Source of the DNA: an uncultured Acidimicrobiales bacterium | GTDB lineage: Bacteria; Actinomycetota; Acidimicrobiia; Acidimicrobiales; DATKAS01 | Reading direction: 5' to 3' | DNA length: 64,000 nucleotides | Assembly: GCA_963733765.1 (NCBI GenBank) | Contig: CAVTEI010000003.1 | Span: 1,935,711-1,999,710 of the forward strand | Shown here: positions 1 through 64,000 of the stretch, piece after piece | Layout of the letters: each line of letters begins with the position of its first letter | Numbering within the stretch: the first letter of the stretch is position 1 | Notes under the pieces: generated by a model | What the model was told of the DNA's origin: nothing | The model's input: the letters and a program-made list of their open reading frames with translations, nothing else | Databases searched by the model: none | Position numbers and translations under genes: made by a program

Positions 1-524
1 GCGCTGATGGGGAACGTCGCGTGTGCCCTCCGCAGCGTGTCGGGGCCGGGCTCGGACAGGCCGAGGTAGCGGACCTTTCCGGCTTCGACGAGCTCACCCA
101 TTGCTCCGACGGTGTCTTCGATGGGCACGTTCCGGTCGACGCGGTGTTGGTAGTAGAGGTCGATCTGATCGACACCCAGGCGCCGAAGCGACGCATCACA
201 TGCGCTACGGACATAGTCCGGCTGCCCGTTGATGCCGCGGGAGGACGGGTCGGCAGGATTCCCCACGATGCCGAACTTGGTCGCAAGGATCACTTCGTCG
301 CGCCGATCCTTGATCGCGGCCCCCACCAGCTCCTCGTTGGTGTTCTGTCCGTACACGTCGGCGGTGTCCAGGAACGTCACGCCGAGGTCGAGCGCGCGAT
401 GGATCGTCGCGATCGACTCGTCGCGGTCGCCCTCGCCGTAGGACTGGCTCATTCCCATGCAGCCAAGCCCGAGCGCCGAAACCTCGAGTCCCTGGCTGCC
501 GAGTCGGCGAGTCGGGATCGTCAT
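1..524 (-). CDS. aldo/keto reductase (5' part only; gene runs off the window start)
   Basis: Not in the ORF track because it is open at the edge. The reverse strand from ATG 524-522 reads [68 protein letters not shown]..., a typical AKR N-terminus. It has an ATGA overlap with the stop (521-523) of the upstream gene. Confidence 0.85.
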
Positions 525-1687
525 GGCGTGCCGCCGTCGATGCGCAGGATCGCGCCGGTCGTGAAGCTCGAGGCGGCGCTCGCGAAGTACAGCGCGGCGC
601 CCACGACCTCGTCGGGCTGACCGCCCCTCCGCATCGCCATCGTCACCTCGGCTCGCTTCTGGAACATCTCGAGATCCCAGGCCTTGGAGATGTCGGTGAG
701 GAAAGGCCCGGCCTGGATGCAGTTCACCCGCACGGTCGGGCCGAAGGCGTGTGCGAACGCGACGGTCATCGCGTTGAGGCCCGCCTTTGCGGCGGCGTAG
801 GGGATGACGTCGGGGGAGGGCCGGATCGACGCGACGCTCGACACGTTGATGATCGAGCCTCCGTCCCCCTCGGCCATCCGGGTGCCGACGACCGCGCTCA
901 GCCGGAACGGACCCTTGAGGTTCACATCGAGCACCTTGTCGTAGAGCGACTCGGTGACGTTCGCGACGGCGTCGTAGAGCGGCGACATGCCTGCGTTGTT
1001 GACGAGCACGTCGACCTTGCCGAACCGCTCGTAGGCGGCGTCGGCCAGCGCGTCGACCTGCCCCCATTCTCCGACGTGGCACGCGAAGGGCAGCGCCTTC
1101 CGACCCGTCGTGCGCTCGACTTCCTCCGCGAGCTCCTCACAGGACGCGAGCTTGCGGCTCGCGATGACCACGTCGGCGCCGCACGCGGCGAACGCCAGCA
1201 CCATCGAACGGCCGAGGCCGCGGCTTCCGCCCGTCACCACGGCCACCTTGTCGGTGAGATCGAATTGCTCGAGAGGGTTGCTCATGGCGATGGTGTAGCG
1301 CGTCGACTGGGCGGCGACGACCGCGACTTCGACCAACCACTGGGGCCGGGCGAGCGCGGGGACATAGACGAGCGTCGACGCCGGTCGGTGGTCCTTCATC
1401 ACGGCGTCGCGAGCTTCCATCACCAGGGCCACGTTCGCGCCCGCCACGACATACGTCGTCATGGACACGATGTCGTCGATGACGAACCCCGACTCGGCGA
1501 GGATCACCCCGATGTTGCTCCAGACGAGCTTGGACTGTTCGCCGAGGCCCTCGGGGACCGATCCGTCGGGAGCCACGGGGACGACCCCCGCGGTGTGCAA
1601 CATCGCCTTTACGCCACTCGACACCACGCCGTGCGAGTACGCCGCGGCCGGAGGCGCGATCGACGCGGGGTTCACGGCGCGGTTCAC
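521..1687 (-). CDS. RidA/YjgF-like domain fused in frame to a short-chain dehydrogenase/reductase
   Basis: 388-aa ORF with a GTG start. The first ~128 aa look like RidA/YjgF (AAAYSHGV ... [10 protein letters not shown]). Residues ~137-388 are a classical SDR ([20 protein letters not shown]). No stop codon lies between the two parts. Confidence 0.8.
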
Positions 1688-1713
1688 GCGCGCGGGTTCA
1701 CGCTGGGGTTCAT
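1684..1713 (-). other. bridging mini-[12 protein letters not shown] between deoD and the RidA-SDR gene
   Basis: ATG 1713-1711 overlaps the deoD TGA (1712-1710). Its TGA 1686-1684 overlaps the GTG start 1687-1685 of the next gene. It lies in tandem (A/G)TGAACC units. Confidence 0.35.
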
Positions 1714-2426
1714 GGAGATACCGCCACGCGTGCGGCGACTGCGGTCATACGATCGACACCCTTCTTCAACTCCTCGTCACTGATCCGCTCGAACTTTCCG
1801 GTGTAGAGGTAGTCGCTGATGGCGAGCACCGCGAGGGACGAGACCTTCCGCAGCGCGGCGATCGTGTACAGCACCGACGCCTCCATCTCGACCGCGTAAT
1901 GGCCGCGCTCGGCCCAGCGCGCGTGCTTGCTCGTGTCGCGGTCGTAGAACACGTCGCTCGACACGATCGGGCCGACGTGGAACCGCAGGCCTTCCTCTCG
2001 GACCGCGGCGAGCGCCTTCTCGACGAGCTGCCAGTCGGCCGTGGGCGCGTGAGGATCGCCGCCCACGTAGTTGAGGGCCGTCCGATCTTGGGGCGTCGAG
2101 GACACTGCGATGACCACGTCGCCCATCTGCATCGTCGGCTGGAGCGCGCCGGCGGTGCCGACGCGGATCAGGCGCTGCGCGCCGAGCATGATCAGCTCCT
2201 CGTAGACGATCGCGGCGCTCGGGCACCCCATTCCGCTGGCCTGCACCGAGATGGGCTTGCCCTCGAACGTCCCCGTGAAGCCGAGCATGCCTCGCTCCTC
2301 GTTCACACAGCGGGGCGAGTCGAAGAAGGTCTTCGCGATGTACTCCGCCCGGCGCGGGTCACCCGGGCACAGCACCGCGGGCGCGAAGTCGCCGGGCTTC
2401 GCGCGGATGTGGATCGGGGTCGGCAT
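1710..2426 (-). CDS. deoD: purine nucleoside phosphorylase, DeoD type
   Basis: MPTPIHIRAKPGDFAPAVLCPGDPRRAEYIAKTFF...GMLGFTGTFEGKPISVQASGMGCPSAAIVYEEL matches the PNP/UDP phosphorylase family 1. I chose the internal ATG at 2426; the track ORF extends to 2498 through a Pro/Gly-rich leader. Confidence 0.85.
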   Translation of the reverse strand: MPTPIHIRAKPGDFAPAVLCPGDPRRAEYIAKTFFDSPRCVNEERGMLGFTGTFEGKPISVQASGMGCPSAAIVYEELIMLGAQRLIRVGTAGALQPTMQMGDVVIAVSSTPQDRTALNYVGGDPHAPTADWQLVEKALAAVREEGLRFHVGPIVSSDVFYDRDTSKHARWAERGHYAVEMEASVLYTIAALRKVSSLAVLAISDYLYTGKFERISDEELKKGVDRMTAVAARVAVSP

Positions 2427-2471
2427 GGTGGGCGACGGTACCCCCGCTGCTCCCGGTGGGCGCGACGGTGA

Positions 2472-3048
2472 TTGTCCGGGGCCACCGCTACGGGGCAACC
2501 TAGGGAGATGTCGGTCTCCGAGAGCGCTGAATGGCCGGAGACCGGGACGCCGATCCGGGTGCTCGTACGCGAAGATCCGAAGGAGTACCCCTCACGGATC
2601 CATGAGGGTGGCGGACCGGTGCTCCTCGTTGCCGCGCCGCGCAAGCTCGCCGTGTCGCAGCCTTCACCCGGCGACCAGATCATGCTCTCGTGGGGCGCGA
2701 AGTATGGCGCCCGGACCCTTCGCACCCGCCTCGTCGGGATAGAGGTCCGGCCCACTCCGGGCTGGCGGCTGCAGGCGATCGAGACGCCGGTCGAGGTGCA
2801 GCGGCGCCGTCACGCCCGCATCCCCGTCGACCGGGGGGTCGTGATCCACGTGGGCGATCGTTCCGTGCCCGCCCGGCATGGTCGACCGCAGCCTTCACGG
2901 TGCCCGCTGCTTCGTCCCCGTGTCCACGCGACTCGAAGTGGGCGATGTCGTCGACATCGAGATCGAGCCCGACGACATGGTGCGTGGCGCGACGGTCTTG
3001 CGGGCCGATGCCGTCGAGGGTCAGCTGCAGATCGCCTTCAACTGGTAG
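2472..3048 (+). pseudogene. PilZ-domain protein, reading frame broken once (about 2845-2878)
   Basis: The frame of ORF 2472 gives ...EVQRRRHARIPVDRGVVIHVGDRSVPA (PilZ RxxxR motif). The rest of the domain, MVDRSLHGARCFVPVSTRLEVGDVVDIEIEPDDMVRGATVLRADAVEGQLQIAFNW* (DxSxxG-like), is in the +1 frame, 2878-3048. The start (TTG 2472 or ATG 2508) is uncertain. Confidence 0.55.
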
Positions 3049-3057
3049 CGCCCACTG

Positions 3058-3849
3058 TCAGGCCGGTGGCAGGTCGAGGCCGCCCGCCGCGATCTCCTGC
3101 TCACCCTCGGGAGTGAAGAGAAACTCGATGAACGCGTCGGCCGCACCCGGGTTCGTCGACGCGTTGAGCTTCGCGACGATGCCAGGCACGGTCGCCCGCA
3201 AGTCGACGTCGAGCGCGAGCGACGAGACCGCAGCCGTTGCGTCGGTGCGGTAGGCGAGCCCCGCGCTCGCCCGACCGGTTGCGATGGCCTCGACGACCGT
3301 TTCGCCGTCGGTCGCGAGCACCTCTGGGCTCACGGTGAGACCCGCCCGCATCAACGCGCTGTCGGCAGCCTTCCCGCAGGAGGAGTCGAGGCTGCACAGT
3401 GCAACCGCGCGATTGGGGTCCGCCAAGTCGGCGAGTCCGGCGACACTCTCGGGATTGCCGGGAGGAACGACCAGTACGAGGGGGTCGCTTCCGAAGACGA
3501 GGGGCTCGGTCGCGAGGTGGCCGTTCATCGCGAGAAGGTCGACCGCGTCGCGTCCGATGCTGATGAACACGTCGCCCATCAACCCGCCGGCAACCTGATT
3601 GACCAGCCCGTTGGCGCCGCCGGCGGTCACCACCACCTCGACGCCGGGGTTGAGCTGCGTGAACGCGCTCGCAAGGCGCTCGACGGCAGGGGCGATCGGT
3701 GCGGCCGCGAGCACGACCAAGCGGCCGGTCGGAGGACCGGGAACGGTCGTCGGCGTCGTGGTGGCTACGACGACGGGCGCGACCTCGGTCGCACATCCGG
3801 CGAGCACCGCCGCGGCGGCGAACGCAGCGCACGAGAGCGGCCGTCTCAC
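3058..3849 (-). CDS. modA: ModA-like molybdate/tungstate-binding periplasmic lipoprotein (orphan, no modBC nearby)
   Basis: Lipobox AAAVLAGC, then LVVLAAAPIAPAVERLASAF...TAGGANGLVNQVAGGLMGDVFISIG, which aligns by eye with E. coli ModA (VFAAASL...SFASSGTLARQIEAGAPADLFISA). The GTG start 3849-3847 overlaps the upstream stop (GTGA). Confidence 0.7.
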   Translation of the reverse strand: MRRPLSCAAFAAAAVLAGCATEVAPVVVATTTPTTVPGPPTGRLVVLAAAPIAPAVERLASAFTQLNPGVEVVVTAGGANGLVNQVAGGLMGDVFISIGRDAVDLLAMNGHLATEPLVFGSDPLVLVVPPGNPESVAGLADLADPNRAVALCSLDSSCGKAADSALMRAGLTVSPEVLATDGETVVEAIATGRASAGLAYRTDATAAVSSLALDVDLRATVPGIVAKLNASTNPGAADAFIEFLFTPEGEQEIAAGGLDLPPA

Positions 3850-4784
3850 GTCTCGTACCCGGTGAGGATGCGTCGCGCGACGTCGGCACGGCGAGCCTGG
3901 AGGGCCGGGTCGTCCCACTCGGCCTCGGCTCCGAGCCGCACGAGCAGGTAGTCGAGGCGTTCGTCACCCATCACACCCAGCTGCACCGAGAGCCACCCCT
4001 CGCCGGCGGGCTCGACGCCGTACACCGTGTAGTCGTCCTCGAGAAGGTTGCGGAAACGATCGCTCACACGCACGGAGACGCGAGTGAGGTGCTCGGCGTA
4101 CGAGAACTCGGCGGGCACCTCGATCTCGTCCGCGGGAGGCGTGAAACGAGTACGAGTCATCGCAGCCTCGGCCATGAGGTCGATGCGGAAGTACTTCAGA
4201 CGGTCGTCCCGGTCGCGTCCGTACACGTACCACGAGCCGAACTTTCGGAACACCTTGTACGGCTCGATCTCCCGGTCGGTGGGCTCCATGGCGCCCGGCT
4301 TCAAGTAGCCGAAGCTCACGGTGGTCTCCTCCTCGACGCCGTCGCGCACGGCCTCCAGGCACGGCGGTTCGGGGAGGTGGACCACCACGACCCCGACAAG
4401 CGGCTCGAGCTTGTTGAGCGCGGCGTCGAGCGCGGCGTCGGGCCTGACCGAGCTCTGGCTGATGACGAGCCCGGCAAGATCCAGCTCGAGGGCACTGATC
4501 GAGCTCGGGGGCAACGACCGCATGTCGCGCAGCCAATGGGCGCTGTCCACCGACAGCGTCTCGCTCTCCTCGTCGTAGGAGAACGCGTCCGCCTCGTCGA
4601 TCAGCTCTCCGTCGCTCTGTGAGCGAAACGAGAGGTACAGCACGGGGTCGAGCACGGAGCGCAGTGTTGCGACGTCGACGCCAAGGCGTGACGCGGCATC
4701 GGGCAAGCCGACCGACCCTTGTTCCTCGGCCATGCCGAGGAGCGCCTTCAACACCTCGAACCGGCGTCGCGCGGACAGCGCCAT
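3846..4784 (-). CDS. pafC: HTH-WYL-domain transcriptional regulator, PafC-like
   Basis: 312 aa. N-terminal wHTH (RRFEVLKALLGMAEEQGSVGLPDAASRLGVDVATLRSVL) and a WYL-type core (IEPYKVFRKFGSWYVYGRDRDDRLKYFRIDLM). It is the second gene of a tandem pair, as in actinobacterial pafBC. Confidence 0.6.
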   Translation of the reverse strand: MALSARRRFEVLKALLGMAEEQGSVGLPDAASRLGVDVATLRSVLDPVLYLSFRSQSDGELIDEADAFSYDEESETLSVDSAHWLRDMRSLPPSSISALELDLAGLVISQSSVRPDAALDAALNKLEPLVGVVVVHLPEPPCLEAVRDGVEEETTVSFGYLKPGAMEPTDREIEPYKVFRKFGSWYVYGRDRDDRLKYFRIDLMAEAAMTRTRFTPPADEIEVPAEFSYAEHLTRVSVRVSDRFRNLLEDDYTVYGVEPAGEGWLSVQLGVMGDERLDYLLVRLGAEAEWDDPALQARRADVARRILTGYET

Positions 4785-4819
4785 CAGCGGAGCTCCGACA
4801 GCGCCATCAGTGGAGCTCG
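4774..4819. repeat. 23-bp tandem duplication of the pafB/pafC junction
   Basis: gacagcgccatcagcggagctcc (4774-4796) is followed by gacagcgccatcagtggagctcg (4797-4819); 21/23 identical. Confidence 0.9.
4784..4807 (-). other. bridging mini-ORF MALSELR* between the pafB-like and pafC-like genes
   Basis: ATG 4807-4805 overlaps the pafB-like TGA (4809-4807) as TGATG. TGA 4786-4784 overlaps the pafC-like ATG (4784-4782) as TGATG. It was created by a 23-bp tandem duplication. Confidence 0.35.
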
Positions 4820-5736
4820 GCCATCTGTCGCAGTCGCTCGCACAGGTCGGCGACGACCCTGGGTGGCGAGACGACTCGGACTTGTGTGCCGAGCTCCAAG
4901 AGCCTGTCGATCAGCGCCTCGTGGTTCTTCGACTCCGTTTCGACCGTCGCGTGGTCGTCTTGTCGGGCGGTGATCTCGCCCCCGACGAGGTAGGCCAACC
5001 GGGGCGCGAACGCGACACTCACGTCGAGCACGATGTGCAACGGCGGGTCGGTGCCCCATCGGTTCGGGTCCATGTCGAGGGCAGCGTCACGGTCGAAGTC
5101 GGCGGGGACGTCGAACTCGTCGTCGAGGAGGTCGACCTCACTGATTCGCTCGATGCGAAAGCTGCGCCGATCGCCGACGTCACGATCGTGGCCGACGACG
5201 TACCAGTGCCGGCGCCACATACCGACGGCCCACGGCTGGAGGCGGCGGGACTTGCCCTCGTAGACGAAGTGGACGCCACGTCGGCGGTGGGCGGCCCCGA
5301 TGAGCAGGCGGATCGTGTCGGTGACCTCGAGGAACACCTCGGCTTCGTCGTCGCCGACGGCCGCGCCCAAGCGCTCGGGATCGTGGTCACGTTCGGCCTC
5401 GATGCTCACCTCCACCGCCGCCGACGCCGCGATCAACGCGCGCCGCTCGGCGCGGCTGAAGAACGGTGGTTGCAGCTCATACCGGCCTTCCTGCGCGTCG
5501 TAGCGCGCTTCGATGCCGAAGGCCGCCTTCAGCGCCTCGAGGTCGCGCCGGAAGGTGCTGCGGAGCGCCTCGTGGGCCGGCGTGCTCGTGTCGAGAATCT
5601 CGCCTTGGGCGCCGCGCGGCACCTCGCTGTACCCAGGGACATCAAGCGTCGCTCGGTCGAGCGTGAAGGTCCGCTCGTGGCCGATGTACGCCGCGAGATC
5701 GAGAACTCTCTGGGTGACATCAGCGCTCGCTGGCAT
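4807..5736 (-). CDS. pafB: HTH-WYL-domain transcriptional regulator, PafB-like
   Basis: 309 aa. WYL core LQPWAVGMWRRHWYVVGHDRDVGDRRSFRIERI, with a C-terminal WCX-like region. It is the first gene of the tandem WYL pair. Confidence 0.6.
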   Translation of the reverse strand: MPASADVTQRVLDLAAYIGHERTFTLDRATLDVPGYSEVPRGAQGEILDTSTPAHEALRSTFRRDLEALKAAFGIEARYDAQEGRYELQPPFFSRAERRALIAASAAVEVSIEAERDHDPERLGAAVGDDEAEVFLEVTDTIRLLIGAAHRRRGVHFVYEGKSRRLQPWAVGMWRRHWYVVGHDRDVGDRRSFRIERISEVDLLDDEFDVPADFDRDAALDMDPNRWGTDPPLHIVLDVSVAFAPRLAYLVGGEITARQDDHATVETESKNHEALIDRLLELGTQVRVVSPPRVVADLCERLRQMAELH

Positions 5737-5769
5737 CGGAGCGAGACGGTAGTCAGGCGCCAGCCCGGA

Positions 5770-6192
5770 TCAGCGCTGGGCGAAGACGATCGTCACCCAG
5801 ACGCGTCCGTCGTCGCCCTGGAAGATGCCGATGCCCGCCCGGTTGAAGGAACCGTCAACCATGTTCGCGTAGTGCGGCGGCGAGTCGACAAGCGCTTGGA
5901 AGGCACGATCGAGGGACCCGGCGACGGCGACGTTCTCGCCCATCCTCCGGGGCGCACCGGTCACGCCGTCACGGAGCGTGCTGTGGAAGAGGTTGCCCTG
6001 GCCTGCCATCGCGCGGCTCTGAGCCTGGGCCTTGGCGACGAGCTCCGCGTCGGGCAGGAGGGCAGGCTGACCCGACTGGGCCCGCACCGCGTTCAGGCGG
6101 GTGAAGACCCCGGTCTCCTCGGCCGTCATGCACGCCGACAGGCCGACGACCAGCAACCCTGCTCCGACCAGGGCGAGGATCTTCCTGGTCAC
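5770..6192 (-). CDS. CAP/SCP (YkwD-like) domain lipoprotein
   Basis: Signal/lipobox KILALVGAGLLVVGLSAC, then a CAP-like core (LNAVRAQSGQPAL...HYANMVDGSFNRAGIGI). I chose the GTG at 6192; the track ORF extends to 6327. Confidence 0.7.
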   Translation of the reverse strand: MTRKILALVGAGLLVVGLSACMTAEETGVFTRLNAVRAQSGQPALLPDAELVAKAQAQSRAMAGQGNLFHSTLRDGVTGAPRRMGENVAVAGSLDRAFQALVDSPPHYANMVDGSFNRAGIGIFQGDDGRVWVTIVFAQR

Positions 6193-6394
6193 AGGCCCCC
6201 CAGCTCGGCGCGGACGCACGAGAACAGCCGCAAACTCCACGACTTCCCGGTCGGCGCGATCGCAGCCGGCTTGAGGAACATCGGGGCAGAATGGTCGATC
6301 GGCCCAGTCTTGTTGGGGGATGGTCACGATGCCAAACCCTTCCCCGCTGACCCTGGGCCAGCCTCAATTCATCCATTCTGGCCCAGGAGGGCAC

Positions 6395-6949
6395 ATGAGC
6401 GAGGTCGCTGACCGGTACGACCGGGTGGCCAAAGGGTTCACGGACCGCGCGAACGCGGTTCCCGAGGGGGCCTGGGACCGCCCCGCTCCCTGTGAGGGAT
6501 GGGTCGCCCGCGACGTCGTGCGGCACCTCGTCGAATGGATGCCGGGCATGTTCTTTCCCAGCGTCGGCCTGCCCCTCCCCGACGGACCGTCGGTCGACGA
6601 CGACCCCGCCGGAGCGTGGCGGGCGCTCGATGCCGCGTTCCGGTCCGGTCTCGGCGATGCAGAGGTGTGCGCCCGGGAGCTCGAGTTCGGTCCCGCCGGG
6701 CGCCACACCTGGGAGGGGGCGGTGGCGACCTTCTGCATCGGGGACGTGCTCGTGCACACGTGGGACCTGGCGAGAGCGACCGGACTCGACGAGACGCTCG
6801 ACCCCGACGAGGTGCATCTCCAATACGAAGGCATGCTGCCGGCGGACGAGATGCTGCGATCGAGTGGGCACTACGGCCCGCGAGTCGAAGTGCCCGACGA
6901 CGCCGACGAGCAGACCAAGCTGATCGCGTTCACCGGCCGCCACCCGTAG
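6395..6949 (+). CDS. DinB/mycothiol maleylpyruvate isomerase N-terminal-like (TIGR03086-type) protein
   Basis: MSEVADRYDRVAKGFTDRANAVPEGAWDRPAPCEGWVARDVVRHLVEW is the characteristic N-terminus of this actinobacterial family. AGGAGG lies upstream of ATG 6395. Confidence 0.7.
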   Translation: MSEVADRYDRVAKGFTDRANAVPEGAWDRPAPCEGWVARDVVRHLVEWMPGMFFPSVGLPLPDGPSVDDDPAGAWRALDAAFRSGLGDAEVCARELEFGPAGRHTWEGAVATFCIGDVLVHTWDLARATGLDETLDPDEVHLQYEGMLPADEMLRSSGHYGPRVEVPDDADEQTKLIAFTGRHP

Positions 6950-6957
6950 GCGGACCG

Positions 6958-7134
6958 GTGGGGATCGCCGGCCGGACGTACTACGAGCGGGGTGAGCCGG
7001 TCGTGGTCGTGGTCCAGTGGCGTGGACCCGCGGTGCGCAACGTGCTGATTCGCCGTGCCAACGGTGATCTCGTCGTGCGTCCGTTCCGCGGTCTGCGCGT
7101 CGCGCCGCGCCCAAATCTCCCACCCCCGTCGTAG
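6958..7134 (+). CDS. small hypothetical protein (58 aa)
   Basis: GTG 6958; VGIAGRTYYERGEPVVVVVQWRGPAVRNVLIRRANGDLVVRPFRGLRVAPRPNLPPPS*. Third-position GC is high and the sequence is not low-complexity. In the track it is hidden inside the 6499-7134 ORF. Confidence 0.35.
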   Translation: MGIAGRTYYERGEPVVVVVQWRGPAVRNVLIRRANGDLVVRPFRGLRVAPRPNLPPPS

Positions 7135-7197
7135 CGTCCGACGTGCACTTCCCCTCTCGTCGGCAGGCGCACGCGCGCCATTGCGAGGGAGGGCCTT

Positions 7198-8712
7198 GTG
7201 CTCGCCATCATTCCGTCCGCCACGCTGCTCGGCGTCGAAGGTCGCCCGGTCACCGTCGAAGTGCACGTCTCGAACGGGCTTCCCGCGTTCACGATCGTGG
7301 GGCTGCCCGACACCGCATGTCGGGAGTCGCGTGATCGGGTGCGCTCCGCGCTGCTGTCCGGAGGCTTCGCGTGGCCGCTCAAGCGGATCACGGTGAACCT
7401 GGCGCCGTCGGGCGTGCGCAAGGGAGGCTCGGGCCTCGACCTCGCGATCGCGTTGGGCGTGCTTGTTGCGAACGGGGATCTCGATGCGGGTGCCGCCAAG
7501 GACATGGCGTTCGTCGCCGAGCTCGGTCTCGACGGGCGGCTGCGGCGGGTGCCCGGCATTGTCCCCCTCACCGCCGTCGTCGCTTCCGCGGTGGTGGTCG
7601 TCGCGCCTGACTGCGCGACCGAAGCCCGCCTCGCGCACGACGGACAGGTGCGGGTCGCGACCACGCTCAAAGAGCTCGTCGAGTGCCTGAGGGGTGATGC
7701 GCCATGGCCCGATGTCGTTCATCCGCCCGACGACGCGAACCCGCCGCTGATCGCCGATCTCGCGGACGTCCGGGGTCACGAGCTCGGGCGGCTCGCGGTC
7801 GAGGTCGCCGCGGCTGGCAACCACCATCTGCTCATGGTCGGGCCGCCGGGCTCGGGCAAGACGATGCTGGCGACCCGGTTGCCCGGCCTGCTCCCGCCGC
7901 TCACGAGTGCGCAGGCGCTCGAGGTGACGATCGTCCACTCGGCGGCTGGCGTTCCGCTGCCTCGCGGCGGGCTCGTGCGTCATCCGCCGTTCCGGGCGCC
8001 GCATCACAGCTCGTCGATGGTGTCGCTCGTCGGCGGGGGCGGCGCCTACATGCGTCCCGGCGAGCTCAGCCTCGCGACACATGGCGTGCTCTTTCTCGAC
8101 GAGCTCGCCGAGTTCATCGCGCCCGTGATCGACGGCCTGCGCCAACCGCTCGAAGAGGGAGTCGTGCGGGTCAGTCGGGCTCGCGCGAGCGTGACCTTCC
8201 CCGCCAAGGTGCTGCTCGTCGCGGCGATGAACCCGTGTCCGTGCGGCGAGGGTGGACCTCCGGGCGCGTGCCCTTGCAACGAGGCGGTGCGCCATCGCTA
8301 TGTGCGCCGCGTGTCGGGTCCGCTCGTCGATCGATTCGACCTTCGCGTCCCCGTCATGCGGCCGAATGTCGACGACCTGCTCGGCGCCGCGGGCGGTGAG
8401 TCCACGGTCTGCGTGGCGGCCCGGGTTGCCGCCGCTCGGGCCCGCGCCCGGGAGCGGGGAGTCGAGTCCAACAGCGAGATCCCGTCGACGCAGCTCGACG
8501 AGGTGGCGCCTCTCACGCGTGCCGCGGCCGCACTACTGCGGCGCGAGCTCGAGGCCGGAAGGCTGTCAGGACGGGGTTTGCATCGCGTGCGCAGGGTCGC
8601 GCGCACGTTGTGCGATCTCCACGGCGGCGACGACGTCATCGCCGACGGTCACGTCGCAGTGGCGTTGCAGCTGCGGGTCGAACCCGTCGCGATCGATCGC
8701 TTCGTCGCATGA
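7198..8712 (+). CDS. comM: YifB/ComM family Mg-chelatase-like AAA+ ATPase
   Basis: 504 aa. N-terminal Lon-protease-like domain (GLPAFTIVGLPDTACRESRDRV), Walker A GPPGSGKT, and a Cys-rich CPCGEGGPPGACPC insert typical of ComM. Confidence 0.9.
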   Translation: MLAIIPSATLLGVEGRPVTVEVHVSNGLPAFTIVGLPDTACRESRDRVRSALLSGGFAWPLKRITVNLAPSGVRKGGSGLDLAIALGVLVANGDLDAGAAKDMAFVAELGLDGRLRRVPGIVPLTAVVASAVVVVAPDCATEARLAHDGQVRVATTLKELVECLRGDAPWPDVVHPPDDANPPLIADLADVRGHELGRLAVEVAAAGNHHLLMVGPPGSGKTMLATRLPGLLPPLTSAQALEVTIVHSAAGVPLPRGGLVRHPPFRAPHHSSSMVSLVGGGGAYMRPGELSLATHGVLFLDELAEFIAPVIDGLRQPLEEGVVRVSRARASVTFPAKVLLVAAMNPCPCGEGGPPGACPCNEAVRHRYVRRVSGPLVDRFDLRVPVMRPNVDDLLGAAGGESTVCVAARVAAARARARERGVESNSEIPSTQLDEVAPLTRAAAALLRRELEAGRLSGRGLHRVRRVARTLCDLHGGDDVIADGHVAVALQLRVEPVAIDRFVA

Positions 8713-9830
8713 GCGCGGCGTGTCCGGATGAGGCGTACGGCGTTGCGCTCGCCGCACTCCCGATGATGGGTCCGGCGCGGTTGCGTGCGCTTCTCGCGCG
8801 GTGGGCGCCCGCCGCGGCCTGGGCCGCGGTCGCCGCGGACCGCGCGCTCGATGATCGCATCGTCGCGGCCGCGTGCGGGCGTGATCGTCACGAGGTCAGA
8901 GCGGTCTGGGCTCGGGTCGCCAAGCACATCGAGCCCGCGCGAGAGCTGCAGCGATCGGAGCAGGCCGGCATCGCCGTGCACCTCCTCGGGCGCGCCGGGT
9001 ATCCGCCGGAGCTCGCAGCCGATGCCGAAGCGCCGGCGGTCTGCTTCGTGAAGGGGGACGCCACGCACCTCGCCTCACCGGCGCGGGTCGCGATCATCGG
9101 CACACGCTCGGCCACGGCGCCCGGCCTCGAGCTGGCCCATCGGCTCGGTCGCGATCTCGCCGCGGCCGGTGTGTCGATCGTGTCGGGACTAGCGCGTGGC
9201 ATCGACGCCGCGGCCCATCGAGGCGCTCTCGCCGTCGCTGCTGCTCCTCCGATCGGCGTGGTCGGCAGCGGGCTCGACGTCGTGTATCCGACGAACAACG
9301 CGAAGGTCTGGGCGGCTGTCGCCGAGCGCGGCGTGCTGCTCTCCGAGGCTCCGCCGGGCGCGCCGCCGTCGGCATGGCGGTTTCCCGCGCGCAACCGCCT
9401 CATCGCGTGTCTCGCCGACATCGTCGTAGTCGTCGAGTCGCGGGCGTCCGGCGGCTCGATGCTCACGGTCAAGGAGGCGATCCTGCGGGGGCGACAGGTG
9501 ATGGCGGTGCCCGGGGCCGTCAGCAGTGCTGCATCGGAAGGCACGAACCAGCTGATCTACGACGGGTGCTGCCCGGTGCGCGACTCGCTCGACGTGCTCG
9601 TGGCGCTCGGGCTCACCACTGCGTCGCGCGGTCGCGGCCGGGTCGGACGTCCACGCCCGAAGGGCGACGATGGCCGGCTGTTCTCGCTGCTCGACGCCGG
9701 CACGCCGCTCGACCTCGAGACGCTCGCGCGCAACTTCGAGCGCTCCCTCGCCGAGACCGCGCTCGCACTGGATCGACTCGAGGCTCAGGGTTGGGCCGAG
9801 CGCAACGGCGCCTGGTGGCAGGCGACATGA
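8709..9830 (+). CDS. dprA: DNA-processing protein DprA (Smf)
   Basis: The ATG at 8709 overlaps the comM stop (ATGA). Rossmann-like core RVAIIGTRSATAPGLELAHRLGRDLAAAGVSIVSGLARGIDAAAHRGAL. Confidence 0.9.
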   Translation: MSAACPDEAYGVALAALPMMGPARLRALLARWAPAAAWAAVAADRALDDRIVAAACGRDRHEVRAVWARVAKHIEPARELQRSEQAGIAVHLLGRAGYPPELAADAEAPAVCFVKGDATHLASPARVAIIGTRSATAPGLELAHRLGRDLAAAGVSIVSGLARGIDAAAHRGALAVAAAPPIGVVGSGLDVVYPTNNAKVWAAVAERGVLLSEAPPGAPPSAWRFPARNRLIACLADIVVVVESRASGGSMLTVKEAILRGRQVMAVPGAVSSAASEGTNQLIYDGCCPVRDSLDVLVALGLTTASRGRGRVGRPRPKGDDGRLFSLLDAGTPLDLETLARNFERSLAETALALDRLEAQGWAERNGAWWQAT

Positions 9831-9852
9831 CCGCGGCAGGCGACATGATCGG
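9817..9852. repeat. 18-bp tandem duplication spanning the dprA stop codon
   Basis: ggcaggcgacatgaccgc (9817-9834) is followed by ggcaggcgacatgatcgg (9835-9852); 16/18 identical. Confidence 0.9.
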
Positions 9853-9884
9853 GAGGAGTTGGTGCGCGCCGGTACCGTGCCTTC

Positions 9885-10766
9885 ATGGCCTGGGAGCGAG
9901 ACGCGTTCCTGCAGTCGCTCACCTCCGTCGCCCCGGCTACGCGCGAGGCCTATGGCCGCGACATCGAGGGTTTCGTCATTTGGGCTGAGCGCGCCGACAT
10001 CGACGGACCAGCTTGCGTCGACCGAACGATGCTTCGCCGCTACCTCGCGTACCTCGCCACGCGCCGCTACGCGCCACGCACGGTGGCGCGTCGCGCGTCC
10101 GCGCTCCGCCGCTACTTCGGGTGGTTGGCGCGGACGCGGCGCATCGAGGCCAACCCGTCGTCGGGGCTCCGGGCGCCGAAGGGCGAGTCTCGGCTGCCGC
10201 GGGTGCTCCGCGGCGACGAGCTGCGCGTGCTGCTCGACGACCCGCCCGCCACGGTCGACGACGACGACGAAGCGGTGCGGCTTCGTGACGATGCGGTGCT
10301 CGAGCTGCTCTACGGCAGCGGCTTGCGCGTCGCCGAGCTGTGCGGCCTGACCGTCGGCGACGTCGATGCCCGCCACCGCACGGTGACGGTGTGGGGAAAG
10401 GGCTCGAAGCAGCGGAAAGTGCCGATGAGCGAGCCGAGCGCCGAAGCAGTCGCCGCATGGCTGGCCCGAGGGCGCGATGGGCTCGTCACGAGCGAAAGCC
10501 CCGCGAATGCCACCTTTCTGAACCGCCGGGGTCGGCAGCTCACTCCCCGTGATGTGCGGCGCATCATCGACCGTCGGGCGATCTCGCCCACTCACCCCCA
10601 CGCGCTGCGGCACAGCTTCGCGACTCATCTTCTCGACGGTGGTGCCGATCTGAGAGCGGTCCAAGAGCTGCTCGGCCACGCCAACCTAGGGACCACACAG
10701 AGATATACGCATGTCAGCAAAGAGCGTCTCCGTGTTGTCCACGGAGCCACCCACCCCCGAGCCTGA
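9885..10766 (+). CDS. xerC: site-specific tyrosine recombinase XerC
   Basis: 293 aa. Catalytic region HALRHSFATHLLDGGADLRAVQELLGHANLGTTQRYTH. Conserved position after dprA. Confidence 0.85.
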   Translation: MAWERDAFLQSLTSVAPATREAYGRDIEGFVIWAERADIDGPACVDRTMLRRYLAYLATRRYAPRTVARRASALRRYFGWLARTRRIEANPSSGLRAPKGESRLPRVLRGDELRVLLDDPPATVDDDDEAVRLRDDAVLELLYGSGLRVAELCGLTVGDVDARHRTVTVWGKGSKQRKVPMSEPSAEAVAAWLARGRDGLVTSESPANATFLNRRGRQLTPRDVRRIIDRRAISPTHPHALRHSFATHLLDGGADLRAVQELLGHANLGTTQRYTHVSKERLRVVHGATHPRA

Positions 10767-11547
10767 TGAGCCGTCGCACGCGACGGCTGAGATCGATCGG
10801 CTCTGGAACGAGTTCAAGCGCAGCGGATCGCGCGCGCTACGCGACAAGCTGATCCTGCACTACTCGCCGCTGGCGAAGTACGTGGGCGCCCGCGTCGCGG
10901 CTGGCCTTCCTCAGAGCGTGGATCAGTCGGACCTCGTGAGCTACGGCATCTTCGGGTTGATCGATGCGATCGAGAAGTTCGACCTCGCTCGGGGCTACAA
11001 GTTCGAGACGTACGCGATCTCCCGGATCAAGGGTGCGATCCTCGACGAGCTCCGCTCCATCGACTGGGTGCCCCGTTCGGTTCGCGCCAAGTCGCGCTCG
11101 CTCGAGAAGGCGTACATGAAGCTCGAGGCCACGCTGCAGCGCAGCCCGACCGACGACGAGCTCGCGGCCGAGATGAGAGTGACGCCCGAACAGCTGCAGG
11201 CGCTGCTCACCCAGATCTCCTCGCTCGGTCTCGTCGCTCTCGACGAGACGCTCTCGTCGGGCGAACGGGGGGAGTCCTCGACACTCGGCGACACCATCCC
11301 CGACCGCTCGGACGGACCCGTCACCACGTATGAGACCGAGGAGATGCGCCACATCCTCGCGACGGCGATCAACACGATGCCCGAGCGGGAGAAGATCGTC
11401 CTCACGCTCTACTACTACGAGAGCCTCACGCTGGCCGAGATCGGCCTCGTCCTCGGCGTCACCGAGAGTCGGGTCTGCCAGATCCACACGAAGGCGGTGC
11501 TCCACCTGCGCGCCCGGCTGTCGGCCAGCGAGCGCGAGCTCGGCTGA
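10711..11547 (+). CDS. whiG: RNA polymerase sigma factor, WhiG/FliA (sigma-28) family
   Basis: Region 2 YKFETYAISRIKGAILDELRSIDWVPRSVR and region 4.2 LTLAEIGLVLGVTESRVCQIHTKA. The only in-frame start codons (ATG 10711, GTG 10732, TTG 10735) overlap the xerC 3' end, so the start is uncertain. Confidence 0.8.
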   Translation: MSAKSVSVLSTEPPTPEPDEPSHATAEIDRLWNEFKRSGSRALRDKLILHYSPLAKYVGARVAAGLPQSVDQSDLVSYGIFGLIDAIEKFDLARGYKFETYAISRIKGAILDELRSIDWVPRSVRAKSRSLEKAYMKLEATLQRSPTDDELAAEMRVTPEQLQALLTQISSLGLVALDETLSSGERGESSTLGDTIPDRSDGPVTTYETEEMRHILATAINTMPEREKIVLTLYYYESLTLAEIGLVLGVTESRVCQIHTKAVLHLRARLSASERELG

Positions 11548-11598
11548 TACCGTCGTCTCTCGCTTCCCCCGCGATCACTCGCGTCATGGGGGGAGCCC

Positions 11599-13227
11599 AT
11601 GCTCCGTCACCTCTGGGTGTGCACGGCGTGCGTCACGGCGTCGGTGCTGTCCGTCACTCCTGCGCTCGCCGCCGAAGACCTGCAGGGTCCGAGCCAGGTG
11701 CACTACGCGCCGCCCGTCGACGGCCCGATCATCGATCACTTCCGCGCACCGGCGGCGAGATGGGCGGCGGGCAACCGAGGCATCGACTACGAGGCGATCC
11801 CCGGCGAAGCGGTCCTCGCGTCGGCTGACGGCACCGTCGAGTTCGCGGGCCAAGTCGGCGGCACGTTGCACGTCGTCGTCAAACACGCGGACGGTCTCCG
11901 CACGAGCTATTCGTTCCTTGCCTCGGTCTCGGTGATCGAGGGCCAGCAACTCGCGCGCGGCACACCGGTCGGCCGCGCCGGAGCGTCGGTGCACTTCGGC
12001 GTGCGGCTCGGCGACACCTATCTCGATCCCGAGCTCGTGCTCGAGGGCCGCGCCTTCGGCGTGCGCCTCGTGCCGGTCGAGGACCAGACAGAAGCAGAAC
12101 GGCGGCTCGGCGAGATGGTGCGCGACGCGTTCGTCGACGAATGGGCCGCCGGCGGCGGTGGTGGTGTGCCCGCCGCTGTCGTGGGGTGGTTGCGCGACAC
12201 CGCGGATCCGGCCGAGCTGTTGCGTTTGGCCATCCACTACACCAAGGCCGTGTCGGTGCCGGTGCACATCGCGTCGGCAGGCTTCGCGGTCGCGCGGTGG
12301 TACCGACAGCGGACGACGTGCACCGCGAGCGATGGCGTCACCGCGATCGCGGAGCAACCCGTCGGCGACCACATCGTGGTGCTCGTCGCCGGGTTTGGGT
12401 CGTCGAGCGAGTCGGGCGCGGGCATCGACGGGGTCGACTTCGAGACGATCGGCATCCCCGTCGACCGGGTGATGCGGTTCTCCTACAACGGCGGACGCGT
12501 ACCCGGCTCATCCAGCGGCGCGAGCGGGCCGTTCGCCGCGCTCGACACGACGACCTACACGACCTTCGACAGCCAGCGACCGCTCGACGAGGCCGCGGAG
12601 CGTCTCCGTCAGACACTCGAGCAGGTCGCGGCCGAGAACCCCGGCGCCCCGATCGATGTGATCGGCCATTCGCAGGGCGGAGTGGTCGCGCTCCGCGCAC
12701 TCCAGCTCGGGGCCGCCGCCGGATCCCCGCCCGTGGGCGTCCGTCTCGTGACGATCGCGTCCCCGCACCGGGGAGACACGCTCGCGACCGGCGCTGACCT
12801 GCTGTCGCGCAGCCCCCTCCACGAGCTCGCGCTCGACGGTGCGGAGATCGCGATCCCGCAGTTCGCCGACGATGTGCACGACGACGGGTCGGCCCACGAC
12901 CTCTCAGCGGCGTCGGCGTTCATGGACGACTACCAATCGCGCGGGTTGCCGCCCGGGGTGTTCGCGGTGTCGATCGGCGGTCGCTGGGATCCGGTGGTGC
13001 CAGCGCGCGATGCGCGCCTCGACGGTGCCGCACACATCACTGTCGATGTCGGGGGCGTTGCCGCCCATGGCCGGCTGCCGTCCGCCGATGTCGTCACGAC
13101 ACAAGTCGCGCTGGCGGTTCGAGGAGCCCGACCGACCTGCGAGGGTCTGCTCGACGCACTCACCGACCACCTCGCTTCCGACGCCGTGGCCACGGCCGAG
13201 GACCTCGTCGCCCTTGGGTTGGGATGA
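11599..13227 (+). CDS. secreted M23 peptidase domain fused to a C-terminal alpha/beta-hydrolase (lipase/esterase-like) domain
   Basis: Signal peptide ...VTPALAAED. M23 core NRGIDYEAIPGEAVLASADGTVEFAGQVGGTLHVVVKHADGLRTSYSFL. C-terminal half has nucleophile elbow IDVIGHSQGGVVAL plus later Asp/His candidates (RWDPVVP, AAHGRLP). Confidence 0.8.
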   Translation: MLRHLWVCTACVTASVLSVTPALAAEDLQGPSQVHYAPPVDGPIIDHFRAPAARWAAGNRGIDYEAIPGEAVLASADGTVEFAGQVGGTLHVVVKHADGLRTSYSFLASVSVIEGQQLARGTPVGRAGASVHFGVRLGDTYLDPELVLEGRAFGVRLVPVEDQTEAERRLGEMVRDAFVDEWAAGGGGGVPAAVVGWLRDTADPAELLRLAIHYTKAVSVPVHIASAGFAVARWYRQRTTCTASDGVTAIAEQPVGDHIVVLVAGFGSSSESGAGIDGVDFETIGIPVDRVMRFSYNGGRVPGSSSGASGPFAALDTTTYTTFDSQRPLDEAAERLRQTLEQVAAENPGAPIDVIGHSQGGVVALRALQLGAAAGSPPVGVRLVTIASPHRGDTLATGADLLSRSPLHELALDGAEIAIPQFADDVHDDGSAHDLSAASAFMDDYQSRGLPPGVFAVSIGGRWDPVVPARDARLDGAAHITVDVGGVAAHGRLPSADVVTTQVALAVRGARPTCEGLLDALTDHLASDAVATAEDLVALGLG

Positions 13228-13252
13228 CCCGCTGTGATGACCCGCTGTGATG
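13223..13252. repeat. 13-bp tandem repeat (2.3 copies) at the stop codon of the M23-hydrolase gene
   Basis: gatgacccgctgt gatgacccgctgt gatg; the first copy contains the TGA stop (13225-13227). Confidence 0.9.
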
Positions 13253-13394
13253 GAGGCGCACCAGGGTCAACCGTCTACACTGGCCGGGCTCCGAGGGTCC
13301 CCTCGAGCACCACCTACACCATCACCCGTGCCCACCCGCGGTCGCCAGCAGGCGAAGGGTGCGGGCTTCGTCGAACCGCCGGGAGGAGAGCACC

Positions 13395-14462
13395 ATGGCG
13401 CCTGTCGTCACCATGAAGCAGCTGCTCGAGGCTGGCGTTCACTTCGGACACCAGACTCGCCGCTGGAATCCCAAGATGCAGCGCTTCATCTTCGGAGAGC
13501 GCAACGGCATCTACATCATCGATCTCCAGCAGACGCTGGCGCGGATCGAGACGGCCTACTCCTTCGTCCGCGATCTCGTCGCCGACGGCGGCTCCGTGCT
13601 CTTCATCGGCACGAAGAAGCAGGCGCAGGACCCGATCCAGTCCTACGCCGAGCGCTGCGGTATGCCCTACGTCAACGAGCGCTGGCTGGGCGGCATGCTC
13701 ACGAACTTCGAGACGATCGCGAAGCGCGTCGAGAAGATGCAGGAGTACGAGCGCATGCGCGCGACCGGTGAGTTCGATGCGATGCCCAAGAAAGAGGCGC
13801 TGATTCTCGGCCGCGAGCTCGTGAAGCTGCAGCGCAACCTCGGCGGGCTGCGCAGCATGACCAAGCTGCCGGAAGCCGTGTTCATCCTCGACACGAAGAA
13901 GGAGCACATCGCCGTCACCGAGGCGAACAAGCTCCACTTGCCGATCGTGGCTGTCGTCGACACGAACTGTGATCCCGACGTCATCCAGTACGTGATCCCG
14001 GGCAACGACGACGCGATCCGATCCGGCACCCTGATGTGCCGGATCCTCGCCGACGCGGTCGATGAGGGCCGGTTCATCGCCGCCCGCCGCAACCCGCGTG
14101 CCGCCGGCGGCCCGCCGCCCCGCGACGCGGCCGACGACGCCCGTATCGCCGCCGAGCAGGCTGAGGCTCGCAAGCAGGCCGCGGCTGCCGCGGCCGACCG
14201 CGAAGCCCGCGTCCTCGCCGCTCGTCAGAAGGCGCTCACCGAGGAAGAGCAACCGGCCGCTGAGCCCGCGACGGCTGAATCGGCGAGCGCCGAGCCCGCG
14301 ACGGCCGAGCCCGTCGCAGTTGAGGTCGACGCGCCCGTCGCCGCCGAGGTCGACGCGCCCGCCGCTGAGGCGCCCGGTGAGGAATCCGTCGCCACTGAGG
14401 TCGAGGCGCCCGCGGGCGACATCGCACCCGCGGCATCCGCTACCGAATCCACTGAGGAGTGA
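13395..14462 (+). CDS. rpsB: 30S ribosomal protein S2 with a long Ala/Pro/Glu-rich C-terminal tail
   Basis: [44 protein letters not shown]... is canonical S2. GGGAGGAG lies upstream of ATG 13395. The last ~110 aa are low complexity with internal repeats. Confidence 0.95.
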
Positions 14463-14471
14463 AAGACCCCG

Positions 14472-15267
14472 ATGGCTGAGTTCACCGCCAAGGACGTCCA
14501 AGAGGTTCGTCAGGCCACGGGCGCCGGCATGCTCGACAGCAAGAAGGCGCTCGAGGAGACGAACGGTGACAAGGAAGAGGCGATGCAGCTGCTGCGCGAG
14601 CGTGGCTTGGCTGCGTCTGCGAAGCGCGCCGATCGTGACAACACGCAGGGCGCTGTGGCCCTGGTGATCTCGGGTGATGCCGCCGCGATGGTCGAGCTGA
14701 AGTGTGAGACCGACTTCGTTGCGAAGTCCGAACAGTTCAACGCTGTCGCAAACGACCTCGCTCAAGCAGTGGTTGCGGGTGGCCCCGACGCCGCCAGTCA
14801 GCGCTCGGGCGATCTCGACGAGCTGAAGATCTCGCTCAAGGAGAACATCGAGCTCGGCCGCGTCGTGCAGTTCGTGAAGGGCGCTGGGAACGTTCTCGAC
14901 AGCTACCTGCACGTGCAGAGTGAGCGAGGCGTGAACGGCGTGCTCGTCGAGACGTCAGGAACCTCGCAGGAGGTCGCACACGACATCGCGGTCCACATCG
15001 CGTTCGCGCGCCCGAAGTACCTCACGCGCGACGAGGTGCCCGCGGAGGACGTAGAGAAGGAGCGCGGCGACGCTCGAGGCGATCACGCGAAACGAGGGAA
15101 AGCCCGAGCAGGCGATCTCGAAGATCGTCGAGGGGCGCCTCAACGGCTACTTCAAGGACCTGGTTCTGCTCGACCAGCCGTTCGCAAAGGACGACAAGAA
15201 GTCGGTGCGCGACGTGATCGGCTCGGGCTCGATCATCCGGTTCGCCCAGATCGAGATCGGCGCCTGA
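14472..15267 (+). CDS. tsf: elongation factor Ts, frame broken by one extra base near 15064-15066
   Basis: N-terminus [45 protein letters not shown]... runs to ...PAEDVEKER in the frame of ORF 14472. The conserved C-terminus [66 protein letters not shown] is in the +1 frame (open from 15055, stop 15265-15267). Confidence 0.9.
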
Positions 15268-15275
15268 GCCGCCCA

Positions 15276-16019
15276 GTGAGCGACGACGGCGAACGCAAAC
15301 CTCAGGCCCGCTGGAAGCGGGTGGTGCTGAAGCTCTCGGGAGAGGCGTTCGCCGAATCGAGCGGATACGGCATCGACGGCAACGTCGTCGAGCAGATTGC
15401 GAGCGAGATCGTCGACGTCCGCACGAACCTCGGTGTCGACATGGCGGTCGTGGTCGGCGGCGGCAACATCTGGCGGGGCATGCGCGGTGCGGGAAGCGGT
15501 ATGGACCGCGCGCAGTCGGACTACATGGGGATGCTCGCCACGCTGATCAACGCACTCGCCCTCCAGGATGCACTGGAGCGGCTCCATCAGGAGACGCGCG
15601 TGCAGACCGCGATCGAGATGGCGAAGGTCGCAGAGCCCTACATCCGACGACGCGCGATCCGGCACCTCGAGAAGGGCCGCGTCGTGATCTTCGCGGGCGG
15701 CACGGGCAACCCGTACTTCACCACCGACACCACCGCGGCCTTGAGGGCGGCCGAGATCGAGGCAGAGGCGATCCTGAAGGGCACGCATTCGGGGGTCGAC
15801 GGCGTGTACACCGCGGATCCCAAGCTCGACTCGACGGCCACGCGCTTCGATCGCGTGTCGTACATCGAGGTGCTCAACCGCGGTCTGAAGGTCATGGACT
15901 CCACGGCGATCACGTTCTGCATGGACAACAAGCTTCCGATCGTGGTGTTCGACCTCATGGAGCCGGGCAACATCCGGTCGGTGCTCGAAGGTGCGCACAT
16001 CGGTACGCTGGTCTCTTAG
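15276..16019 (+). CDS. pyrH: UMP kinase
   Basis: GTG 15276; [26 protein letters not shown]...[10 protein letters not shown]...[21 protein letters not shown]. In the track it is merged with tsf into a 515-aa chimeric ORF. Confidence 0.92.
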
Positions 16020-16067
16020 ATCCGTCCGTCACCCTGTCCAGTACGTGACGGCGTAGGGTCGTACGCC

Positions 16068-16631
16068 ATGATCGACGAGACGTTGCTCGACACGATGGAG
16101 AAGATGGAGAAGGCCGTCGAGCACGCTCGTGCCCACTTCGGAACCGTTCGAACCGGCCGTGCGTCGCCGGCGCTCGTCGAGAAGCTGATGGTCTCGTACT
16201 ACGGCTCCGACGTTCCGTTGCAGCAACTCGCCGGCTTCACCGTCCCCGAGGCGCGTCTTCTCGTCGTGCAGCCGTACGACAAAGGCAAGGACGTGATGGC
16301 CGCGATCGAGAAGGCGATCCGCAACTCCGATCTCGGCATCAACCCGAGCACCGACGGTGTGGTGATCCGGCTTGCGTTTCCTCCGCTCACCGAGGAGCGG
16401 CGCAAGGAGTTCGTGAAGGTCGTGAAGCACATGGCCGAAGAGGGCCGTGTTGCCGTCCGCAACATCCGGCGCGACGCCCGCAAGCACCTCGAGTCGGCGG
16501 AGAAGGCGGGCGACATCTCGCACGACGAGCTCGACCGTGCGGAGAAGGAGCTCGACAAGCTCACACACGAGCACGTCGAGGAGATCGACAAGGCGCTGCA
16601 GCACAAAGAGCACGAATTGCTCGAGGTGTGA
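16068..16631 (+). CDS. frr: ribosome recycling factor
   Basis: 187 aa; MIDETLLDTMEKMEKAVEHARAHFGTVRTGRASPALVEKLMVSYYGSDVPLQQLA... is canonical RRF. Confidence 0.95.
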   Translation: MIDETLLDTMEKMEKAVEHARAHFGTVRTGRASPALVEKLMVSYYGSDVPLQQLAGFTVPEARLLVVQPYDKGKDVMAAIEKAIRNSDLGINPSTDGVVIRLAFPPLTEERRKEFVKVVKHMAEEGRVAVRNIRRDARKHLESAEKAGDISHDELDRAEKELDKLTHEHVEEIDKALQHKEHELLEV

Positions 16632-16669
16632 GTGCTTTGTCCCGATCCCAGGAGGCTTTTCATGGCTGA
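16628..16669 (+). other. 13-codon mini-ORF linking the frr stop to the cdsA start
   Basis: GTG 16628 overlaps the frr TGA (16629-16631). It reads VSALSRSQEAFHG* and ends at TGA 16667-16669, 8 nt into cdsA (ATGGCTGA). Confidence 0.25.
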
Positions 16670-18011
16670 GGACGAGAGCGGCTTTCGACCGCCCGACGAC
16701 GAGCCCGAAGGAATCCGGCTCGTCGGGCCAACCGACCCACCCTTGAAGTTTCCCGAGCGCGGCTCAGACGACACGACTGCACTCCCGCATTGGTCGGAGC
16801 CAGCGACCGGTGAGATGCCACGGATGCTCTTCGACGAAGAGCCCGCCGAGCCCGACCAAGAGCTCGAGGCGTGGTCGTCCTTCGCCGCGACACCCCGCTG
16901 GCGCAGCTCAGCTGACGACTGGGACGACGACACCGACCTGTCCGAGCTCGGGGATGCCGAGACGAACATCGGCGCACTCGACTCGAGCCGCGACGACCGC
17001 GCCGATGTCTTCGTGTTCGACGACACGACCGAGCCGCCCACTGATCCCGCGCCCGCGGTGACCCCGATCCGGACGGGGACGCGCAGCGCACCCCCGGCCG
17101 CACCTGCAGCAGCGGCCGCGAGCAAGACGACGACCGCGCGCAAACAGTCGCCGTCCCCACCTCGCCCCGGCGGCGGTTCGGGAGGGGGCACAGGCGGCCC
17201 CACCGCGGACCGCGACCTTCCCGTGGCCATCGGCGTCGGCGTCGCGCTGGCGGTGGTCGCGCTCGTGCTGTTCTCGATCGGACCGGGTGCGGCGATGGGA
17301 CTGGTCACGCTGGTGATCGCAGCCGCCGCGGCCGAGTTCTACGCCGCGATGCAGAAGGTCGCGTACCGCCCAGCCACCCTGCTCGGCATCGTCGCGTGTG
17401 CCGGCTTGCCGCTGGCCACCTACTGGCGAGGCGAAGCCGCGATCCCGCTCGTGCTCATGTTGAGCGTCGTGTTCGGGTTGCTCTGGTTCCTGCTGGCGGC
17501 CGAGGACGTCCGCCCCGTCCCCAACCTCGCGGTGACGCTCCTCGGCGTCGTCTACGTCGGATTGCTCGGGTCGTTCGCGGCGCTGTTGCTGAAGTTCCCG
17601 AACGGCGTCGGCATGTTGCTCGGAGCGATCATCGCCACGGTCGCCTACGACGTCGGCGGCCTGTTCGTCGGGTCGAGCGCAGGGCGGTCACACCTTTCGC
17701 CGAACGTCAGCCCGAACAAGACCTACGAAGGTCTCGCCGGCGGCATGCTCATGGCCATCCTCGCTGCGGTCGTCATCTGCGGCCGGTTCGTGCCGTGGGA
17801 CAACTTGGGCGACTCCATCAAGCTCGGCATCGTCGTCGCGATCGCAGCACCGCTCGGCGACCTGTGCGAGTCGATGATCAAGCGCGACCTCGGCATCAAG
17901 GACATGGGGACGATCCTCCCCGGCCACGGCGGCATCCTCGACCGTTTCGACGCGCTGCTCTTCGTCCTGCCGTCCGTCTACTACCTAGCTCTCGTCACCG
18001 ACCTCTTCTGA
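16662..18011 (+). CDS. cdsA: phosphatidate cytidylyltransferase with a ~190-aa acidic disordered N-terminal extension
   Basis: C-terminal signature SMIKRDLGIKDMGTILPGHGGILDRFD and multiple TM helices. AGGAGG lies 6 nt upstream of ATG 16662; an in-frame GTG at 16632 is an alternative start. Confidence 0.88.
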   Translation: MAEDESGFRPPDDEPEGIRLVGPTDPPLKFPERGSDDTTALPHWSEPATGEMPRMLFDEEPAEPDQELEAWSSFAATPRWRSSADDWDDDTDLSELGDAETNIGALDSSRDDRADVFVFDDTTEPPTDPAPAVTPIRTGTRSAPPAAPAAAAASKTTTARKQSPSPPRPGGGSGGGTGGPTADRDLPVAIGVGVALAVVALVLFSIGPGAAMGLVTLVIAAAAAEFYAAMQKVAYRPATLLGIVACAGLPLATYWRGEAAIPLVLMLSVVFGLLWFLLAAEDVRPVPNLAVTLLGVVYVGLLGSFAALLLKFPNGVGMLLGAIIATVAYDVGGLFVGSSAGRSHLSPNVSPNKTYEGLAGGMLMAILAAVVICGRFVPWDNLGDSIKLGIVVAIAAPLGDLCESMIKRDLGIKDMGTILPGHGGILDRFDALLFVLPSVYYLALVTDLF

Positions 18012-18056
18012 CGCGGCCGCCGGCCGGCGCGGCGGCGGGCCGCGTAGGCTGCGTCG

Positions 18057-19221
18057 GTGGGCACGCAGGTGGCCGTCGCCGGCTCGACCGGCTCGATCGG
18101 AGTGCAGACCCTCGAGGTCGTGGCGGCCGAGCCCGACCGGTTCGAGGTGTGGGGCATCGGCGCGTCTACCTCAGTCGAGAAGCTCGTCGAGCAGGCGAGG
18201 CGGGTACGTCCACAGGTCGTCGCGATCGCTGATCCGACGCACGAAGCCACACTCCGCGAACAGCTGCCCGACTGTGACGTCAGGGCGGGGAGCGATGCGC
18301 TCGCGTCGCTCGCCGAGGGCGCTGACGTCGTGGTCAACGGGGTCGTTGGCTTTGCCGGCCTTCCCGTCACCATGGCGACGTTGTTGGCCGGCAAGCGTCT
18401 CGCGCTCGCGAACAAGGAGTCGCTGATCGCCGCGGGCCCCGTGGTCGCTGCTGCTCGGCGCACATCCGGCGCGGAGCTCGTACCAGTCGATTCTGAGCAC
18501 TGTGCGGTGCACCAATGCCTGCGCGCCGAGCGCGACCTTGGGAGGCGCCGATCTGGCGCGGATCGTGCTCACCGCGAGTGGGGGTCCGTTCCGGGGTCGC
18601 AACCGGACCGACCTCGCACAGGTCACCGTGAACGACGCCCTCGCCCATCCGACCTGGAGCATGGGCCCGAAGATCACGGTGGATTCGTCGACGCTCATGA
18701 ACAAGGGGCTCGAGGTGATCGAGGCCCATGAGCTGTTCGACGCCCCCTACGACCAGATCGAGGTCGTCGTCCACCCGCAGTCGATCGTGCATTCGATGGT
18801 GGAGTTCACCGACGGAGCGACCGTTGCCCAGCTCTCAATGCCCGACATGCGCCTGCCGATTGGCTATGCGTTGGCCTACCCCGAACGCATCTCGACGCCC
18901 TTCGGGCGGATGGACTGGGCGGCGACCGGCCGGCTCGACTTCGAGGCGCCCGACCTCGAGACGTTCGGCTGCCTGCGCCTGGCCTATGAGGCCGGGCGGC
19001 TCGGCGGAACCGCCCCAGCCTGGCTGAACGCCGGGAACGAGGTCGCCGTCGCCGCCTTCCTCGACGGGCGCATACCGTGGATTGCCATCTCCGACGTCCT
19101 CAGCGAGGTGCTTTCCAGGCATGATGGGAACTCGGCCGACTCCATCGACGCTGTGATCGAAGCTGACCGCACTGCCCGGGCCACGGCCGCCCAGGTGATC
19201 GAGCGGCGGCAGGCGGCCTAG
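18057..19221 (+). CDS. dxr: 1-deoxy-D-xylulose-5-phosphate reductoisomerase, frame broken near 18543
   Basis: ORF 18057 gives VAVAGSTGSIGVQTLEVV...LANKESLIAAG...VDSEHCAVHQCLRAERDLG. ORF 18502 (+1 frame) continues GADLARIVLTASGGPFRGR...HPTWSMGPKITVDSSTLMNKGLEVIEAH.... One extra base lies in cttgggAggcgcc. Confidence 0.9.
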
Positions 19222-19244
19222 GCGGAAAGGGAGCACATCACACG

Positions 19245-20534
19245 ATGACCGACACCCAGGTACCGGGAGCACAGACCCCCGGGGCCGAGCAGCCGCCCGA
19301 GCAGCCTCGGTCGGTCGTCGGCTTGGTGCTCCTCGTCGCGGGCATCGTCGCCTTGGGCGTGCTCGGGTCGGTGTCGGCCGTGATCGTCGTGCTCGCCCTT
19401 CTCGTGATGATCTTCATGCACGAGCTGGGCCACTACCTCACCGCCCGGTCCGCGGGCATGAAGGTCACCGAGTTCTTCCTCGGCTTCGGCCCCCGCATCG
19501 GGTCATTTCGCAAGGGGGAGACCGAGTACGGGCTGAAGGCGATCCCCGCCGGCGCGTACGTGCGGATCATCGGGATGCACAACCTCGATCCCGTCGAGCC
19601 GGAGGACGAGGCGCGCGCCTACAAGAACAAGCCGTACTGGCGGAAGATGAGCGTCGCTTCGGCCGGCTCGATGATGCACTTCCTGATGGCGGCGCTCCTG
19701 CTGTTCACGCTGTTCGCGACCTATGGCCAGCGCAGCGAGGACAACTGGACGGTCGGAGCGATCTCGCGGCTCGGCAACACGAACACGAGCCCGGCGCTCG
19801 AAGCCGGCCTCGAGATCGGCGATCGCATCGTCGAGGTCGACGGCATCCCGGTCACGACGTTCGACGCGACGGTCGACCTGATCCAGGCGCGACCGGGCCA
19901 GCAGGTGGTGCTCCTGGTCGAGCGTGACGGCGAGACCTTCGAGACCGCGACCACGCTCGAGGAGCGCAACCCCGAGGGGGAGCCGGTCGGGTTCCTCGGC
20001 GTCGGCCCGACGTTCCCATACGAGAGCCAGTCGATCCTGTCCGCCGCGAAGAACACCGGCGTCATGTTCAAGACGCTCACGACCGAGACGCTCGGGGCGC
20101 TCGGCTCGTTCTTCTCGCCGAGCGGGATGTCCGACTACGTCGACACCCTGCTGGGACGGCCGGCGACGTCGACCGACACGGGATCGAGCTCGGACGAGGA
20201 AAGCCAGGGCGATCGCCCGCTGTCGCCGGTCGGCGCCGTGCGGATCGCCTCCCAGGCCGCCGACGCCGGTCTGCCGGAACTGCTCTGGTTCCTGGTCGTC
20301 ATCAACATGTTCGTGGGCATCTTCAACCTGATCCCGTTGCTTCCGCTCGACGGTGGCCACATCGCGATCGGCACCTACGAGAAGATCCGATCCCGCAAGG
20401 GCAAGCGGTACGAGGTCGACGTCGCCAAGCTGATGCCGCTCACCTACGCGGTGGTCCTGTTCATGGGATTCGTCTTCGTGTCTTCGCTGTGGCTCGACCT
20501 TTCCGACCCGCTGCGCAACCCGTTCGGGCAGTGA
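19245..20534 (+). CDS. rseP: M50 site-2 zinc metalloprotease (RseP/Rip1 family) with PDZ domain
   Basis: HELGHYLTAR zinc motif, central PDZ-like region, and second motif NLIPLLPLDGGH. Confidence 0.9.
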   Translation: MTDTQVPGAQTPGAEQPPEQPRSVVGLVLLVAGIVALGVLGSVSAVIVVLALLVMIFMHELGHYLTARSAGMKVTEFFLGFGPRIGSFRKGETEYGLKAIPAGAYVRIIGMHNLDPVEPEDEARAYKNKPYWRKMSVASAGSMMHFLMAALLLFTLFATYGQRSEDNWTVGAISRLGNTNTSPALEAGLEIGDRIVEVDGIPVTTFDATVDLIQARPGQQVVLLVERDGETFETATTLEERNPEGEPVGFLGVGPTFPYESQSILSAAKNTGVMFKTLTTETLGALGSFFSPSGMSDYVDTLLGRPATSTDTGSSSDEESQGDRPLSPVGAVRIASQAADAGLPELLWFLVVINMFVGIFNLIPLLPLDGGHIAIGTYEKIRSRKGKRYEVDVAKLMPLTYAVVLFMGFVFVSSLWLDLSDPLRNPFGQ

Positions 20535-20557
20535 TCGGCGCGGTGACCCCGCGGTGA
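20531..20557 (+). other. bridging mini-ORF VIGAVTPR* between rseP and ispG
   Basis: GTG 20531-20533 overlaps the rseP TGA 20532-20534. TGA 20555-20557 overlaps the ispG GTG 20554-20556. It contains the tandem copies gcggtgacccc/gcggtgagcccc. Confidence 0.35.
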
Positions 20558-21772
20558 GCCCCACCTACGAGCGACGGCGCACCCGTCAGATCCAGGTCGG
20601 CGCGGTGCCCGTGGGGGGCGACGCCCCGATCAGCATCCAGTCGATGACGATCACCAAGACGGCCGACGTCGACGGCACGCTCGCCCAGATCTACGCGCTC
20701 GCCGGCGCCGGATGCGACATCGTTCGTTGCACCTGCAACGAACCCGAGGCGGCGGAGGGTTTGGCCCGCATCGTGCCGCGGTCACCGCTGCCGGTCGTCG
20801 CCGACATCCACTTCCAATACAAGCTCGCCTTGGCGGCGCTCGATGCGGGGGTGCATCAGCTGCGCCTGAACCCCGGCAACATCCGCAAGCCCGAGCACAT
20901 CAAGCTGGTCGCATCCGAGGCGCGTGATCGCGGCATCTCGTGCCGCATCGGCGTCAACGCCGGCTCGCTCGACCCCGAGCTCTACGAGCGCTTCGGAGGA
21001 CCGACGGCCGCGGCGATGGTCGAGTCGGCCAAGAAGGAGATCGGCTACTTCGAGGAGGTCGGGTACGACCTCATCGAGATCTCGGTCAAGTCGTCGAACG
21101 TGGCCGTGATGATCGAGGCCTACCGGCAGCTCGCCGACGTCACCGATCATCCGCTCCACCTCGGCGTCACCGAGGCCGGTCCGATCCCGCAGGGGCTCGT
21201 CAAGGCCACGGCCGGCATCGCGACGCTGCTCGCGGAGGGCATCGGCGACACGATCCGCTACTCGCTCACGGCCGATCCGGTCGAGGAGGCGAAGGCCGGC
21301 CGCGTGCTGCTCGAGTCGATGGGCCTGCGTGAGCGCCGAGGCCTGGACCTCATCGCGTGCCCGTCGTGCGGACGCGCGGAGATCGACGTGATCGCGGTGG
21401 CCGACGCCGCCCAGCGCGCGCTCGAGGGCCTGAACCTGCCGATCCAAGTCGCGGTCATGGGATGCGTCGTGAACGGGCCGGGCGAGGCACGATCAGCCGA
21501 CATCGGCATCGCCGCCGGCCGCAAGCGCGGCCATCTCTTCATCAAGGGCGAGGTCGTCAAGCGTCGTGCCCGAGGACGCGATGGTCGACGAGCTCGTCCG
21601 TCTCGCCGAGATCTACGTGAAGGATGGCCCCGAAGCGGCACTCGCGCAGGCCGACCCGACAGCCGCGGCAGAGGCGGAAGCCGACCGCGCCGCGTTGCTC
21701 GACGACCGGGGGGCCGACGCGAACGCGAGCGAAGAGCGCGTCGAGCTGATCCGCAAGCGCGTCCAGACGTAA
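20554..21772 (+). CDS. ispG: 4-hydroxy-3-methylbut-2-enyl diphosphate synthase, frame broken near 21565
   Basis: ORF 20554 is IspG up to ...GRKRGHLFIKGEVVKR. The true C-terminus VPEDAMVDELVRLAEIYVKDG...ELIRKRVQT* is the +1-frame ORF 21566-21772. The remaining ~300 aa of the 638-aa track ORF are Arg-rich out-of-frame read-through. Confidence 0.9.
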
Positions 21773-21811
21773 ATCGGGCGGCTCGCTCCCACGGCTTTGG
21801 GACCATGGGCG

Positions 21812-23917
<2,106 letters not shown>

Positions 23918-23970
23918 CCGCCTCGCCGGTATACTTTGCGGGTTCGTTTCAGTTCGATCAGGCGTCGACT

Positions 23971-24005
23971 GAAGGCGTGGGCGCTGCCCACGCCTTCTGT
24001 TTCGT
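23971..24005 (+). terminator. intrinsic terminator after proS
   Basis: Perfect 11-bp stem gaaggcgtggg / cccacgccttc (23971-23981 / 23987-23997) with loop cgctg, followed by tgtttcgt. Confidence 0.6.
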
Positions 24006-24047
24006 CGGCGCTCGGTCGTTTGACAGTCCGGAGAGGAGGCGAGGGCG

Positions 24048-24586
24048 ATGAGTGCAACGACCGCGGCCGACAAGGTCCATCAGCTCGTCGCGCCCCTGCT
24101 TGCCGACCTGAGCATCGAGGTGTCCGACGTCGAGCTCGCCGGGGGCCTCCTGCGGGTCACCGTCGAGCGGGCCGACGGCGCCTCGATCGACATCGACGCC
24201 ATCGCCGAAGCGACCCGCATCGTCTCGCGTGAGCTCGACCTCCACGACCCTGTGCCCGGCCGCTACACCCTCGAGGTCTCGAGCCCCGGTCTCGAACGCC
24301 CCCTGCGCACCCCCGCCCAGTTCGCGAAGGCCGTGGGCCAACAGATCTCGGTGCGAACACAACCGAACGTCGAGGGCGAGCGCCGGGTGGCCGGCTTGCT
24401 CACTTCGGCGGACAGCGCCGGCATCGTCGTGACATCCGAAGGCAGCGACGGCCCGGTCCGCCGCGCGCTCGCCTACGACGACATCGAACGTGCCCGGACC
24501 GTGTTCGAGTGGGGACCGCCGCCGAAGGCGCCCAAACCGAACCGCGCGGCGCGGCGCAAGTCGGCATCTGCGAAGGAGACCGCGCG

Positions 24587-24590
<4 letters not shown>
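24048..24590 (+). CDS. rimP: ribosome maturation factor RimP
   Basis: ...RYTLEVSSPGLERPLRTPAQFAKAVGQQISVRT... is the typical RimP core. Located upstream of nusA. Confidence 0.88.
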
Positions 24591-25820
<1,230 letters not shown>

Positions 25821-25834
<14 letters not shown>

Positions 25835-26114
25835 CGCCGGGCCTGTCCGCACCTGCGTCGGGTGTCGGCGGCAGCGGCCGGCACACGACCTGGTCAGGGT
25901 TGTCGCGGACGCCGCGGGCGAGGTCGTGATCGGGCGCACGCTCCCCGGAAGGGGAGCGTGGCTGTGCCCGGACAGCCCCGCATGCCTGGCCCAGGCGTCG
26001 AAGCGGGACGCACTCGGACGGGCGCTGCGCCGGCCCCTCGGTCCAGAGGCCTACGCTCGGCTGCAATCGCTCCTCGTACGACCATTGGAAATCCCTCCGA
26101 ACGTGCGAGAATGA
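25821..26114 (+). CDS. ylxR: YlxR/RnpM family (DUF448) RNA-binding protein
   Basis: PVRTCVGCRRQRPAHDLVRVV...GRTLPGRGAWLCPDSPACLAQASKRDALGRAL. No canonical start lies near the 5' end (CTG 25821 is the nearest), so the start is uncertain. Confidence 0.7.
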
Positions 26115-26193
26115 TGCACCGCGCTGGACAGCCCGATCGGCTGGCGCGCACGTGAACTGATCTCCATCCCCATCCGAAAGGCTGACCGCAACC

Positions 26194-29100
26194 TTGCCCG
26201 CAAAGATCCGCCTCCACGAGCTGGCCAAAGAGCTCGGGATGACCAACAAGGAGACGCTCGACCTCTCTGTCGCGCTCGGCATCGGCGTGAAGAGTCATTC
26301 GTCGAGCATCGAAGAGGCGCAGGCCGATCGAGTGCGCCGGCGGGCGGAGCGCGACGGGCTGATCCGGCCCGAGCAGCCGGAAGAGGTGAAGCCGGCGAAG
26401 CCGGCCAAGGCGGCCGCGAAGACTACGAAGAAGGCAGCTGCACCCGCCGAGGAGCAGCCCGCCGCGGTGGACGTTCCTGCGGCGGTCGCGCCCGAACCTG
26501 CGGCCCCGCCCGTCGAGGAGCCCGCGGCGCCAGCTGCGCCGGCTCCGGTCGTACCGATCACCGTGAGCGAGCCGGAGCCGGTCACCGTCGAGGTGCCCGC
26601 GGCGGCAGTCGAGCCGCCGCCTCCGGCGGCCGAGCACCGCGTGGTGCGGAGCCGCCCGCTCGAGCCCGGCGACACCCATGGCCCGTCGATCGCGCCGGCC
26701 GCGCGGACATCGGCGCCCGGGCTCTCCGACCGCGCCGCGCCGCGTTCGCCGAGTGCGGGGTCGCCGAGCGGCGCCACGATCTCGGCTCCGCCCTCTATCC
26801 AGCGTCCGGTTGCGCCGACCGCTCCCGCTCCGGCGACCGCGCCGCCGCGGGAGCACCGCGCCCGCGGCAATGCCGACCGCGCCCGCGGCGACGAGCACAG
26901 CGCCGGCCTCGGCGCCCACCGCGCCGTCGGCAACGAGCACCGCACCAGGCCGCGACCAACGCGACACCCGAGGCGGCCGACGGCGTCGGCGGCGCCCGCG
27001 GGCGCGCCCCCGCGCTCGGCCAGCGGCAAGCCGATCCCCCCGCCGCCTCGTTCGCAGAGCGGCAAGCCCATTCCGCCGCCGCCCGGCATGGGCGGGCGCG
27101 GGCCCGCGCCGTCGCGAGGCACGACGACCAGCACCGGACCGTCGGCCGGGCGCGGCCCGTTCGGCGCGCGTCCTGGCGGGCCTCCCCGCACTTCTGGTGG
27201 TCTCGGCAGCGGCCCGAGCGGCGGCCCCGGCGGTGGCCGCGCCCCGTACGGCGCGCGTCCGGGCGGTCCCGGTGGCCCGGGGGGTCCCGGTGGCCCTGGC
27301 GGGCCTGGCCAGGGCCGGGGTTCCGGCCAGCGTCGGCCCCGTCCCGCCAAGCGCCGCCGCCGTCGGAACCTGGAGGAGCTGCAGCCGCAGTCGGGGCCGA
27401 CCTATTCGCCGACGGATGCTCCGATCCCCGAGGGCACGATCATCATCGAACGCGGAGCCAGCGCGCAGGAGCTCGCGGCGAAGCTGAACCGCACCGCGGC
27501 TGACGTCGTGCGCTACCTGCTGCAAGAGGGCGCGATGGTCACCGCGACCATGTCGCTCACCGACGAGCAGATGGAGCTGTTCGCGCTCGAGATCGGCGCC
27601 GACCTCCTCCTCATCGAGCCTGGGCAGCAAGAGGAGTTCGAGCTCCAGCAGCTGTTCAACGACGACGATGACGACGACCCCGTCGCGCAACGGCCGCGGC
27701 CGCCCGTCATCACCGTCATGGGGCACGTCGACCATGGCAAGACGCTGCTGCTCGACCGAATCCGCTCCGCGAACGTCGTCGCCGGCGAGGCCGGCGGCAT
27801 CACGCAGCACATCGGCGCCTACCAGACCGAGAAGGACGGGCGCCTCATCACCTTCATCGACACACCCGGTCACGAGGCGTTCACCAAGATGCGCGCTCGC
27901 GGCGCGGAGGTCACCGACATCGTCGTGCTCGTCGTCGCGGCCGACGACGGCGTGATGCCGCAGACGATCGAAGCGATCAACCACGCGAAGGCCGCGGAGG
28001 TGCCGATCGTCGTCGCCATCAACAAGATCGACCGTGCCAACGCCGATCCCGCCCGCGTGATGCAGCAGCTGTCCGAGCACGAGCTCGTGCCCGAGTCGTG
28101 GGGCGGCGACACCATCGTCGTCGAGATGTCGGCCTTGCAGGACCTCGGCGTCGACGACCTCCTCGAGCAGCTCATCCTCGTGGCCGACGTCGAAGAGCTC
28201 ACCGCCAACCCCGAGGGCCGCGCCAAGGGCGTTGTGCTGGAAGCGAACCTCGACATCGGGCGCGGCCCGGTCGCCACTGTCCTTGTCGACAAGGGCACGC
28301 TCGCCGTCGGCGACCCGATCGTCGCGGGCGCGGCGTGGGGCAGCGTGCGCGCTCTGATCGACGACCTCGGCGAACAAGTGAAGGAAGCCGGACCCTCGAC
28401 GCCGGTGCAGGTGCTCGGCCTCTCGATTGTGCCCGGTGCCGGTGACGAGTTCCGAGTCGCCCCCGACCTCAAGACCGCGAAGACCGTCGCCGAGGCGCGT
28501 GAGCAGCGTCAGCGGCTCACGAGCCAGCGAGGCATGGCCGCAGTGACGCACCGCGGCGTGAAGCTCGAGGACATCTTCGATCAGATCCAGAAGGGCGAAG
28601 CCGCCACACTGAACCTGATCGTGAAGGCCGACGTACAGGGTTCCCTCGAGGCGCTCACCGAGGGCCTCCGCAAGCTCGAGCGCGACGAGGTGAAGCTCGC
28701 CTTCGTGCATCGTGGTGTCGGCGGCATCACCGAGAACGACATCACGCTCGCTGCCACCACGAACGCCACGATCATCGGTTTCAACGTGCGTCCGGACCGC
28801 AAGGTCCGCGAGCTCGCCGACGCCGAGGACGTCGAGGTGCGCACCTACGAGATCATCTACCAAGTGCTCGAGGACATCGAGAACGCCATGGTCGGCATGC
28901 TCGCTCCCGAGTACGAAGAGGTGGTCACGGGCGAAGCCGAGGTGCGCGAGATCTTCCGGGTGCCGCGCATCGGGGCCATTGCGGGCTGTTACGTGCTGAA
29001 CGGCACGATCACCCGCGGCTCCAAGGTCCGTTTCCTTCGCGAGGGCACGATCATCTGGAAGGGCGCGGTCCAGTCGCTGCGGCGCTTCAAGGACGACGTC

Positions 29101-29211
29101 CGCGAGGTCAACGCCGGGTTCGAGTGCGGCATCGGTCTCACCGACTTCCAAGACCTCAAGCAGGGCGACATCATCGAGACCTACGAGGAGCGCGAGATCC
29201 CCCGTAGCTGA
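26194..29211 (+). CDS. infB: translation initiation factor IF-2
   Basis: TTG start. N-terminus MPAKIRLHELAKELGMTNKE, a long Pro/Ala/Gly/Arg linker, then the G domain (GHVDHGKTLLLD, DTPGHEAF, NKID) and C-terminal domains. Confidence 0.95.
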   Translation: MPAKIRLHELAKELGMTNKETLDLSVALGIGVKSHSSSIEEAQADRVRRRAERDGLIRPEQPEEVKPAKPAKAAAKTTKKAAAPAEEQPAAVDVPAAVAPEPAAPPVEEPAAPAAPAPVVPITVSEPEPVTVEVPAAAVEPPPPAAEHRVVRSRPLEPGDTHGPSIAPAARTSAPGLSDRAAPRSPSAGSPSGATISAPPSIQRPVAPTAPAPATAPPREHRARGNADRARGDEHSAGLGAHRAVGNEHRTRPRPTRHPRRPTASAAPAGAPPRSASGKPIPPPPRSQSGKPIPPPPGMGGRGPAPSRGTTTSTGPSAGRGPFGARPGGPPRTSGGLGSGPSGGPGGGRAPYGARPGGPGGPGGPGGPGGPGQGRGSGQRRPRPAKRRRRRNLEELQPQSGPTYSPTDAPIPEGTIIIERGASAQELAAKLNRTAADVVRYLLQEGAMVTATMSLTDEQMELFALEIGADLLLIEPGQQEEFELQQLFNDDDDDDPVAQRPRPPVITVMGHVDHGKTLLLDRIRSANVVAGEAGGITQHIGAYQTEKDGRLITFIDTPGHEAFTKMRARGAEVTDIVVLVVAADDGVMPQTIEAINHAKAAEVPIVVAINKIDRANADPARVMQQLSEHELVPESWGGDTIVVEMSALQDLGVDDLLEQLILVADVEELTANPEGRAKGVVLEANLDIGRGPVATVLVDKGTLAVGDPIVAGAAWGSVRALIDDLGEQVKEAGPSTPVQVLGLSIVPGAGDEFRVAPDLKTAKTVAEAREQRQRLTSQRGMAAVTHRGVKLEDIFDQIQKGEAATLNLIVKADVQGSLEALTEGLRKLERDEVKLAFVHRGVGGITENDITLAATTNATIIGFNVRPDRKVRELADAEDVEVRTYEIIYQVLEDIENAMVGMLAPEYEEVVTGEAEVREIFRVPRIGAIAGCYVLNGTITRGSKVRFLREGTIIWKGAVQSLRRFKDDVREVNAGFECGIGLTDFQDLKQGDIIETYEEREIPRS

Positions 29212-29229
29212 CCAAGGGGGGCTTGAGCC

Positions 29230-29514
29230 GTGCACGTGCTGACCCTCTCCGTCGATCTGCACCTGCCGGAGTCCCGTTCGCTGAAGATGAAGCGCAGCGT
29301 GGTGAAATCGATCGTCGAGGGTGCGCGCCGTCGGTTCTCGGTCGCCGCCGCCGAGGTCGAGCATCAAGACCAGTGGCAGCGGGCGGGGCTCGGCTTCGCG
29401 ATCGTGGCGAACAGCCAGCACCACGCGACCGATGTCATCGACGAGGTCGAGCGGTTCGTGTGGTCCCATCCGGAGGTGCAGGTGCTGAAGACCGAACGGA
29501 GGTGGCTCGAATGA
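29230..29514 (+). CDS. DUF503 (YlxP-like) protein
   Basis: 94 aa, GTG start; VLTLSVDLHLPESRSLKMKRSVVKSIVEGARRRF.... Conserved position between infB and rbfA. Confidence 0.8.
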   Translation: MHVLTLSVDLHLPESRSLKMKRSVVKSIVEGARRRFSVAAAEVEHQDQWQRAGLGFAIVANSQHHATDVIDEVERFVWSHPEVQVLKTERRWLE

Positions 29515-29894
29515 CACCTCCCAGGCGCCGCCGCGCGCAGACGCCCCGGCAATACCCGCGCACCGCTCGCATCAACGAGCTCGTCCGGGAAATCGCGGCG
29601 GAGGAGATCGAACGCATCGACGACGAGCGGCTCGAGCTCGTCGCCATCACCTCGGTCGACGTCGATTCCGACCTGCGTCATGCAGTTGTGTGGTTCGACA
29701 GCCTCCGCGGCGAAGCGGACGACGAGGCCGTGCTCGAGGCATTCGGTGACGCGCGGATCGCTCTCCAAGCGGCAATAGGCCGCCAGGCTCGGCTCAAGCG
29801 CACTCCCACGCTGTCGTTCAAGCCCGACCCGGCGATTCGTACCGCTGAACGGGTCGAGCAGATCATCCGGGAGCAGCAGCGCGACGATGGCTGA
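29511..29894 (+). CDS. rbfA: ribosome-binding factor A
   Basis: ATG 29511 overlaps the DUF503 stop (ATGA). RTARINELVREIAAEEIERIDDERLELVAITSVDVDSDLRHAVVWF. Confidence 0.88.
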   Translation: MTPPRRRRAQTPRQYPRTARINELVREIAAEEIERIDDERLELVAITSVDVDSDLRHAVVWFDSLRGEADDEAVLEAFGDARIALQAAIGRQARLKRTPTLSFKPDPAIRTAERVEQIIREQQRDDG

Positions 29895-30750
29895 GGGGTT
29901 CGCGGTTGTCGACAAGGCGGCGGGCTTGACCTCGCACGACGTCGTCGCACGCGCCCGCAAGGTGCTGAGCGAACGACGTGTCGGCCACGCCGGCACGCTC
30001 GATCCAGACGCGACGGGCATCCTCCTGCTCGGCGTGGGCCGCGTGACGCGCCTGCTTCGCTTCCTCACCGCGTTGCCGAAGACCTACACCGGCGAAGTGG
30101 TGTTCGGCGTCGAGACCTCCACGCTCGACGCGTCCGGAGAAGTCGTCGCGACGTACGAGATGCATCCGCAGCCGGAAGCGGTGGGTGCGGCAGCGGCGGC
30201 CCTCACCGGTCCGATCATGCAAGTGCCGCCGATGGTGTCTGCACTGAAGGTGGATGGACGCCGGTTGTACGAGCTCGCACGCGAGGGCATCGAGGTCGAG
30301 CGGGAGGCCCGGCCTGTCACCATCCATCGCTTCGAAGTCGCGCCGACGGGCGATCCGCTCGTCTATGCGATCACGGTCGAGTGCTCCTCGGGCACCTATG
30401 TCCGTTCCCTCGCCTCTGACCTCGGGCATCACCTCGGCGGGGGCGCCCACCTGCGCGCGTTGCGGCGTACCGCCGTCGGTTCCTTCACCGAGTCGGAGGC
30501 GACATCGGTGGAGGATGTCGTGCTCGCGCCCGCCGCTGTTGCGCTGCGCGACTACCCGCGGGTCGAGGTGAGTGCTCCGGTGGCCGCCGCGATCGCCCAC
30601 GGCAAGGCTATGACTCGCCACGATCTCGTCGTCGAGGGCGACGGACCGTGGGCCGTCGTCGACGCCGACGGCGTGTTGCTCGCGGTGTACGAGGTCGGGT
30701 CCGTGGTCGGGGTCGTGAAGCCCGCCGTCGTGCTCGCGTCCGCGGGCTGA
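29887..30750 (+). CDS. truB: tRNA pseudouridine(55) synthase
   Basis: GFAVVDKAAGLTSHDVVARARKVL...VGHAGTLDPDATGILLLGVG is canonical TruB. It overlaps rbfA by 8 nt. Confidence 0.93.
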   Translation: MAEGFAVVDKAAGLTSHDVVARARKVLSERRVGHAGTLDPDATGILLLGVGRVTRLLRFLTALPKTYTGEVVFGVETSTLDASGEVVATYEMHPQPEAVGAAAAALTGPIMQVPPMVSALKVDGRRLYELAREGIEVEREARPVTIHRFEVAPTGDPLVYAITVECSSGTYVRSLASDLGHHLGGGAHLRALRRTAVGSFTESEATSVEDVVLAPAAVALRDYPRVEVSAPVAAAIAHGKAMTRHDLVVEGDGPWAVVDADGVLLAVYEVGSVVGVVKPAVVLASAG

Positions 30751-30765
30751 CCGTTAGGGTTCGCC

Positions 30766-30793
30766 CGGTGGAGGTGATGCGGTGGAGGTGATC
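30766..30793. repeat. 14-bp tandem duplication containing a full Shine-Dalgarno sequence at the ribF start
   Basis: cggtggaggtgatg (30766-30779) is followed by cggtggaggtgatc (30780-30793). GGAGGTGAT(C) complements the conserved 16S rRNA 3' tail. Confidence 0.9.
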
Positions 30794-31723
30794 CGCGACG
30801 GCGACCCGTGCCCGCATCCGCCCGAGGGCAGCGTGGTCACGATCGGCGTGTACGACGGGGTGCATCTCGGGCATCGCGCGGTCATCGCAGAGGTGAAGCT
30901 CCGAGCCGCCGAGCTCGGCGCGCGTTCGGCGGTCGTAACGTTCGATCGTCATCCGGCTGCGGTCGTGCGCCCCGAGTCCGCGCCCCTCCTGCTGACCGAC
31001 CTCGACCAACGGCTGGCCCGCATCAAGGCGACGGGGGTCGACTACACCGTCGTGATCACGTTCGACGAGGCGCGGTCAGCGGAGTCCGCGGAGGACTTCG
31101 TCGAGCACGTCCTCGTCGAATGCCTGAAGGCTCGGGGTGTCGTCGTTGGCGAGGACTTCCACTTCGGGCACCGGCGCGCCGGCAACGTCGCCCTCCTCCA
31201 GGAGATGGGGGCCGTCCACCGCTTCGAGGTCGAGCCGCTCGGTCTCGTCGCACCGACGGGGGAGCGCGAACCGGTGTCGTCCACCGCCATCAGACAGGCG
31301 CTGGCGGGTGGCGATCTCGAGACTGCTACGGCGATGCTCGGTCGATATCACGAGGTCTGGGGTGTGGTCGTCGTCGGCGACCGGCGGGGCCGCCAACTCG
31401 GCTTTCCGACCGCGAACGTGGCGGCGTCCCCCGAGATCGCCCTCCCCGCGGATGGCATCTACGCGGGCTGGTACGAGCGGCCCGACGGATCGGTCCACCC
31501 CGCCGCGCTGTCGGTGGGACGCCGGCCAACCTTCTATCCCGACCAGCCGTACTCCCTGCTCGAGGCCTACCTCCTGGGGTTCGACGGAGACCTCTACGGC
31601 GAGCGGGCCAAGGTGCGGTTCGTGGCCCGCCTCCGCGACGAGCTGCGGTTCGACTCCGTCGAGGCCCTGGTCACGCAGATGCGGGCCGACGTGGCCGCAG
31701 CCAGGGCGGTGCTGGTAACCTGA
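30782..31723 (+). CDS. ribF: bifunctional riboflavin kinase / FAD synthetase
   Basis: [19 protein letters not shown] (nucleotidyltransferase motif) and a C-terminal kinase domain (GFPTANV...). GTG 30782 lies 7 nt after the first GGAGG; GTG 30788 is an alternative start. Confidence 0.9.
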
Positions 31724-31830
31724 TCGGGTCCGTCGCGGCCGATCGCTGCGACGTGATGCGCCGCCAAGGCTTTCCGGCCTCGTCAGCGCGCCTTCCCGCC
31801 CACCGTGGGCGCCGAAGCAGAAAGCGAGCC

Positions 31831-32088
31831 ATGTCCGACAAGTCCACGACGATCTCCGCGCACCGCCTCCACGATTCCGACACCGGATCCCCCGAGGTGC
31901 AGATCGCGCTCCTGACCGATCGCATCAATCAGCTCACCGAGCATCTGAAGGTCCACAAGAAGGACCATCACAGCCGCCGGGGTCTGCTCATGCTCGTCGG
32001 TCGCCGCCGTCGCCTCCTCGACTACGTCCGTGCGAACGACGTCGAGCGCTACCGCGGGATCATCGCCAAGTTGGGCCTGCGCCGCTAA
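31831..32088 (+). CDS. rpsO: 30S ribosomal protein S15
   Basis: ...[56 protein letters not shown]... is canonical S15. In the track it is hidden at the end of ORF 30808-32088. Confidence 0.93.
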
Positions 32089-32134
32089 CGCAACACCGCA
32101 ACACAACACACCGAGCGGCTCCGAGGTCAGCTGC

Positions 32135-32230
32135 CAGTCGCCGGTCTCCCGAACTGATTTTTCTTGGCGCTGCGGGGTCGTACAGACCCGAGAACGCCAA
32201 GAGAACCAGCGTTGGGGAGACTGCCGACTG
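32135..32230 (+). promoter_or_regulatory. long irregular hairpin in the rpsO-pnp intergenic leader (candidate RNase III processing / pnp autoregulation site)
   Basis: Outer stem 32135-32150 pairs with 32215-32230 (15 of 16 positions, including one G-U; one C-C mismatch). Inner stems: ttcttggcg / cgccaag(ag)aa (32161-32169 / 32195-32205) and gggtc / gaccc (32175-32179 / 32185-32189). Confidence 0.55.
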
Positions 32231-32296
32231 GGAACTGGCCGCCCGCCGCTCCAGAACGGGGCCGCCACAGGGGCGAGCACCCGAGAGGAGGTCCGC

Positions 32297-34747
32297 GTGG
32301 CGGACATCACATCCGTATCGGCGCCGATTGGCGGCACCGACAAGACCCTTACCTTCGAGACCGGCCGTCTGGCCCAGCAGAGCCAAGGCTCAGTGGTCGG
32401 CAAGCTCGGCGAGACCGTCGTGCTCGTCACGGCGAACGCCGCGAAGGGCGTGCGTGAAGGCATCGACTTCTTTCCTTTGACGGTCGACGTCGAGGAGCGC
32501 GCCTACGCCGCCGGCAAGATCCCCGGCTCGTTCTTCCGCCGGGAAGGGCGGCCCAACGACGCCGCCATCCTCACATGCCGGCTCATCGACCGGCCGCTGC
32601 GCCCGTCGTTCCCGGACGGCTACCGCAACGAGACCCAAGTCGTGGTCACGGTGCTCGGCGCCGACCAGGACAACCCGCACGACGTGCTGTCGATCAACGC
32701 CGCGTCCGCGTCGCTGATGCTCTCGGGCATCCCCTTCGATGGCCCGATCGGCGCAGTCCGCGTCGCGTACGACACCGACGGCGAGTGGATCGCGTATCCG
32801 ACGTATGAAGAAGGTGACGCCAGCACGTTCGAGCTCGTCGTTGCCGGCCGCGAGCTCGCCGATGGCGATGTCGCGATCATGATGGTCGAGGCCGGTGGCA
32901 CCGAGAAGGCCTGGTCGTACTACGAGGCCGGCGCGCCGAAGGTGAGCGAAGAAGTCATCGCCGCCGGGCTCGAGGCGTCGAAGCGGTGGATCAAGGAGTC
33001 GATCGCACTCCAGCGCGACCTCGTCGCCAAGGCCGGCGTGCACGAGCCGATCCCCTACACGCCGATCGTCGACTACGGCGACGACGTGTGGGAGCGGGTA
33101 TCCGCAGTGGGGTCGTCGAAGCTCGACCCGGCAACGCGCATCGTCATCAAGGCGGAGCGCAACGAGGCGATCGACACGGCGACGGCGGAGATCATCGCCG
33201 AGCTGTCCGGTGAGTTCGTCGGACGCGAGAAGGAGATCAAGGAAGCCGCTCGCTCGCTCACGAAGAAGCTGGTGCGCAAGCGGATCGTCGAGGACGGAGT
33301 GCGCATCGACGGCCGCGGCGCCACCGACATCCGGCCGCTGTCGGCGGAGGTCGGTGTCGTGCCGACCGCGCACGGCTCGGGGCTGTTCCAGCGCGGCGAG
33401 ACGCAGGTGCTCAACATCTGCACGCTTGCGATGCCGCGGATGAACCAGCTGCTCGACACGATTGGTCCCGACACCAACAAGCGCTACATGCACCACTACA
33501 ACATGCCTCCCTCGGCCAACGGCGAGGTCGGTCGCGTGGGTTCGCCCAAGCGCCGCGAGATCGGCCACGGCTTGCTCGCCGAGCGCGCGCTGCTGCCGGT
33601 CGTGCCCAGCCAGGAGGAGTTCGCCTACACGCTGCGCCTCGTGTCCGAGGTGCTCGCCTCGAACGGGTCGACGTCGATGGCGTCGGTCTGCGCATCGAGC
33701 CTTTCGCTGATGGACGCGGGTGTGCCGATCAAGGCGCCGGTCGCGGGCATCGCGATGGGTCTCGTGTTCGCCGAGGGGCGTTACACCACGCTCACCGACA
33801 TCCTCGGCGCCGAAGACGCGTTCGGCGACATGGACTTCAAGGTGGCCGGCACGGCGGACTTCGTCACCGCCCTGCAGCTCGACACCAAGATCGACGGCAT
33901 CCCCGCCGACGTCCTGGCCGCCGCGCTGCAGCAGGCACGCGAGGCCCGCCTCGCGATCCTCGATGTCATGAACGCGACGATCGCCGAACCCAGGCCCGAG
34001 GTGAACGACACCGCGCCGAAGATCATCAGCTTCACGATCCCGATGGACAAGATCGGTGAGGTGATCGGCCCCAAGGGCAAGGTCATCAACACGATCCAGC
34101 AGGAGACGGGCGCGGACATCGCGGTCGACGACGACGGCGTCGTCGGCACCGTGACGATCGGCTCCGTCGACGGCGGCGCGGTTGCCGAGGCTCGCCGTCA
34201 GATCGAGCTGATCATCAACCCGCCGAGCGCGTCGGTGGGCGAGGTGTACGCCGGCAAGGTCGTGAACATCACGAAGTTCGGCGCCTTCGTCAACATCCTC
34301 CCGGGTCGGGATGGCCTCGTGCACATCTCCAAGCTCGGGCGGGGCAAGCGCATCGAGCGGGTCGAGGACGTGCTCGAGCTCGGCGACGAGATCATGGTGA
34401 GGGTCGACGACATCGACCCGAACGGCAAGGTCTCGTTGACGCCGATCGGCGAGGGCGACGACGCCGCTGACAGCGACGGTGAGTCGGCGTCCAGCCGGCC
34501 GCCCCGGTCCTCCGGCGCGTCGAGCTCCGGCTCGTCCGGCGGCGCGTCCAGCAGCGCATCCGGCGGCGCATCCGCGGTCTCGTTCGAGGACTCGTTCGAC
34601 GCTGAGGCACGGGAGCAGTTCGGCGACCTGGGCCCGGCGACAGCGGGAGCGTCGACGGGCGGTCGTCCGCCCAGCAACGACCGGGGCAGCGACCGTGGCC
34701 GCGGGCCGCGGCGCAGTGGTGGCAGCGGGGGCGGCCGCCGTCGCTGA
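32297..34747 (+). CDS. pnp: polyribonucleotide nucleotidyltransferase (PNPase) with Ser/Gly- and Arg/Gly-rich C-terminal tail
   Basis: GTG 32297 after GAGAGGAGG. Two RNase PH domains, KH and S1 (GEVYAGKVVNITKFGAFVNILPGRDGLVHISKL). The tail ends ...GRPPSNDRGSDRGRGPRRSGGSGGGRRR*. Confidence 0.95.
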   Translation: MADITSVSAPIGGTDKTLTFETGRLAQQSQGSVVGKLGETVVLVTANAAKGVREGIDFFPLTVDVEERAYAAGKIPGSFFRREGRPNDAAILTCRLIDRPLRPSFPDGYRNETQVVVTVLGADQDNPHDVLSINAASASLMLSGIPFDGPIGAVRVAYDTDGEWIAYPTYEEGDASTFELVVAGRELADGDVAIMMVEAGGTEKAWSYYEAGAPKVSEEVIAAGLEASKRWIKESIALQRDLVAKAGVHEPIPYTPIVDYGDDVWERVSAVGSSKLDPATRIVIKAERNEAIDTATAEIIAELSGEFVGREKEIKEAARSLTKKLVRKRIVEDGVRIDGRGATDIRPLSAEVGVVPTAHGSGLFQRGETQVLNICTLAMPRMNQLLDTIGPDTNKRYMHHYNMPPSANGEVGRVGSPKRREIGHGLLAERALLPVVPSQEEFAYTLRLVSEVLASNGSTSMASVCASSLSLMDAGVPIKAPVAGIAMGLVFAEGRYTTLTDILGAEDAFGDMDFKVAGTADFVTALQLDTKIDGIPADVLAAALQQAREARLAILDVMNATIAEPRPEVNDTAPKIISFTIPMDKIGEVIGPKGKVINTIQQETGADIAVDDDGVVGTVTIGSVDGGAVAEARRQIELIINPPSASVGEVYAGKVVNITKFGAFVNILPGRDGLVHISKLGRGKRIERVEDVLELGDEIMVRVDDIDPNGKVSLTPIGEGDDAADSDGESASSRPPRSSGASSSGSSGGASSSASGGASAVSFEDSFDAEAREQFGDLGPATAGASTGGRPPSNDRGSDRGRGPRRSGGSGGGRRR

Positions 34748-36044
34748 GCGGTCCCGCATCGAGACGACCGAGCTGGCTTCGGGTGTCCGCGTCATCACTG
34801 AGCGGATGCCCGAGGCCCGATCGGCGTGCGTCGGCGTGTGGGTGGGTGTCGGCGCACGCGACGAGCCCGAAGCGCTGAGCGGCGTCTCGCACTTCCTCGA
34901 GCACCTGCTGTTCAAGGGCAGCGAGACGCGCACGGCCCGCGACATCGCGCAAGCGATCGATCGCGTCGGCGGCGACATGAACGCGTTCACGGCGAAGGAG
35001 TACACGGCGTACGTCACGCGGCTCCCGAGCCGGCACCTCGATCTCGGGATCGACGTGCTCGCCGACGTCTTGAGCGCTCCATCGTTGCGCGACGGCGACA
35101 TCGAGGCCGAGCGCCAGGTGATCCTGGAAGAGCTCATGATGGACGAGGACACGCCCGACGACCGGGCGCACACGCTTGTCTTCGAGGCATTGTTTCCCGG
35201 CCACCCGCTCGGGCGGGAGACCGCAGGCAGCGCGGACACGGTCGGCGCCATCGCTCCCGACGAGATTCGCGACTTCTTCGATGCGAAGTACGGACCGTCG
35301 GCATTCGTGGTTGCCGCCGCAGGTGATGTCCATCACGCCCACGTGGTCGCTGAGGTCGAGGCCAAGATGCGCTCGACCCGGGACGTCACTGACGTGGAGC
35401 GCACGCCGCCGATCGAGCCGTCCCGCCGCCTTTCCGTGCTCAAGCGACCTATCGAGCAGGCCCATCTGGCACTCGGGTTTCGCACGTTCGGCCGTCTCGA
35501 CCCGGACCGTGAGGCGCTCGAGGTGCTGAACCATGTCCTCGGGGGAGGCATGTCGAGCCGTTTGCTCCAGACGATCCGCGAGGACCGTGGCCTCGCCTAC
35601 TCAGTGTTCTCGGCGCACACCGAGTTCTGCGACGCCGGCGCGCTGACGATCTACGCGGCGACGACGCCGGGTCGCGTCGACGCGGTGCTCGACCTCGTCG
35701 ACGAAGAGCTCGAGCGCCTGCAGGCCGACGGCATCACCGCGGACGAGCTCGAGGTCGCGCTCGGCTATCTCGAGGGTTCGTTGGTGCTCGGCTTGGAGGA
35801 CTCGGGCAGCCGCATGGCACGGCTAGGCGGGTCGCTCACCGTCCGCGGCTATGTGCGCACGATCGAAGAGCAGCTCGCGCTGTATCACGCGGTGACCGTC
35901 GAACACGTCGCGAAGGTCGCGGAGCGAGTGCTCTCGGCCGCTCCGTCCCTGGCGGTCGTCGGCCCCGTCTCGAAGCGGACGCTGCAGTCGCGAGTCGCGC
36001 GGAGCGCGGTAAGTCAGACGATCGTCGTCGTCTTGCCCAGGTAG
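34716..36044 (+). CDS. M16 family zinc peptidase (pitrilysin/PepR-like)
   Basis: Inverted zinc motif HFLEHLLFKG. Conserved position after pnp. Start uncertain (GTG 34716/34719, overlapping the pnp 3' end). Confidence 0.85.
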   Translation: MVAAGAAAVAERSRIETTELASGVRVITERMPEARSACVGVWVGVGARDEPEALSGVSHFLEHLLFKGSETRTARDIAQAIDRVGGDMNAFTAKEYTAYVTRLPSRHLDLGIDVLADVLSAPSLRDGDIEAERQVILEELMMDEDTPDDRAHTLVFEALFPGHPLGRETAGSADTVGAIAPDEIRDFFDAKYGPSAFVVAAAGDVHHAHVVAEVEAKMRSTRDVTDVERTPPIEPSRRLSVLKRPIEQAHLALGFRTFGRLDPDREALEVLNHVLGGGMSSRLLQTIREDRGLAYSVFSAHTEFCDAGALTIYAATTPGRVDAVLDLVDEELERLQADGITADELEVALGYLEGSLVLGLEDSGSRMARLGGSLTVRGYVRTIEEQLALYHAVTVEHVAKVAERVLSAAPSLAVVGPVSKRTLQSRVARSAVSQTIVVVLPR

Positions 36045-37559
36045 CGGTCGCGGAGCAGCCGCTTGTAGAGCTTGCCGGTGGGAAGGCGGGGGAGCTCTGC
36101 CTCGAAGTCGATGGATCGAGGCACTTTGAACCCCGCGAGCTGCTCGCGTGCGAATGCCGTGAGCTCACGCGGCGAGGTCCTCTGACCCGTCGACCCCGTC
36201 GATCGGTTGCACTACCGCCTTCACTTGCTCGCCGAAGTCGTCGTCAGGAACGCCGAAGACGGCGACGTCGGCGACGCTCGGATGTGCGATCAGCACGTCC
36301 TCGATCTCGCGGGGATAGATGTTCACCCCGCCCGAGATGATCATGTACGCCTTGCGGTCGGTGAGGAACAGGTAGCCGTCGTCGTCGACGTACCCGACAT
36401 CACCGAGCGTGGAGCGTCCACCGGGCAGTCGCGCACCCTCGGTCTTCTCGGGTGCGTTGTGGTACTCGAACTGGCCGGCGCCGGAGAAGTAGATCGTCCC
36501 CTCGGCGTTGGGCGGAAGGTCGTTGCCTTCCTCGTCGACGATGTGCAGCTTGCCGATCGCGATGCGGCCGACCGACCCTGGGTGTTCGAGCCAATCCTCG
36601 CTCGTGATGAAGGTGGCGCCGTTTCCCTCGGTGCCGGCGTAGTACTCGAGCAAGATCGGTCCCCACCATTCGATGATGCGGCGCTTGACGTCGACCGGGC
36701 ACGGCGCGGCAGCGTGGATCGCGACGCGGTGGCTCGACAGGTCCGGGGCGAGGCGCACCTCGTCGGGCAGCTTCAGCATCCGCACGAACATCGTGGGCAC
36801 CCACTGCGAGTGGGTGACCTTCTCCCGTTCGATGAGCTGCAACGCCTCGGCCGCGTCGAAGTGCTCCATGATGACCACGGTGCCGCCAAAGCGCTGCGCG
36901 GTCACGGAGAACGCGAGCGGCGCGGCGTGGTACATCGGCGCGGGGGAGAGGTAGATCGTGTCCTCGCCCCATCCATAGACGGACGCGCCCCTGAGCACGA
37001 CGGGATCGGGGTCGCTCGGCGCCAGCGTCGGGAGCGGCCGCTTCACGCCTTTCGGCCGGCCGGTCGTGCCCGACGAGTAGAGCATCGCGGCGCCCATGAC
37101 CTCGTCACCGAGCGGCTCGGTTGATGCCGCTGCGAGCGCGGTGTCGTAGTCGTCATAGCCGCCCAGCGCCCCCCCGACCATGAGCCGGGTGTGCACTGCC
37201 GGGATGTCGTGTTCGCCCATCAGCGCGGTCGCGATCTCGGACTTCGCGGTGGAGGTGACGAGTGCGGTCGCCTCGCAGTCGTTCACGATGTAGGCGACCT
37301 CGGGGACCGTGAGGTAGCTGTTGATCGTCGTGACGTAGAGGCCAGAGCGCAGCGCCGCCCATACGACCTCCAGGAACCGGCTCTGATTCTCCATGAACAG
37401 TGCGAGATGGTCGCCCCGCCGCAGCCCTGCGTCGCGTAGCACGTGGGCCAATCGGAGTGAGCGCTCGTCGAGCTCGCGGTAGGTGACGATCTCGCCGGTG
37501 CGTCCCATGATCACGGCGGGTCGGTCGGGCGCGGTCGCGGCATAGGTCCCCGGATACAC
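36014..37559 (-). pseudogene. AMP-dependent acyl-CoA synthetase, frame broken near 36167
   Basis: GTG 37559. AMP-binding motif MLYSSGTTGRPKGV. The track ORF stops at 36165 after ...DGSEDLAA, but the conserved C-terminus ELTAFAREQLAGFKVPRSIDFEAELPRLPTGKLYKRLLRDRYLGKTTTIV* continues in the +1 frame to 36014. Confidence 0.8.
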
Positions 37560-37596
37560 CGCGGTGACCGTAGCGCCGGTGTGTAGCGTGCCGCGG

Positions 37597-38364
37597 ATGA
37601 CGATCCGCGTCGGGGTGTTCGGTGCCGGCGGGCGCATGGGCGCGACGGTGTGCGCCGCGGTCGATGCCGACCCTGCGGTCGAGCTCGTCGCCGCGGTCGA
37701 TCCGTTGCACGAGGGCGAGGAGGTCGCGGGTGGTGTCGTCATCGCGGGTACGCCGCGTGCCCTCGCCGATGCGCACGCCGACGTCGCGGTCGATTTCACC
37801 GTCGCCGAGGCGGCGATGGGCAACCTGCGGTGGTGCGCGATGCACGAGGTGCACGCCGTTGTCGGAACGACGGGCTTCAGTGCGGATGAGCTCGACGAGC
37901 TACGGCATCTGTTCGCCGCCAGCAACTGCATCGTCGCGCCGAACTTCGCAATCGGAGCGGTGCTCATGATGCGCTTTGCCGAGCTCGCTGCGCCCTGGTT
38001 CGAGACAGCCGAGGTCATCGAGCTCCACCACGATCAGAAGGCCGACGCGCCCTCGGGCACGGCGATGCTCACCGTCGACCGCATGGCTGCGGCGTCGTCG
38101 GACTGGGCGCCGGACCCCACGAAGGTCGAGGTCGCCCCCGGCGCCCGTGGCGGGCTCGGGCCGGGCGGCATCCACGTGCACTCGGTGCGCCTACGCGGGC
38201 TCGTTGCTCACCAAGAGGTGCTGCTCGGCACCACCGGCCAGTCGCTGACGATCCGCCACGACTCCTACGACCGCAGCTCGTTCATGCCCGGCGTGCTGCT
38301 CGCGGTGAAGGCGATCAAGGACCGCCCCGGCCTCACGATCGGCCTGGACGCCCTGCTTTTCTAG
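37597..38364 (+). CDS. dapB: 4-hydroxy-tetrahydrodipicolinate reductase
   Basis: MTIRVGVFGAGGRMGATV...IELHHDQKADAPSGTA... is canonical DapB. An in-frame GTG at 37564 is an alternative start. Confidence 0.92.
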   Translation: MTIRVGVFGAGGRMGATVCAAVDADPAVELVAAVDPLHEGEEVAGGVVIAGTPRALADAHADVAVDFTVAEAAMGNLRWCAMHEVHAVVGTTGFSADELDELRHLFAASNCIVAPNFAIGAVLMMRFAELAAPWFETAEVIELHHDQKADAPSGTAMLTVDRMAAASSDWAPDPTKVEVAPGARGGLGPGGIHVHSVRLRGLVAHQEVLLGTTGQSLTIRHDSYDRSSFMPGVLLAVKAIKDRPGLTIGLDALLF

Positions 38365-38434
38365 TCGCCGGGCTCCGCTTCGCTTTGCCCGGCTCCTGCT
38401 CGCTCCGCTCGACAATCGGCTACTTCGCGCACCC

Positions 38435-38453
38435 GGCGGCGCATTGCGCCGCC
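38435..38453. terminator. GC hairpin between convergent dapB and the dapA-like gene
   Basis: ggcggcgc att gcgccgcc, a perfect 8-bp stem. There is no clear U-tract, so the function is uncertain. Confidence 0.3.
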
Positions 38454-38526
38454 AGCTAGCGCCTGCCGCTGGTTTTCGAGCGTGCAGCGGTGTCAGAGAC
38501 CCGATTCCGCCGAGAGAATCAGCTGA

Positions 38527-39297
38527 CTAGTGATGTCTGCAGTGCGGGGGCGTACCGAAACGCTGGTTGAGCTCGCGCTTGAGGCCGTGGGGCGCGTCCT
38601 CGCGCGCGATGCGGTGTGCGGGAAGCAGCGAGCGCTGTGCCTCCACGTCGCCCGCGAATGCCTGCGTGCAGAGCTCGGGCTCGAGGTTGGCCGCGGCGAG
38701 GATGACGCCTGTGCAACCGAGCGCGCCTGAGAACAACGCCATCGCCGCCGAGCCGGTGTAGAGCGGACCCTCGTACACAGCCTGCTCCTCGAGGAGGCGG
38801 GTGGGATCGCCGGTCGAGTCCTTCAGTCCGGCGACGGGAAGCAGGTTCAGGAGGTCGACGCGGATGCCTTCGGTGCCGGAGACCGCTGGGTAGTGGTAGG
38901 CGATGACGGGAAACGTGCCCGCCGCGGACGCGATGTCTTCGTAGAACGCGCGCACGTCGCCATGGTGTGGTGACAACGCGAGGGCGGCGTCGGCGCCGTG
39001 GTCGATCGATCGTTTCGTGAGCTCGGCCGCGCTCACACCGGAGGGAAGGCCGCCGGTGCCGAGGATGACAGGGACGTCGGAGGGCACGGCGGCGCGGACT
39101 GCGTCGAGCAGCGTCAGCCGCTCCTTCATCGACAAGTGGGGTGCCTCACCGGTCGTGCCGGCGACGACGATCGCTTGCATGCCTCGCTCCGCGAGGTGTG
39201 CAGCGTGGCGGGCGGTAGTGGCGGCGTCGACCGTGCCGTGCTCGTCGAAGAACGTGACGGTGGCAGCGGCGACGCCGGTGAACACGGGATCGGGCAT
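38527..39297 (-). CDS. dihydrodipicolinate synthase/N-acetylneuraminate lyase family protein (second DapA-family gene)
   Basis: ATG 39297. AGTTGEAPHL, YHYP and Schiff-base lysine context GLKDSTGD. At 256 aa it is shorter than the canonical DapA at 45078. Confidence 0.75.
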   Translation of the reverse strand: MPDPVFTGVAAATVTFFDEHGTVDAATTARHAAHLAERGMQAIVVAGTTGEAPHLSMKERLTLLDAVRAAVPSDVPVILGTGGLPSGVSAAELTKRSIDHGADAALALSPHHGDVRAFYEDIASAAGTFPVIAYHYPAVSGTEGIRVDLLNLLPVAGLKDSTGDPTRLLEEQAVYEGPLYTGSAAMALFSGALGCTGVILAAANLEPELCTQAFAGDVEAQRSLLPAHRIAREDAPHGLKRELNQRFGTPPHCRHH

Positions 39298-39326
39298 GTG
39301 GACTCCTGTCGTTTGTAGGGATCGAG

Positions 39327-40064
39327 TCAGGACGGTCGGCGGTGGAACATGCGGGCGTTGGCTTGGTCTCGTGGCATGAGGACGATCTGGTCGATGTTCA
39401 CGTGGGACGGTCGAGTGACCGCGAACGTGACGCACTCGGCGACGTCGTCCGCAGTGAGGGGTGTGAGGCCGTCGTACACCTTGGCCGCCCGCTCGGCGTC
39501 GCCCTCGAAGCGCACGAGCGAGAACTCGGTCTCGCACGCGCCCGGGTCGATCTCGGTGACACGGATCGGACGCCCGAGCAGCTCCATGCGCAGCACTTGG
39601 TGGAGCGCGTGCACGGCGAACTTCGCGGCGTTGTATCCCGCGCCTCCGATGTAGCCCTCGAGCCCGGCGACGGAACCCATCAACACGACATGGCCGTCGC
39701 CTGTCGCTTCGAGCTTCGGAAGCAGCGCCTTCGTCATGCGGACGGTGCCGAGCACGTTCGTGTCGAACATGCGCTGCCAGTCTTGGAGGTCGGCCTTCTC
39801 GACCGGGTCGAGCCCGAACGCACCGCCTGCGTTGTTGACGAGCACGCGGCAGCTGTCGATCGCGTCGCAGAACGCGTCCACCGACTCGTCGTCGTCGACG
39901 TCGAGCGGGAGTGCCGTGCCGCCGATCGTGTCAGCGAGCTCGCGCACGCGGTCGAAGCGCCGAGCGCCGACGACGACGTCGAAGCCCTCCTTCGCCAGGT
40001 GCCGTGCGGTCGCCGCGCCGATGCCGCTGCTCGCCCCCGTGACGACCGCGACCCCCCGGTGCAT
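39327..40064 (-). CDS. short-chain dehydrogenase/reductase
   Basis: VTGASSGIGAATA, NNAG and YNAAKFA motifs. Confidence 0.85.
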   Translation of the reverse strand: MHRGVAVVTGASSGIGAATARHLAKEGFDVVVGARRFDRVRELADTIGGTALPLDVDDDESVDAFCDAIDSCRVLVNNAGGAFGLDPVEKADLQDWQRMFDTNVLGTVRMTKALLPKLEATGDGHVVLMGSVAGLEGYIGGAGYNAAKFAVHALHQVLRMELLGRPIRVTEIDPGACETEFSLVRFEGDAERAAKVYDGLTPLTADDVAECVTFAVTRPSHVNIDQIVLMPRDQANARMFHRRPS

Positions 40065-40075
40065 TGCGGCGGACG

Positions 40076-40849
40076 TTACCGGACCTCCTCGTCGGGCTCG
40101 ACGGTCGCTTCGCGGTCACCCGTCGTGTCGGGCCCGGTCTCCTCCGACCCCCCGTCGGCCAACGCCTCGGTCTCGGCCTGAATCTCGTCCTCGATCTTCT
40201 CGATCCGCTCGATCTCGCCGCGCGCCCCGGCACGGCCCGCCTGGAAGACGACGATCGCGACGGAAAGGCCGAGCAGCGGCCACTGATACCGCTGGATGAA
40301 GTCGAGGACGTACCCCAGCGGCTCTTCGAGGGCTCGACCCAGGAACCAGACGAAGATCAGCCGGCAAATCGTGCCCAGGATGTTGAGCGTCCAGAACAGG
40401 CGCGGTCGCATCCCCGAGGCCCCGGCGAACAGGCACACCAGGTTGTTGGGCATGACGGCGACGAGGGGCGCGCCGATCTTGCCGAACACGCGCTCGACCC
40501 ACCTGAGCTGGCGGGTCGCGCCCGTTCCGCCCTTGCTCTCCAGCCACTTCAACGCTCCCTCGCCGTACCAGCGCCCGAGGAGGAAGAAGAGCGGGTCGGA
40601 GACGAGCAGCCGGACGAAACCGATGAGGAAGTACGGCAGCGGGTCGATGTCGGCTGCGACGACGAGCAGCAGGTGCCGGTTTCGGGCGTCGAGCGTGATG
40701 AGCCACACCGGGTGGTGGTTCACCAGGGTCGGCGCGAGCGCAGTGCCGACGTTCGCCATCACCACGAGGATGCCGATGGGCACCAGCAGCAGGGTGAGGC
40801 GTCGCCGGTCGAAGCGCGGGGGCTCTATGGCTTGGTCGGCGGACGACAC
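40076..40849 (-). CDS. DedA/VTT-domain membrane protein with acidic C-terminal tail
   Basis: Multiple TM segments and a DedA-like core (FVRLLVSDPLFFLLGRWYG...VMPNNLVCLFAGASGM). Confidence 0.65.
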   Translation of the reverse strand: MSSADQAIEPPRFDRRRLTLLLVPIGILVVMANVGTALAPTLVNHHPVWLITLDARNRHLLLVVAADIDPLPYFLIGFVRLLVSDPLFFLLGRWYGEGALKWLESKGGTGATRQLRWVERVFGKIGAPLVAVMPNNLVCLFAGASGMRPRLFWTLNILGTICRLIFVWFLGRALEEPLGYVLDFIQRYQWPLLGLSVAIVVFQAGRAGARGEIERIEKIEDEIQAETEALADGGSEETGPDTTGDREATVEPDEEVR

Positions 40850-40953
40850 GAGAGGCCCGAGCGTACCGGCGTGGAACCGGCCGGCGACGCCGCTTCTAAT
40901 CTGGTGCGAGACGAGGTTTCATCGACGGCGCGCTTCACCAACTGGGGGCACTC

Positions 40954-42582
40954 ATGCAGGGCTTGATGCAGGACTATCCGCTCACGATCCCGCACCTCTT
41001 TCAGCGGGCCGAGCAGCTGTTCGCGGACAAGACAGTGGTGACGGCCACGGGGAGTGGCATCGAGCGCGTCACGTACGGCGACTGGGCCGAGCGCACGCAT
41101 CGCGTCGGCGGGGTGCTCGATGCCCTCGGGATCTCGGCCGACGGTCGCGTCGCCACGTTTGCGTGGAACACGTCCCGGCACCTCGAGCTCTACTTCGCGG
41201 CGCCGTGCACCGGGCGGGTGTTGCACACGCTCAACATCCGGCTCTTCCCCGACCAGCTCACCTACATCGCCAACCACGCCGCAGACGAGGTCGTCTTCGT
41301 CGACAAGTCGCTGACGGGCCTGTTGTGGCCGTTGCTCAAGACGTTCGACACAGTCCGCCATGTCGTCGTGATGGACGACGGGAAAGGCGCGATCCCTGAG
41401 GAGGGCGCCGACGGGTTCGAGATCCACGACTACGAGTCACTCCTGGCGAGTGCCTCGCCGGTCGAGTTCGCAGTCGACGACGAGAGCCGCGCTGCGTCGA
41501 TGTGTTACACGAGTGGCACCACCGGCAATCCGAAGGGCGTCGTGTACTCGCACCGGTCGACGTTCCTCCACACCATGGGCGCGATGACCGCCGATTCCCT
41601 CGGAGCGCGCGAGTCCGACGTGATCCTGCCCGTGGTGCCGATGTTCCACGCGAACGCCTGGGGTCTCGCCCACGCCGCGGTCGCGTCGGGTGCGACGCTC
41701 GTCATGCCCGGCCCTGACCTTTCGGGTAAGGCCGTCGCCGATCTCATTGTCAATGAGCGCGTCACGGTGGCCGCCGGCGTACCGACCATCTGGATGGCTG
41801 TGCTCCCCGAGCTGAAGGGTCGTGATACGTCGAGCTTGCGGGTCATTCCCTGCGGGGGCTCGGCCGTGCCGCGCGCGCTCTCGGAGGCATATCGCGAGCA
41901 GCTCGGGTTGCCGATCCTGCAGGCCTGGGGCATGACCGAGACCAGCCCGATCTGCTCGGTGTGCCACGTGAAGTCGACGTTGCGGAGCGATTCCGTCGAA
42001 GAGATGGCCGAGCGGCGCACGACGGTCGGTCCGGCGGTGGTCGGTGTCGAGCAGCGCGTCGTCGCTCCTGACACCACCGACCCGCTGCCGTGGGATGGCG
42101 AGAGCAGCGGTGAGCTGCAGGTGCGGGGGCCCTGGATCGCGCGCAGCTACTACAACGACGACCGCGCCGCCGAGTCGTTCACCGAGGACGGCTGGTTGAA
42201 GACGGGCGACGTGGCCACGATCGACGCCGACGGTTACATCCGGCTGGTCGACCGCACGAAGGACCTCATCAAGTCGGGAGGGGAGTGGATCAGCTCGGTC
42301 GAGATCGAGAACGAGCTCATGGCGCATCCGAAGATCGCCGAGGCCGCAGTTATCGGGGTCGCGCACCCGCGCTGGGCCGAGCGGCCGCTGGCGTGCGTCG
42401 TCGTGAAACCCGGCGAGGAGCTCACCAAGGACGAGGTGCTGGAGTTCCTCGCTCCGAAGCTCGCCAAATGGCAGCTGCCCGACGACGTGGTCTTCATCGA
42501 GGAGGTGCCGAAGACCTCGGTGGGCAAGTTCTCGAAGAAGGACCTGCGCTCCCGCTTCGCCGACTACTCCCTGCCTGCCTGA
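40954..42582 (+). CDS. long-chain fatty-acid--CoA ligase (FadD-like)
   Basis: 542 aa. AMP-binding motif MCYTSGTTGNPKGV and C-terminal ...PKTSVGKFSKKDLR. Confidence 0.88.
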   Translation: MQGLMQDYPLTIPHLFQRAEQLFADKTVVTATGSGIERVTYGDWAERTHRVGGVLDALGISADGRVATFAWNTSRHLELYFAAPCTGRVLHTLNIRLFPDQLTYIANHAADEVVFVDKSLTGLLWPLLKTFDTVRHVVVMDDGKGAIPEEGADGFEIHDYESLLASASPVEFAVDDESRAASMCYTSGTTGNPKGVVYSHRSTFLHTMGAMTADSLGARESDVILPVVPMFHANAWGLAHAAVASGATLVMPGPDLSGKAVADLIVNERVTVAAGVPTIWMAVLPELKGRDTSSLRVIPCGGSAVPRALSEAYREQLGLPILQAWGMTETSPICSVCHVKSTLRSDSVEEMAERRTTVGPAVVGVEQRVVAPDTTDPLPWDGESSGELQVRGPWIARSYYNDDRAAESFTEDGWLKTGDVATIDADGYIRLVDRTKDLIKSGGEWISSVEIENELMAHPKIAEAAVIGVAHPRWAERPLACVVVKPGEELTKDEVLEFLAPKLAKWQLPDDVVFIEEVPKTSVGKFSKKDLRSRFADYSLPA

Positions 42583-42626
42583 GCAAATCTCGATCCCACT
42601 GGCCGTGTGACGGACGGCCGCTGGAC

Positions 42627-42649
42627 GGTGAGACAGTTTTCGTCTTACC
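42627..42649. promoter_or_regulatory. candidate TetR operator palindrome overlapping a -10-like TACCAT
   Basis: ggtgagac agttttc gtcttacc (8-bp arms, one mismatch, AT-rich centre). TACCAT is at 42646-42651, 6 nt before the in-frame GTG 42658. Confidence 0.4.
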
Positions 42650-42657
42650 ATCTCAGC

Positions 42658-43251
42658 GTGCCGGAAGTGCTGCTCGACCTGACCCTCGAAGATCGGGTGC
42701 TCGATGCCGCCAAGGCCTGCTGCGAGCGCTGGGGGATGGCCAAGGTCACCGTCGACGACATCGCCGCCGAGGCGCGGTGCTCCCGGGCGACCGTGTACCG
42801 CCTGTTCCCAGGCGGCAAGGACAACCTGTACGAAGCGCTGCGGCAGCGCTCGACCAGGGAGTTCTTCTCTGAGCTCGACGCGCACCTAGCCGAGGCGACC
42901 AGCTACGAGGAGCTGCTGGTGCGGGGCCTGGTCGCTGCCACCCGCGCGCTGCGCGATGACGAGCACCTTCAGCTCATGCTCGCCTCATCGCCCGGCGAGG
43001 TCATGACCGAGCTCACCGTCGCCGGCCTCCCTCGCATCTTCGACGCCGCGACCCTCTTCCTCACCCCGCGGTTCGCCCCTCACATCGGCACCGAGGCGTC
43101 CGGTCGCCTGGCCGAGTGGCTGGCCCGGGTCGTCATCTCCTACTTCTTGTCGCCGTCGCGCCATGTCGACCTCGGCGACCCCGGGTCGGCCCGTCAGTTC
43201 GTCGACCAGTTCGTCTTGCCTGCCTTCCCAGCACTCTCCAGAGAGGCCTGA
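42658..43251 (+). CDS. TetR family transcriptional regulator
   Basis: HTH VTVDDIAAEARCSRATVYRLFPGGKDNLY. I prefer GTG 42658 (12 aa before RVLDAA) to the track start 42607, because 42607-42657 holds the palindrome and has a poorer codon pattern. Confidence 0.8.
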   Translation: MPEVLLDLTLEDRVLDAAKACCERWGMAKVTVDDIAAEARCSRATVYRLFPGGKDNLYEALRQRSTREFFSELDAHLAEATSYEELLVRGLVAATRALRDDEHLQLMLASSPGEVMTELTVAGLPRIFDAATLFLTPRFAPHIGTEASGRLAEWLARVVISYFLSPSRHVDLGDPGSARQFVDQFVLPAFPALSREA

Positions 43252-43256
43252 CCGCC

Positions 43257-44375
43257 ATGAGCACCGAGATCTCCGACATGATCGGCCGCGACGACGTCAA
43301 CGACGTCGAGGCCATCCTCGCGATCACCAACACCGACGTCGACGCCGTCCAGCACGCGGTGAAGGACAATGCCGACGCGCTCTTCACGTGGGACTACGAC
43401 CTGTCGCGTCCGGCGCTCCGCAAGCTCTACGAGAAGGCGAAGACCGGTCAGTGGAACGGCGAGACCGACCTTCCCTGGCAGACCGAGGTCGACCAGGAGG
43501 CCGTCGTCATCGCGAACGCGGCTGCCGCGCAAGGTGGTGTCGGCACGAATCCCGACCACTACATCGGCTCACCGGTCGAGAAGTGGGGCGACAAGGAGTG
43601 GCTCGAGTTCGGCATCCAGAGTCAGAACTGGACGCTCAGTCAGTTCATGCACGGCGAGCAGGGCGCGCTGCTGTGCACCGCGAAGATCGTCGAGACGGTG
43701 CCGTGGTACGACGCCAAGCTGTACGCCTCGACGCAGGTCGTCGACGAGGCGCGACACGTCGAGGTGTTTGCGAAGTACCTCGACACGAAGCTCTCCGGTC
43801 ACTATCCGATCAACGCGCACCTGCGCATGCTGCTCGACGACATCGTCAACGACAGCCGCTGGGACATGACCTACCTCGGCATGCAGATCATGGTCGAGGG
43901 TCTCGCCCTCGCCGCGTTCGGCTTCATGCACCAGATGACGACCGAGCCGCTCCTCAAGCAGCTGCTCCGCTACGTCATGAGCGACGAGGCTCGCCACGTG
44001 GCCTTCGGCGTGCTCAGCCTGCAAGAGGTGTACGCGGGCATGGGCGCCGCCGAGATCCGCGAGCGTCAGGAGTTCGCGTTCGAGGCATCGGTGCGCATGC
44101 GAGACCGGTTCTTGCAGCAAGAGGTGTGGGAGCGGATGGGGATCTCGCCGAAGGTCATGATCCCGTACATCCTCAGCGACGACACCCGCGGGCTGTTCCA
44201 GCAGATGCTCTTCTCGAAGATCGTGCCGAACTGCAAGAAGCTCGGCCTGCTCGACGCCGCCGACGGCTGGCTCCGTCGTCGCTACGAGGAGCTCGGCGTC
44301 ATCCAGTTCGAGGACTGGGCCGACACCGGCGAGGAGTACGGCGAGTTCGCCCTCCCCGACGGCGCGGTCGCCTGA
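43257..44375 (+). CDS. ferritin-like di-iron carboxylate protein (AurF/di-iron oxygenase-like)
   Basis: 372 aa with two ExxH motifs (VVDEARHVEVF, MSDEARHVAFG) plus additional Glu ligand candidates (MHGEQGA, MVEGLALAAF). Confidence 0.65.
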   Translation: MSTEISDMIGRDDVNDVEAILAITNTDVDAVQHAVKDNADALFTWDYDLSRPALRKLYEKAKTGQWNGETDLPWQTEVDQEAVVIANAAAAQGGVGTNPDHYIGSPVEKWGDKEWLEFGIQSQNWTLSQFMHGEQGALLCTAKIVETVPWYDAKLYASTQVVDEARHVEVFAKYLDTKLSGHYPINAHLRMLLDDIVNDSRWDMTYLGMQIMVEGLALAAFGFMHQMTTEPLLKQLLRYVMSDEARHVAFGVLSLQEVYAGMGAAEIRERQEFAFEASVRMRDRFLQQEVWERMGISPKVMIPYILSDDTRGLFQQMLFSKIVPNCKKLGLLDAADGWLRRRYEELGVIQFEDWADTGEEYGEFALPDGAVA

Positions 44376-44442
44376 CGCCGCCTGCACGTCCCGCCCGCAA
44401 GTTCATCGGGCTGAGCAGGGCCCGCTGGTAGGTTCGCGCCGG

Positions 44443-45078
44443 ATGGCCCATCAATCCGACCCGCATCTGCTCGTTGCCCACGCGCTGCATGTGAAGGGCT
44501 TCGGCACCGTCGAAGACATCGCTCGCATCACCGGGCTCACCGAACCGCAAGTCGAGTCGCAGCTGGTCCCCATGCTCGAGCGCGGTCTCGCGCAGTTCCG
44601 CGAGGCACGGGGCCTCTGGATGCCGACGCCCGAGGGCAAGCAGGTCGCGGCCGACCTGGTTGCCCGCGAGCTGAAGGACGCAGGCGTCGAAGACGGACTC
44701 CGCGAGGCTTATCCCGCGTTCCTCGAGCTGAACGAGCAGTTCAAGGCCCTCTGCGGTGACTGGCAGCTGTTCCCCGGTGAGGGCGACAACCGGGCGCCCA
44801 ACGACCACTGCAATCCGGACTATGACGCCGCGATCGTCGGTCGTCTCGCTGCGCTCGATCGCCTCGCGCAGGGCTGCTGTGTCTCGTTCTCCGACCATCT
44901 CACCCGGTACGCCCCCTACGGGCCGCGTCTGACCGCCGCCCGGACTCGCCTCGAGGCGGGGGACCCGAAGCAGTTCACCGGCGTGATGTGCGGCTCGTAT
45001 CACGATGTGTGGATGGAGCTGCACCAAGACCTCTTGCTGACGCTCGGCATCGATCGGGCGGACGAAGGGAGCTACTGA
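44443..45078 (+). CDS. hypothetical protein with N-terminal winged-helix-like region
   Basis: 211 aa; GFGTVEDIARITGLTEPQVESQLVPMLERGL. The C-terminal half is Cys/His-containing (LCGDWQ, NDHCNPDYD, CGSYHDVWMELHQDLL). Coding-like GC3. Family not recognised. Confidence 0.55.
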   Translation: MAHQSDPHLLVAHALHVKGFGTVEDIARITGLTEPQVESQLVPMLERGLAQFREARGLWMPTPEGKQVAADLVARELKDAGVEDGLREAYPAFLELNEQFKALCGDWQLFPGEGDNRAPNDHCNPDYDAAIVGRLAALDRLAQGCCVSFSDHLTRYAPYGPRLTAARTRLEAGDPKQFTGVMCGSYHDVWMELHQDLLLTLGIDRADEGSY

Positions 45079-45965
45079 TGGCCGGACGTTTTGGCGCGGT
45101 GCTCACCGCGATGGTCACGCCGTTCGATGCGGACGGCGCCCTTGACCTCGACGCGGCGGTGAAGCTCGCGCGCTGGCTCGAGGCAAACGGTAACGACGGC
45201 CTCGTCGTCGCCGGCACGACAGGGGAGGCACCCACGCTCACCGACGAAGAGCAGCTCGACCTGCTCGCCGCGGTCAGCGAGGCGGTGACGATCCCGGTTG
45301 TCGGTGGCACAGGATCGAACGACACCCACCACGGCATCGAGATGACGGCGAAGGCGTCCGGCACCGGTATCGCCGGCTGCCTTGTCGTCACGCCGTACTA
45401 CAACCGCCCGTCACAGGCGGGTCTCGAGGCGCACTTCCGCGCTGTGGCCGCGGCGACTGCCCTGCCCGTGATCCTGTACGACATCCCGATCCGCACGGGA
45501 CGCAAGGCGGCCACCGACACGCTGCTGCGACTGGCGCGCGACGTGCCGAACATCGTCGGCGTGAAGGACGCAGCGGGCAACCCCGCGGAAACGGCCTCGC
45601 TCATCGCTCGGGCTCCTGGTGGCTTCGAGGTCTACAGCGGCGACGACCCGTTCACGTTGCCGCTGCTCGCGGTCGGCGCGGTCGGGGTCATCGGCGTCGC
45701 CACGCATTGGTCCGGCGTGGAGCACAGCGAGATGGTCTCTGCCTTCGAGAAAGGCGACGTCGTCGCGGCGCGAGAGGCGAACGCTCGCCTGCTCGAGTCC
45801 TTCGCGTTCGAGACGAGCGACGACACGCCGAACCCGATTCCGGCGAAAGCGATGATGCGGGTGATCGGGCACGCGGTCGGTCAGTGCCGGCCTCCGCTGG
45901 GTCCGGCTCCTGCGGGCACCGAAGAACGGGCTCGGCAAGTGCTCGACAACTTGCGCAGGGTGTGA
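45078..45965 (+). CDS. dapA: 4-hydroxy-tetrahydrodipicolinate synthase
   Basis: GAVLTAMVTPFDADG...VVAGTTGEAPTLT...LYDIPIRTG...VGVKDAAGN is canonical DapA. The ATG shares one base with the upstream stop (TGATG). Confidence 0.92.
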   Translation: MAGRFGAVLTAMVTPFDADGALDLDAAVKLARWLEANGNDGLVVAGTTGEAPTLTDEEQLDLLAAVSEAVTIPVVGGTGSNDTHHGIEMTAKASGTGIAGCLVVTPYYNRPSQAGLEAHFRAVAAATALPVILYDIPIRTGRKAATDTLLRLARDVPNIVGVKDAAGNPAETASLIARAPGGFEVYSGDDPFTLPLLAVGAVGVIGVATHWSGVEHSEMVSAFEKGDVVAAREANARLLESFAFETSDDTPNPIPAKAMMRVIGHAVGQCRPPLGPAPAGTEERARQVLDNLRRV

Positions 45966-45986
45966 CGAGCCGGCGGCTCGCAGCCC

Positions 45987-47648
45987 GTGGCTGATCCTGT
46001 TCGCATCGTCTTCCTCGGAGGCCTCGGCGAGATCGGCCGCAACTGCGCGTGCATCGAGGTCGACGGGCGCATCATGCTCCTCGACTGCGGCCTGATGTTC
46101 CCCGAGGCGGACATGCCGGGCATCGACCTCGTGCTTCCCGACTTCACGTACCTGCGCGAGAACGCGCACCGCATCGACGGCTGCGTCGCCACCCACGGCC
46201 ACGAGGATCACGTGGGCGGCCTGTCCTTCTTGCTCCGCGACGTGTCGTTTCCGATCTACGGGTCCCCGCTCACCCTGGGGTTGGCTCGCAGCCGCATCGA
46301 GGAGGCGGGTCTGCTCGGTCGCACCGAGCTCGTGCCAGTGGCAGATGGCGAGCGTCGCGTGGTCGGCCCGTTCGATCTCGAGTTCATCCCCGTCACCCAC
46401 TCGGTGCCTTACACGTTCGCGACCGCGTTCCACACACCTCAAGGCGTGATCCTCCACTCCGGCGATTTCAAGCTCGACCTCACTCCGGTCGACGGTCGCC
46501 GCACCGACCTGTCCCGAATCGGCGCGATCGCTTCGTCGACCGGCGTCCGTCTGCTGCTCTCCGACTCGACGAACGCAGAGGAGCCCGGCCACGCTCCGTC
46601 CGAGCGCGAGGTGGGCCGGGTGTTGATCAACCTCTTCCGCCAGCACGAGGGGCGGCGCATCATCACCGCCTCGTTCGCGAGCCACATCCACCGCATTCAG
46701 CAGATCGCCGATGCGGCGATCGCGTGCGGACGCGTCGTCGCCACGCTCGGACTCTCGGTCAAGCGCAACGTGCGGCTCGCGCGCGACCTCGGACTGCTCA
46801 CCATTCCTGACGCCTCAATCGTCGAGATCGAGGCAATCGCGGACCTTCCTCCCGGGAAGGTGTGCGTCGTGTCGACAGGGTCACAGGGCGAGCCGATGTC
46901 GGCGCTCGCGCTGCTCGCGTCGGGCGACAACCGTTGGCTCAAGCTCACCAGCGAGGACACGGTCATCCTGAGCTCGCACGCCATCCCCGGCAACGAGCAC
47001 AACGTCAACAAGGTCATCGACGGGCTCTTGAGGGTCGGCGCCGAGGTCGTGCACTCCGGAGTGGCCGATGTGCACGCCACCGGCCATGCCCAGGCCGAGG
47101 AGCTCAAGATGCTGATGGCGCTCGCGAAGCCCGAGCTGTTCATCCCCGTGCACGGCGAGTTCCGCCACATGATGGCGCACGCCCGCCTCGCCAATCAGAT
47201 GGGGCTGCCCGACAGCAACATCCTCCTGGCCGAGGACGGCGATGTCGTCGCGCTCACCGACGACGGCATCGACTTCGCCGGACGAGTGCCGGCGGGTTAC
47301 CTCTACGTCGACGGCATCGTCGGCGATGTCGGTCACGGCGTGCTGCGCGATCGTCGCGTGCTCGCGGAAGAGGGCGTTGTCGTCGTCGTCGTGACCGTCG
47401 ACGTGTCGACGGGAAACGTCATCACCGGGCCCGAGATCATCACCCGAGGATGGGTCTACGCGCCCGAGGCCGAGGACCTCATCGACGAAGCCGCCGATCA
47501 CGCGCGCCGCGCGGTCGAGCACGCGTTCGCCTCCGGTGCGCACGACTCCGAGGCCCTGCAGCGTCACCTGCGCCAAGCGGTTGGTCGGTTCGTCAGCGAG
47601 CGCACCCGCCGTAAGCCGATGATCGTGCCCGTCGTGATGGAGGCGTAG
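45987..47648 (+). CDS. rnj: ribonuclease J
   Basis: 553 aa. Metallo-beta-lactamase motif THGHEDHVGG, beta-CASP region, and conserved position after dapA. Confidence 0.92.
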   Translation: MADPVRIVFLGGLGEIGRNCACIEVDGRIMLLDCGLMFPEADMPGIDLVLPDFTYLRENAHRIDGCVATHGHEDHVGGLSFLLRDVSFPIYGSPLTLGLARSRIEEAGLLGRTELVPVADGERRVVGPFDLEFIPVTHSVPYTFATAFHTPQGVILHSGDFKLDLTPVDGRRTDLSRIGAIASSTGVRLLLSDSTNAEEPGHAPSEREVGRVLINLFRQHEGRRIITASFASHIHRIQQIADAAIACGRVVATLGLSVKRNVRLARDLGLLTIPDASIVEIEAIADLPPGKVCVVSTGSQGEPMSALALLASGDNRWLKLTSEDTVILSSHAIPGNEHNVNKVIDGLLRVGAEVVHSGVADVHATGHAQAEELKMLMALAKPELFIPVHGEFRHMMAHARLANQMGLPDSNILLAEDGDVVALTDDGIDFAGRVPAGYLYVDGIVGDVGHGVLRDRRVLAEEGVVVVVVTVDVSTGNVITGPEIITRGWVYAPEAEDLIDEAADHARRAVEHAFASGAHDSEALQRHLRQAVGRFVSERTRRKPMIVPVVMEA

Positions 47649-47663
47649 TCGAGCCGTAGCGAC

Positions 47664-48134
47664 TCAACCGAAGGTGTAGATGTAGGCCACGATCGCATCG
47701 ATCTCTTCGGCCGACAGATCGTCACCGAACGACGGCATCGAGCCGGTGCCGTCGGTGACGATCGCGACGACCTCGGATTGATCGGGGAAGCTCTCCTCGA
47801 GGTTCTGCAGCGAAGGCCCGAGGCCACCCCCTCCGTCGTCGCCGTGGCACGACGCGCATTCGTCGTTGTAGAGCGCCTGCCCGTCGACTGCGCTCGCCGC
47901 GGTCGTGTCGGCGGCTGCTGTCGTGTCGGCGCCGCCGGCCTCTTCTGTCGTGTCGGCGCCATCGTCGCCGGTCGTGTCCGGCGGGGCGGCGGTCGTCGCC
48001 ACCGCGACATCGTCACCCCCGCCGCCCTCGTCGTCGCTCGACCACGGTGGGAAAGACGACGCGAACAGCGAGACGATGAACAGCGCGGCCAGTGCCAGCG
48101 CCACGATCTGCAGCACGTTCGTGATGCGCTTCAT
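47664..48134 (-). CDS. membrane-anchored class I c-type cytochrome
   Basis: N-terminal TM helix, Thr/Asp/Ala-rich linker, haem motif CASCHG and distal Met context TGSMPSFG. Confidence 0.85.
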   Translation of the reverse strand: MKRITNVLQIVALALAALFIVSLFASSFPPWSSDDEGGGGDDVAVATTAAPPDTTGDDGADTTEEAGGADTTAAADTTAASAVDGQALYNDECASCHGDDGGGGLGPSLQNLEESFPDQSEVVAIVTDGTGSMPSFGDDLSAEEIDAIVAYIYTFG

Positions 48135-48156
48135 CGGGTCATCGGAGTCGGGCCAT
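48131..48156 (-). other. two consecutive bridging mini-ORFs (MARLR*, MTR*) between the membrane-protein gene and the cytochrome c gene
   Basis: The minus strand reads tcTGATGgcccgactccgATGAcccgATGAag. ATG 48156-48154 overlaps the upstream TGA. TGA 48141-48139 overlaps ATG 48142-48140. TGA 48133-48131 overlaps the cytochrome c ATG 48134-48132. Confidence 0.35.
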
Positions 48157-48902
48157 CAGAACGAGGGGAACCCGTGCTCGAACCACCACCACACCGCGCT
48201 GGTCGCCCACACGAGGATGAGCGCGGTGAACACCACGCCGCCTGCGACCGGCAAGCCCCAACGCGGGAGCTTGCGATTGCGTACGCACAGCACCTTCGTC
48301 ACGAACGCGCCGTACACGATGCATCCGACGACGGAGTGCACGGCCCACCACGGGTTGCCGTAGTCGTTGAAGCCGAGCGCCCAGAGGCACTGAAAGGCGA
48401 CGGGCAGGCTCACGATGAACGCCAGCGTCCCCGCCATGCGATGCGCCTGCGGCATCCACGGCTTGCGCCGGCCCTGTGCGCGTTTGCCGAAGAGCCGGCG
48501 CCCCACCCACTCCTGGAAGACGGCGAGTGCGGCAGCCAATGTCGCGAACCACACCTTGAACTCCGGCTGCCCGCTGAAGAACCAGATGAACGGTTGCTCG
48601 AAGGTCGGGTCGTGGACGTTCGCGTACACGCCGAGCGCGAGCGCGACGAGAGCGCCGATGCCCGAGAAGATGAGCATCCGCCGAAGTCGATCCGGCGGTG
48701 TCTTGCCGCTCGCGGGCCGACGCGCGGGCGGGTCGGCCGTGGCGACGGCAGGTGCGATGACGGTCGCCGGTTCGGCTACGGGCGGGGCGACGGTCGCCGC
48801 GGTCGACTCCGGCGGGGCGAACGGAGGCGGCGGCACGCTTCCCCCGCGCGGCGGAGGCTTGGGCGGAATCGGACGAGAGCCCGGTTGTTGCTCGTCGGCC
48901 AC
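48156..48902 (-). CDS. uncharacterised polytopic membrane protein with Pro-rich N-terminus
   Basis: 248 aa with about five hydrophobic helices after a Pro-rich cytoplasmic region. His residues conserved in appearance lie in helices (AHRMAGTLAF, AVHSVVGC). Family not recognised with confidence. Confidence 0.6.
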   Translation of the reverse strand: MADEQQPGSRPIPPKPPPRGGSVPPPPFAPPESTAATVAPPVAEPATVIAPAVATADPPARRPASGKTPPDRLRRMLIFSGIGALVALALGVYANVHDPTFEQPFIWFFSGQPEFKVWFATLAAALAVFQEWVGRRLFGKRAQGRRKPWMPQAHRMAGTLAFIVSLPVAFQCLWALGFNDYGNPWWAVHSVVGCIVYGAFVTKVLCVRNRKLPRWGLPVAGGVVFTALILVWATSAVWWWFEHGFPSF

Positions 48903-49034
48903 CGCTCTCCCTTCGTCGCCTCCGACCTCGTCGCGCGCCAGAGGCGTCCGCTCGTCGGGCGACGCTAGCCCGCGCCGTCCGCGCGGGCATCGGGAGTCTC
49001 GGAGGGGGCATGACCCACGGGTACCCTGAGGTCA

Positions 49035-50393
49035 ATGGCCGTGCGCTTCGTGATCATCGGTGGTGGCCCCGCGGGCAACCAGGCCGCGACCTACGCCGCT
49101 CGCCTCGGGGCTGAGGTCGTGCTCGTCGAGAGAGACATCGTCGGCGGCGCCGCCCACCTGTGGGACTGCATCCCCTCGAAGACCATGATCGCGACAGGCG
49201 GCGCGATGTCGTTCTTCCGGCGTGCGGAGGGCATGGGTCTCGACGTGGATGCCGCCCTCGACCGCGACAGCCTGAGGGGTCGAGTCGACCGCATCGAGGA
49301 ACGACTCCATCGCGCGATCGTCCAGCTCTTGACCAGCCAGAACGTGCGCCTCATCGAGGGCGCCGCGCGTCTCAAGGGCCCGAACCAGGTCGTCGTCGAG
49401 ACGGCGACGGGAGTCGAGGAGCTCGAGGCTGATGCCATTCAGCTGTCGACTGGGTCGCGGCCCCGCGTGCCCGAGTGGTGTGTGCCCGACGGCAACCGCA
49501 TCTTGACGACGCGTGACTGCTATCCACCTCCGCAGATACCCGAGCATGCGGTCGTGGTGGGGTCCGGTGTCACGGGAGTGGAGTTCGTGCACATGCTGTC
49601 GTCGCTCGGATCGAAGGTGACGCTCATTGTCAGCCGCCAGCAGGTGCTGCCAACGAAGGATCCCGAAGTCGCGGCGGCGCTCGAGGCCGATTTTCTGGCG
49701 CGCGGTGTGAGCTTGCTGAAGGGCGCCCGCGCGGTCGGCATCGACGTCATCGACGAGCGCATCGTCGTGCGGTGTGATGACGGGAGACAGGTCCACGGAA
49801 GCCACGCCATCCTCGCGATCGGCTCGGTGCCGAACGTCGAGGGCCTCGGCCTCGAAGCTGCAGGAGTCGAGACCGACGACAGCGGCTACGTGCCCATCAA
49901 CCATCACTGCCAGTCGAACGTGCCGCACATCTACGCGGCCGGCGATCTCTCAGGGAAGCTTCCCTTGTCTTCGGTCGCCGCGATGCAGGGCCGCAAGATC
50001 GCGGAGCACGTGATGGGTTTGCACACGCGCGAGCACCGCCATCTCGACTACGACAAGGCGGCCTCCGCGATCTTCACGGAACCCGAGATCGCCGACGTCG
50101 GTCTGGCCGAAGCCGAGGCGTTCGCCGAAGGGCGCAAGATCCGTGTGACGAAGGTGCCGTTCTCGGCGAGCGCGAAGGCGCTCATCAACAACGATCCCCG
50201 CGGCTTCGTGAAGATCCTCTCCGACCCGGCCACCGGCGTGGTGCTCGGGGGCTCGATCGTCGGCCGCCATGCCGCTGAGCTCATCTCCGTGATCGCGCTC
50301 GCGGTCACCGCGAATCTGAAGGTGAGCGACATCTACGAGAGCCTGCTGGTGCATCCGGCGCTGGCCGAGGCGCTCGCCGACGCCGCCGAGTAG
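49035..50393 (+). CDS. pyridine nucleotide-disulfide oxidoreductase family flavoprotein, LpdA-like NAD(P)H quinone reductase type
   Basis: FAD motif IIGGGPAGNQAA. The usual CxxxxC redox disulfide is reduced to a single Cys (GGAAHLWDCIPSK), as in the mycobacterial LpdA (Rv3303c)-type enzymes. Second Rossmann motif VVGSGVTGVEF. Confidence 0.8.
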   Translation: MAVRFVIIGGGPAGNQAATYAARLGAEVVLVERDIVGGAAHLWDCIPSKTMIATGGAMSFFRRAEGMGLDVDAALDRDSLRGRVDRIEERLHRAIVQLLTSQNVRLIEGAARLKGPNQVVVETATGVEELEADAIQLSTGSRPRVPEWCVPDGNRILTTRDCYPPPQIPEHAVVVGSGVTGVEFVHMLSSLGSKVTLIVSRQQVLPTKDPEVAAALEADFLARGVSLLKGARAVGIDVIDERIVVRCDDGRQVHGSHAILAIGSVPNVEGLGLEAAGVETDDSGYVPINHHCQSNVPHIYAAGDLSGKLPLSSVAAMQGRKIAEHVMGLHTREHRHLDYDKAASAIFTEPEIADVGLAEAEAFAEGRKIRVTKVPFSASAKALINNDPRGFVKILSDPATGVVLGGSIVGRHAAELISVIALAVTANLKVSDIYESLLVHPALAEALADAAE

Positions 50394-50503
50394 TAAACGC
50401 ACCGTCAACAACAGACAACGCGGAGCCAACACGACTTCGCGGGACTTGATACGTTGGCGGCCTCGCGAAGCGAACGGTCTACCCCGCAGACCTGGAGGTT
50501 CCC

Positions 50504-52392
50504 ATGACCCGTCGATTCCGCCGCTCCGTCGCCGCACTGATCACAGGATCCTTGCTGGCGTTGGGGGTCGTCACGGCACCGCCCGCCTATGCCGCCGCAC
50601 CGCACGTGGACCGGCAACGGCGGCGCGTCCTGGAGCACTCCCGCGAACTGGAACCCGGCCGGGCCGCCGGTTGACAACGACGTCCTGACCTTCCCGGCGG
50701 GCGCGTCCTCGCTGAACAACACGTACGACCTCGCGGACGGCACCAATGTGACGCTCAACTTCACGGGCGCCGGCTACATCATTGGCGGCATCAACATGCT
50801 GGACCTGCAGGCGATCACGCAGTCGGTCGCCGGCACGAACCCGATCTCTACGCCGATCACTGGCGACGATCGGGAATCTCCCGGTCAATGTCGACTGCGG
50901 GCACTCTTGCTCTGGCGGGGCCCATGGGTGGTGCGTTCAGCTTGGCGAAGGTCGGGGCAGGCACGCTCGTTCTCGGGGGGCAGAAGTCTCTACACCGGCG
51001 CCACTCTCGTTGGCGCGGGGAGCCTCATCGTCGACGGCACCATCAACTCGAGCCAGACGCAGGTCGCCCAGGGAGGTCTCCTCGGCGGTAGCGGCTTCAC
51101 CGCCAACGTCACCGCGACGGGCGGCACCATCTCGCCCGGTAACAACGGTGCGGGCGTCTTGACGGTGAACGGCTCGCTCACGCTCAGCGGAGGGACGGTC
51201 TCGCTCGACATCCTCGGCGCCGCGCCCGGCACGCTGCACGACGCCCTTACCGTCAACAACGGGGTGGTTTCGCTCGGCAACGCGGCTCTTGTTCTCGCCG
51301 GCAACTTCTTTGGGCCGACCAGCCAGACGTTCATCGTCATCAACAACACCGGCACCGGAGCGATCCAGGGCACGTTCCTGAACCTCCCCAGGGTGCGACC
51401 TTCGCCGCGGCGAACGGCGTCTGCTACACGCATCAGTTACGTCGGCGGCACCGGCAACGACGTCGTCCTGACGCAGGTCGGCAGGTCGGGCATCCGGCTC
51501 GCCGGCGTCGACCGAGTCGACACTGCGGTCAAGATCTCGCAGAACTCGTTCCCCGCGAACGGGTCCGCGACCAGCGGTGGTGCTCGCCCGCGGCGACCTC
51601 TTCCCCGATGCCCTTGCCGGCGCCCCTCTCGCCGTCTCCAAGGTCGGCCCGCTCCTGCTGGCCAACCTCGTGGCCGGTGCCACGACCGTCGATGCTCGGA
51701 CGGTCGCCGAGATCCAGCGCGTGCTGACAACGGGCAAGACGATCCACGTGCTCGGCGGTGCGTAGCGATCCCTGACTCGATGGTCCAGCAGCTCACTGCG
51801 CTGGGGTACCAGGTGCCGAGGCAGTTCGCAGGCGCAGACCGCTTCCAGACGGCGGTCCTCATCGCGCAGACGGGCCTGAACAACCCCGCGAACCTGTTCC
51901 TCGCGAGCGGCGTGAACTTCCCCGATGCTCTGTCCGCTGGACCCGCCGCAGCGAAGCTGCAAGGGGCGATCCTGTTGACGAACGCCAACGTGATGCCGGC
52001 GTTCACCTCTCAGTACCTCCACGACTCGCACTGGTGCGACCATCTTCGCCCTCGGCGGTCCCGCCGCCGCCGCTGGTGGGGCGCCGGCGGCCAACCAGAT
52101 CGTCGGTGCTGACCGCTACGCAACTGCGGTCATGGTCGCGCAGAGGTTCTTCCCGAACCCGACCGCGGTCGGAGTCGCGAGCGGCGAGGCCTTCCCTGAC
52201 GGTCTCACCGGTGGCGCGCACATCGGCAAGCTCGGCGGCGCACTCCTGTTGACCGCTCAGGCCGCGTTGCCCGCCAATGTCCAGTCCTACTTGCAGAGCG
52301 TCAAGGCGACCGTCACGCAGCTGTTCATCTACGGCGGCCCAGACGCGGTCAGCACTCAGGCCGCCACGCAGATCGCCGCGGCAGTCGCCTGA
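50504..52392 (+). pseudogene. secreted surface protein (PATR-type beta-strand repeats + three CWB2 cell-wall-binding repeats) with about nine frame disruptions
   Basis: GGAGG then ATG 50504, with signal peptide MTRRFRRSVAALITGSLLALGVVTAPPAYAAAP. The recognisable protein continues by hopping frames at about 50603, 50860, 50890, 50989, 51390, 51431, 51573, 51761 and 52029, ending at TGA 52390-52392. Track ORFs 50589, 50782, 50888, 51577 and 52132 are pieces of it. Confidence 0.8.
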
Positions 52393-52432
52393 CGGGGCTG
52401 TCCTTCGAAGGCCGATCGTCGTCGTAGCCGCG

Positions 52433-52468
52433 GCCGGCGTGGCAGGGCTTCTGGCCCTGCCCGCCGGC
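52433..52468. terminator. strong GC hairpin between the convergent surface-protein gene and accA
   Basis: gccggcg(t)ggcagggc ttctg gccctgcc cgccggc: 15 bp with one bulge. Confidence 0.45.
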
Positions 52469-52513
52469 TCGGCGCGTGAGGCTGAAGAGTCCGCTAGCCG
52501 AAGAGCCTTGCGG

Positions 52514-54289
52514 CTAGCCGATCACGACCACGACATCGCCGGCGCCAACGGTGACGCCCTCGGTCACCCTGACCTCGGTCACCGCGCCCGCCCGCTCGGC
52601 GAGGATGTTGTTCTCCATCTTCATCGCCTCGAGCACGCATACGGCTTGCCCGGCTTCGACGGTGTCGCCGACCGCGACGAGCACCTTCACGATCGTCCCC
52701 TGCATCGGCACGGTCACCTGACCGCTGCCCCCGCCGCCTCCGGAGCTGGAGCTGGCGGCACGACCGGGTCGGACTCGGGTCGCATCCGACGCGACCCCGT
52801 TGGCGACTGGCCCGGCGGATTCGGGGACCCAGACCGTCACGGCGAACCGCTTGCCGTTCACCTCGACATCGACGTCGCGACGCACTCTCGGCCCGTCCGT
52901 CTCGCCGTCAGCCACGGGTGGGGCGGACGCCGGTGCCGCGATGCCGCTCAGATCGAGGCGTTCCTCGACCCACTTCGTCGAGTGCTGCGCATCGATGAAG
53001 TCTTGGTGGGTGAGGATCGCGACGTCGGCGGGAACCGTCGTCGCGACGCCTTCGACCACCAGTTCGCCGAGCGCCCGGAGCATGCGCTTCCGGGCCGTCT
53101 CCCGGTCAGCACCCCACACAACGAGCTTGCCGATGAGGTTGTCGTAGTACTGGCTGATCTCGTCGCCACTGGCGTAGCCGCCGTCGAACCGCACCCCGAA
53201 GCCGTCGGGCACCACGAGCTTGGTGATCTTGCCGGGCGACGGCAGGAATCGGCCGCCCGCCGGGTTTTCGGCGTTGATGCGGCACTCGATCGCATGGCCT
53301 CGCCGTTCGATCGACGACTGATCGAAGGAGAGGGGCATCCCAGAGGCGACGCGGATCTGCTCGGCGACGAGGTCGATGCCGGTCACCATCTCGGTGACCG
53401 GGTGCTCGACCTGCAGTCGCGTGTTCATCTCGAGGAAGAAGAACTCGCCGTCCGCGTACAGGAACTCGACGGTGCCCGCGTTGTAGTAGCCCACCGAGCG
53501 CGCCACCGCGACGGCCGCCTCGCCCATCGCGCGGCGCACCTCTTCGGCGAGGAGCGGAGCGGGGCTCTCCTCGACGAGCTTCTGGTGCCGCCGCTGCGCC
53601 GAGCAGTCGCGCTCACCGAGCCAGACCATGTTGCCGTGGGTGTCGCCGATGATCTGGACCTCGACGTGCCGCGGCCAGGGCAAGTAACGCTCGACGTAGA
53701 GCTCGGCCCGCCCGAAGTAGGCCTGAGCCTCGCGCGCGGCGGACTCGATCGCGGCCTCGACCGCGTCGGGACCAGTGACGACCTTCATGCCCCGGCCGCC
53801 GCCGCCGTACGCCGCCTTCACGGCCACCGGCCACCCGTGCGCCTCCGCGAACGCCCGGACCTCGTCGGGCGATGTCAACGCCTCGCTGATGCCGGGCACG
53901 CCCGCCACGCCGGCGCGGTCGGCCGCGAGTCGAGCCGAGATCTTGTCGCCCATCGGCTCGATCGCCTCGGGTGGCGGGCCGATGAACGTGACGCCCTCCG
54001 ACGTGATCGCACGCGCGAAGTCGGTGTTCTCCGAAAAGAAGCCGTACCCCGGATGGACTCCGTCCGCTCCACTCTGTCGAATCGCCGAAAGGATCGCGTC
54101 GGTGTTCAGGTACGACTCCGCCGCGGTCTGTCCTCCGAGTGCGTAGGCCTCGTCGGCCAGGCGGACGTGCATCGCGTCGCGATCGAGCTCGGAGTACACG
54201 GCGACCGAGCGGATGCCAAGCTCCTTGCACGCACGGATGACACGCACGGCGATCTCGCCGCGGTTCGCGATCAGGATCTTCGTCAGCAT
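52514..54289 (-). CDS. accA: acetyl/propionyl-CoA carboxylase alpha subunit (biotin carboxylase + BCCP)
   Basis: ATG 54289; MLTKILIANRGEIAVRVIRACKELGI..., ATP-grasp domain, C-terminal biotinylation motif LEAMKMEN. Confidence 0.92.
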   Translation of the reverse strand: MLTKILIANRGEIAVRVIRACKELGIRSVAVYSELDRDAMHVRLADEAYALGGQTAAESYLNTDAILSAIRQSGADGVHPGYGFFSENTDFARAITSEGVTFIGPPPEAIEPMGDKISARLAADRAGVAGVPGISEALTSPDEVRAFAEAHGWPVAVKAAYGGGGRGMKVVTGPDAVEAAIESAAREAQAYFGRAELYVERYLPWPRHVEVQIIGDTHGNMVWLGERDCSAQRRHQKLVEESPAPLLAEEVRRAMGEAAVAVARSVGYYNAGTVEFLYADGEFFFLEMNTRLQVEHPVTEMVTGIDLVAEQIRVASGMPLSFDQSSIERRGHAIECRINAENPAGGRFLPSPGKITKLVVPDGFGVRFDGGYASGDEISQYYDNLIGKLVVWGADRETARKRMLRALGELVVEGVATTVPADVAILTHQDFIDAQHSTKWVEERLDLSGIAAPASAPPVADGETDGPRVRRDVDVEVNGKRFAVTVWVPESAGPVANGVASDATRVRPGRAASSSSGGGGGSGQVTVPMQGTIVKVLVAVGDTVEAGQAVCVLEAMKMENNILAERAGAVTEVRVTEGVTVGAGDVVVVIG

Positions 54290-55034
54290 GAGGCGCCTAT
54301 GTTGGCAGGCGGTGGCGTGGACCGTGGAGTGGGTCGCCGAGACCGGTTCGACGAACGCCGATCTGCTCGAGGCGGCTCGGGCCGGCGCGCCCGCAGGCAC
54401 GGTGCTCGTGGCCGACCATCAAACGGCCGGCAGAGGCCGCCTCGGACGGCAATGGCACGCGCCGCCCGGCAGCTCACTGCTGGCGTCGATCCTGTTCCAT
54501 GCGCCCGATCGCGCCGCGCTGCACCACTACACCCAGGCCGTCGGCCTGGCTGCCGTCGATGCCTGTCGCTCGGTCGCCGCAGTCACGCCGGTGCTCAAAT
54601 GGCCGAACGACTTGCTCGTCGGCGACCGCAAGCTGGCCGGAGTGTTGGCCGAGAGCGCGCCAACCGAGAGCGATCCGATCGCGGTTGTCGTCGGCATCGG
54701 CCTCAACGTGAACTGGCCGGCTGAGCTGCCGGTCGACTTGGCCCGAACGATAACCGCGCTCAATCACGAAGCCGGTCACGACATCGATCGGCGGGAGGTG
54801 CTCGATGTGCTGCTCGACGCCCTCGACGCCCTCGATTGGACAGCGCTCGCGCCCCGCTATCGCGCCGCACTCGCCACTCTCGGCCGTCGGGTCAGAGTCG
54901 AGCAACCATCAGGTTCCATCGAAGGTGTTGCGGTCGACGTCACGCCCGAGGGGCACCTCGTCGTGGCGACGTCGGCAGGTGACATCGCCGTCTCGGCCGG
55001 TGACGTAGTGCACCTTCGCGATGCCCCCGCATGA
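54288..55034 (+). CDS. birA: biotin--[acetyl-CoA-carboxylase] ligase
   Basis: VAETGSTNADLL...HQTAGRGRLGRQW...KWPNDLL motifs. Start uncertain (ATG 54288 chosen; later GTGs are possible). Confidence 0.85.
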   Translation: MRRLCWQAVAWTVEWVAETGSTNADLLEAARAGAPAGTVLVADHQTAGRGRLGRQWHAPPGSSLLASILFHAPDRAALHHYTQAVGLAAVDACRSVAAVTPVLKWPNDLLVGDRKLAGVLAESAPTESDPIAVVVGIGLNVNWPAELPVDLARTITALNHEAGHDIDRREVLDVLLDALDALDWTALAPRYRAALATLGRRVRVEQPSGSIEGVAVDVTPEGHLVVATSAGDIAVSAGDVVHLRDAPA

Positions 55035-55072
55035 CGGATCCCCGCGAAAACCCTCCTGTAGCGTGACCATCC

Positions 55073-56581
55073 GTGTCAGCGCGCCGTTCGAGCAAGTCCA
55101 AAGCGGCGCTCGCGCGGCCTCGGCGAGTACGCCGGACATGGCCGCAGCGCATGCTCATCGGCTTCAACGTCTTCCTGATCGGCGTGTGCCTCGTCACCGC
55201 TGGCGGCATCTTCTACACCTTCAACAAGTTCGGTGACCTCCCGCGCGTCGAGCTCGCTCATGTGCTCTCACCCGAGCCGCAGCAGGAAGCGATCGATCGC
55301 GCGCAGAACTTCCTCCTCGTCGGCTCCGACAGCCGCGCTGGCATCGCGCCCGATGATCCGAACATCGGTGCGTTCGGTAGCGAGGCCGAGGTCGGCGGAC
55401 AGCGCTCCGACACGATCATGGTGCTGCGCATCGATCCCGAATCCGAACGGGCGTCTCTGCTGTCGTTCCCGAGGGATCTCTGGGTGTCGATCGCGGGCAC
55501 CGGCGCAAAGCAGCGGATCAACACCGCGTTCTCGCGCGGTCCCGACGTGCTCGTTGCGACGCTGCAACAGAACTTTGGCATCCCGATCCAGCACTTCGTC
55601 GAGGTCGACTTCGTCGGCTTCAAAGGCCTCGTCGATGCGGTCGGCGGTGTGCCCGTGTACTTCGAGAACCCTGCCCGCGACAGGAACACGGGTTTGAACA
55701 TCCCGGTATCCGGCTGCGTCACCCTGAACGGCGACCAGGCGCTCGCGTACACGCGCTCCCGCCACTACGAGTACCGATCCGGCGATCGTTGGCGCACCGA
55801 CGGCACCGGCGACCTCGGACGCATCAGCCGCCAGCAGGACTTCATTCGCCGCACCCTGGTGAAGGCCGTCGCCCGGGGCGTCCGCAATCCGATCGTGCTC
55901 AACGAGCTGATCGACGTCGGCATCCGCAACGTCACCGTCGACAGCGGCCTGTCGGCCCGCGACCTCATCCGCCTCGGCAACCGGTTCCGTGAGCTCGACC
56001 CGTCCAAGATCGACATGTACACCGTCCCGATCACGCCCACCTCGATCAACGGCGCCGCGGTGCTGCTCATGCAGGAGGAGGCGGCCCAGCCGGTGCTCGA
56101 TGTCTTCCGGGGCCTGCCCACGGAGACCGGTGACGGCACTGCCGAGCCGCCGGCGCCAACGGTCCCGCCGGCAACGGTCCAGGTCCAGGTGCTCAACGGT
56201 GCAGGGGTCCGCGGGCTCGCCGGCCAGACGAGCGAGGCGCTCGCGGCGATCGGCTTCGAGGTCGTCGACCCGGGCGACGCGGACAGCACGCAGTACGACC
56301 GCACGGTCATCCGCTACGCGAAGGGCCAGGAAGGCGCCGCCCGCACGGTGGCCGCGTACCTCGACTCCGGGGCCGAGCTCCAGCCGGTGAACGAGGTGGC
56401 GGCTGGTGACGTCGTGGTGGTCCTCGGCCGCGACTTCACGCAGGTGAACACGACGCCCTCCACGGTGCCCTCCAACGACTCAGCCTCCGCCGATTCGGGC
56501 TCGGCGGCGACGACCGCCCCCGTGGCCTCGTCGACCACAGTGGTCGGCGTCATCCCGCCTGCCGAAGCGGCCTGCGGGTAG
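55073..56581 (+). CDS. LytR-CpsA-Psr (LCP) family cell-envelope phosphotransferase with LytR_C-like C-terminal domain
   Basis: Basic N-terminus plus TM, then LCP core FLLVGSDSRAG...RSDTIMVLRIDPE...SFPRDLWV...INTAF. C-terminal VQVLNGAGVRGLAGQTSEAL. Confidence 0.88.
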   Translation: MSARRSSKSKAALARPRRVRRTWPQRMLIGFNVFLIGVCLVTAGGIFYTFNKFGDLPRVELAHVLSPEPQQEAIDRAQNFLLVGSDSRAGIAPDDPNIGAFGSEAEVGGQRSDTIMVLRIDPESERASLLSFPRDLWVSIAGTGAKQRINTAFSRGPDVLVATLQQNFGIPIQHFVEVDFVGFKGLVDAVGGVPVYFENPARDRNTGLNIPVSGCVTLNGDQALAYTRSRHYEYRSGDRWRTDGTGDLGRISRQQDFIRRTLVKAVARGVRNPIVLNELIDVGIRNVTVDSGLSARDLIRLGNRFRELDPSKIDMYTVPITPTSINGAAVLLMQEEAAQPVLDVFRGLPTETGDGTAEPPAPTVPPATVQVQVLNGAGVRGLAGQTSEALAAIGFEVVDPGDADSTQYDRTVIRYAKGQEGAARTVAAYLDSGAELQPVNEVAAGDVVVVLGRDFTQVNTTPSTVPSNDSASADSGSAATTAPVASSTTVVGVIPPAEAACG

Positions 56582-56603
56582 GCCCGCGGCGATCGGTCGC
56601 CGC

Positions 56604-57725
56604 GTGCGAGTGGCGCTCACCCTCGAGCAGTGCTGGCACCGCGTGCCCGGCGGTACTGCCGTCGCGGCAATCGGGCTCGCGAAGGCGCTCGCCGACGTCG
56701 AGGGCCTGACACCGATCGGTGTGACCGCCTGGCACCGCCAGCTCCCGCCTCCGCCGTGGCAACCCCCGATCGCCACGGTGTCGTTGCCTCTGTCACGGGC
56801 CGCGCTGTACGAGGCATGGCACGCGGTGCGATGGCCGCCGGTCGAGCGGGCCACGGGGCCCGTCGACGTCGTGCACGCGACCAGCCTCATCGTGCCGGCG
56901 ACGAGCGCGCCGCTCGTCGTCACCGTGCACGACCTTGCCTTCCTCGACGACCCGTCTCGGCTCACCGCGCGGGGGCACCGGTTCATGCGGCGGGGCCTCG
57001 ACCTCGCGCGCCGGCACGCGGCCGTCGTCGTGTGCTCGTCGGAGGACACCCGGCGAGCGTGCATCGCGGCCGGGCTCCCCAAGTATCTCCTCCGCGTCGT
57101 GCCGCTCGGCACGGACACGGAGCCGGCTTCGCTCGGCGCGATCGCCGACGCGAAGGCACGCTTCGGATTGCGTCGGCCCTACATTGCCTGGGTCGGCACG
57201 TTCGAGCCGCGCAAGAACGTTGCCGGTCTCCTCGCGGCGTTCGCGATCGTGGCGCAACGGGATCGGGACCTCGAGCTCGTGCTCATCGGCCCGTCCGGCT
57301 GGGGGCCGCAGCTGAGCGCACTCACGGAGGGGATGGATCCAGAGGTCCGGGCGCGAGTGCGGGCGCTCGGGTTCTTGCCCGACGCGCAGCGCAACGCAGT
57401 GGTCGCGGGCGCGTCCGCCTTTTGCTACCCGAGCATGCGTGAGGGCTTCGGGCTGCCGGTCCTCGAGGCGATGGTGCAGGGCACTCCGGTCGTTACCTCC
57501 CGAGGCACCGCGACCGAGGAAGTCATTGGTGATGCCGGTGTCGTGATCGATCCCGGACAGCCTGAGGAGATCGCGAACGCGCTGTCACGGGTCATCCGCG
57601 ACGACGACTTGGCCGACGAGCTCGCGCGTGCGGGCCGGGCCCGAGCCGCGGAGATGACGTGGGCAAGGTGCGCCGAACGCATGGTCGACGTGTATCGGGG
57701 AGTTGCCGCAGGTTCGCGCCGATGA
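56604..57725 (+). CDS. GT4-family glycosyltransferase
   Basis: GT-B fold signatures (...VGTFEPRKNV..., FCYPSMREGFGLPVLEAM). Confidence 0.8.
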   Translation: MRVALTLEQCWHRVPGGTAVAAIGLAKALADVEGLTPIGVTAWHRQLPPPPWQPPIATVSLPLSRAALYEAWHAVRWPPVERATGPVDVVHATSLIVPATSAPLVVTVHDLAFLDDPSRLTARGHRFMRRGLDLARRHAAVVVCSSEDTRRACIAAGLPKYLLRVVPLGTDTEPASLGAIADAKARFGLRRPYIAWVGTFEPRKNVAGLLAAFAIVAQRDRDLELVLIGPSGWGPQLSALTEGMDPEVRARVRALGFLPDAQRNAVVAGASAFCYPSMREGFGLPVLEAMVQGTPVVTSRGTATEEVIGDAGVVIDPGQPEEIANALSRVIRDDDLADELARAGRARAAEMTWARCAERMVDVYRGVAAGSRR

Positions 57726-58888
57726 CGGCTGAGCCGACGAAGGTGAAACCGCTTCGCGTGGGAGTGAACCTCCTGTGGCTGGCGCCCGGCGATGTGGGCG
57801 GATCCGAGGAGTACGTTTGCCGCCTCCTCGACGGCCTCGGGGAGGTCGACCGCCACGATCTCGAGCTGACGCTGTTCGCGAACAAGCGCTTTTGGGGAGC
57901 CCATCCGACGATCGCGAACGCGCACCGTCTGGAGGTCGCCGCGATCTCGGGTCGATCGCGGGCGACGCGCATCGCCGCGGAGGTGAGCTGGCTGGCCACT
58001 CGGGCCAGGGGCCTCGGCCTCGACGTCATGCACCATCCCGGCGGCACGGTGCCCCCGCGCACCGCCAGGCCTGTCGTGCTGTCTCTCCACGACCTGCAGT
58101 ACCTCGAGTACCCCGAGTTCTTCTCGCCGCTCAAGCGCGCCTATCTCCGCAGCGCGGTGCCGCGATCGACGAGACAGGCGGCGATCGTCACGGCACCTAG
58201 CGAGTTCGCGCGCGGCACGGTCATCCATCTGCTCGGCATCGCCGCGGACCGGGTGCTCGTCGTGCCGCACAGCATCCCCGCGGGCGAGCCGGGTTGGGGC
58301 ACTCCACCCGACGTGGTCCGCGCCCACTACGACCTCCCCGGTCCATTCCTCCTGTATCCCGCTGTCACGTGGGCGCACAAGAACCACGTTGCGGTCGTAC
58401 GTGCGCTTTCGGCATTGCGGGCAAAGCACCCCGACCTCACCCTCGTCCTCACTGGCGCCCCGGGTCCGGCGGAAGGTGCCCTCACTGCGGAGATCGACCG
58501 GCTCGGGCTCGCCGACTCCGTGCGGCGCACCGGGCGAGTACCGGCCGTGGACGTCAACGGTCTCTACGACGAGGCCGTGGCAACAGTCGTGCCCTCGCGC
58601 TACGAGGGCTTCGGGATCCCAGCCCTCGAAGCGATGCGCCGGGGATGCCCCGTCGTGGCCGCGAACGCGACCGCCCTCCCCGAGGTGGTCGGCGACGCGG
58701 GTGTACTCGTCCATCCCGACGACATCGACGGCTGGGTGGCGGCGATCGACTCGATCATGGGCGACCCCGAGCGGCGGAGTGCGCTCGTCGAGGCCGGAAT
58801 CTCCCGCGCCGCGTCCTTCAGCGGTGCACGAGCCGCGGCGGCGCTGCTCAGCGCGTACCGTCGCGCCGCGGAGGTCCACAACTCGTGA
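57722..58888 (+). CDS. GT4-family glycosyltransferase
   Basis: ATG 57722 overlaps the upstream stop (ATGA). ...VVPSRYEGFGIPALEAM.... Confidence 0.8.
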   Translation: MTAEPTKVKPLRVGVNLLWLAPGDVGGSEEYVCRLLDGLGEVDRHDLELTLFANKRFWGAHPTIANAHRLEVAAISGRSRATRIAAEVSWLATRARGLGLDVMHHPGGTVPPRTARPVVLSLHDLQYLEYPEFFSPLKRAYLRSAVPRSTRQAAIVTAPSEFARGTVIHLLGIAADRVLVVPHSIPAGEPGWGTPPDVVRAHYDLPGPFLLYPAVTWAHKNHVAVVRALSALRAKHPDLTLVLTGAPGPAEGALTAEIDRLGLADSVRRTGRVPAVDVNGLYDEAVATVVPSRYEGFGIPALEAMRRGCPVVAANATALPEVVGDAGVLVHPDDIDGWVAAIDSIMGDPERRSALVEAGISRAASFSGARAAAALLSAYRRAAEVHNS

Positions 58889-58905
58889 AGGTCGCAGCCT
58901 CGTGA
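58885..58905 (+). other. bridging mini-ORF VKVAAS* between the second and third glycosyltransferase genes
   Basis: GTG 58885-58887 overlaps TGA 58886-58888. TGA 58903-58905 overlaps GTG 58902-58904. The motif ctcgtga is repeated 17 nt apart. Confidence 0.35.
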
Positions 58906-60134
58906 GACTCGTCGTTCTCTGCCCGCATTTCGCGCCCGACGTGGCGCCAACGGGCGAGGTGATCACCAGGATCGTCGAGGAGCTCGCGGCTCGCGGCCAT
59001 GTCATCGAGGTCATCACCGCGCTGCCCTGGTACGAGCACCATGCGGTCGAGCCCGAGTTCCGGGGGAAGGCCGTGCGCCGCGAGACCACACCGTGGGGCG
59101 AGATCGTGCGCGTGCACCCGTTCCCAACGGACAAGCGCGACATCTCGCGGCGAGCGATCGCGTTCGGTGGTTTCAGCGCGCTGGCGGGCGCCGTCGCTGT
59201 GACCGGTGGTCGCGTGGACGGCGTGTTGGCCATGTCGCCTCCGCTGACGCTCGGGCTCACCGGCTGGGGCCTCGCCCTCGCCCGCCGCGCGCCGCTCGTG
59301 TTCAACATCCAGGACGTGTTCCCCGACGTCGCGATCGAGCTCGGTGTCCTCCGCGGCGAGCGGGTGATCGCTGCGGCTCGGTGGCTCGAGCGGGTGAGCT
59401 ACGCGCGGGCCGACGCCGTGACCGTGCTCTCCGACGACCTCAGGGACAACGTCGTTGCGAAGGTGGGCGCAGCCGCGGCCGCCAAGGTGCACGTGATCCC
59501 CAACTTCGTCGACACCGACAGGATTCGGCCGGGACCACGCGAGAACAGCTATCGGCGCGAGCTCGGCCTCGGCGGGGAGACGGTCGTGATGTACGCGGGC
59601 AACATCGGCATGTCCCAGTCGCTGGAGCTCATGCTCGACGCGGCGGCCGCGCTCGCGCACGATCCCGAGGTGGTCTTCGTGATCAACGGCGGGGGAGCGG
59701 CGCGGCCGGGTCTGGAGACGGCCGCCCGCGGTCTGCCCAACGTGCGGTTCGTCGACCTCCAACCGCGGCAGCGGCTTCCCGAGGTGCTCGCGGCTGCCGA
59801 CATCCACGTGGTTCCCCTCAAGCGAGGTCTCGGCCGATCGAGCGTGCCGTCGAAGACCTACTCGATCCTCGCCGCCGGGCGTCCGGTGCTGGCCAGCGTG
59901 GACCGCGGCACCGAGGTGGCCAGCCTCGTCGAGCGGTCCGGTGCCGGGGTCTCGGTGCCCCCCGACGATCCCGAGGCGTTCACGAAGGCGCTCGGCCGTC
60001 TCGTCGCCGCGCCCGACGAGCTCGTGCGGATGGGCGCTTCCGGCCGCCGTTTCGTGGAGGGCTGGGCCTCGCCGGCCGCCGTCGCCGAGCAGTACGAGGC
60101 GCTGTTCGAACAGCTCCGACGCCACCGCGCGTGA
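58902..60134 (+). CDS. GT4-family glycosyltransferase (WcaI-like)
   Basis: GTG 58902; VRLVVLCPHFAPDVAPTGEVITRIVEELAARGH... and a C-terminal GT-B domain. Confidence 0.8.
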   Translation: MRLVVLCPHFAPDVAPTGEVITRIVEELAARGHVIEVITALPWYEHHAVEPEFRGKAVRRETTPWGEIVRVHPFPTDKRDISRRAIAFGGFSALAGAVAVTGGRVDGVLAMSPPLTLGLTGWGLALARRAPLVFNIQDVFPDVAIELGVLRGERVIAAARWLERVSYARADAVTVLSDDLRDNVVAKVGAAAAAKVHVIPNFVDTDRIRPGPRENSYRRELGLGGETVVMYAGNIGMSQSLELMLDAAAALAHDPEVVFVINGGGAARPGLETAARGLPNVRFVDLQPRQRLPEVLAAADIHVVPLKRGLGRSSVPSKTYSILAAGRPVLASVDRGTEVASLVERSGAGVSVPPDDPEAFTKALGRLVAAPDELVRMGASGRRFVEGWASPAAVAEQYEALFEQLRRHRA

Positions 60135-60173
60135 CTTCGGGCGCCCAGAGCGCACGGCTAGCGTTGCATCCCT

Positions 60174-60929
60174 ATGGGTAAAGCCTCGTCGGCCAAAAAG
60201 GTCGCCCGCGCCAGCCGTGCCGGTGGCGGTGGGAAGGTTTCGCAGCAGCGCAGCCTCACGTTCCCCGTGACGATCGCGGTGGTGCTCGTGCTCGGCTTCG
60301 CGCTCGTGATCTTCGCGAGCCGTGACAACGAGGCGACGGCCGACGACTCCCCGCCCCAGGCGAACATCGACCACTGGCATGCCGCCTACGGCATCTACGC
60401 CTGTGACGCCTTCCTCACGCCGATCGAGGTTCAGGACGACCCCGAGGGGATCCACAGCCACGCCGACGGTGTGATCCACATCCACCCGTGGGTCGGTGCT
60501 GCCGCCGGAAAGAACGCAACACTCCAGGTGTTCGCTGACGCGGTCGGGCTCGAGCTCAGCAACGACGAGATCACCGTGCCCGGCGTCGCCACGTTCGAGA
60601 ACGGTCAGGACTGCAACGGCGAGCCGGCATCGTGGAAGGCCGCGGTCTGGGCCGACGAGAACGCCGAAACGCCGGTCATCGTCACGGAGGACTTCGGCGA
60701 CATCCATTTCACCAACGACCGCATGCTGATCACGCTGGCATTCGTGCCCGACGGCACCGACATCCCGAAGCCGGAGAGCCAGGGCCAGCTGGACCAGCTG
60801 ACCGACGTTCCGCAGGCGCCAGGCACCGCCGCGCCGAGTTCGTCGGCGGGTATCGACATCCCTGTGACCGACGCTCCGGCGACCACCGCAGCGCCCTCGT
60901 CGACCGCTGCCGCCACCACCGGTTCGTGA
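60174..60929 (+). CDS. membrane-anchored extracytoplasmic protein of unknown function
   Basis: 251 aa. Basic N-terminus, one TM (FPVTIAVVLVLGFALVIFA), a His/Cys-containing domain (DHWHAAYGIYACDAF, GIHSHADGVIHIHPW) and a Pro/Thr/Ala-rich tail. Confidence 0.6.
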   Translation: MGKASSAKKVARASRAGGGGKVSQQRSLTFPVTIAVVLVLGFALVIFASRDNEATADDSPPQANIDHWHAAYGIYACDAFLTPIEVQDDPEGIHSHADGVIHIHPWVGAAAGKNATLQVFADAVGLELSNDEITVPGVATFENGQDCNGEPASWKAAVWADENAETPVIVTEDFGDIHFTNDRMLITLAFVPDGTDIPKPESQGQLDQLTDVPQAPGTAAPSSSAGIDIPVTDAPATTAAPSSTAAATTGS

Positions 60930-61927
60930 GAGCGGTCGTCCTCGTCGGGGGCTTCGGCACCCGACTGCGACCGCTGACGCTCACCAAACCGAAGCAGATG
61001 CTGCCGGTCGTCCATCGACCGATGATCGACTGGGTGGTCGGCCACCTCGCGCCGTTCGGCATCGACGAGGCGATCCTGTCGCTCGGGTACAAGCCTGACG
61101 CGTTCATCGAAGCGTTCCCTGACTCCACCTGCGCCGGTGTGCGTCTTCGCTACGCCGTCGAGCCGGAGCCGCTCGACACCGCCGGCGCGGTCGGCTTTGC
61201 GGCCCGTGACGCCGGCATCGACGAGACCTTTCTCGTCGTGAACGGCGACGTCTTCACCGATCTCGACGTGAGCTCGCTGGTCGACTTCCATCGCGCACGT
61301 GGCGCGGAAGGCACCCTCCACCTCACGCCGGTCGACGATCCCTCGATGTTCGGTGTCGTGCCGACCGACGACGACGGCCGCGTGATCGCGTTCATCGAGA
61401 AGCCGTCGCGAGACGAAGCGCCGACGAACCTCGTCAATGGAGGCACCTACGTGCTCGAGCCTTCAGTGCTCGACCGCATCGCCTCTGATCGAAAGGTGTC
61501 GATCGAGCGCGAGGTCTTTCCCGCGATGGCATCCGAAGGACGTCTCTACGCGATGTCGACGAACGACTACTGGCTCGACACCGGCACGCCCGGGCAGTAT
61601 CTGCAGGCCAACATCGATCTCCTCTCGGGCCGCCGAGGCCGAGCGTTCGCGGGAATCGATCCCACCGCCACCGTCGACCCCGCCGCTACCGTCGAGCGCT
61701 CGGTCATCTCGAGTGGATGCCGCATCGACGCTGGAGTGATCGTGCATGATTCGGTGCTCATGGAATCGGTAACCGTCGAGACGGGCGCAACCGTCAACAC
61801 CTCGGTCATCGGCAGCCAAGCGCGCATCGGCGCGGGCGCCACCCTCGACGGTGCGGTCGTCGGGGACGGATACGTCGTCGCACCCGGCGAATCGCTTTCC
61901 CAGACCCGCGTGCCCGAGCCCGCCTGA
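60926..61927 (+). CDS. NDP-sugar pyrophosphorylase (mannose-1-phosphate guanylyltransferase-like)
   Basis: GTG 60926 overlaps the upstream stop (GTGA). VVLVGGFGTRLRPLTLTKPKQMLPV plus a C-terminal left-handed beta-helix repeat region. Confidence 0.85.
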   Translation: MRAVVLVGGFGTRLRPLTLTKPKQMLPVVHRPMIDWVVGHLAPFGIDEAILSLGYKPDAFIEAFPDSTCAGVRLRYAVEPEPLDTAGAVGFAARDAGIDETFLVVNGDVFTDLDVSSLVDFHRARGAEGTLHLTPVDDPSMFGVVPTDDDGRVIAFIEKPSRDEAPTNLVNGGTYVLEPSVLDRIASDRKVSIEREVFPAMASEGRLYAMSTNDYWLDTGTPGQYLQANIDLLSGRRGRAFAGIDPTATVDPAATVERSVISSGCRIDAGVIVHDSVLMESVTVETGATVNTSVIGSQARIGAGATLDGAVVGDGYVVAPGESLSQTRVPEPA

Positions 61928-62880
61928 TGCGCGCCCTGGTCACTGGCGGAGGCGGGTTCATCGGGTCGAACCTCGTCGATCGCCTTCTCGCCGAAGGGCA
62001 CAGCGTCGACGTCGTCGACAACCTTCTCACCGGCAAGCTCGCGAACCTCGCCGAGGCCCGGCGTGCCGGCGGCCACGCCCTCACAATCCACAACCTCGAC
62101 ATCCGTGCCCCCGAGCTGGTCGCCCTCGCCGAACGCCAAAAGCCCGAGGTCGTGTTCCACCTCGCCGCGCAGTCGAGCGTGAGCATCTCGGTCTCCGATC
62201 CGCTCCTCGATGCCACCGTGAACGCGGTGGGCACGCTGAACGTCCTCGAAGCGGCGCGTGCCGCCGGCAGCCGCAAGGTCGTCTACGCCGCGAGCGGCGG
62301 CACGATCTACGGCGACATCGACCCCAGCGACCTGCCCGTCAAGGAGTCGCACTCGCAGCATCCGCTGTCGCCGTATGGCGTGTCGAAGAAGGCGGGCCAC
62401 GACTACCTCGTCGCCTACCGCGAGCTGCACCAGGTCGAGTTCACGTCGCTCGCTCTCGCGAACGTGTACGGGCCGAGGCAAGACCCGCACGGCGAGGCGG
62501 GCGTCGTGTCGATCTTCGCGGCGCGGCTGCTGGCCGGTGAGCCGTGCAAGATCTTCGGCGACGGCGAGGCCACTCGCGACTACGTCTTCGTCGACGACGT
62601 CGTTGACGCCTTCGTGCGCGCCGCGTCGAAGGGCAGCGGCCTGCTCCTGAACATCGGCTCCGGGCGCGAGACCACCACCAACTCGCTCTACAAGGTCCTC
62701 GCGTCAGCCGCGGGCGTCACCGCATCCGCGCTGCACGCTCCTCCTCGAGCCGGTGATCTCGCCCGCTCGGTTCTCGACCCGGCGCGCGCCGAGCTGCACC
62801 TCGGCTGGAAGCCGTGGACGTCCCTCGACGAGGGCATCGCCGCCGTCTTCAGCTGGCTTCAGCGAAACAAGTCCTCCTGA
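61927..62880 (+). CDS. NAD-dependent epimerase/dehydratase (UDP-glucose 4-epimerase-like)
   Basis: MRALVTGGGGFIGSNLVDRLL and catalytic YGVSKKAG. TGATG junction with the upstream gene. Confidence 0.85.
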   Translation: MRALVTGGGGFIGSNLVDRLLAEGHSVDVVDNLLTGKLANLAEARRAGGHALTIHNLDIRAPELVALAERQKPEVVFHLAAQSSVSISVSDPLLDATVNAVGTLNVLEAARAAGSRKVVYAASGGTIYGDIDPSDLPVKESHSQHPLSPYGVSKKAGHDYLVAYRELHQVEFTSLALANVYGPRQDPHGEAGVVSIFAARLLAGEPCKIFGDGEATRDYVFVDDVVDAFVRAASKGSGLLLNIGSGRETTTNSLYKVLASAAGVTASALHAPPRAGDLARSVLDPARAELHLGWKPWTSLDEGIAAVFSWLQRNKSS

Positions 62881-63587
62881 GGGCTCCGCACCACCTCCTC
62901 ACGCACCGAACCGTCGCGTAGCCACTCTGGATCCACGCCCCGCACCACCGCGACCGGGATGCCCGCGGACTTGCCCATCACCATCTCGGCCGCGCCGGCG
63001 AGCTCGTCGGCCACGCACACCTCGGTGACCTGCATGACCCGCCCGAGCGCGTCGGGGGTGCCGCGCAGGTCGAACACACCAGCGACCCCCGCGCACCCGA
63101 TCGCCACATCGGTGAGGCCCTTCCGCCACGCCCGTCCGAACGTGTCGGAGACGATCACGCCCACCGTGCAACCGCTTCGCGCCCGCACACCGTCGCGGAT
63201 GCGGCGGGCCGACCGATCGGAGTCGACGGGAAGCAGCGCGGCCCAACCCCGTTCCATGTTCGACAGGTCCACCCCCGAGTTCGCGCACACGAAGCCGTGC
63301 CGAGTCTCGGTCACGATGAGGTCTCCTCGCCTCCGGACGATCCGCACGGCTTCTTCCTCGACGAGGTGCTTGTGCGAGAGCGGGTCATCGGGATCGATCG
63401 CGACGACGCGGCCCTCCGCTTTCGAGACGATCTTCTGCGTCACGACGAGCACGTCACCGTCGCGCAGCGCCGTTGCCGCGTCCGCTGCCGCCATCGCCGC
63501 GATCGCCTCGACGATGTGATCGGCGAGCACGTCGCCGGGCCGGACCTCGCCGATGCCCTCGACGCCCCACATCTCGATACGACTCAC
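62859..63587 (-). CDS. cofE: coenzyme F420-0:L-glutamate ligase
   Basis: ...DGDVLVVTQKIVSKAEGR...GFVCANSGVDLSN...VIVSDTFGRAWRKG... is typical CofE/FbiB-N. Confidence 0.85.
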   Translation of the reverse strand: MSRIEMWGVEGIGEVRPGDVLADHIVEAIAAMAAADAATALRDGDVLVVTQKIVSKAEGRVVAIDPDDPLSHKHLVEEEAVRIVRRRGDLIVTETRHGFVCANSGVDLSNMERGWAALLPVDSDRSARRIRDGVRARSGCTVGVIVSDTFGRAWRKGLTDVAIGCAGVAGVFDLRGTPDALGRVMQVTEVCVADELAGAAEMVMGKSAGIPVAVVRGVDPEWLRDGSVREEVVRSPQEDLFR

Positions 63588-63603
63588 TCGGTGCTCGCTT
63601 TCT

Positions 63604-64000
63604 CTAGCCCGCGCTCGTGATCGCCGTCTCGGCGAGCGCGGCCGCGATCGCCGGCGTGCTCATGACGGTCTCGGCCACGACGCAGCGCATGCCGACTCCC
63701 TGGACCGCGTCGACCAGGCCACTGTCGGCGACATCGACGACGAGAGCGGACGCGACGTCGGCATAGATGCGGGCAACGCCCACGACCGACGACTCGAATC
63801 CGAGGTCGGCCATCAGTCGGTCTGCAGGCCCCTTCAGCGCGGCGCCCGCGACGATGGGCGAGATGGCCACAACTCGGTCGCGCCGCGTGATCAGCTCGTC
63901 GCGGATGCCGGGCACCGCCAGGATCGGCCCGATCGAGATGAGCGGATTCGACGGCGCGATCACGATCGTGTCGGCGCTGCGCAGCGCCTCGAGCACACCG
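63604..64000 (-). CDS. cofD: 2-phospho-L-lactate transferase (3' part only; gene continues beyond the window end)
   Basis: C-terminal region ...ADTIVIAPSNPLISIGPILAVPGIRDEL... is typical CofD/FbiA. Confidence 0.8.
   Translation of the reverse strand, partial: GVLEALRSADTIVIAPSNPLISIGPILAVPGIRDELITRRDRVVAISPIVAGAALKGPADRLMADLGFESSVVGVARIYADVASALVVDVADSGLVDAVQGVGMRCVVAETVMSTPAIAAALAETAITSAG

Follow-up and report, generated by a model that had tools for sequence, protein, structure and literature searches.

We report a 23-nt tandem duplication of an overlapping stop/start junction (TGATG) between two co-transcribed PafBC-like genes in the genome of an uncultured Acidimicrobiales bacterium. We consider it probable that this duplication of an ancestral TGATG is inherited, and that it has been tolerated since it preserves the reading frame and, with it, the hand-over of ribosomes from the first gene to the second. 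Coordinates refer to the window, i.e., the whole stretch of 64,000 nucleotides (64 kb) that was analysed. The features at the junction are the following:

3058..3849, minus strand: solute-binding-protein gene (Pfam SBP_bac_11, 1.5e-34), with a GTG start at 3849-3847
3846..4784, minus strand: pafC-like gene, 312 aa, with a WYL domain and a weak PafC-type HTH (from translation and Pfam)
4773..4795, minus strand: repeat copy 2, gagctccgcTGATGgcgctgtcc, which contains the stop of the relay ORF and the pafC-like start; this copy is absent from relatives outside the duplicated group
4784..4807, minus strand: relay mini-ORF of 7 codons, MALSELR* (ATG gcg ctg tcg gag ctc cgc TGA)
4793..4796, minus strand: GGAG, a Shine-Dalgarno-like motif 8 nt upstream of the pafC-like ATG
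4796..4818, minus strand: repeat copy 1, gagctccacTGATGgcgctgtcg, which contains the pafB-like stop and the start of the relay ORF
4807..5736, minus strand: pafB-like gene, 309 aa, with WYL and WCX domains and its TGA at 4809-4807 (from the ORF list, translation and Pfam)

The minus strand from 4818 to 4773 consists of two 23-nt units that are identical at 21 of 23 positions, and the junction reads cag atg gcc gag ctc cac TGATG gcg ctg tcg gag ctc cgc TGATG gcg ctg tcc gcg cga cgc cgg. Tandem Repeats Finder recovered the array at 4774..4818 (period 23, 2.0 copies, 95% matches, 0 indels, score 83), with a score within the top five of the 36 arrays in the window. This junction accounts for both exact occurrences of the core CTGATGGCGCTGTC in the window, while allowing up to two mismatches gave five matches against 1.3 expected by chance. 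The pafB-like TGA overlaps the ATG of the relay ORF (4807-4805) by one base, and the TGA of the relay ORF (4786-4784) overlaps the pafC-like ATG (4784-4782) by one base, both as TGATG. The 22-nt gap between the two genes is spanned by the 7-codon ORF, which has one base in common with each flanking gene. A 23-bp tandem duplication with TGATG at both ends, enclosing the ORF MALSELR* between the pafB-like stop and the pafC-like ATG, had been put forward in the original prediction, and the sequence, the ORF list with its translations and the repeat search all agree with it. The accompanying argument that 23 = 2 mod 3 keeps the stop in frame is also arithmetically correct, i.e., ATG(n) + 23 - 2 falls on the first base of TGA(n+1), its T, and 21 is divisible by 3. 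With TGATG inside a unit whose length is 2 mod 3, the ATG of each copy is in frame with the TGA of the next.

Both flanking genes encode WYL-domain proteins. The pafB-like protein matched the Pfam models WYL (2.4e-11) and WCX (1.9e-9), and its gene has a coding-like GC content by codon position (0.74/0.41/0.87). The pafC-like protein matched WYL (9.2e-13) and, under the cut-off of 32 bits, HTH_PafC (20.8 bits); WCX was detected in the upstream protein only, and the sub-threshold HTH_PafC match in the downstream one only. The N-terminus of the pafC-like protein, MAL(S/P/R)xxxRFE, is kept in all relatives. The two proteins align with each other over the WYL domain only (38% identity over 55 aa, E 3e-6), and judged by this domain they are distant paralogues. 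The best PDB match of both is PafBC of Arthrobacter (6SJ9; E 1.4e-9 for the pafB-like and 2.9e-7 for the pafC-like protein), followed by 7P5X and 9FND, while no NCBIfam model matched either protein. Some relatives are annotated by JGI as proteasome accessory factor B or C.

The gene order CAP-domain gene, pafB-like, pafC-like and solute-binding-protein gene is conserved. The GTG start of the solute-binding-protein gene overlaps the pafC-like stop as GTGA, and this gene is therefore assigned to the same operon; in relatives it is called as 263 aa with a 4-nt overlap. Genes found nearby, both in the window and in relatives with flanking DNA, include CAP, SBP_bac_11, PilZ, PNP_UDP_1, MDMPI_N and Mg-chelatase, and neither pafA nor prcAB was found within ~5 kb of the pair in these sequences. 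PafB and PafC, each with HTH, WYL and WCX domains, are known to form a heterodimer that activates transcription and controls a DNA-damage regulon. Their operon usually accompanies the genes of the Pup-proteasome, following pafA (PMC6789036). The pair described here resembles PafBC in consisting of two adjacent paralogous WYL genes, one with WCX and one with a weak PafC-type HTH, whose closest solved relative is the same structure. On the other hand, the two proteins are only remotely similar to PafBC (E 1e-9 and 3e-7), and the pair does not adjoin pafA or proteasome genes. Considering the different conserved context and the distant similarity, "PafBC-like WYL pair" is the defensible label. The names pafB and pafC that had been given to these genes hold at the family level (WYL, best match 6SJ9) but do not extend to an adjoining proteasome locus, and are used here, on the basis of homology and gene context, as family-level labels for WYL-domain paralogues outside such a locus.

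Junction DNA was gathered from 33 loci, mostly by exact-protein look-ups of cluster members and in a few cases by genome or metagenome scans. The closest genomes are uncultured Acidimicrobiales MAGs. The alleles found are the following:

Single TGATG: L004, L005, L009, L011 and L012, with PafB identities of 92, 68, 64, 55 and 50%
23-nt duplication, window form: the window and L015, with an identical junction and flanking genes 0.16% different
23-nt duplication, tcc gcg ctc tgc (MALSALC*): L003/L010, L024, L029 and L030
23-nt duplication, tcc gcg ctc cgc (MALSALR*): L001, L002 and L017
23-nt duplication, tcg gcg: L006
23-nt duplication, MAPSTLR*, in which pafC opens ATG ccg: L007
20-nt allele, MALSAL*, with a 3-nt deletion (ctcTGCTGATG to ctcTGATG): seven contigs, L025-L028 and L031-L033
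46-nt allele, three copies with three TGATG and two MALSALR* ORFs: L016

The comparison of close relatives turned out as the original prediction had anticipated, i.e., a single TGATG in five relatives and the duplicated form in a group with PafB identities of at least 91%, consistent with duplication of an ancestral overlapping junction. Unrelated spacers free of a frame constraint, which would have spoken against this origin, were not encountered; in every clean allele (20, 23 and 46 nt) the chain of stops and starts is unbroken, with TGATG at each unit boundary. One further locus, L008, has a 21-nt spacing and was excluded from all arguments on length as a noisy assembly, with 217 mostly 1-nt indels relative to L001 over 6.9 kb.

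Length variants also coexist among closely related strains. The 20- and 23-nt alleles segregate in one population (the L003 group, with at most 1.3% divergence and 25 variable sites over 1860 nt), in which they are scattered across mosaic haplotypes, and the 23- and 46-nt alleles coexist in the L001 group. Six Logan contigs (L018-L023) all end 47 nt past CAGATGG. Logan assemblies are built with k = 31, and in a k = 31 de Bruijn simulation an allele of at least three copies makes a cycle exactly where these contigs end, while a two-copy allele assembles through the junction. This mixture of copy numbers and lengths among near-identical strains, all variants of the TGATG chain, indicates that the locus behaves as a small VNTR. 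The 3-nt loss of the 20-nt allele is, besides, mechanistically favoured by a TGcTGa microrepeat.

The single TGATG in the five relatives outside the group (50-92% PafB identity) implies that the duplication is derived. In a neighbour-joining tree of 1860 nt of pafB and pafC, the single-copy locus L004 is sister to a duplicated clade of five sublineages (bootstrap 154/200, 77%). The duplication most likely arose once, in the ancestor of a species group among uncultured soil Acidimicrobiales, as judged from this distribution; as the bootstrap is only 77%, the single copy of L004 might be a secondary loss and not the primitive state. Between the deepest duplicated lineages dS is ~0.3-0.4 (up to 0.38 in pafC), which makes the duplication old relative to species-level splits.

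By comparison of the alleles, the form of L001, L002 and L017 is the predicted pristine product of duplicating gctccNcTGATGgcgctgtccgc, with a GC microhomology at the boundary. The duplication would probably have been generated by replication slippage at this 2-nt microhomology, most likely in one event, and its later history would include expansion to at least three copies in one sublineage, the 3-nt loss in another, and point changes at an approximately neutral rate. The earlier view of the mini-ORF as a chimera of MALS and EL is correct in that the pafC N-terminus is joined to the pafB C-terminus, but its exact form is partly a secondary coincidence. According to the relatives, duplication at the original breakpoint yields MALSA|LR (tcc gc|g ctc cgc), i.e., an ancestral MALSA + LR, and the Glu in MALSELR goes back not to the breakpoint but to substitutions that came later (tcc gcg to tcg gag); L006 carries an intermediate, tcg gcg, with one of the two substitutions of the window. 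We also considered an independent re-duplication or gene conversion for tcg gag, which at first sight could be taken for a duplication boundary displaced by 3 nt. In the closest relatives, the L003 group, the form is tcc gcg, with gcc gag in copy 1, and a templated event would yield tcc gag and need an extra C-to-G change, so that it is no more parsimonious than two substitutions. A dispersed repeat or mobile element was rejected as the source, since the unit occurs nowhere else in the 64-kb window and derives from the end of pafB and the start of pafC at this very junction.

The sequences of the relay and of its flanking genes differ in how they have evolved. In pafC, dN/dS is 0.07-0.13 within the duplicated clade, equal to the value against the single-copy L004, and this purifying selection after the duplication implies that PafC is still made and needed. 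The relay peptides (MALSELR, MALSALR, MALSALC, MAPSTLR and MALSAL) vary between E and A, between R and C, from LSA to PST, and in length (6 or 7 residues). Across 18 spacer sites we counted ~7 substitutions on a tree whose total length is ~0.6 synonymous substitutions per site, i.e., a near-neutral rate, and the substitution density of the relay is close to the synonymous rate of the flanking genes. As the peptide drifts in both sequence and length, it is not considered a functional peptide. The four bases specific to the relay (T and G of the first ATG, T and G of the second TGA) showed no changes against 1.6-2.4 expected (P ~0.1-0.2), and the two informative independent length events (the 23-nt gain and the 3-nt loss) would jointly preserve the frame by luck in ~1/9 of cases. 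The evidence for selection on the relay in these comparisons is weak.

Overlaps of -1 and -4 nt support coupling by termination and reinitiation (PMC6728339), which is almost abolished by gaps of ~20 nt (PMC10666635), and a coupled downstream gene can receive ribosomes from short ORFs, a route that MIRUs also use (PMC12548453). For the junction described here, we propose that ribosomes finishing pafB would reinitiate on the overlapping ATG of the relay, translate its 6-7 codons, terminate at the next TGATG and reinitiate on pafC. Two reinitiation steps would carry ribosomes over the 22-nt gap, so that coupling of the subunits would survive, probably with some loss per step, and the relay peptide itself would have no function. 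The heterodimeric nature of PafB and PafC (PMC6789036) fits a need for coupled synthesis. A mini-VNTR born by slippage would thus be tolerated because its period of 2 mod 3 preserves the hand-over, and the duplication is best regarded as nearly neutral, having come through a frame filter, and not as adaptive.

The relay would be unnecessary if the duplication had done no more than place 22 nt between pafB and pafC, with PafC initiated de novo at its own ATG and the mini-ORF a geometric by-product. The GGAG upstream of the pafC-like ATG may be a Shine-Dalgarno-like site, as judged from its sequence and optimal spacing, and could permit such independent initiation in the lineage of the window. 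The junction comparison indicates that it was created from an ancestral CGCG by two substitutions in the lineage of the window and L015. The approximately neutral evolution of the spacer, the lack of significant conservation of the relay-specific bases and the frequent chance occurrence of the relay geometry in this GC-rich genome are in line with this explanation as well. However, most duplicated lineages have CGCG or GGCG and not GGAG, and no Shine-Dalgarno-like motif was found upstream of the pafB-like gene itself, which together argue that initiation driven by such motifs is not the rule at this operon. TGATG is, besides, conserved down to 50% PafB identity, arguing that coupling matters for this pair, and the chain is intact in all length variants. 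We therefore regard de novo initiation across a neutral spacer as possible, if rather unlikely.

The number of 23-nt units (1, 2 or at least 3) could, on the other hand, set the PafC:PafB ratio, with each relay step losing ribosomes and the polymorphism being selected as an adaptive tuner of dosage. Polymorphism in copy number and length exists between nearly identical strains and inside a single sample series, and reversion to a single copy was not seen inside the duplicated clade (~five sublineages) despite a dS of ~0.3. However, any short tandem repeat shows polymorphism without selection, about five sublineages are a small sample, and a constant 1:1 ratio would usually be preferable for a heterodimer (PMC6789036, PMC10666635), which makes adaptive tuning improbable. 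An effect through RNA structure, in which the two copies of the quasi-palindromic GAUGGCGCUGUC would pair as a 12-16-bp hairpin that hides both AUGs and has to be unwound by ribosomes translating pafB, appears more improbable still. Such a hairpin is present in the predicted minimum-free-energy folds of most duplicated alleles (88-nt contexts), but the folding energies are no better than those of dinucleotide shuffles (z = +0.77, -0.84 and -0.27), the predicted fold shifts with the length of the folded sequence, and L007 has two pair-improving and two pair-breaking substitutions, i.e., no net covariation; the inter-copy hairpin was dropped as unsupported on the basis of these z-scores and of the context-dependent fold. 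Finally, an assembly or sequencing artefact, to which a short repeat could be prone, and a functional micropeptide, for which the ATG start and the first residues (MA.S) retained in all alleles could speak, are both hardly credible, since the duplication is seen in more than 10 independent assemblies from different samples and technologies (JGI, ENA/SPAdes, Logan and long-read MAGs) with copies that carry lineage-specific substitutions and have diverged between lineages, while the mini-ORF varies in sequence, in length (6 or 7 codons) and in copy number, and its conserved MALS is inherited from the copied pafC start.

A preserved hand-over, the reading that we prefer, has parallels in known systems. 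Termination-reinitiation coupling (Huber et al. 2019, PMC6728339; 2023, PMC10666635) is similar in that the genes here form a co-directional pair, probably encoding two subunits of one complex, with the -1 overlap TGATG in all single-copy relatives and again at each end of the mini-ORF. It differs in that two or three overlaps are here chained via ORFs of 6-7 codons in place of one direct overlap, and in that the chain was born by duplication of the junction itself. In the account of Supply et al. (1997) given in PMC12548453, MIRUs are intercistronic repeats with a short ORF coupled to a flanking gene. As with MIRUs, the junction belongs to a member of the Actinomycetota and carries, between genes of an operon, a tandem unit of variable copy number (1, 2 and 3 copies plus the 20-nt derivative) whose small ORF overlaps the stop and start of its neighbours, so that insertion or expansion would have little polar effect. 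In contrast to MIRUs, which measure roughly 40-100 bp, the unit here is 23 nt long and built from local junction sequence, and it is not dispersed (no other copy in the 64-kb window) and shows no sign of mobility. Short upstream ORFs of mycobacteria deliver ribosomes to a coupled downstream gene, as reported by Shell et al. (2015) in the citation of PMC12548453. The relay likewise is a very short ORF with a non-conserved peptide, whose sole role is likely to hand over ribosomes via its stop/start overlap, but it lies between two coupled genes and is fed from the stop of the upstream gene, not in a 5' leader. Overall, the feature is a small variation on known translational coupling via short ORFs and on MIRU-like intercistronic VNTRs, and what is distinctive here is its demonstrable origin by junction duplication together with the copy-number series.

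A mechanical scan of the 64-kb window found the relay geometry at 11 places, four of which lie between ORFs with coding-like GC3. The first of the four is the pafB/pafC-like junction, and the others are the following:

1713..1684: PNP to RidA/SDR, with a relay ORF and NTGAACC four times in tandem, 3 kb from the pafB/pafC-like junction
20531-20557: M50 protease to IspG, with three GTGA motifs
58885-58905: glycosyltransferase to glycosyltransferase, with CTCGTGA twice

The repeats at these three junctions (PNP-RidA/SDR, M50 protease-IspG and the glycosyltransferase pair) are hints of a wider relay-VNTR phenomenon. A 13-nt perfect repeat at 13223-13252 was rejected as a second relay, as its "downstream gene" is a spurious ORF overlapping rpsB. 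The presence of four real gene junctions with this geometry in 64 kb implies that the geometry alone is ordinary in this genome. It is conceivable, though in our view doubtful, that junction duplications of 2 mod 3 make up a class of relay VNTRs that is general among high-GC Actinomycetota and self-extending, with throw-away mini-ORFs and a heritable, fast-mutating copy number that would set the ratio of subunits (here PafC:PafB).

The junction is otherwise a small, probably near-neutral feature, of modest import unless a function as relay or tuner is demonstrated. For annotation, it illustrates that a 22-nt "intergenic" gap can conceal a coupling ORF reported by no gene caller. Whether ribosomes reinitiate directly at overlaps or scan across short gaps is still debated (PMC10666635, PMC12548453), and the natural allelic series at this one junction (1, 2 and at least 3 copies plus the 20-nt derivative, in otherwise near-identical backgrounds) is suited to testing by what route ribosomes get to the following start codon after termination. 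For this group of Acidimicrobiales, the locus shows how slippage can pull an overlapping junction apart and yet leave intact an operon that probably encodes a heterodimer.

Besides the pafB/pafC junction, repeats and relay geometry (a mini-ORF whose start and stop overlap the stop and start of the flanking genes, with an offset of 2 mod 3) were examined at the following features of the window:

1664-1713, minus strand: nucleoside-phosphorylase to RidA/L-PSP-SDR junction, four tandem units
13223-13252, plus strand: perfect 13-nt repeat, 2.3 copies of gATGAcccgctgt, directly at the stop codon that ends an M23-peptidase/lipase-like gene, with rpsB downstream
20531-20557, plus strand: M50 protease to IspG junction, relay geometry with repeated NTGA motifs
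30766-30792, plus strand: perfect 14-nt tandem duplication where ribF (FAD synthetase) begins, just downstream of truB
58885-58905, plus strand: junction between two GT4 glycosyltransferase genes, relay geometry with repeated NTGA motifs

The array at 1664-1713, located 3 kb from the pafB/pafC junction, consists of four tandem units of 12-14 nt (ATGAACCCCAGC, GTGAACCCGCGCGC, GTGAACCGCGCC and GTGAACCCCGCG), for which TRF reported periods of 12 and 26. The nucleoside-phosphorylase gene stops at TGA 1712-1710 and the RidA/L-PSP-SDR gene starts at GTG 1687, while a 9-codon ORF spans from an ATGA overlap to a GTGA overlap, with an offset of 26, i.e., 2 mod 3. This array resembles another junction-repeat relay, of greater age than the first. 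The DNA of the relatives' loci extends to approximately 100 nt before this junction.

At the M50 protease/IspG junction, the NTGA motifs are GTGAtcggcgcg, GTGAccccgcg and GTGAgcc, and the mini-ORF encodes VIGAVTPR*, while the GT4/GT4 junction carries ctcGTGAaggtcgcagc and ctcGTGAgac, with the mini-ORF VKVAAS*. The genes flanking both junctions are real, as confirmed by Pfam. The two copies at ribF are, in order, cggtGGAGGtgatg and cggtGGAGGtgatc; GGAGG in copy 1 lies 7 nt upstream of GTG 30782, which is located within copy 2 and is the likely ribF start, and ATG 30777 opens the short ORF MRWR*. The 13223-13252 repeat was rejected as a relay, as it only mimics the geometry: the ORF on its downstream side overlaps rpsB in a different frame and is therefore spurious.

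The final pafB-like codon (4810-4812 and its equivalent in relatives) is cNc with a lineage-dependent N (cac His, cgc Arg or ccc Pro), and its duplicated counterpart inside the pafB/pafC mini-ORF is cgc or tgc. Changes at the codon position directly before TGATG are unusually frequent given the closeness of the relatives.

One relative's locus, L008 (ENA ERZ25039555 contig_10204), differs from locus L001 by 217 indels, mostly single-base, over 6.9 kb, and frameshifts affect its pafB, its pafC and the genes downstream of them. The contig represents either an error-rich consensus of long reads or a locus in decay, and was left out of the junction-length arguments. In the group of closely similar loci formed by L003 and L024-L033, 25 sites vary in 1860 nt, in a pattern that is mosaic across haplotypes, and the junction alleles of 20 nt and 23 nt do not form monophyletic groups. 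This pattern suggests that the population recombines, or that slippage by 3 nt has occurred repeatedly.

Follow-up and report, generated by a model that had tools for sequence, protein, structure and literature searches.

An apparently duplicated stop-start overlap, bridged by a mini-ORF, at the rseP-ispG junction of an uncultured Acidimicrobiales bacterium

The rseP-ispG junction of an uncultured Acidimicrobiales bacterium, which lies in a 64-kb stretch of DNA that was analysed as a whole (the window), is by all appearances a duplicated, or "stuttered", stop-start overlap that goes back to an ancestral 4-base GTGA, since the units inserted between the two genes copy the last 11 nt of rseP in diverged form. 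The resulting mini-ORF is probably best read as a by-product of duplication that was tolerated and that possibly serves as a relay, rather than as a conserved, dedicated element, and the junction is a modest new variant of known translational coupling. That the duplicated overlap and its mini-ORF relay coupling from rseP to ispG is the best explanation at hand; it is put forward tentatively, with a confidence just short of even.

The genes cdsA, dxr, rseP and ispG follow each other on one strand, and this order is kept in relatives. In the window, rseP and ispG themselves do not overlap, but are separated by a gap of 19 nt (Table 1); by reading of the sequence, positions 20529 to 20562 are caGTGAtcggcgcggtgaccccgcgGTGAgcccc. 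The first codon of the mini-ORF, GTG 20531-33, overlaps the TGA of rseP, and its stop codon, TGA 20555-57, overlaps the ispG GTG at 20554-56, and hence an overlap is found separately for the step from rseP to the mini-ORF and for the step from the mini-ORF to ispG. The initial annotation had described this ORF with a GTGA overlap at either end, and its coordinates and sequence all proved correct on rereading; the distance of 23 nt between the two overlaps, which equals 2 mod 3, was obtained again when recomputed from 20531 to 20554 and corresponds to GTGA-N19-GTGA in the window clade. The frame of the mini-ORF is already open further upstream, from GTG 20489 onwards (22 codons).

Table 1. Features at and around the rseP-ispG junction (positions in the window)
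Feature	Position	Strand	Description
rseP (site-2 protease)	19245..20534	+	429 aa; stop TGA 20532-34; Pfam Peptidase_M50 4e-47, PDZ_6 1e-12; homologs named RseP
Unit U0	20524..20534	+	TCGGGCAGTGA; last 11 nt of rseP including the presumed ancestral GTGA overlap; putative template of the duplications
8-codon mini-ORF	20531..20557	+	GTG ATC GGC GCG GTG ACC CCG CGG TGA = VIGAVTPR*
Unit U1	20535..20546	+	TCGGCGCGGTGA, 12 nt; first extra copy; 10/11 positions match U0, plus one inserted C
G+C hairpin	20539..20553	+	CGCGG-tgacc-CCGCG; stem 20539-43 / 20549-53, 5 bp; abuts the ispG start codon
Unit U2	20547..20557	+	CCCCGCGGTGA, 11 nt; second extra copy; ends in GTGA = ispG start + mini-ORF stop
ispG (GcpE, HMBPP synthase)	20554..21772	+	Pfam GcpE 4e-129; GTG start homologous across the clade

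The sequence of U0 forms the end of rseP in all members of the clade. U1 contains both a second GTG within the mini-ORF and in its frame (20543-45) and a TGA (20544-46), which is a second in-frame stop for rseP. It had been noted earlier that a tandem copy pair, in the register GCGGTGACCCC / GCGGTGAGCCCC, duplicates the ispG start region; this was borne out by the 11/12-nt pair and by Tandem Repeats Finder, which reports positions 20539-20561 with a period of 11, 2.1 copies and 91% matches, and in L161 and L163, the two copies of the 11-mer GCGGTGACCCC match perfectly. Similar short repeats number 84 in the 64-kb window, the tandem pair being one of them. Allowing up to one mismatch, GCGGTGACCCC is matched 8 times in the window compared to 4.6 expected, 2 of the 8 being the local copies, and the 18-mer at the junction does not occur a second time in the window. 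An interspersed repeat element was ruled out, as the unit shows no dispersal within the window, and the units copy the local 3' end of rseP. Taken alone, by statistics, no part of the junction is unusual; what lifts the feature above chance is the comparative evidence, namely a shared junction and graded ancestral states in relatives.

These states differ in the number of extra units and in the offset d, counted from the first base of the rseP stop to the ispG start. No extra unit is present in the nearest outgroups L167, L169, L170 and L171, which show a direct GTGA overlap (d = -1); this answers in the positive the earlier question of whether the ispG start of relatives directly overlaps the rseP stop. 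In L167, L170 and L171, the U0 sequence is directly followed by the second ispG codon AGC, and the same direct overlap of L169 is followed by ATC. One extra unit is present in the sister lineages (TCGGAAGGTGA in L166, CGGCGCGGTGA in L165 and L001), from which U2 is missing; the arrangement GTGA-N7-GTGA forms a 4-codon ORF with 11 nt between the GTGA motifs (d = 10). Two extra units (12 + 11 = 23 nt; d = 22) are found in the window, L081 and L161-L164. The whole graded series lies within one clade, in which RseP ends in NPFGQ* and the IspG N-terminus does not vary in length, and a rough neighbour-joining tree places the overlap state at the base. In the same rough tree, L167 with its direct overlap and L166 with its one extra unit group together.

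Within the window clade, the mini-ORF is identical in L081 and L162, and L161 and L163 differ at position 20558 alone, just outside the ORF, where AGC is changed to ACC and GTGA is kept. In L164, the last sense codon of the mini-ORF is CGA instead of CGG, a synonymous change, and the ispG start is changed from GTG to ATG with an ATGA overlap kept. The double-overlap frame is maintained at both 11 nt and 23 nt, the two expanded states, and in 6/6 sequences of the window clade.

In the ancestor, the TGA of rseP and the GTG of ispG would have shared one 4-base GTGA. Short tandem duplications, probably caused by replication slippage, would then have copied the last ~11 nt of rseP including the GTGA, with the upstream copy retaining the rseP stop and the downstream copy retaining the ispG start. 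The GTG left at the rseP stop would open first a 4-codon and then an 8-codon ORF, which closes on the TGA inside the ispG GTGA; such a mini-ORF would arise automatically, because the added length is 2 mod 3.

Outside this clade the picture is different. Across 133 Acidimicrobiia rseP-ispG junctions, the stop codon, the gap length (-1 to 150) and the frame all vary freely, a direct NTGA overlap is present in 12 of the 133, and most junctions have gaps of 4-60 nt without a bridging ORF. The conservation of frame and overlap that the initial annotation expected of orthologous junctions holds within the window clade and the expanded states, and fails across the 133 junctions. Class-wide conservation of the junction was thereby ruled out, and the arrangement is limited to a narrow clade. 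As many Acidimicrobiia gaps have no bridging ORF, such an ORF would clearly not be needed for ispG expression.

Reinitiation efficiency drops steeply with intergenic distance, and a spacing of ~20 nt almost abolishes coupling (PMC10666635); short ORFs, according to the literature, are able to deliver ribosomes to a coupled downstream gene. We infer both the translation of the mini-ORF and the coupling of rseP to ispG from the sequence. In the relay that we favour, translation of the mini-ORF would begin either at GTG 20531, by reinitiation of ribosomes that have ended rseP, or at the in-frame GTG 20543. The ribosomes would read its few codons, unfolding the small hairpin on the way, stop at 20555-57 and then reinitiate at the ispG GTG 20554. 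In this way, coupling would bridge a 19-nt gap by which it would otherwise be weakened, and the peptide itself would have no function. A point against such a relay is that the two-step route would multiply the loss at each reinitiation.

It is also quite possible, although we lean against it, that the mini-ORF is an irrelevant by-product in an ordinary 19-nt spacer, which was closed in frame by chance. ispG would then be initiated de novo, for instance by pairing of GGTGA 20542-46, located 7 nt upstream of the GTG, with UCACC near the 3' end of the 16S rRNA; alternatively, the post-termination ribosome would reach the ispG GTG directly. The prevalence of rseP-ispG gaps without a bridging ORF among Acidimicrobiia is in keeping with this, as is the abundance of short tandem repeats in the window, which include a 13-nt repeat at another stop codon. 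However, a GGAGG-type Shine-Dalgarno sequence was found neither upstream of 20531 nor in the gap, and within the ORF there is just GGTGA, whereas the start of rseP is preceded by the Shine-Dalgarno sequence AAGGGAG. Moreover, if coupling matters, its near loss at the spacing reported in PMC10666635 would lead one to expect a compensating feature.

Sequence conservation fits both the relay and the by-product reading. In the 19-nt gap, 0/19 positions vary among 5 clade sequences compared to 39% of the 4-fold degenerate sites (P ~7.5e-5), which argues that the gap is under constraint, and 14/24 sites are variable in the spacer downstream of ispG. However, the 18 nt upstream of the rseP ATG are as invariant as the gap, which is what a normal translation initiation region would look like, and an ordinary ribosome-binding region would explain the conservation of the gap equally well.

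Counts of bridging ORFs likewise point in both directions. Under a loose definition, ~16 of 103 junction clusters have one, while 4.5-7 are expected from shuffles, an excess of 2.3- to 3.5-fold that speaks against a mere by-product and is confounded by gap motifs in common and by the lineages not being independent. For the strict double-NTGA pattern, there is no enrichment when the observed gap lengths are preserved (5.7 observed vs 4.8 expected), in line with the by-product reading.

The frame itself was considered as a further source of evidence. Duplications of 1 mod 3 length would carry reinitiating ribosomes out of frame across the ispG start and should therefore be selected against. After clustering at 90% identity, d mod 3 equals 1, 2 and 0 in 40, 25 and 20 clusters, respectively, a bias of weak significance (p ~0.02 by a hand calculation) that fades with coarser clustering. 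An unannotated scan of 0.95 Mb for gapped junctions behind an overlapping start, in which the spacing p was taken from the upstream overlapping start to the downstream start, yielded 67 spacings of 2 mod 3 and 48 of 1 mod 3; with the spurious antisense ORFs of high-G+C DNA, its noise is too great for it to be of use. The chance of 2 mod 3 per duplication is one third to one half, the independent events are few, and the statistics do no more than suggest selection on frame.

The window itself offers some parallels. A bridging ORF is present at 3/16 of its short same-strand junctions, namely the rseP-ispG junction, a pair of pafB/pafC-like WYL regulator genes and a phosphorylase-RidA/SDR pair; the two further junctions are built alike, their overlap motifs lying 23 nt and 26 nt apart (both 2 mod 3). 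At one of these two, 4774-4818, relatives at 92%, 63% and 51% identity keep a plain TGATG overlap. That the 3/3 duplicated window junctions and the 11-nt state of the sister lineages are all 2 mod 3 stands against the by-product reading. The 13-nt perfect repeat at 13223-13252, also located at a stop codon, was considered as a 1 mod 3 counter-example and discarded, as there is no overlap junction and the next gene lies ~165 nt downstream. It is tempting to speculate that the duplication of stop-start overlaps is a general, frame-filtered evolutionary process, in which duplications persist only if the added length is 2 mod 3, giving a relay mini-ORF, or 0 mod 3, giving an in-frame extension. 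Behind such a filter would stand ribosomes that, after termination, reinitiate at the retained start and have to be passed to the downstream gene. As a general rule, this is rather unlikely.

A quite different function, which we regard as improbable, would be that of an insulator: the duplication would part the two genes and create a hairpin acting as a "ribosome termination structure", thereby uncoupling a low-abundance membrane protease from a cytosolic enzyme. The all-G+C stem of the hairpin starts 5 nt after the rseP stop, the segment 20534-20560 folds with -12.3 kcal/mol, and stable structures after stop codons are described in PMC7518266 to govern reinitiation. However, the fold energies do not differ from shuffles (z from -0.5 to -1.3; z = -1.28 for this segment), and no significant RNA structure was found at the junction, with z-scores ranging from -0.04 to -1.28. 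L001 with its one extra unit has a different small hairpin, and none is evident by eye in the sequences of the overlap relatives. An insulator would also leave the retention of both overlaps and of the frame unexplained.

Even less probable is a functional leader or micropeptide, in which the 8-aa product acts or its codons sense a signal that regulates ispG in an attenuation-type manner. The position directly upstream of an essential MEP-pathway gene and the conservation of the gap within the clade would suit such a role, but the peptide sequence is not conserved: it is VIGAVTPR in the window, VTAR in L165 and L001 and VIGR in L166, and it is absent from L167 and L169-L171. Synonymous positions are conserved as well, which argues for a constraint at the level of the RNA rather than the peptide, and neither a promoter-like nor a terminator-like site was predicted in 20200-20800, nor was an Rfam family matched at the junction. 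The class of regulatory leader peptides and attenuators was rejected on account of the varying peptide, the lack of a terminator and of an Rfam match at the junction and the non-significant fold z-score.

That the junction is a long-read consensus error, or that the ispG start is misplaced and the real genes overlap or ispG starts at an upstream GTG, is scarcely credible: relative to other assemblies, single-base insertions do break dxr (~18528) and ispG (one extra base at ~21558-21563, the true C-terminus ending at TAA 21770-72) in the window, and L168, a contig with many broken genes, reads CCC for CCCC in the junction, but the junction is real and not an artefact, since five other assemblies at 95-97% identity (L081 and L161-L164) carry it, base-for-base identical in L081 and L162 and with single substitutions and no indel in L161, L163 and L164, which effectively refutes an assembly artefact. 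Among these, L161 and L163 (NODE names) and L081 (JGI contig) are named like short-read assemblies, and IspG is intact with 405 aa in L081, L161, L162 and L164. GTG 20554 is the sole ispG-frame start codon between the preceding in-frame stop and the conserved N-terminus and aligns with the start of every clade member, and the recorded gene calls for L161, L162 and L164 put the ispG start at the same position.

Overlap coupling is widespread, and its distance dependence as well as what happens to the ribosome after termination are still debated (PMC12548453). Among closely related genomes, and in front of the essential gene ispG, the junction provides a natural series of three states, from the overlap through a 4-codon to an 8-codon relay, together with two parallel cases in the same 64 kb, one of them between two pafB/pafC-like WYL-domain regulator genes. 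If the frame bias is real, it would be evolutionary evidence for reinitiation at a retained start codon in vivo and would indicate that a short ORF can carry coupling over a gap that reporters call too long. If the frame filter holds true, the indel spectrum of such junctions would allow termination-reinitiation in uncultured bacteria to be read out by comparative genomics, and chains of mini-ORFs would act as natural relays of coupling. Should the bias prove spurious, the rseP-ispG junction is simply a well-explained neutral duplication. For genome annotation, gene callers can be misled on start codons by such junctions, which are also hotspots of small tandem duplication.

Among known systems, the 4-base GTGA overlap is the classic arrangement for termination-reinitiation coupling. 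The junction resembles the described coupling at 4-nt (NTGA) or 1-nt (TGATG) overlaps (Huber et al. 2019, PMC6728339; Huber et al. 2023, PMC10666635) in that the mini-ORF begins and ends in a canonical GTGA overlap, a plain rseP/ispG GTGA is present in the nearest relatives, and the genes are co-directional with no predicted promoter or terminator between them. It differs in that 19 nt separate the two genes in the window, a spacing that costs published reporters most of their coupling, and persistent coupling would need two consecutive reinitiations via the intermediate ORF.

Mycobacterial interspersed elements of the MIRU type measure ~40-100 bp and are present at many loci. In the summary that PMC12548453 gives of the 1997 work, MIRUs are short, apparently mobile repeats found in many mycobacteria; like the junction studied here, they belong to an actinobacterial lineage and are tandemly repeated intercistronic inserts with a short ORF coupled by overlap to a flanking gene (to both flanks here), and relatives differ in how many copies they have (here 0, 1 or 2 extra units). 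Compared with the MIRUs so summarised, the units at the rseP-ispG junction are only 11-12 nt long, appear to be derived in place from the junction and are not dispersed.

Bicistronic-design (BCD) leaders possess a strong Shine-Dalgarno sequence of their own and a second one inside the leader. In these synthetic two-cistron constructs, as cited in PMC12548453, the stop of the leader ORF overlaps the start of the main gene. The likeness lies in a short, functionless ORF with a stop overlapping a start, which delivers ribosomes and unfolds local structure; the mini-ORF, however, would be fed by ribosomes terminating on rseP, and it has neither a Shine-Dalgarno sequence of its own nor an internal one beyond the weak match GGTGA.

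Ribosome-delivering short uORFs of mycobacteria lie at the 5' ends of transcripts. As cited in PMC12548453 (Shell et al. 2015), they share with the mini-ORF a short reading frame without a conserved peptide, a placement suited for coupling to an annotated gene and a high-G+C actinobacterial host. Compared with the uORFs cited there, the mini-ORF between rseP and ispG is intercistronic and overlapped at both of its ends.

The junction between rseP, whose upstream neighbours are cdsA and dxr, and ispG reads ...ttcgggcaGTGAtcggcgcggtgaccccgcgGTGAgcccc... in the window, which derives from an Acidimicrobiales bacterium. The initial annotation had described an 8-codon ORF that bridges both genes with a GTGA overlap at either end, and reading of the sequence and its ORFs bears this out: the GTG of the mini-ORF (20531-33) overlaps the rseP stop codon, its TGA (20555-57) overlaps the ispG GTG, and the two GTGA motifs are spaced by 23 nt, i.e. 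2 mod 3. The tandem copy pair reported for the 3' part of the ORF is likewise present and is placed by Tandem Repeats Finder at 20539-61 with a period of 11. The junction can be divided into tandem units, each ending in GTGA, the first of which (U0) is the 3' end of rseP itself. The frame of the mini-ORF is already open from GTG 20489, which gives 22 codons, and contains an internal GTG at 20543; TGA 20544-46, a second in-frame stop for rseP, is a by-product.

Features of the rseP-ispG junction and of two similar junctions in the window
Feature	Position	Strand	Description
rseP	19245-20534	+	429 aa, stop TGA 20532-34; Pfam Peptidase_M50 and PDZ
U0	20524-34	+	TCGGGCAGTGA, rseP 3' end
mini-ORF	20531-57	+	GTG ATC GGC GCG GTG ACC CCG CGG TGA = VIGAVTPR*
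U1	20535-46	+	TCGGCGCGGTGA; identical to U0 at 10/11 positions, plus one inserted base
U2	20547-57	+	CCCCGCGGTGA
ispG	start GTG 20554-56	+	Pfam GcpE, 4e-129
WYL-domain regulator genes	4807-5736 and 3846-4784	-	resembling pafB and pafC
WYL junction	4774-4818	-	23-nt tandem duplication of a TGATG overlap between the two regulator genes
phosphorylase-RidA junction	1664-1713	-	four tandem NTGAACC units, periods 12, 14, 12
PNP_UDP_1 phosphorylase	1710-2498		flanks 1664-1713
RidA and short-chain dehydrogenase fusion	521-1687		flanks 1664-1713

Compared with other assemblies, single-base insertions break dxr (~18528) and ispG (~21558-21563) in the window, and the junction was therefore compared with independent assemblies (L numbers denote related loci and contigs from genome and metagenome collections). 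It is base-for-base the same in L162 and in L081, a JGI metagenome contig with 95% identity and just two indels over 3.5 kb. L161 and L163, which carry NODE-type contig names, differ solely by AGC to ACC right after the ispG GTG, and L164 solely by an ATG in place of the GTG start of ispG; L168, a contig with many broken genes, has CCC in place of CCCC. The rseP-ispG junction is thus real. Intact versions of dxr and ispG are found in L081, L161, L162 and L164, and the extra bases in these two essential MEP-pathway genes are probably assembly consensus errors rather than signs of pseudogenes; the ispG frameshift also accounts for the predicted ORF 20554-22470 (638 aa), which is an artefact. The closest genome locus, that of the metagenome-assembled genome L001 (~90% DNA identity), has a different frameshift at the ispG 3' end.

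For comparison, 160 ispG loci were gathered from genome and metagenome collections, together with contigs encoding the closest RseP homologues; the offset d is counted from the first base of the rseP stop codon to the ispG start. In one clade, RseP ends in NPFGQ* throughout and the N-terminus of IspG (V-S/T/I-x-x-Y/F-x-R-R-...-T) does not change in length; the junctions of this clade occur in three states. In state A, rseP and ispG overlap directly (cagTGAgcg, d = -1); this is the arrangement of the nearest outgroups L167, L169, L170 and L171, whose RseP is 70-77% identical to that of the window, and it answers the earlier question of whether ispG directly overlaps the rseP stop in relatives. 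State B has one extra unit (GTGA-N7-GTGA, d = 10) and a 4-codon ORF, with the gap TCGGAAG in L166 and CGGCGCG in L165 and L001, and state C has two extra units (GTGA-N19-GTGA, d = 22) and an 8-codon ORF in the window, L081 and L161-L164 (RseP 95-100% identical). A rough neighbour-joining tree places the overlap state at the base and groups L167 (overlap) with L166 (one extra unit), a pairing that suggests repeated gain or loss of the unit. The three-state series and the overlap in the outgroups show that the feature is a duplicated stop-start overlap derived from short tandem duplications of the junction, an origin that is much firmer than any function. The rseP stop is retained in the upstream copy and the ispG start in the downstream copy, and because the added length is 2 mod 3, the GTG on the rseP stop reads into the TGA of the ispG GTGA. 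The mini-ORF thus follows automatically from the length of the duplication. Direct NTGA overlaps were found in 12 of 133 surveyed rseP-ispG junctions. In the rseP-ispG gap of many Ilumatobacteraceae-type relatives (L015, L020, L022, L036, L051, L077, L082, L090, L091 and L107), a conserved motif, (C)TGGCACACT, precedes the ispG start by ~10 nt. The window lacks this motif, which might serve as a translation signal or, if ispG is transcribed with a short leader or none, as a -10-like element.

The same architecture recurs at two other junctions of the window, and the added length is 2 mod 3 in all three, which argues for function. Between the WYL-domain regulator genes (...GAGCTCCAC TGATGGCGCTGTC GGAGCTCCGC TGATGGCGCTGTCC), the duplication yields an ORF of 7 codons, either end of which forms a TGATG overlap; the counterparts in L172 (92% identity), L173 (63%) and L174 (51%) have a plain 1-nt overlap without duplication. 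At 1664-1713, the bridging ORF has 9 codons; it begins in an ATGA that overlaps the stop of the upstream gene and ends in a GTGA at the start of the downstream one. The stop codon of the gene 11599-13227 lies within a perfect 13-nt tandem repeat (13223-13252, GATGACCCGCTGT x 2.3), another duplication of a stop-codon region, which does not sit on an overlap junction; a GGGAGGAGAG motif precedes ATG 13395, the probable start of the following gene.

Judged by statistics alone, the junction is not more than chance: the window holds 84 short tandem repeats, of which the junction pair is one, and a bridging ORF is present at 3 of its 16 short same-strand junctions. The meaning of the feature comes from comparative evidence. 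The 19-nt gap does not vary among five state-C sequences, whereas 39% of the 445 4-fold degenerate sites of the two genes do (P ~7.5e-5), as do 14 of 24 sites in the spacer downstream of ispG. Frame and both overlaps are kept in states B and C, even where the first (L164) or second (L161 and L163) codon of ispG has changed. Loosely defined bridging ORFs occur in ~16 of 103 junction clusters versus 4.5-7 in shuffles. These observations argue for function; however, the 18 nt preceding the rseP ATG are equally invariant, which counts against it, and a ribosome-binding region might suffice to account for the constraint on the gap. Also counting against function, most Acidimicrobiia rseP-ispG junctions lack a bridging ORF. 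The strict double-NTGA pattern was not enriched when gap lengths were kept (5.7 observed versus 4.8 expected), the relative-frame bias of junctions is weak (40 : 25 : 20) and a wider scan for frame preference was noisy. The 18 nt directly 5' of the rseP ATG include AAGGGAG, and the dxr-rseP spacer (window 19221) and the spacer after ispG (21766) have 12-16 nt indels relative to L161, L162 and L164. Inside rseP (19588-19703), the eukaryotic Rfam family IRES_Bip matches below threshold (26.9 bits versus a gathering score of 40), almost certainly by chance in G+C-rich coding sequence.

The observation of the initial annotation thus stands, and its interpretation is supported in part: a relay function of the mini-ORF is plausible but unproven, and we favour it tentatively. 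Ribosomes ending rseP would reinitiate at GTG 20531, or others would enter at the in-frame GTG 20543, read a few codons, unfold a small hairpin (20539-53), stop at 20555-57 and start anew at the ispG GTG; the peptide itself would have no role. Selection would purge duplications of 1 mod 3, as these would send ribosomes out of frame through the ispG start. In reporters, reinitiation drops steeply with distance and is almost gone at ~20 nt (PMC10666635), and a coupled gene can receive its ribosomes from a short ORF, as happens with mycobacterial MIRU repeats at a -4 nt spacing (reviewed in PMC12548453). The main rival, a somewhat doubtful but serious one, is that the ORF exists only by chance, through the length of the duplication, and that ispG initiates from the conserved spacer, in which GGTGA, a weak match to the 16S rRNA 3' end, lies 7 nt upstream of the start. 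An insulating hairpin is improbable; RNA folds at the junction did not differ from shuffles (z -0.04 to -1.28). A functional leader or micropeptide is very improbable, since the peptide is different or missing in relatives and neither a terminator nor an Rfam family was found at the junction. An assembly artefact or a misplaced ispG start is effectively refuted; ahead of the conserved IspG N-terminus, the ispG frame offers no start codon other than GTG 20554-56.

In the literature searched, tandem duplication of overlap junctions was nowhere described as giving rise to relay ORFs. Interest lies mainly in the occurrence of the pattern at several junctions of a single window and in the natural series of three states, on which distance and frame rules of reinitiation can be tested. 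The putative relay resembles MIRU relay ORFs but lies outside that group, its units being 11-12 nt long, locally derived and not dispersed, and it resembles synthetic bicistronic-design leaders but lacks Shine-Dalgarno sequences of its own. With respect to termination-reinitiation coupling, the rseP-ispG pair itself lacks the defining overlap in the window; through the mini-ORF, however, the junction would act like the canonical form, applied twice.

Follow-up and report, generated by a model that had tools for sequence, protein, structure and literature searches.

The junction between a DUF6529 membrane-protein gene and a cytochrome c gene raises the question of how the downstream protein is made when its start codon lies beyond a 21-nt gap that is filled exactly by two mini-ORFs. 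We analyzed this junction within a 64-kb stretch of DNA, referred to here as the window, and found that it is a minor variant, created by duplication, of a coupling mechanism known from bacteria. Judging from the sequence, the two mini-ORFs probably keep translation of the two proteins coupled. We propose, with the chances for and against about evenly balanced, that an expanded termination-reinitiation (TeRe) junction has formed here, in which the mini-ORFs would pass ribosomes to a cytochrome c start that lacks a Shine-Dalgarno (SD) motif. Possible, though we tend to doubt it, is that the mini-ORFs are a neutral by-product of a slippage-prone micro-repeat and are scarcely or never translated, with cytochrome c self-initiated at a start lacking both structure and an SD; the exact tiling would then be a consequence of copying a TGATG+ATGA unit at a period of 3n+2.

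The two genes and the stop-start chain

The upstream gene (ORF list, 48156..48902, minus strand) encodes a protein of 248 aa from a GTG start at 48902 and matches PF20139 (E 7.7e-54). The protein has a Pro-rich N-terminal extension, a core with five TM helices in the AF2 model (pLDDT 68.5), invariant His and Cys residues in the TM helices, and a C-terminal ...GFPSF* that is conserved across the family. A fold search returned weak matches to b561/STEAP-type transmembrane haem proteins (E >=0.04, TM-score <=0.38). The downstream gene (47664..48134, minus strand) encodes a membrane-anchored monohaem cytochrome c of 156 aa (PF13442, E 6.6e-19; PF00034, E 6.4e-11), composed of an N-terminal TM anchor, an acidic/Thr-rich linker and a CxxCH haem domain; its NCBIfam matches were c550/c551-like and all fell below the cut-off. 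Its start is well placed because the N-terminus, MKR.TNV, is conserved. The original prediction had paired a membrane-protein gene with a cytochrome c gene; both identities were right, and the chain links the two genes in a probable two-gene operon. DUF6529, the uncharacterised partner of the cytochrome c, is a candidate membrane redox protein, and the two genes probably constitute one membrane redox module.

The operon is flanked by genes for a pyridine-nucleotide disulphide oxidoreductase (49035-50393, plus strand) and RNase J (45987-47648, plus strand), and the same synteny was found in five relatives (L085, L086, L088, L091 and L102). The divergent intergenic region 5' of DUF6529 (48903..49034) presumably holds the promoter of the operon, and a consensus promoter scan of this region returned nothing. 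Between the two genes, no promoter-like or terminator-like site was found; for an actinobacterium of 69% GC, a scan with the sigma-70 consensus has little power. The organism is known from metagenomes only.

Re-reading of the minus strand reproduced the predicted TGATG/ATGA/ATGA relay, coordinates included, as a chain running from the DUF6529 TGA through MARLR* and MTR* to the cytochrome c ATG. The DUF6529 ORF is closed by ...TCG TTC TGA, with the stop at 48158-48156. In link 1 (TGATG, 48154..48158), the A of this stop is the first base of the ATG of mini-ORF 1, giving a 1-nt overlap. Mini-ORF 1 (MARLR*, ATG GCC CGA CTC CGA TGA, 48139..48156) has five codons, with its ATG at 48156-48154 and its stop at 48141-48139, and this stop overlaps the ATG of mini-ORF 2 (48142-48140) by 4 nt in link 2 (ATGA, 48139..48142). 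Mini-ORF 2 (MTR*, ATG ACC CGA TGA, 48131..48142) has three codons, and its stop (48133-48131) overlaps the cytochrome c ATG (48134-48132) in link 3 (ATGA, 48131..48134), the final A of which comes from the conserved Lys-2 codon (AAG) of cytochrome c. The DUF6529 and cytochrome c genes themselves do not overlap. The DUF6529 TGA shares its reading frame with the cytochrome c ATG at a distance of 24 nt, a feature that the original prediction did not mention. Since every link moves the frame by 2 mod 3, bridging this in-frame gap takes exactly two mini-ORFs.

Duplication origin and turnover of the junction

The chain lies within a 14-nt tandem duplication of the junction unit, TGATGNCCNGATGA (48131..48158, minus strand), with copy 1, TGATGGCCCGACTC, at 48158-48145 and copy 2, CGATGACCCGATGA, at 48144-48131. 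In self-shift analysis, 10 of 16 positions were equal between the copies in the window and 13 of 16 in L090. Fourteen was the top period in all four 21-nt haplotypes (4/4, with 10-13/16 positions matching), which favors a neutral by-product. The 8-nt repeat described earlier (ccgatgac/ccgatgaa, 48145-48138 / 48137-48130) is real, with 7/8 bases equal, and it sits within the stronger 14-nt periodicity. Other short tandem repeats at the locus are coding repeats of 27 nt and 30 nt, and elsewhere in the window there are a 23-nt junction duplication (4784-4809) and a perfect 13-nt repeat (13223-13248).

In this lineage, slippage-type micro-duplications drove the stop and the start 21 nt apart, beginning with a unit like TGATGNCCCGATGA and followed by the 14-nt tandem copy. 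Since a stop-start overlap comes with each copy and the copies repeat at a period of 3n+2, the chain is kept automatically on duplication and the gap is tiled exactly by two mini-ORFs. Duplicating a junction-bearing unit keeps coupling in two of the three period classes, with 3n+2 giving a relay and 3n giving an N-terminal extension.

A complete chain in a shuffled or random 21-nt spacer with fixed flanks had a probability of 1.1e-4 to 3.9e-4 when only ATG starts were counted and of 0.7e-3 to 2.1e-3 when GTG and TTG starts were allowed, and the chain remained rarer than chance even when all same-strand junctions of the 64 kb were counted. The original prediction had taken three consecutive overlaps to be very unlikely by chance, an argument that assumes independence and does not hold here, as the overlaps arose jointly through tandem duplication of a TGATG+ATGA junction. 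Most of the improbability is gone because the duplication model supplies the overlaps together. A dispersed repeat or mobile element was ruled out by the uniqueness of the junction motif within the window, where the 28-nt junction had one match at <=3 mismatches; the 13-nt core occurred there at chance level.

Among close relatives the junction takes several forms. Four of them (L002, L003, L086 and L088) use the same TGATG directly as the cytochrome c start (TGATGAAG in L002), and this direct overlap is provisionally taken as ancestral, parsimony being ambiguous. One-step relays were formed by MSSR* in L082 (TGATGAGCAGCCGATGAAG), L084 and L085, by MRSR* in L101, by MRRLR* in L089, by MRKQP* in L004 (ending in GTGA, with CCG-TGA as the final codons), and in L001 by a 14-codon ORF that contains two additional in-frame 15-nt repeats. 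MARLR* resembles the L089 MRRLR* in its equal length and common CTCCGATGA 3' end, which suggests homology. Two-step relays were found in L090, where MARC* is followed by MAR* and link 2 has moved from ATGA to TGATG, and in L081, an independent metagenome contig (protein 99% identical) that carries the same two-step junction with one substitution, making mini-ORF 1 MTRLR*. In L091 to L100 and L102, MARC* is followed by a GAGGA SD and the chain ends 7 nt short of the cytochrome c start. This type, with link 2 lost and GAGGA in its place, is the most widespread close haplotype (at least 17 contigs). L087 and L083 lack the relay altogether.

Two aspects of the original prediction are affected by this survey. 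The gene pair and its overlap proved to be conserved in related genomes, and the two-step relay was confined to very close relatives. The statement that the chain implies tight co-translation went beyond the data, as the commonest close haplotype lacks the second link. Because the L091 type has lost link 2 and L087 and L083 are relay-free, the relay is dispensable, as expected if the mini-ORFs were neutral.

The pattern of variation bears on the neutral explanation in both directions. In every close-clade haplotype that keeps an ATG on the DUF6529 stop, the chain ends either exactly at the cytochrome c start or 7 nt before it together with an SD, and in none does a frame opened at that ATG run out of frame past the cytochrome c start. 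The distances from this ATG to the cytochrome c start (11, 14, 14, 22 and 41 nt) and the indels (+3, +15, +15 and +14) are all chain-compatible, which argues against neutrality. On the other side, the spacer departs from those of L090 and L091 at 5-6 of its 21 positions vs 3-4% in the adjoining 500 nt and therefore looks largely unconstrained. The junction changes at least as rapidly as synonymous sites in its neighborhood; short tandem repeats are also common in the locus and the window. When five random substitutions were simulated, the chain survived 19% of the time, and its retention between the window and L090 is not significant as proof of selection because random substitution alone gives P of about 0.19. 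The evidence for selection on the relay is suggestive only. It is unlikely, in our estimate, that relay mini-ORFs are a selected, evolvable means to keep or tune coupling after junction expansion, such that products of slippage survive only if a relay, a newly formed SD or an extension in frame leads the ribosome back to the true start.

In the wider family, the DUF6529-cytochrome c pair is conserved in Acidimicrobiia and other Actinomycetota, and a CxxCH ORF lies downstream in 55 of 80 genome loci with DUF6529, with the start mostly 134-330 nt after the stop. Spacing in the orthologous pairs was tight: the 63 scored junctions included 26 direct overlaps (TGATG or NTGA), 14 gaps of 1-4 nt and nine relays. 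Direct stop-start overlap in orthologues is, as a sequence feature, the signature of termination-reinitiation coupling. Because ~40% of the family overlap directly, coupling seems to matter for this pair, which also speaks against a merely neutral junction. A related locus, P0130, has a 25-nt spacer, a length compatible with a one-step relay.

Translation across the gap

The 21-nt 'intergenic' gap contains no conventional ribosome-binding site, which matters for annotation. No SD-like motif was found at the cytochrome c start, where the anti-SD duplex was -1.5 kcal/mol. Relay junctions (n=9) had a median anti-SD duplex of -2.5 kcal/mol, with 2/9 at <= -5, whereas relay-less spacers of >=6 nt (n=14) had a median of -6.1 kcal/mol, with 12/14 at <= -5; random window positions gave -3.6 kcal/mol, with 39% at <= -5. 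The contrast between relay and relay-less junctions (Mann-Whitney p = 5e-4, phylogeny uncorrected) is confounded by common descent, since one clade supplies nearly all of the relays. That an SD-like motif is present in 12 of the 14 junctions where the chain is broken, against the 39% background, is nevertheless unexpected if the mini-ORFs have no role.

RNA structure hiding the cytochrome c start was ruled out: the 121-nt fold had a z of +0.96, and 175 of 200 shuffles folded equally well or better. A region less structured than its shuffles favors unaided initiation, and independent initiation at SD-less starts is usual for many actinobacterial genes; both observations fit a neutral by-product. 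The search of Rfam at the junction returned no family, the sole match being a spurious miRNA model (E 0.96). GTG-type one-step relays were about as frequent as chance predicts in 706 kb of related sequence, which again suits neutrality. Twenty mini-ORFs there began on an upstream stop; only eight had a relay-compatible frame, and six of these eight were relays, close to the NTGA-context expectation. A genome-wide enrichment of one-step relays was not found under the permissive ATG/GTG definition, and the peak at offset -1 was largely explained by NTGA context.

According to the TeRe explanation, a ribosome finishing DUF6529 at UGA would re-initiate at the overlapping AUG, translate MARLR and terminate. 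It would then re-initiate at the AUG that overlaps the MARLR stop by 4 nt, make MTR, terminate again and re-initiate at the cytochrome c AUG, which is SD-less and would lie beyond the reach of direct re-initiation from the DUF6529 stop. MARLR and MTR would be unlikely to be important as peptides; the key point would be that ribosomes starting at the AUG retained on that stop are not led past the true start in the wrong frame. We infer both the passage of ribosomes along the relay and a dependence of cytochrome c synthesis on the relay. Of 14 overlapping gene pairs examined in H. volcanii and E. coli, 13 proved strictly coupled (Huber et al. 2019, PMC6728339). Across gaps of ~20 nt, re-initiation is nearly lost (Huber et al. 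2023, PMC10666635), which, in the systems tested, counts against a neutral spacer of this length. The current model holds that bacterial post-termination ribosomes do not scan and that re-initiation occurs only at overlapping or nearly adjacent codons (PMC10666635).

If ribosomes do travel the relay, the junction and its natural variants would offer a ready-made test in near-identical flanks. Such a test would bear on the model just described. If relay mini-ORFs are also selected, the variants would form a natural allelic series of zero, one or two steps, or of one mini-ORF followed by an SD, and could test directly whether post-termination ribosomes cross gaps only via overlapping ORFs. The junction would further illustrate how an operon can take up small duplications between its genes and still keep its partner proteins in balance.

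It is improbable, in our view, that the relay carries ribosomes chiefly to lower or modulate cytochrome c relative to DUF6529. Ribosomes would be lost at each re-initiation, very short ORFs may give slow termination or peptidyl-tRNA drop-off, and gain or loss of repeat units would then determine how much of one protein is made relative to the other. The range of zero to two steps among close relatives, changing fast through repeat gain and loss, would suit such a device, but we found no evidence that step number follows habitat or lineage. CGA-TGA ends every ATGA-linked mini-ORF and CCG-TGA ends MRKQP* of L004, although the CGATGA overlap by itself makes CGA unavoidable ahead of each stop. A two-codon minigene does modulate a downstream gene in dependence on distance and frame, but the published effect was positive and was ascribed to mRNA protection (PMC8708949).

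An assembly error, or TGA read-through yielding a DUF6529-cytochrome c fusion, is very improbable: although TGA 48158-48156 and ATG 48134 are in frame with no intervening stop, and some assemblies contain errors (L085 and L090 are frameshifted elsewhere in these genes), the artefact named in the original prediction as a possible refutation is ruled out by independent contigs that reproduce the junction (L081), and read-through is ruled out by the non-conserved frame (stop and start are out of frame in the 10-, 13- and 40-nt haplotypes and in direct overlaps), by the lack of fused homologues (a cytochrome c domain in 0 of the 120 best DUF6529 homologues) and by the modelled topology, in which five TM helices and a positive-inside N-terminus would place the DUF6529 C-terminus outside, so that a fusion would invert the cytochrome c anchor.

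Comparison with known short ORFs and coupled genes

The junction resembles TeRe overlaps (PMC6728339, PMC10666635) in that the genes are co-oriented, the downstream start is SD-less here and the orthologues mostly have a plain overlap. All three links (3/3) are canonical -1 or -4 overlaps, within the range of hand-over at TeRe junctions (a 1- or 4-nt overlap or a distance of a few nt). Genes coupled in this way often, though not by definition, encode subunits of a single complex. It differs in that two tiny ORFs tile a 21-nt gap, so that three successive re-initiations would be needed, and in that coupling here is predicted.

MIRU ORFs coupled at -4 and ribosome-'delivering' short ORFs have been described (PMC12548453). 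As summarized there from Supply et al. 1997, the MIRU of mycobacteria likewise belong to Actinomycetota and place repeated DNA, tandem and variable in copy number, at an operon junction. A MIRU-like insertion, in that account, leaves coupling unbroken because the short ORFs of the repeat start and stop on codons of the neighboring genes, and the repeat-borne short ORFs at the present junction also overlap the flanking stop and start. The account gives MIRU as 40-100 bp, dispersed over many loci and seemingly mobile, whereas the unit here is a local junction copy of 14 nt, found at one site within the 64-kb window and outside the MIRU range of size and dispersal.

In M. tuberculosis, uORF-uORF and uORF-gene overlaps of the NUGA/URRUG type occur, and 58% of such starts are without a canonical SD (D'Halluin et al., bioRxiv 10.1101/2022.06.01.494293). 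These and the 'delivery' uORFs (PMC12548453) share with the present junction short-ORF chains, 1- or 4-nt overlaps, often SD-less starts and a proposed role in handing on ribosomes. The M. tuberculosis uORFs lie in 5' leaders, some with ribosome profiling, whereas the mini-ORFs described here lie between full-length cistrons and are known from sequence alone.

Regulatory minigenes, which include the lambda bar minigenes, are another point of comparison. Published ones have their own initiation signals and no stop-start chain from an upstream gene, unlike MARLR* and MTR*. Both mini-ORFs adjoin a cistron and fall within the minigene size range (~2-6 codons), and minigenes such as the two-codon mg2 of axe-txe (PMC8708949) are similarly 2-6-codon ORFs that act in cis on what lies downstream in a distance- and frame-sensitive manner.

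Structure of the DUF6529-cytochrome c junction

The upstream protein was identified as DUF6529 (PF20139, E 7.7e-54) and the downstream protein as a monohaem cytochrome c (PF13442, E 6.6e-19; also PF00034), which carries a membrane anchor at its N-terminus and a low-complexity linker. On one side of the pair lies a pyridine-nucleotide disulphide oxidoreductase gene in divergent orientation, and on the other an RNase J gene in convergent orientation. DUF6529 and cytochrome c thus probably constitute a two-gene operon, and relatives show the same synteny around the pair. The homologues of the window, whose GC content is 69%, come from Acidimicrobiales MAGs.

Across the junction the minus strand reads ...GGG TTC CCC TCG TTC TGA TGG CCC GAC TCC GAT GAC CCG ATG AAG CGC.... 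The DUF6529 ORF (248 aa, 48902..48156, minus) ends with TGA at 48158-48156, and the ATG at 48156-48154 uses the A of this stop (TGATG, link 1) to open mini-ORF 1, ATG GCC CGA CTC CGA TGA (MARLR*). The ATG at 48142-48140 overlaps the TGA of MARLR* by 4 nt (ATGA, link 2) and opens mini-ORF 2, ATG ACC CGA TGA (MTR*), whose TGA is overlapped by the ATG at 48134-48132 (ATGA, link 3) that opens the cytochrome c ORF (156 aa, 48134..47664). Re-reading of the strand confirmed the stop-start chain of the original prediction, and its coordinates, peptides and 8-nt repeat were all right. The DUF6529 stop and the cytochrome c start share a reading frame and are separated by 24 nt. With a frame shift of 2 mod 3 at every stop-start overlap, an in-frame gap takes exactly three links, and hence two mini-ORFs; a gap of 3n+1 requires one.

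The AF2 model of DUF6529 contains five TM helices (pLDDT 68.5), and His97, His154, His189, Cys172 and Cys194, all invariant in the alignment, lie within or at the ends of the five predicted helices. Fold searches returned weak matches only, to STEAP and cytochrome b561 type haem proteins (E 0.04 or above), and binding of haem or a metal can be taken only as a lead. A small membrane-anchored cytochrome c is almost always downstream of DUF6529 (55/80 loci). DUF6529 is a candidate for a membrane redox protein, so far uncharacterised, that partners cytochrome c.

Duplication and probable termination-reinitiation

The chain is improbable if the spacer is taken as random sequence. With the flanks held fixed and the 21-nt spacer randomised, the probability of a complete chain was 1.1e-4 (shuffle) to 3.9e-4 (window composition) when ATG was the sole start codon, and 0.7e-3 to 2.1e-3 when GTG/TTG were also allowed. 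We found that the 28-nt junction consists of two copies of a 14-nt unit, TGATGGCCCGACTC and CGATGACCCGATGA, and that 14 nt is the best self-match period in 4/4 of the 21-nt haplotypes found (up to 13/16 in L090, a close relative). Because the period is 3n+2 and the unit already holds a stop-start overlap, a relay follows from the duplication without further events. The three overlaps thus did not arise independently, and the claim that they are very unlikely by chance holds only for a random spacer.

The locus is generally slippage-prone, as seen from two coding tandem repeats: one of 27 nt (1.9 copies) in the Thr/Asp/Ala-rich linker of cytochrome c at 47909-47960, and one of 30 nt (2.1 copies) in the Pro-rich extension at the DUF6529 N-terminus at 48759-48820.

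No RNA structure sequestering the cytochrome c start was detected (fold z = +0.96), no Rfam element was found at the junction, a promoter and terminator scan gave no match there, and a Shine-Dalgarno (SD) motif is absent before the cytochrome c ATG (duplex -1.5 kcal/mol). Overlapping gene pairs were strictly coupled in 13/14 tests (PMC6728339), and in H. volcanii and E. coli re-initiation is almost lost across gaps of ~20 nt (PMC10666635). The lack of structure and SD, together with this literature, favours sequential termination-reinitiation, in which ribosomes would pass through MARLR* and MTR* to the cytochrome c start; this appears to be the most economical reading. The original interpretation is partly supported: each link is a textbook termination-reinitiation overlap, and the two proteins may be co-translated, but the commonest close haplotype has lost a link. 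An artefact or read-through fusion was rejected on homologue, relative-junction and structure-model evidence.

Mycobacteria are described as having short ORFs that deliver ribosomes to the gene downstream, as well as MIRU repeats with ORFs coupled to the flanking gene at -4 (PMC12548453). M. tuberculosis is reported to have chains of overlapping uORFs (bioRxiv 10.1101/2022.06.01.494293), and a two-codon minigene acts on its downstream cistron in a frame- and distance-dependent manner (PMC8708949). In contrast to these systems, the present junction sits between two full-length cistrons and occurs as a natural allelic series. Its 14-nt unit duplicates the junction locally, unlike the dispersed MIRU elements, and is unique in the window. 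Its main value is this comparative series, whose natural sequences make the 'no scanning, overlap required' model testable.

Junction types and possible selection among relatives

Scanning one genome per species identified 537 DUF6529 relatives, and a CxxCH ORF lies just downstream in 55 of the best 80 loci. Cytochrome c starts were placed by the conserved N-terminus M[F]KR.V/T.N.V..., and 63 junctions were scored: 26 direct overlaps (mostly TGATG), 14 gaps of 1-4 nt, 14 relay-less spacers of at least 6 nt and 9 relays.

Within the close clade, as placed on a tree, the junction types form a fast-changing series. Direct overlap occurs in L002, L003, L086 and L088 (TGATGAAGCGC). One-step relays are present in L082, L084 and L085 (TGATGAGCAGCCGATGAAG, MSSR*), L101 (TGATGAGAAGCCGATGAAG, MRSR*), L089 (TGATGCGCAGGCTCCGATGAAA, MRRLR*, like mini-ORF 1 and probably homologous to it) and L004 (TGATGAGGAAGCAGCCGTGAAG, MRKQP*, with a GTGA link and also an SD-like motif), while L001 has three TGATGAGCA..CGAC units forming a single 14-codon ORF, MSRRLMSTRLMSTR*. 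The two-step chain recurred in L081 (protein 99% identical; one substitution at the junction; MTRLR* and MTR*) and L090 (TGATGGCCAGATGCTGATGGCCCGATGAAG, MARC* and MAR*, internal link changed from ATGA to TGATG). L091 to L100 and L102 (17+ contigs from many samples; TGATGGCTCGATGCTGAGGACTCGATGAAG) retain MARC* with no start at its stop and have GAGGA 4 nt before the ATG; L087 (TGAGCCATG) and L083 (TAGCGAGGACAGATG) lack a relay. The spacer differs from the window at 5/21 positions in L090 and 6/21 in the L091 type, against 4.4% and 3.2%, respectively, in the adjacent 500 nt of DUF6529, indicating that its rate of change at least matches that of synonymous sites.

The cytochrome c gene of L085 (~3760-4260) and the DUF6529 gene of L090 (~1318-1480) are interrupted by frameshifts, although their sequence is otherwise conserved; these are probably assembly errors, and the junction reads of both contigs merit slightly less trust. 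In distant relatives, a 15-nt junction duplication in L044 (4505-4560) gives an in-frame N-terminal repeat, MTSKR-MTFKR, and L060 (4505-4570) has four TGACCCG units after the stop, then a GAGAGGA SD, without a relay.

Slippage could instead have produced the relay as a neutral by-product, in which case cytochrome c would initiate independently. In favour of selection, in every haplotype keeping the ATG on the DUF6529 stop the mini-ORF chain stops either precisely at the cytochrome c start or 7 nt short of it with an SD present, and no chain enters cytochrome c out of frame. The length changes between haplotypes (+3, +15, +15, +14) are all compatible with the chain, with rough odds of about (1/3)^4 to (1/3)^5 if events are independent, an estimate that weakens if in-frame extensions are also acceptable. 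SD-like motifs at -5 kcal/mol or below were present in 12/14 relay-less spacers of at least 6 nt (median -6.1) and 2/9 relay junctions (median -2.5 kcal/mol), compared with 39% of random positions (median -3.6); the relay versus relay-less contrast (Mann-Whitney p = 5e-4) is confounded by phylogeny. Against selection, five random substitutions leave the chain intact 19% of the time, and the commonest close haplotype (L091 type) has lost the link. Nor were permissive (ATG/GTG) one-step relays enriched in 706 kb of related DNA: the frame was compatible in only 8/20 mini-ORFs starting on an upstream stop, and 6/8 of these formed relays, roughly as an NTGA context would give. From these comparisons, selection keeping ribosome hand-over at the junction is plausible but not demonstrated. 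Another possibility is that the number of relay steps tunes or attenuates cytochrome c output.

Other junction repeats in the window

A second relay, at 4784-4809 (minus), joins two PafB/PafC-like WYL-domain genes, the upstream one also with a WCX domain. Here an entire TGATG junction has been duplicated in tandem with a period of 23 nt (gagctccacTGATGgcgctgtcg and gagctccgcTGATGgcgctgtcc), and the resulting mini-ORF, MALSELR*, copies the N-terminus of the downstream protein, MALSARRRF. This period satisfies the 3n+2 rule for a relay. At 1687-1713 (minus; ccATGAaccccagcGTGAacccgcgcgcGTGAaccgcgccGTGAacccc), a mini-ORF joins a PNP_UDP_1 phosphorylase gene and a RidA-SDR fusion gene, with units repeating at periods of 12, 14 and 12 nt; this junction could be chance because it is of the GTGA type. 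The mini-ORF VKVAAS* at 58885-58904 (plus; aaCTCGTGAaggtcgcagcCTCGTGAgactc), between two GT4 glycosyltransferase genes, is also of the GTGA type, with the heptamer CTCGTGA recurring at 17 nt, and is consistent with the chance rate of one-step relays in the 706 kb. A perfect 13-nt tandem repeat at 13223-13248 (plus; GATGACCCGCTGT x2, plus a further GATG) holds the stop codon of a 542-aa ORF (11599-13227). The real gene that follows (13314-14912, minus) is probably convergent, and this junction-type repeat, with a 3n+1 period, lies at a site needing no coupling.
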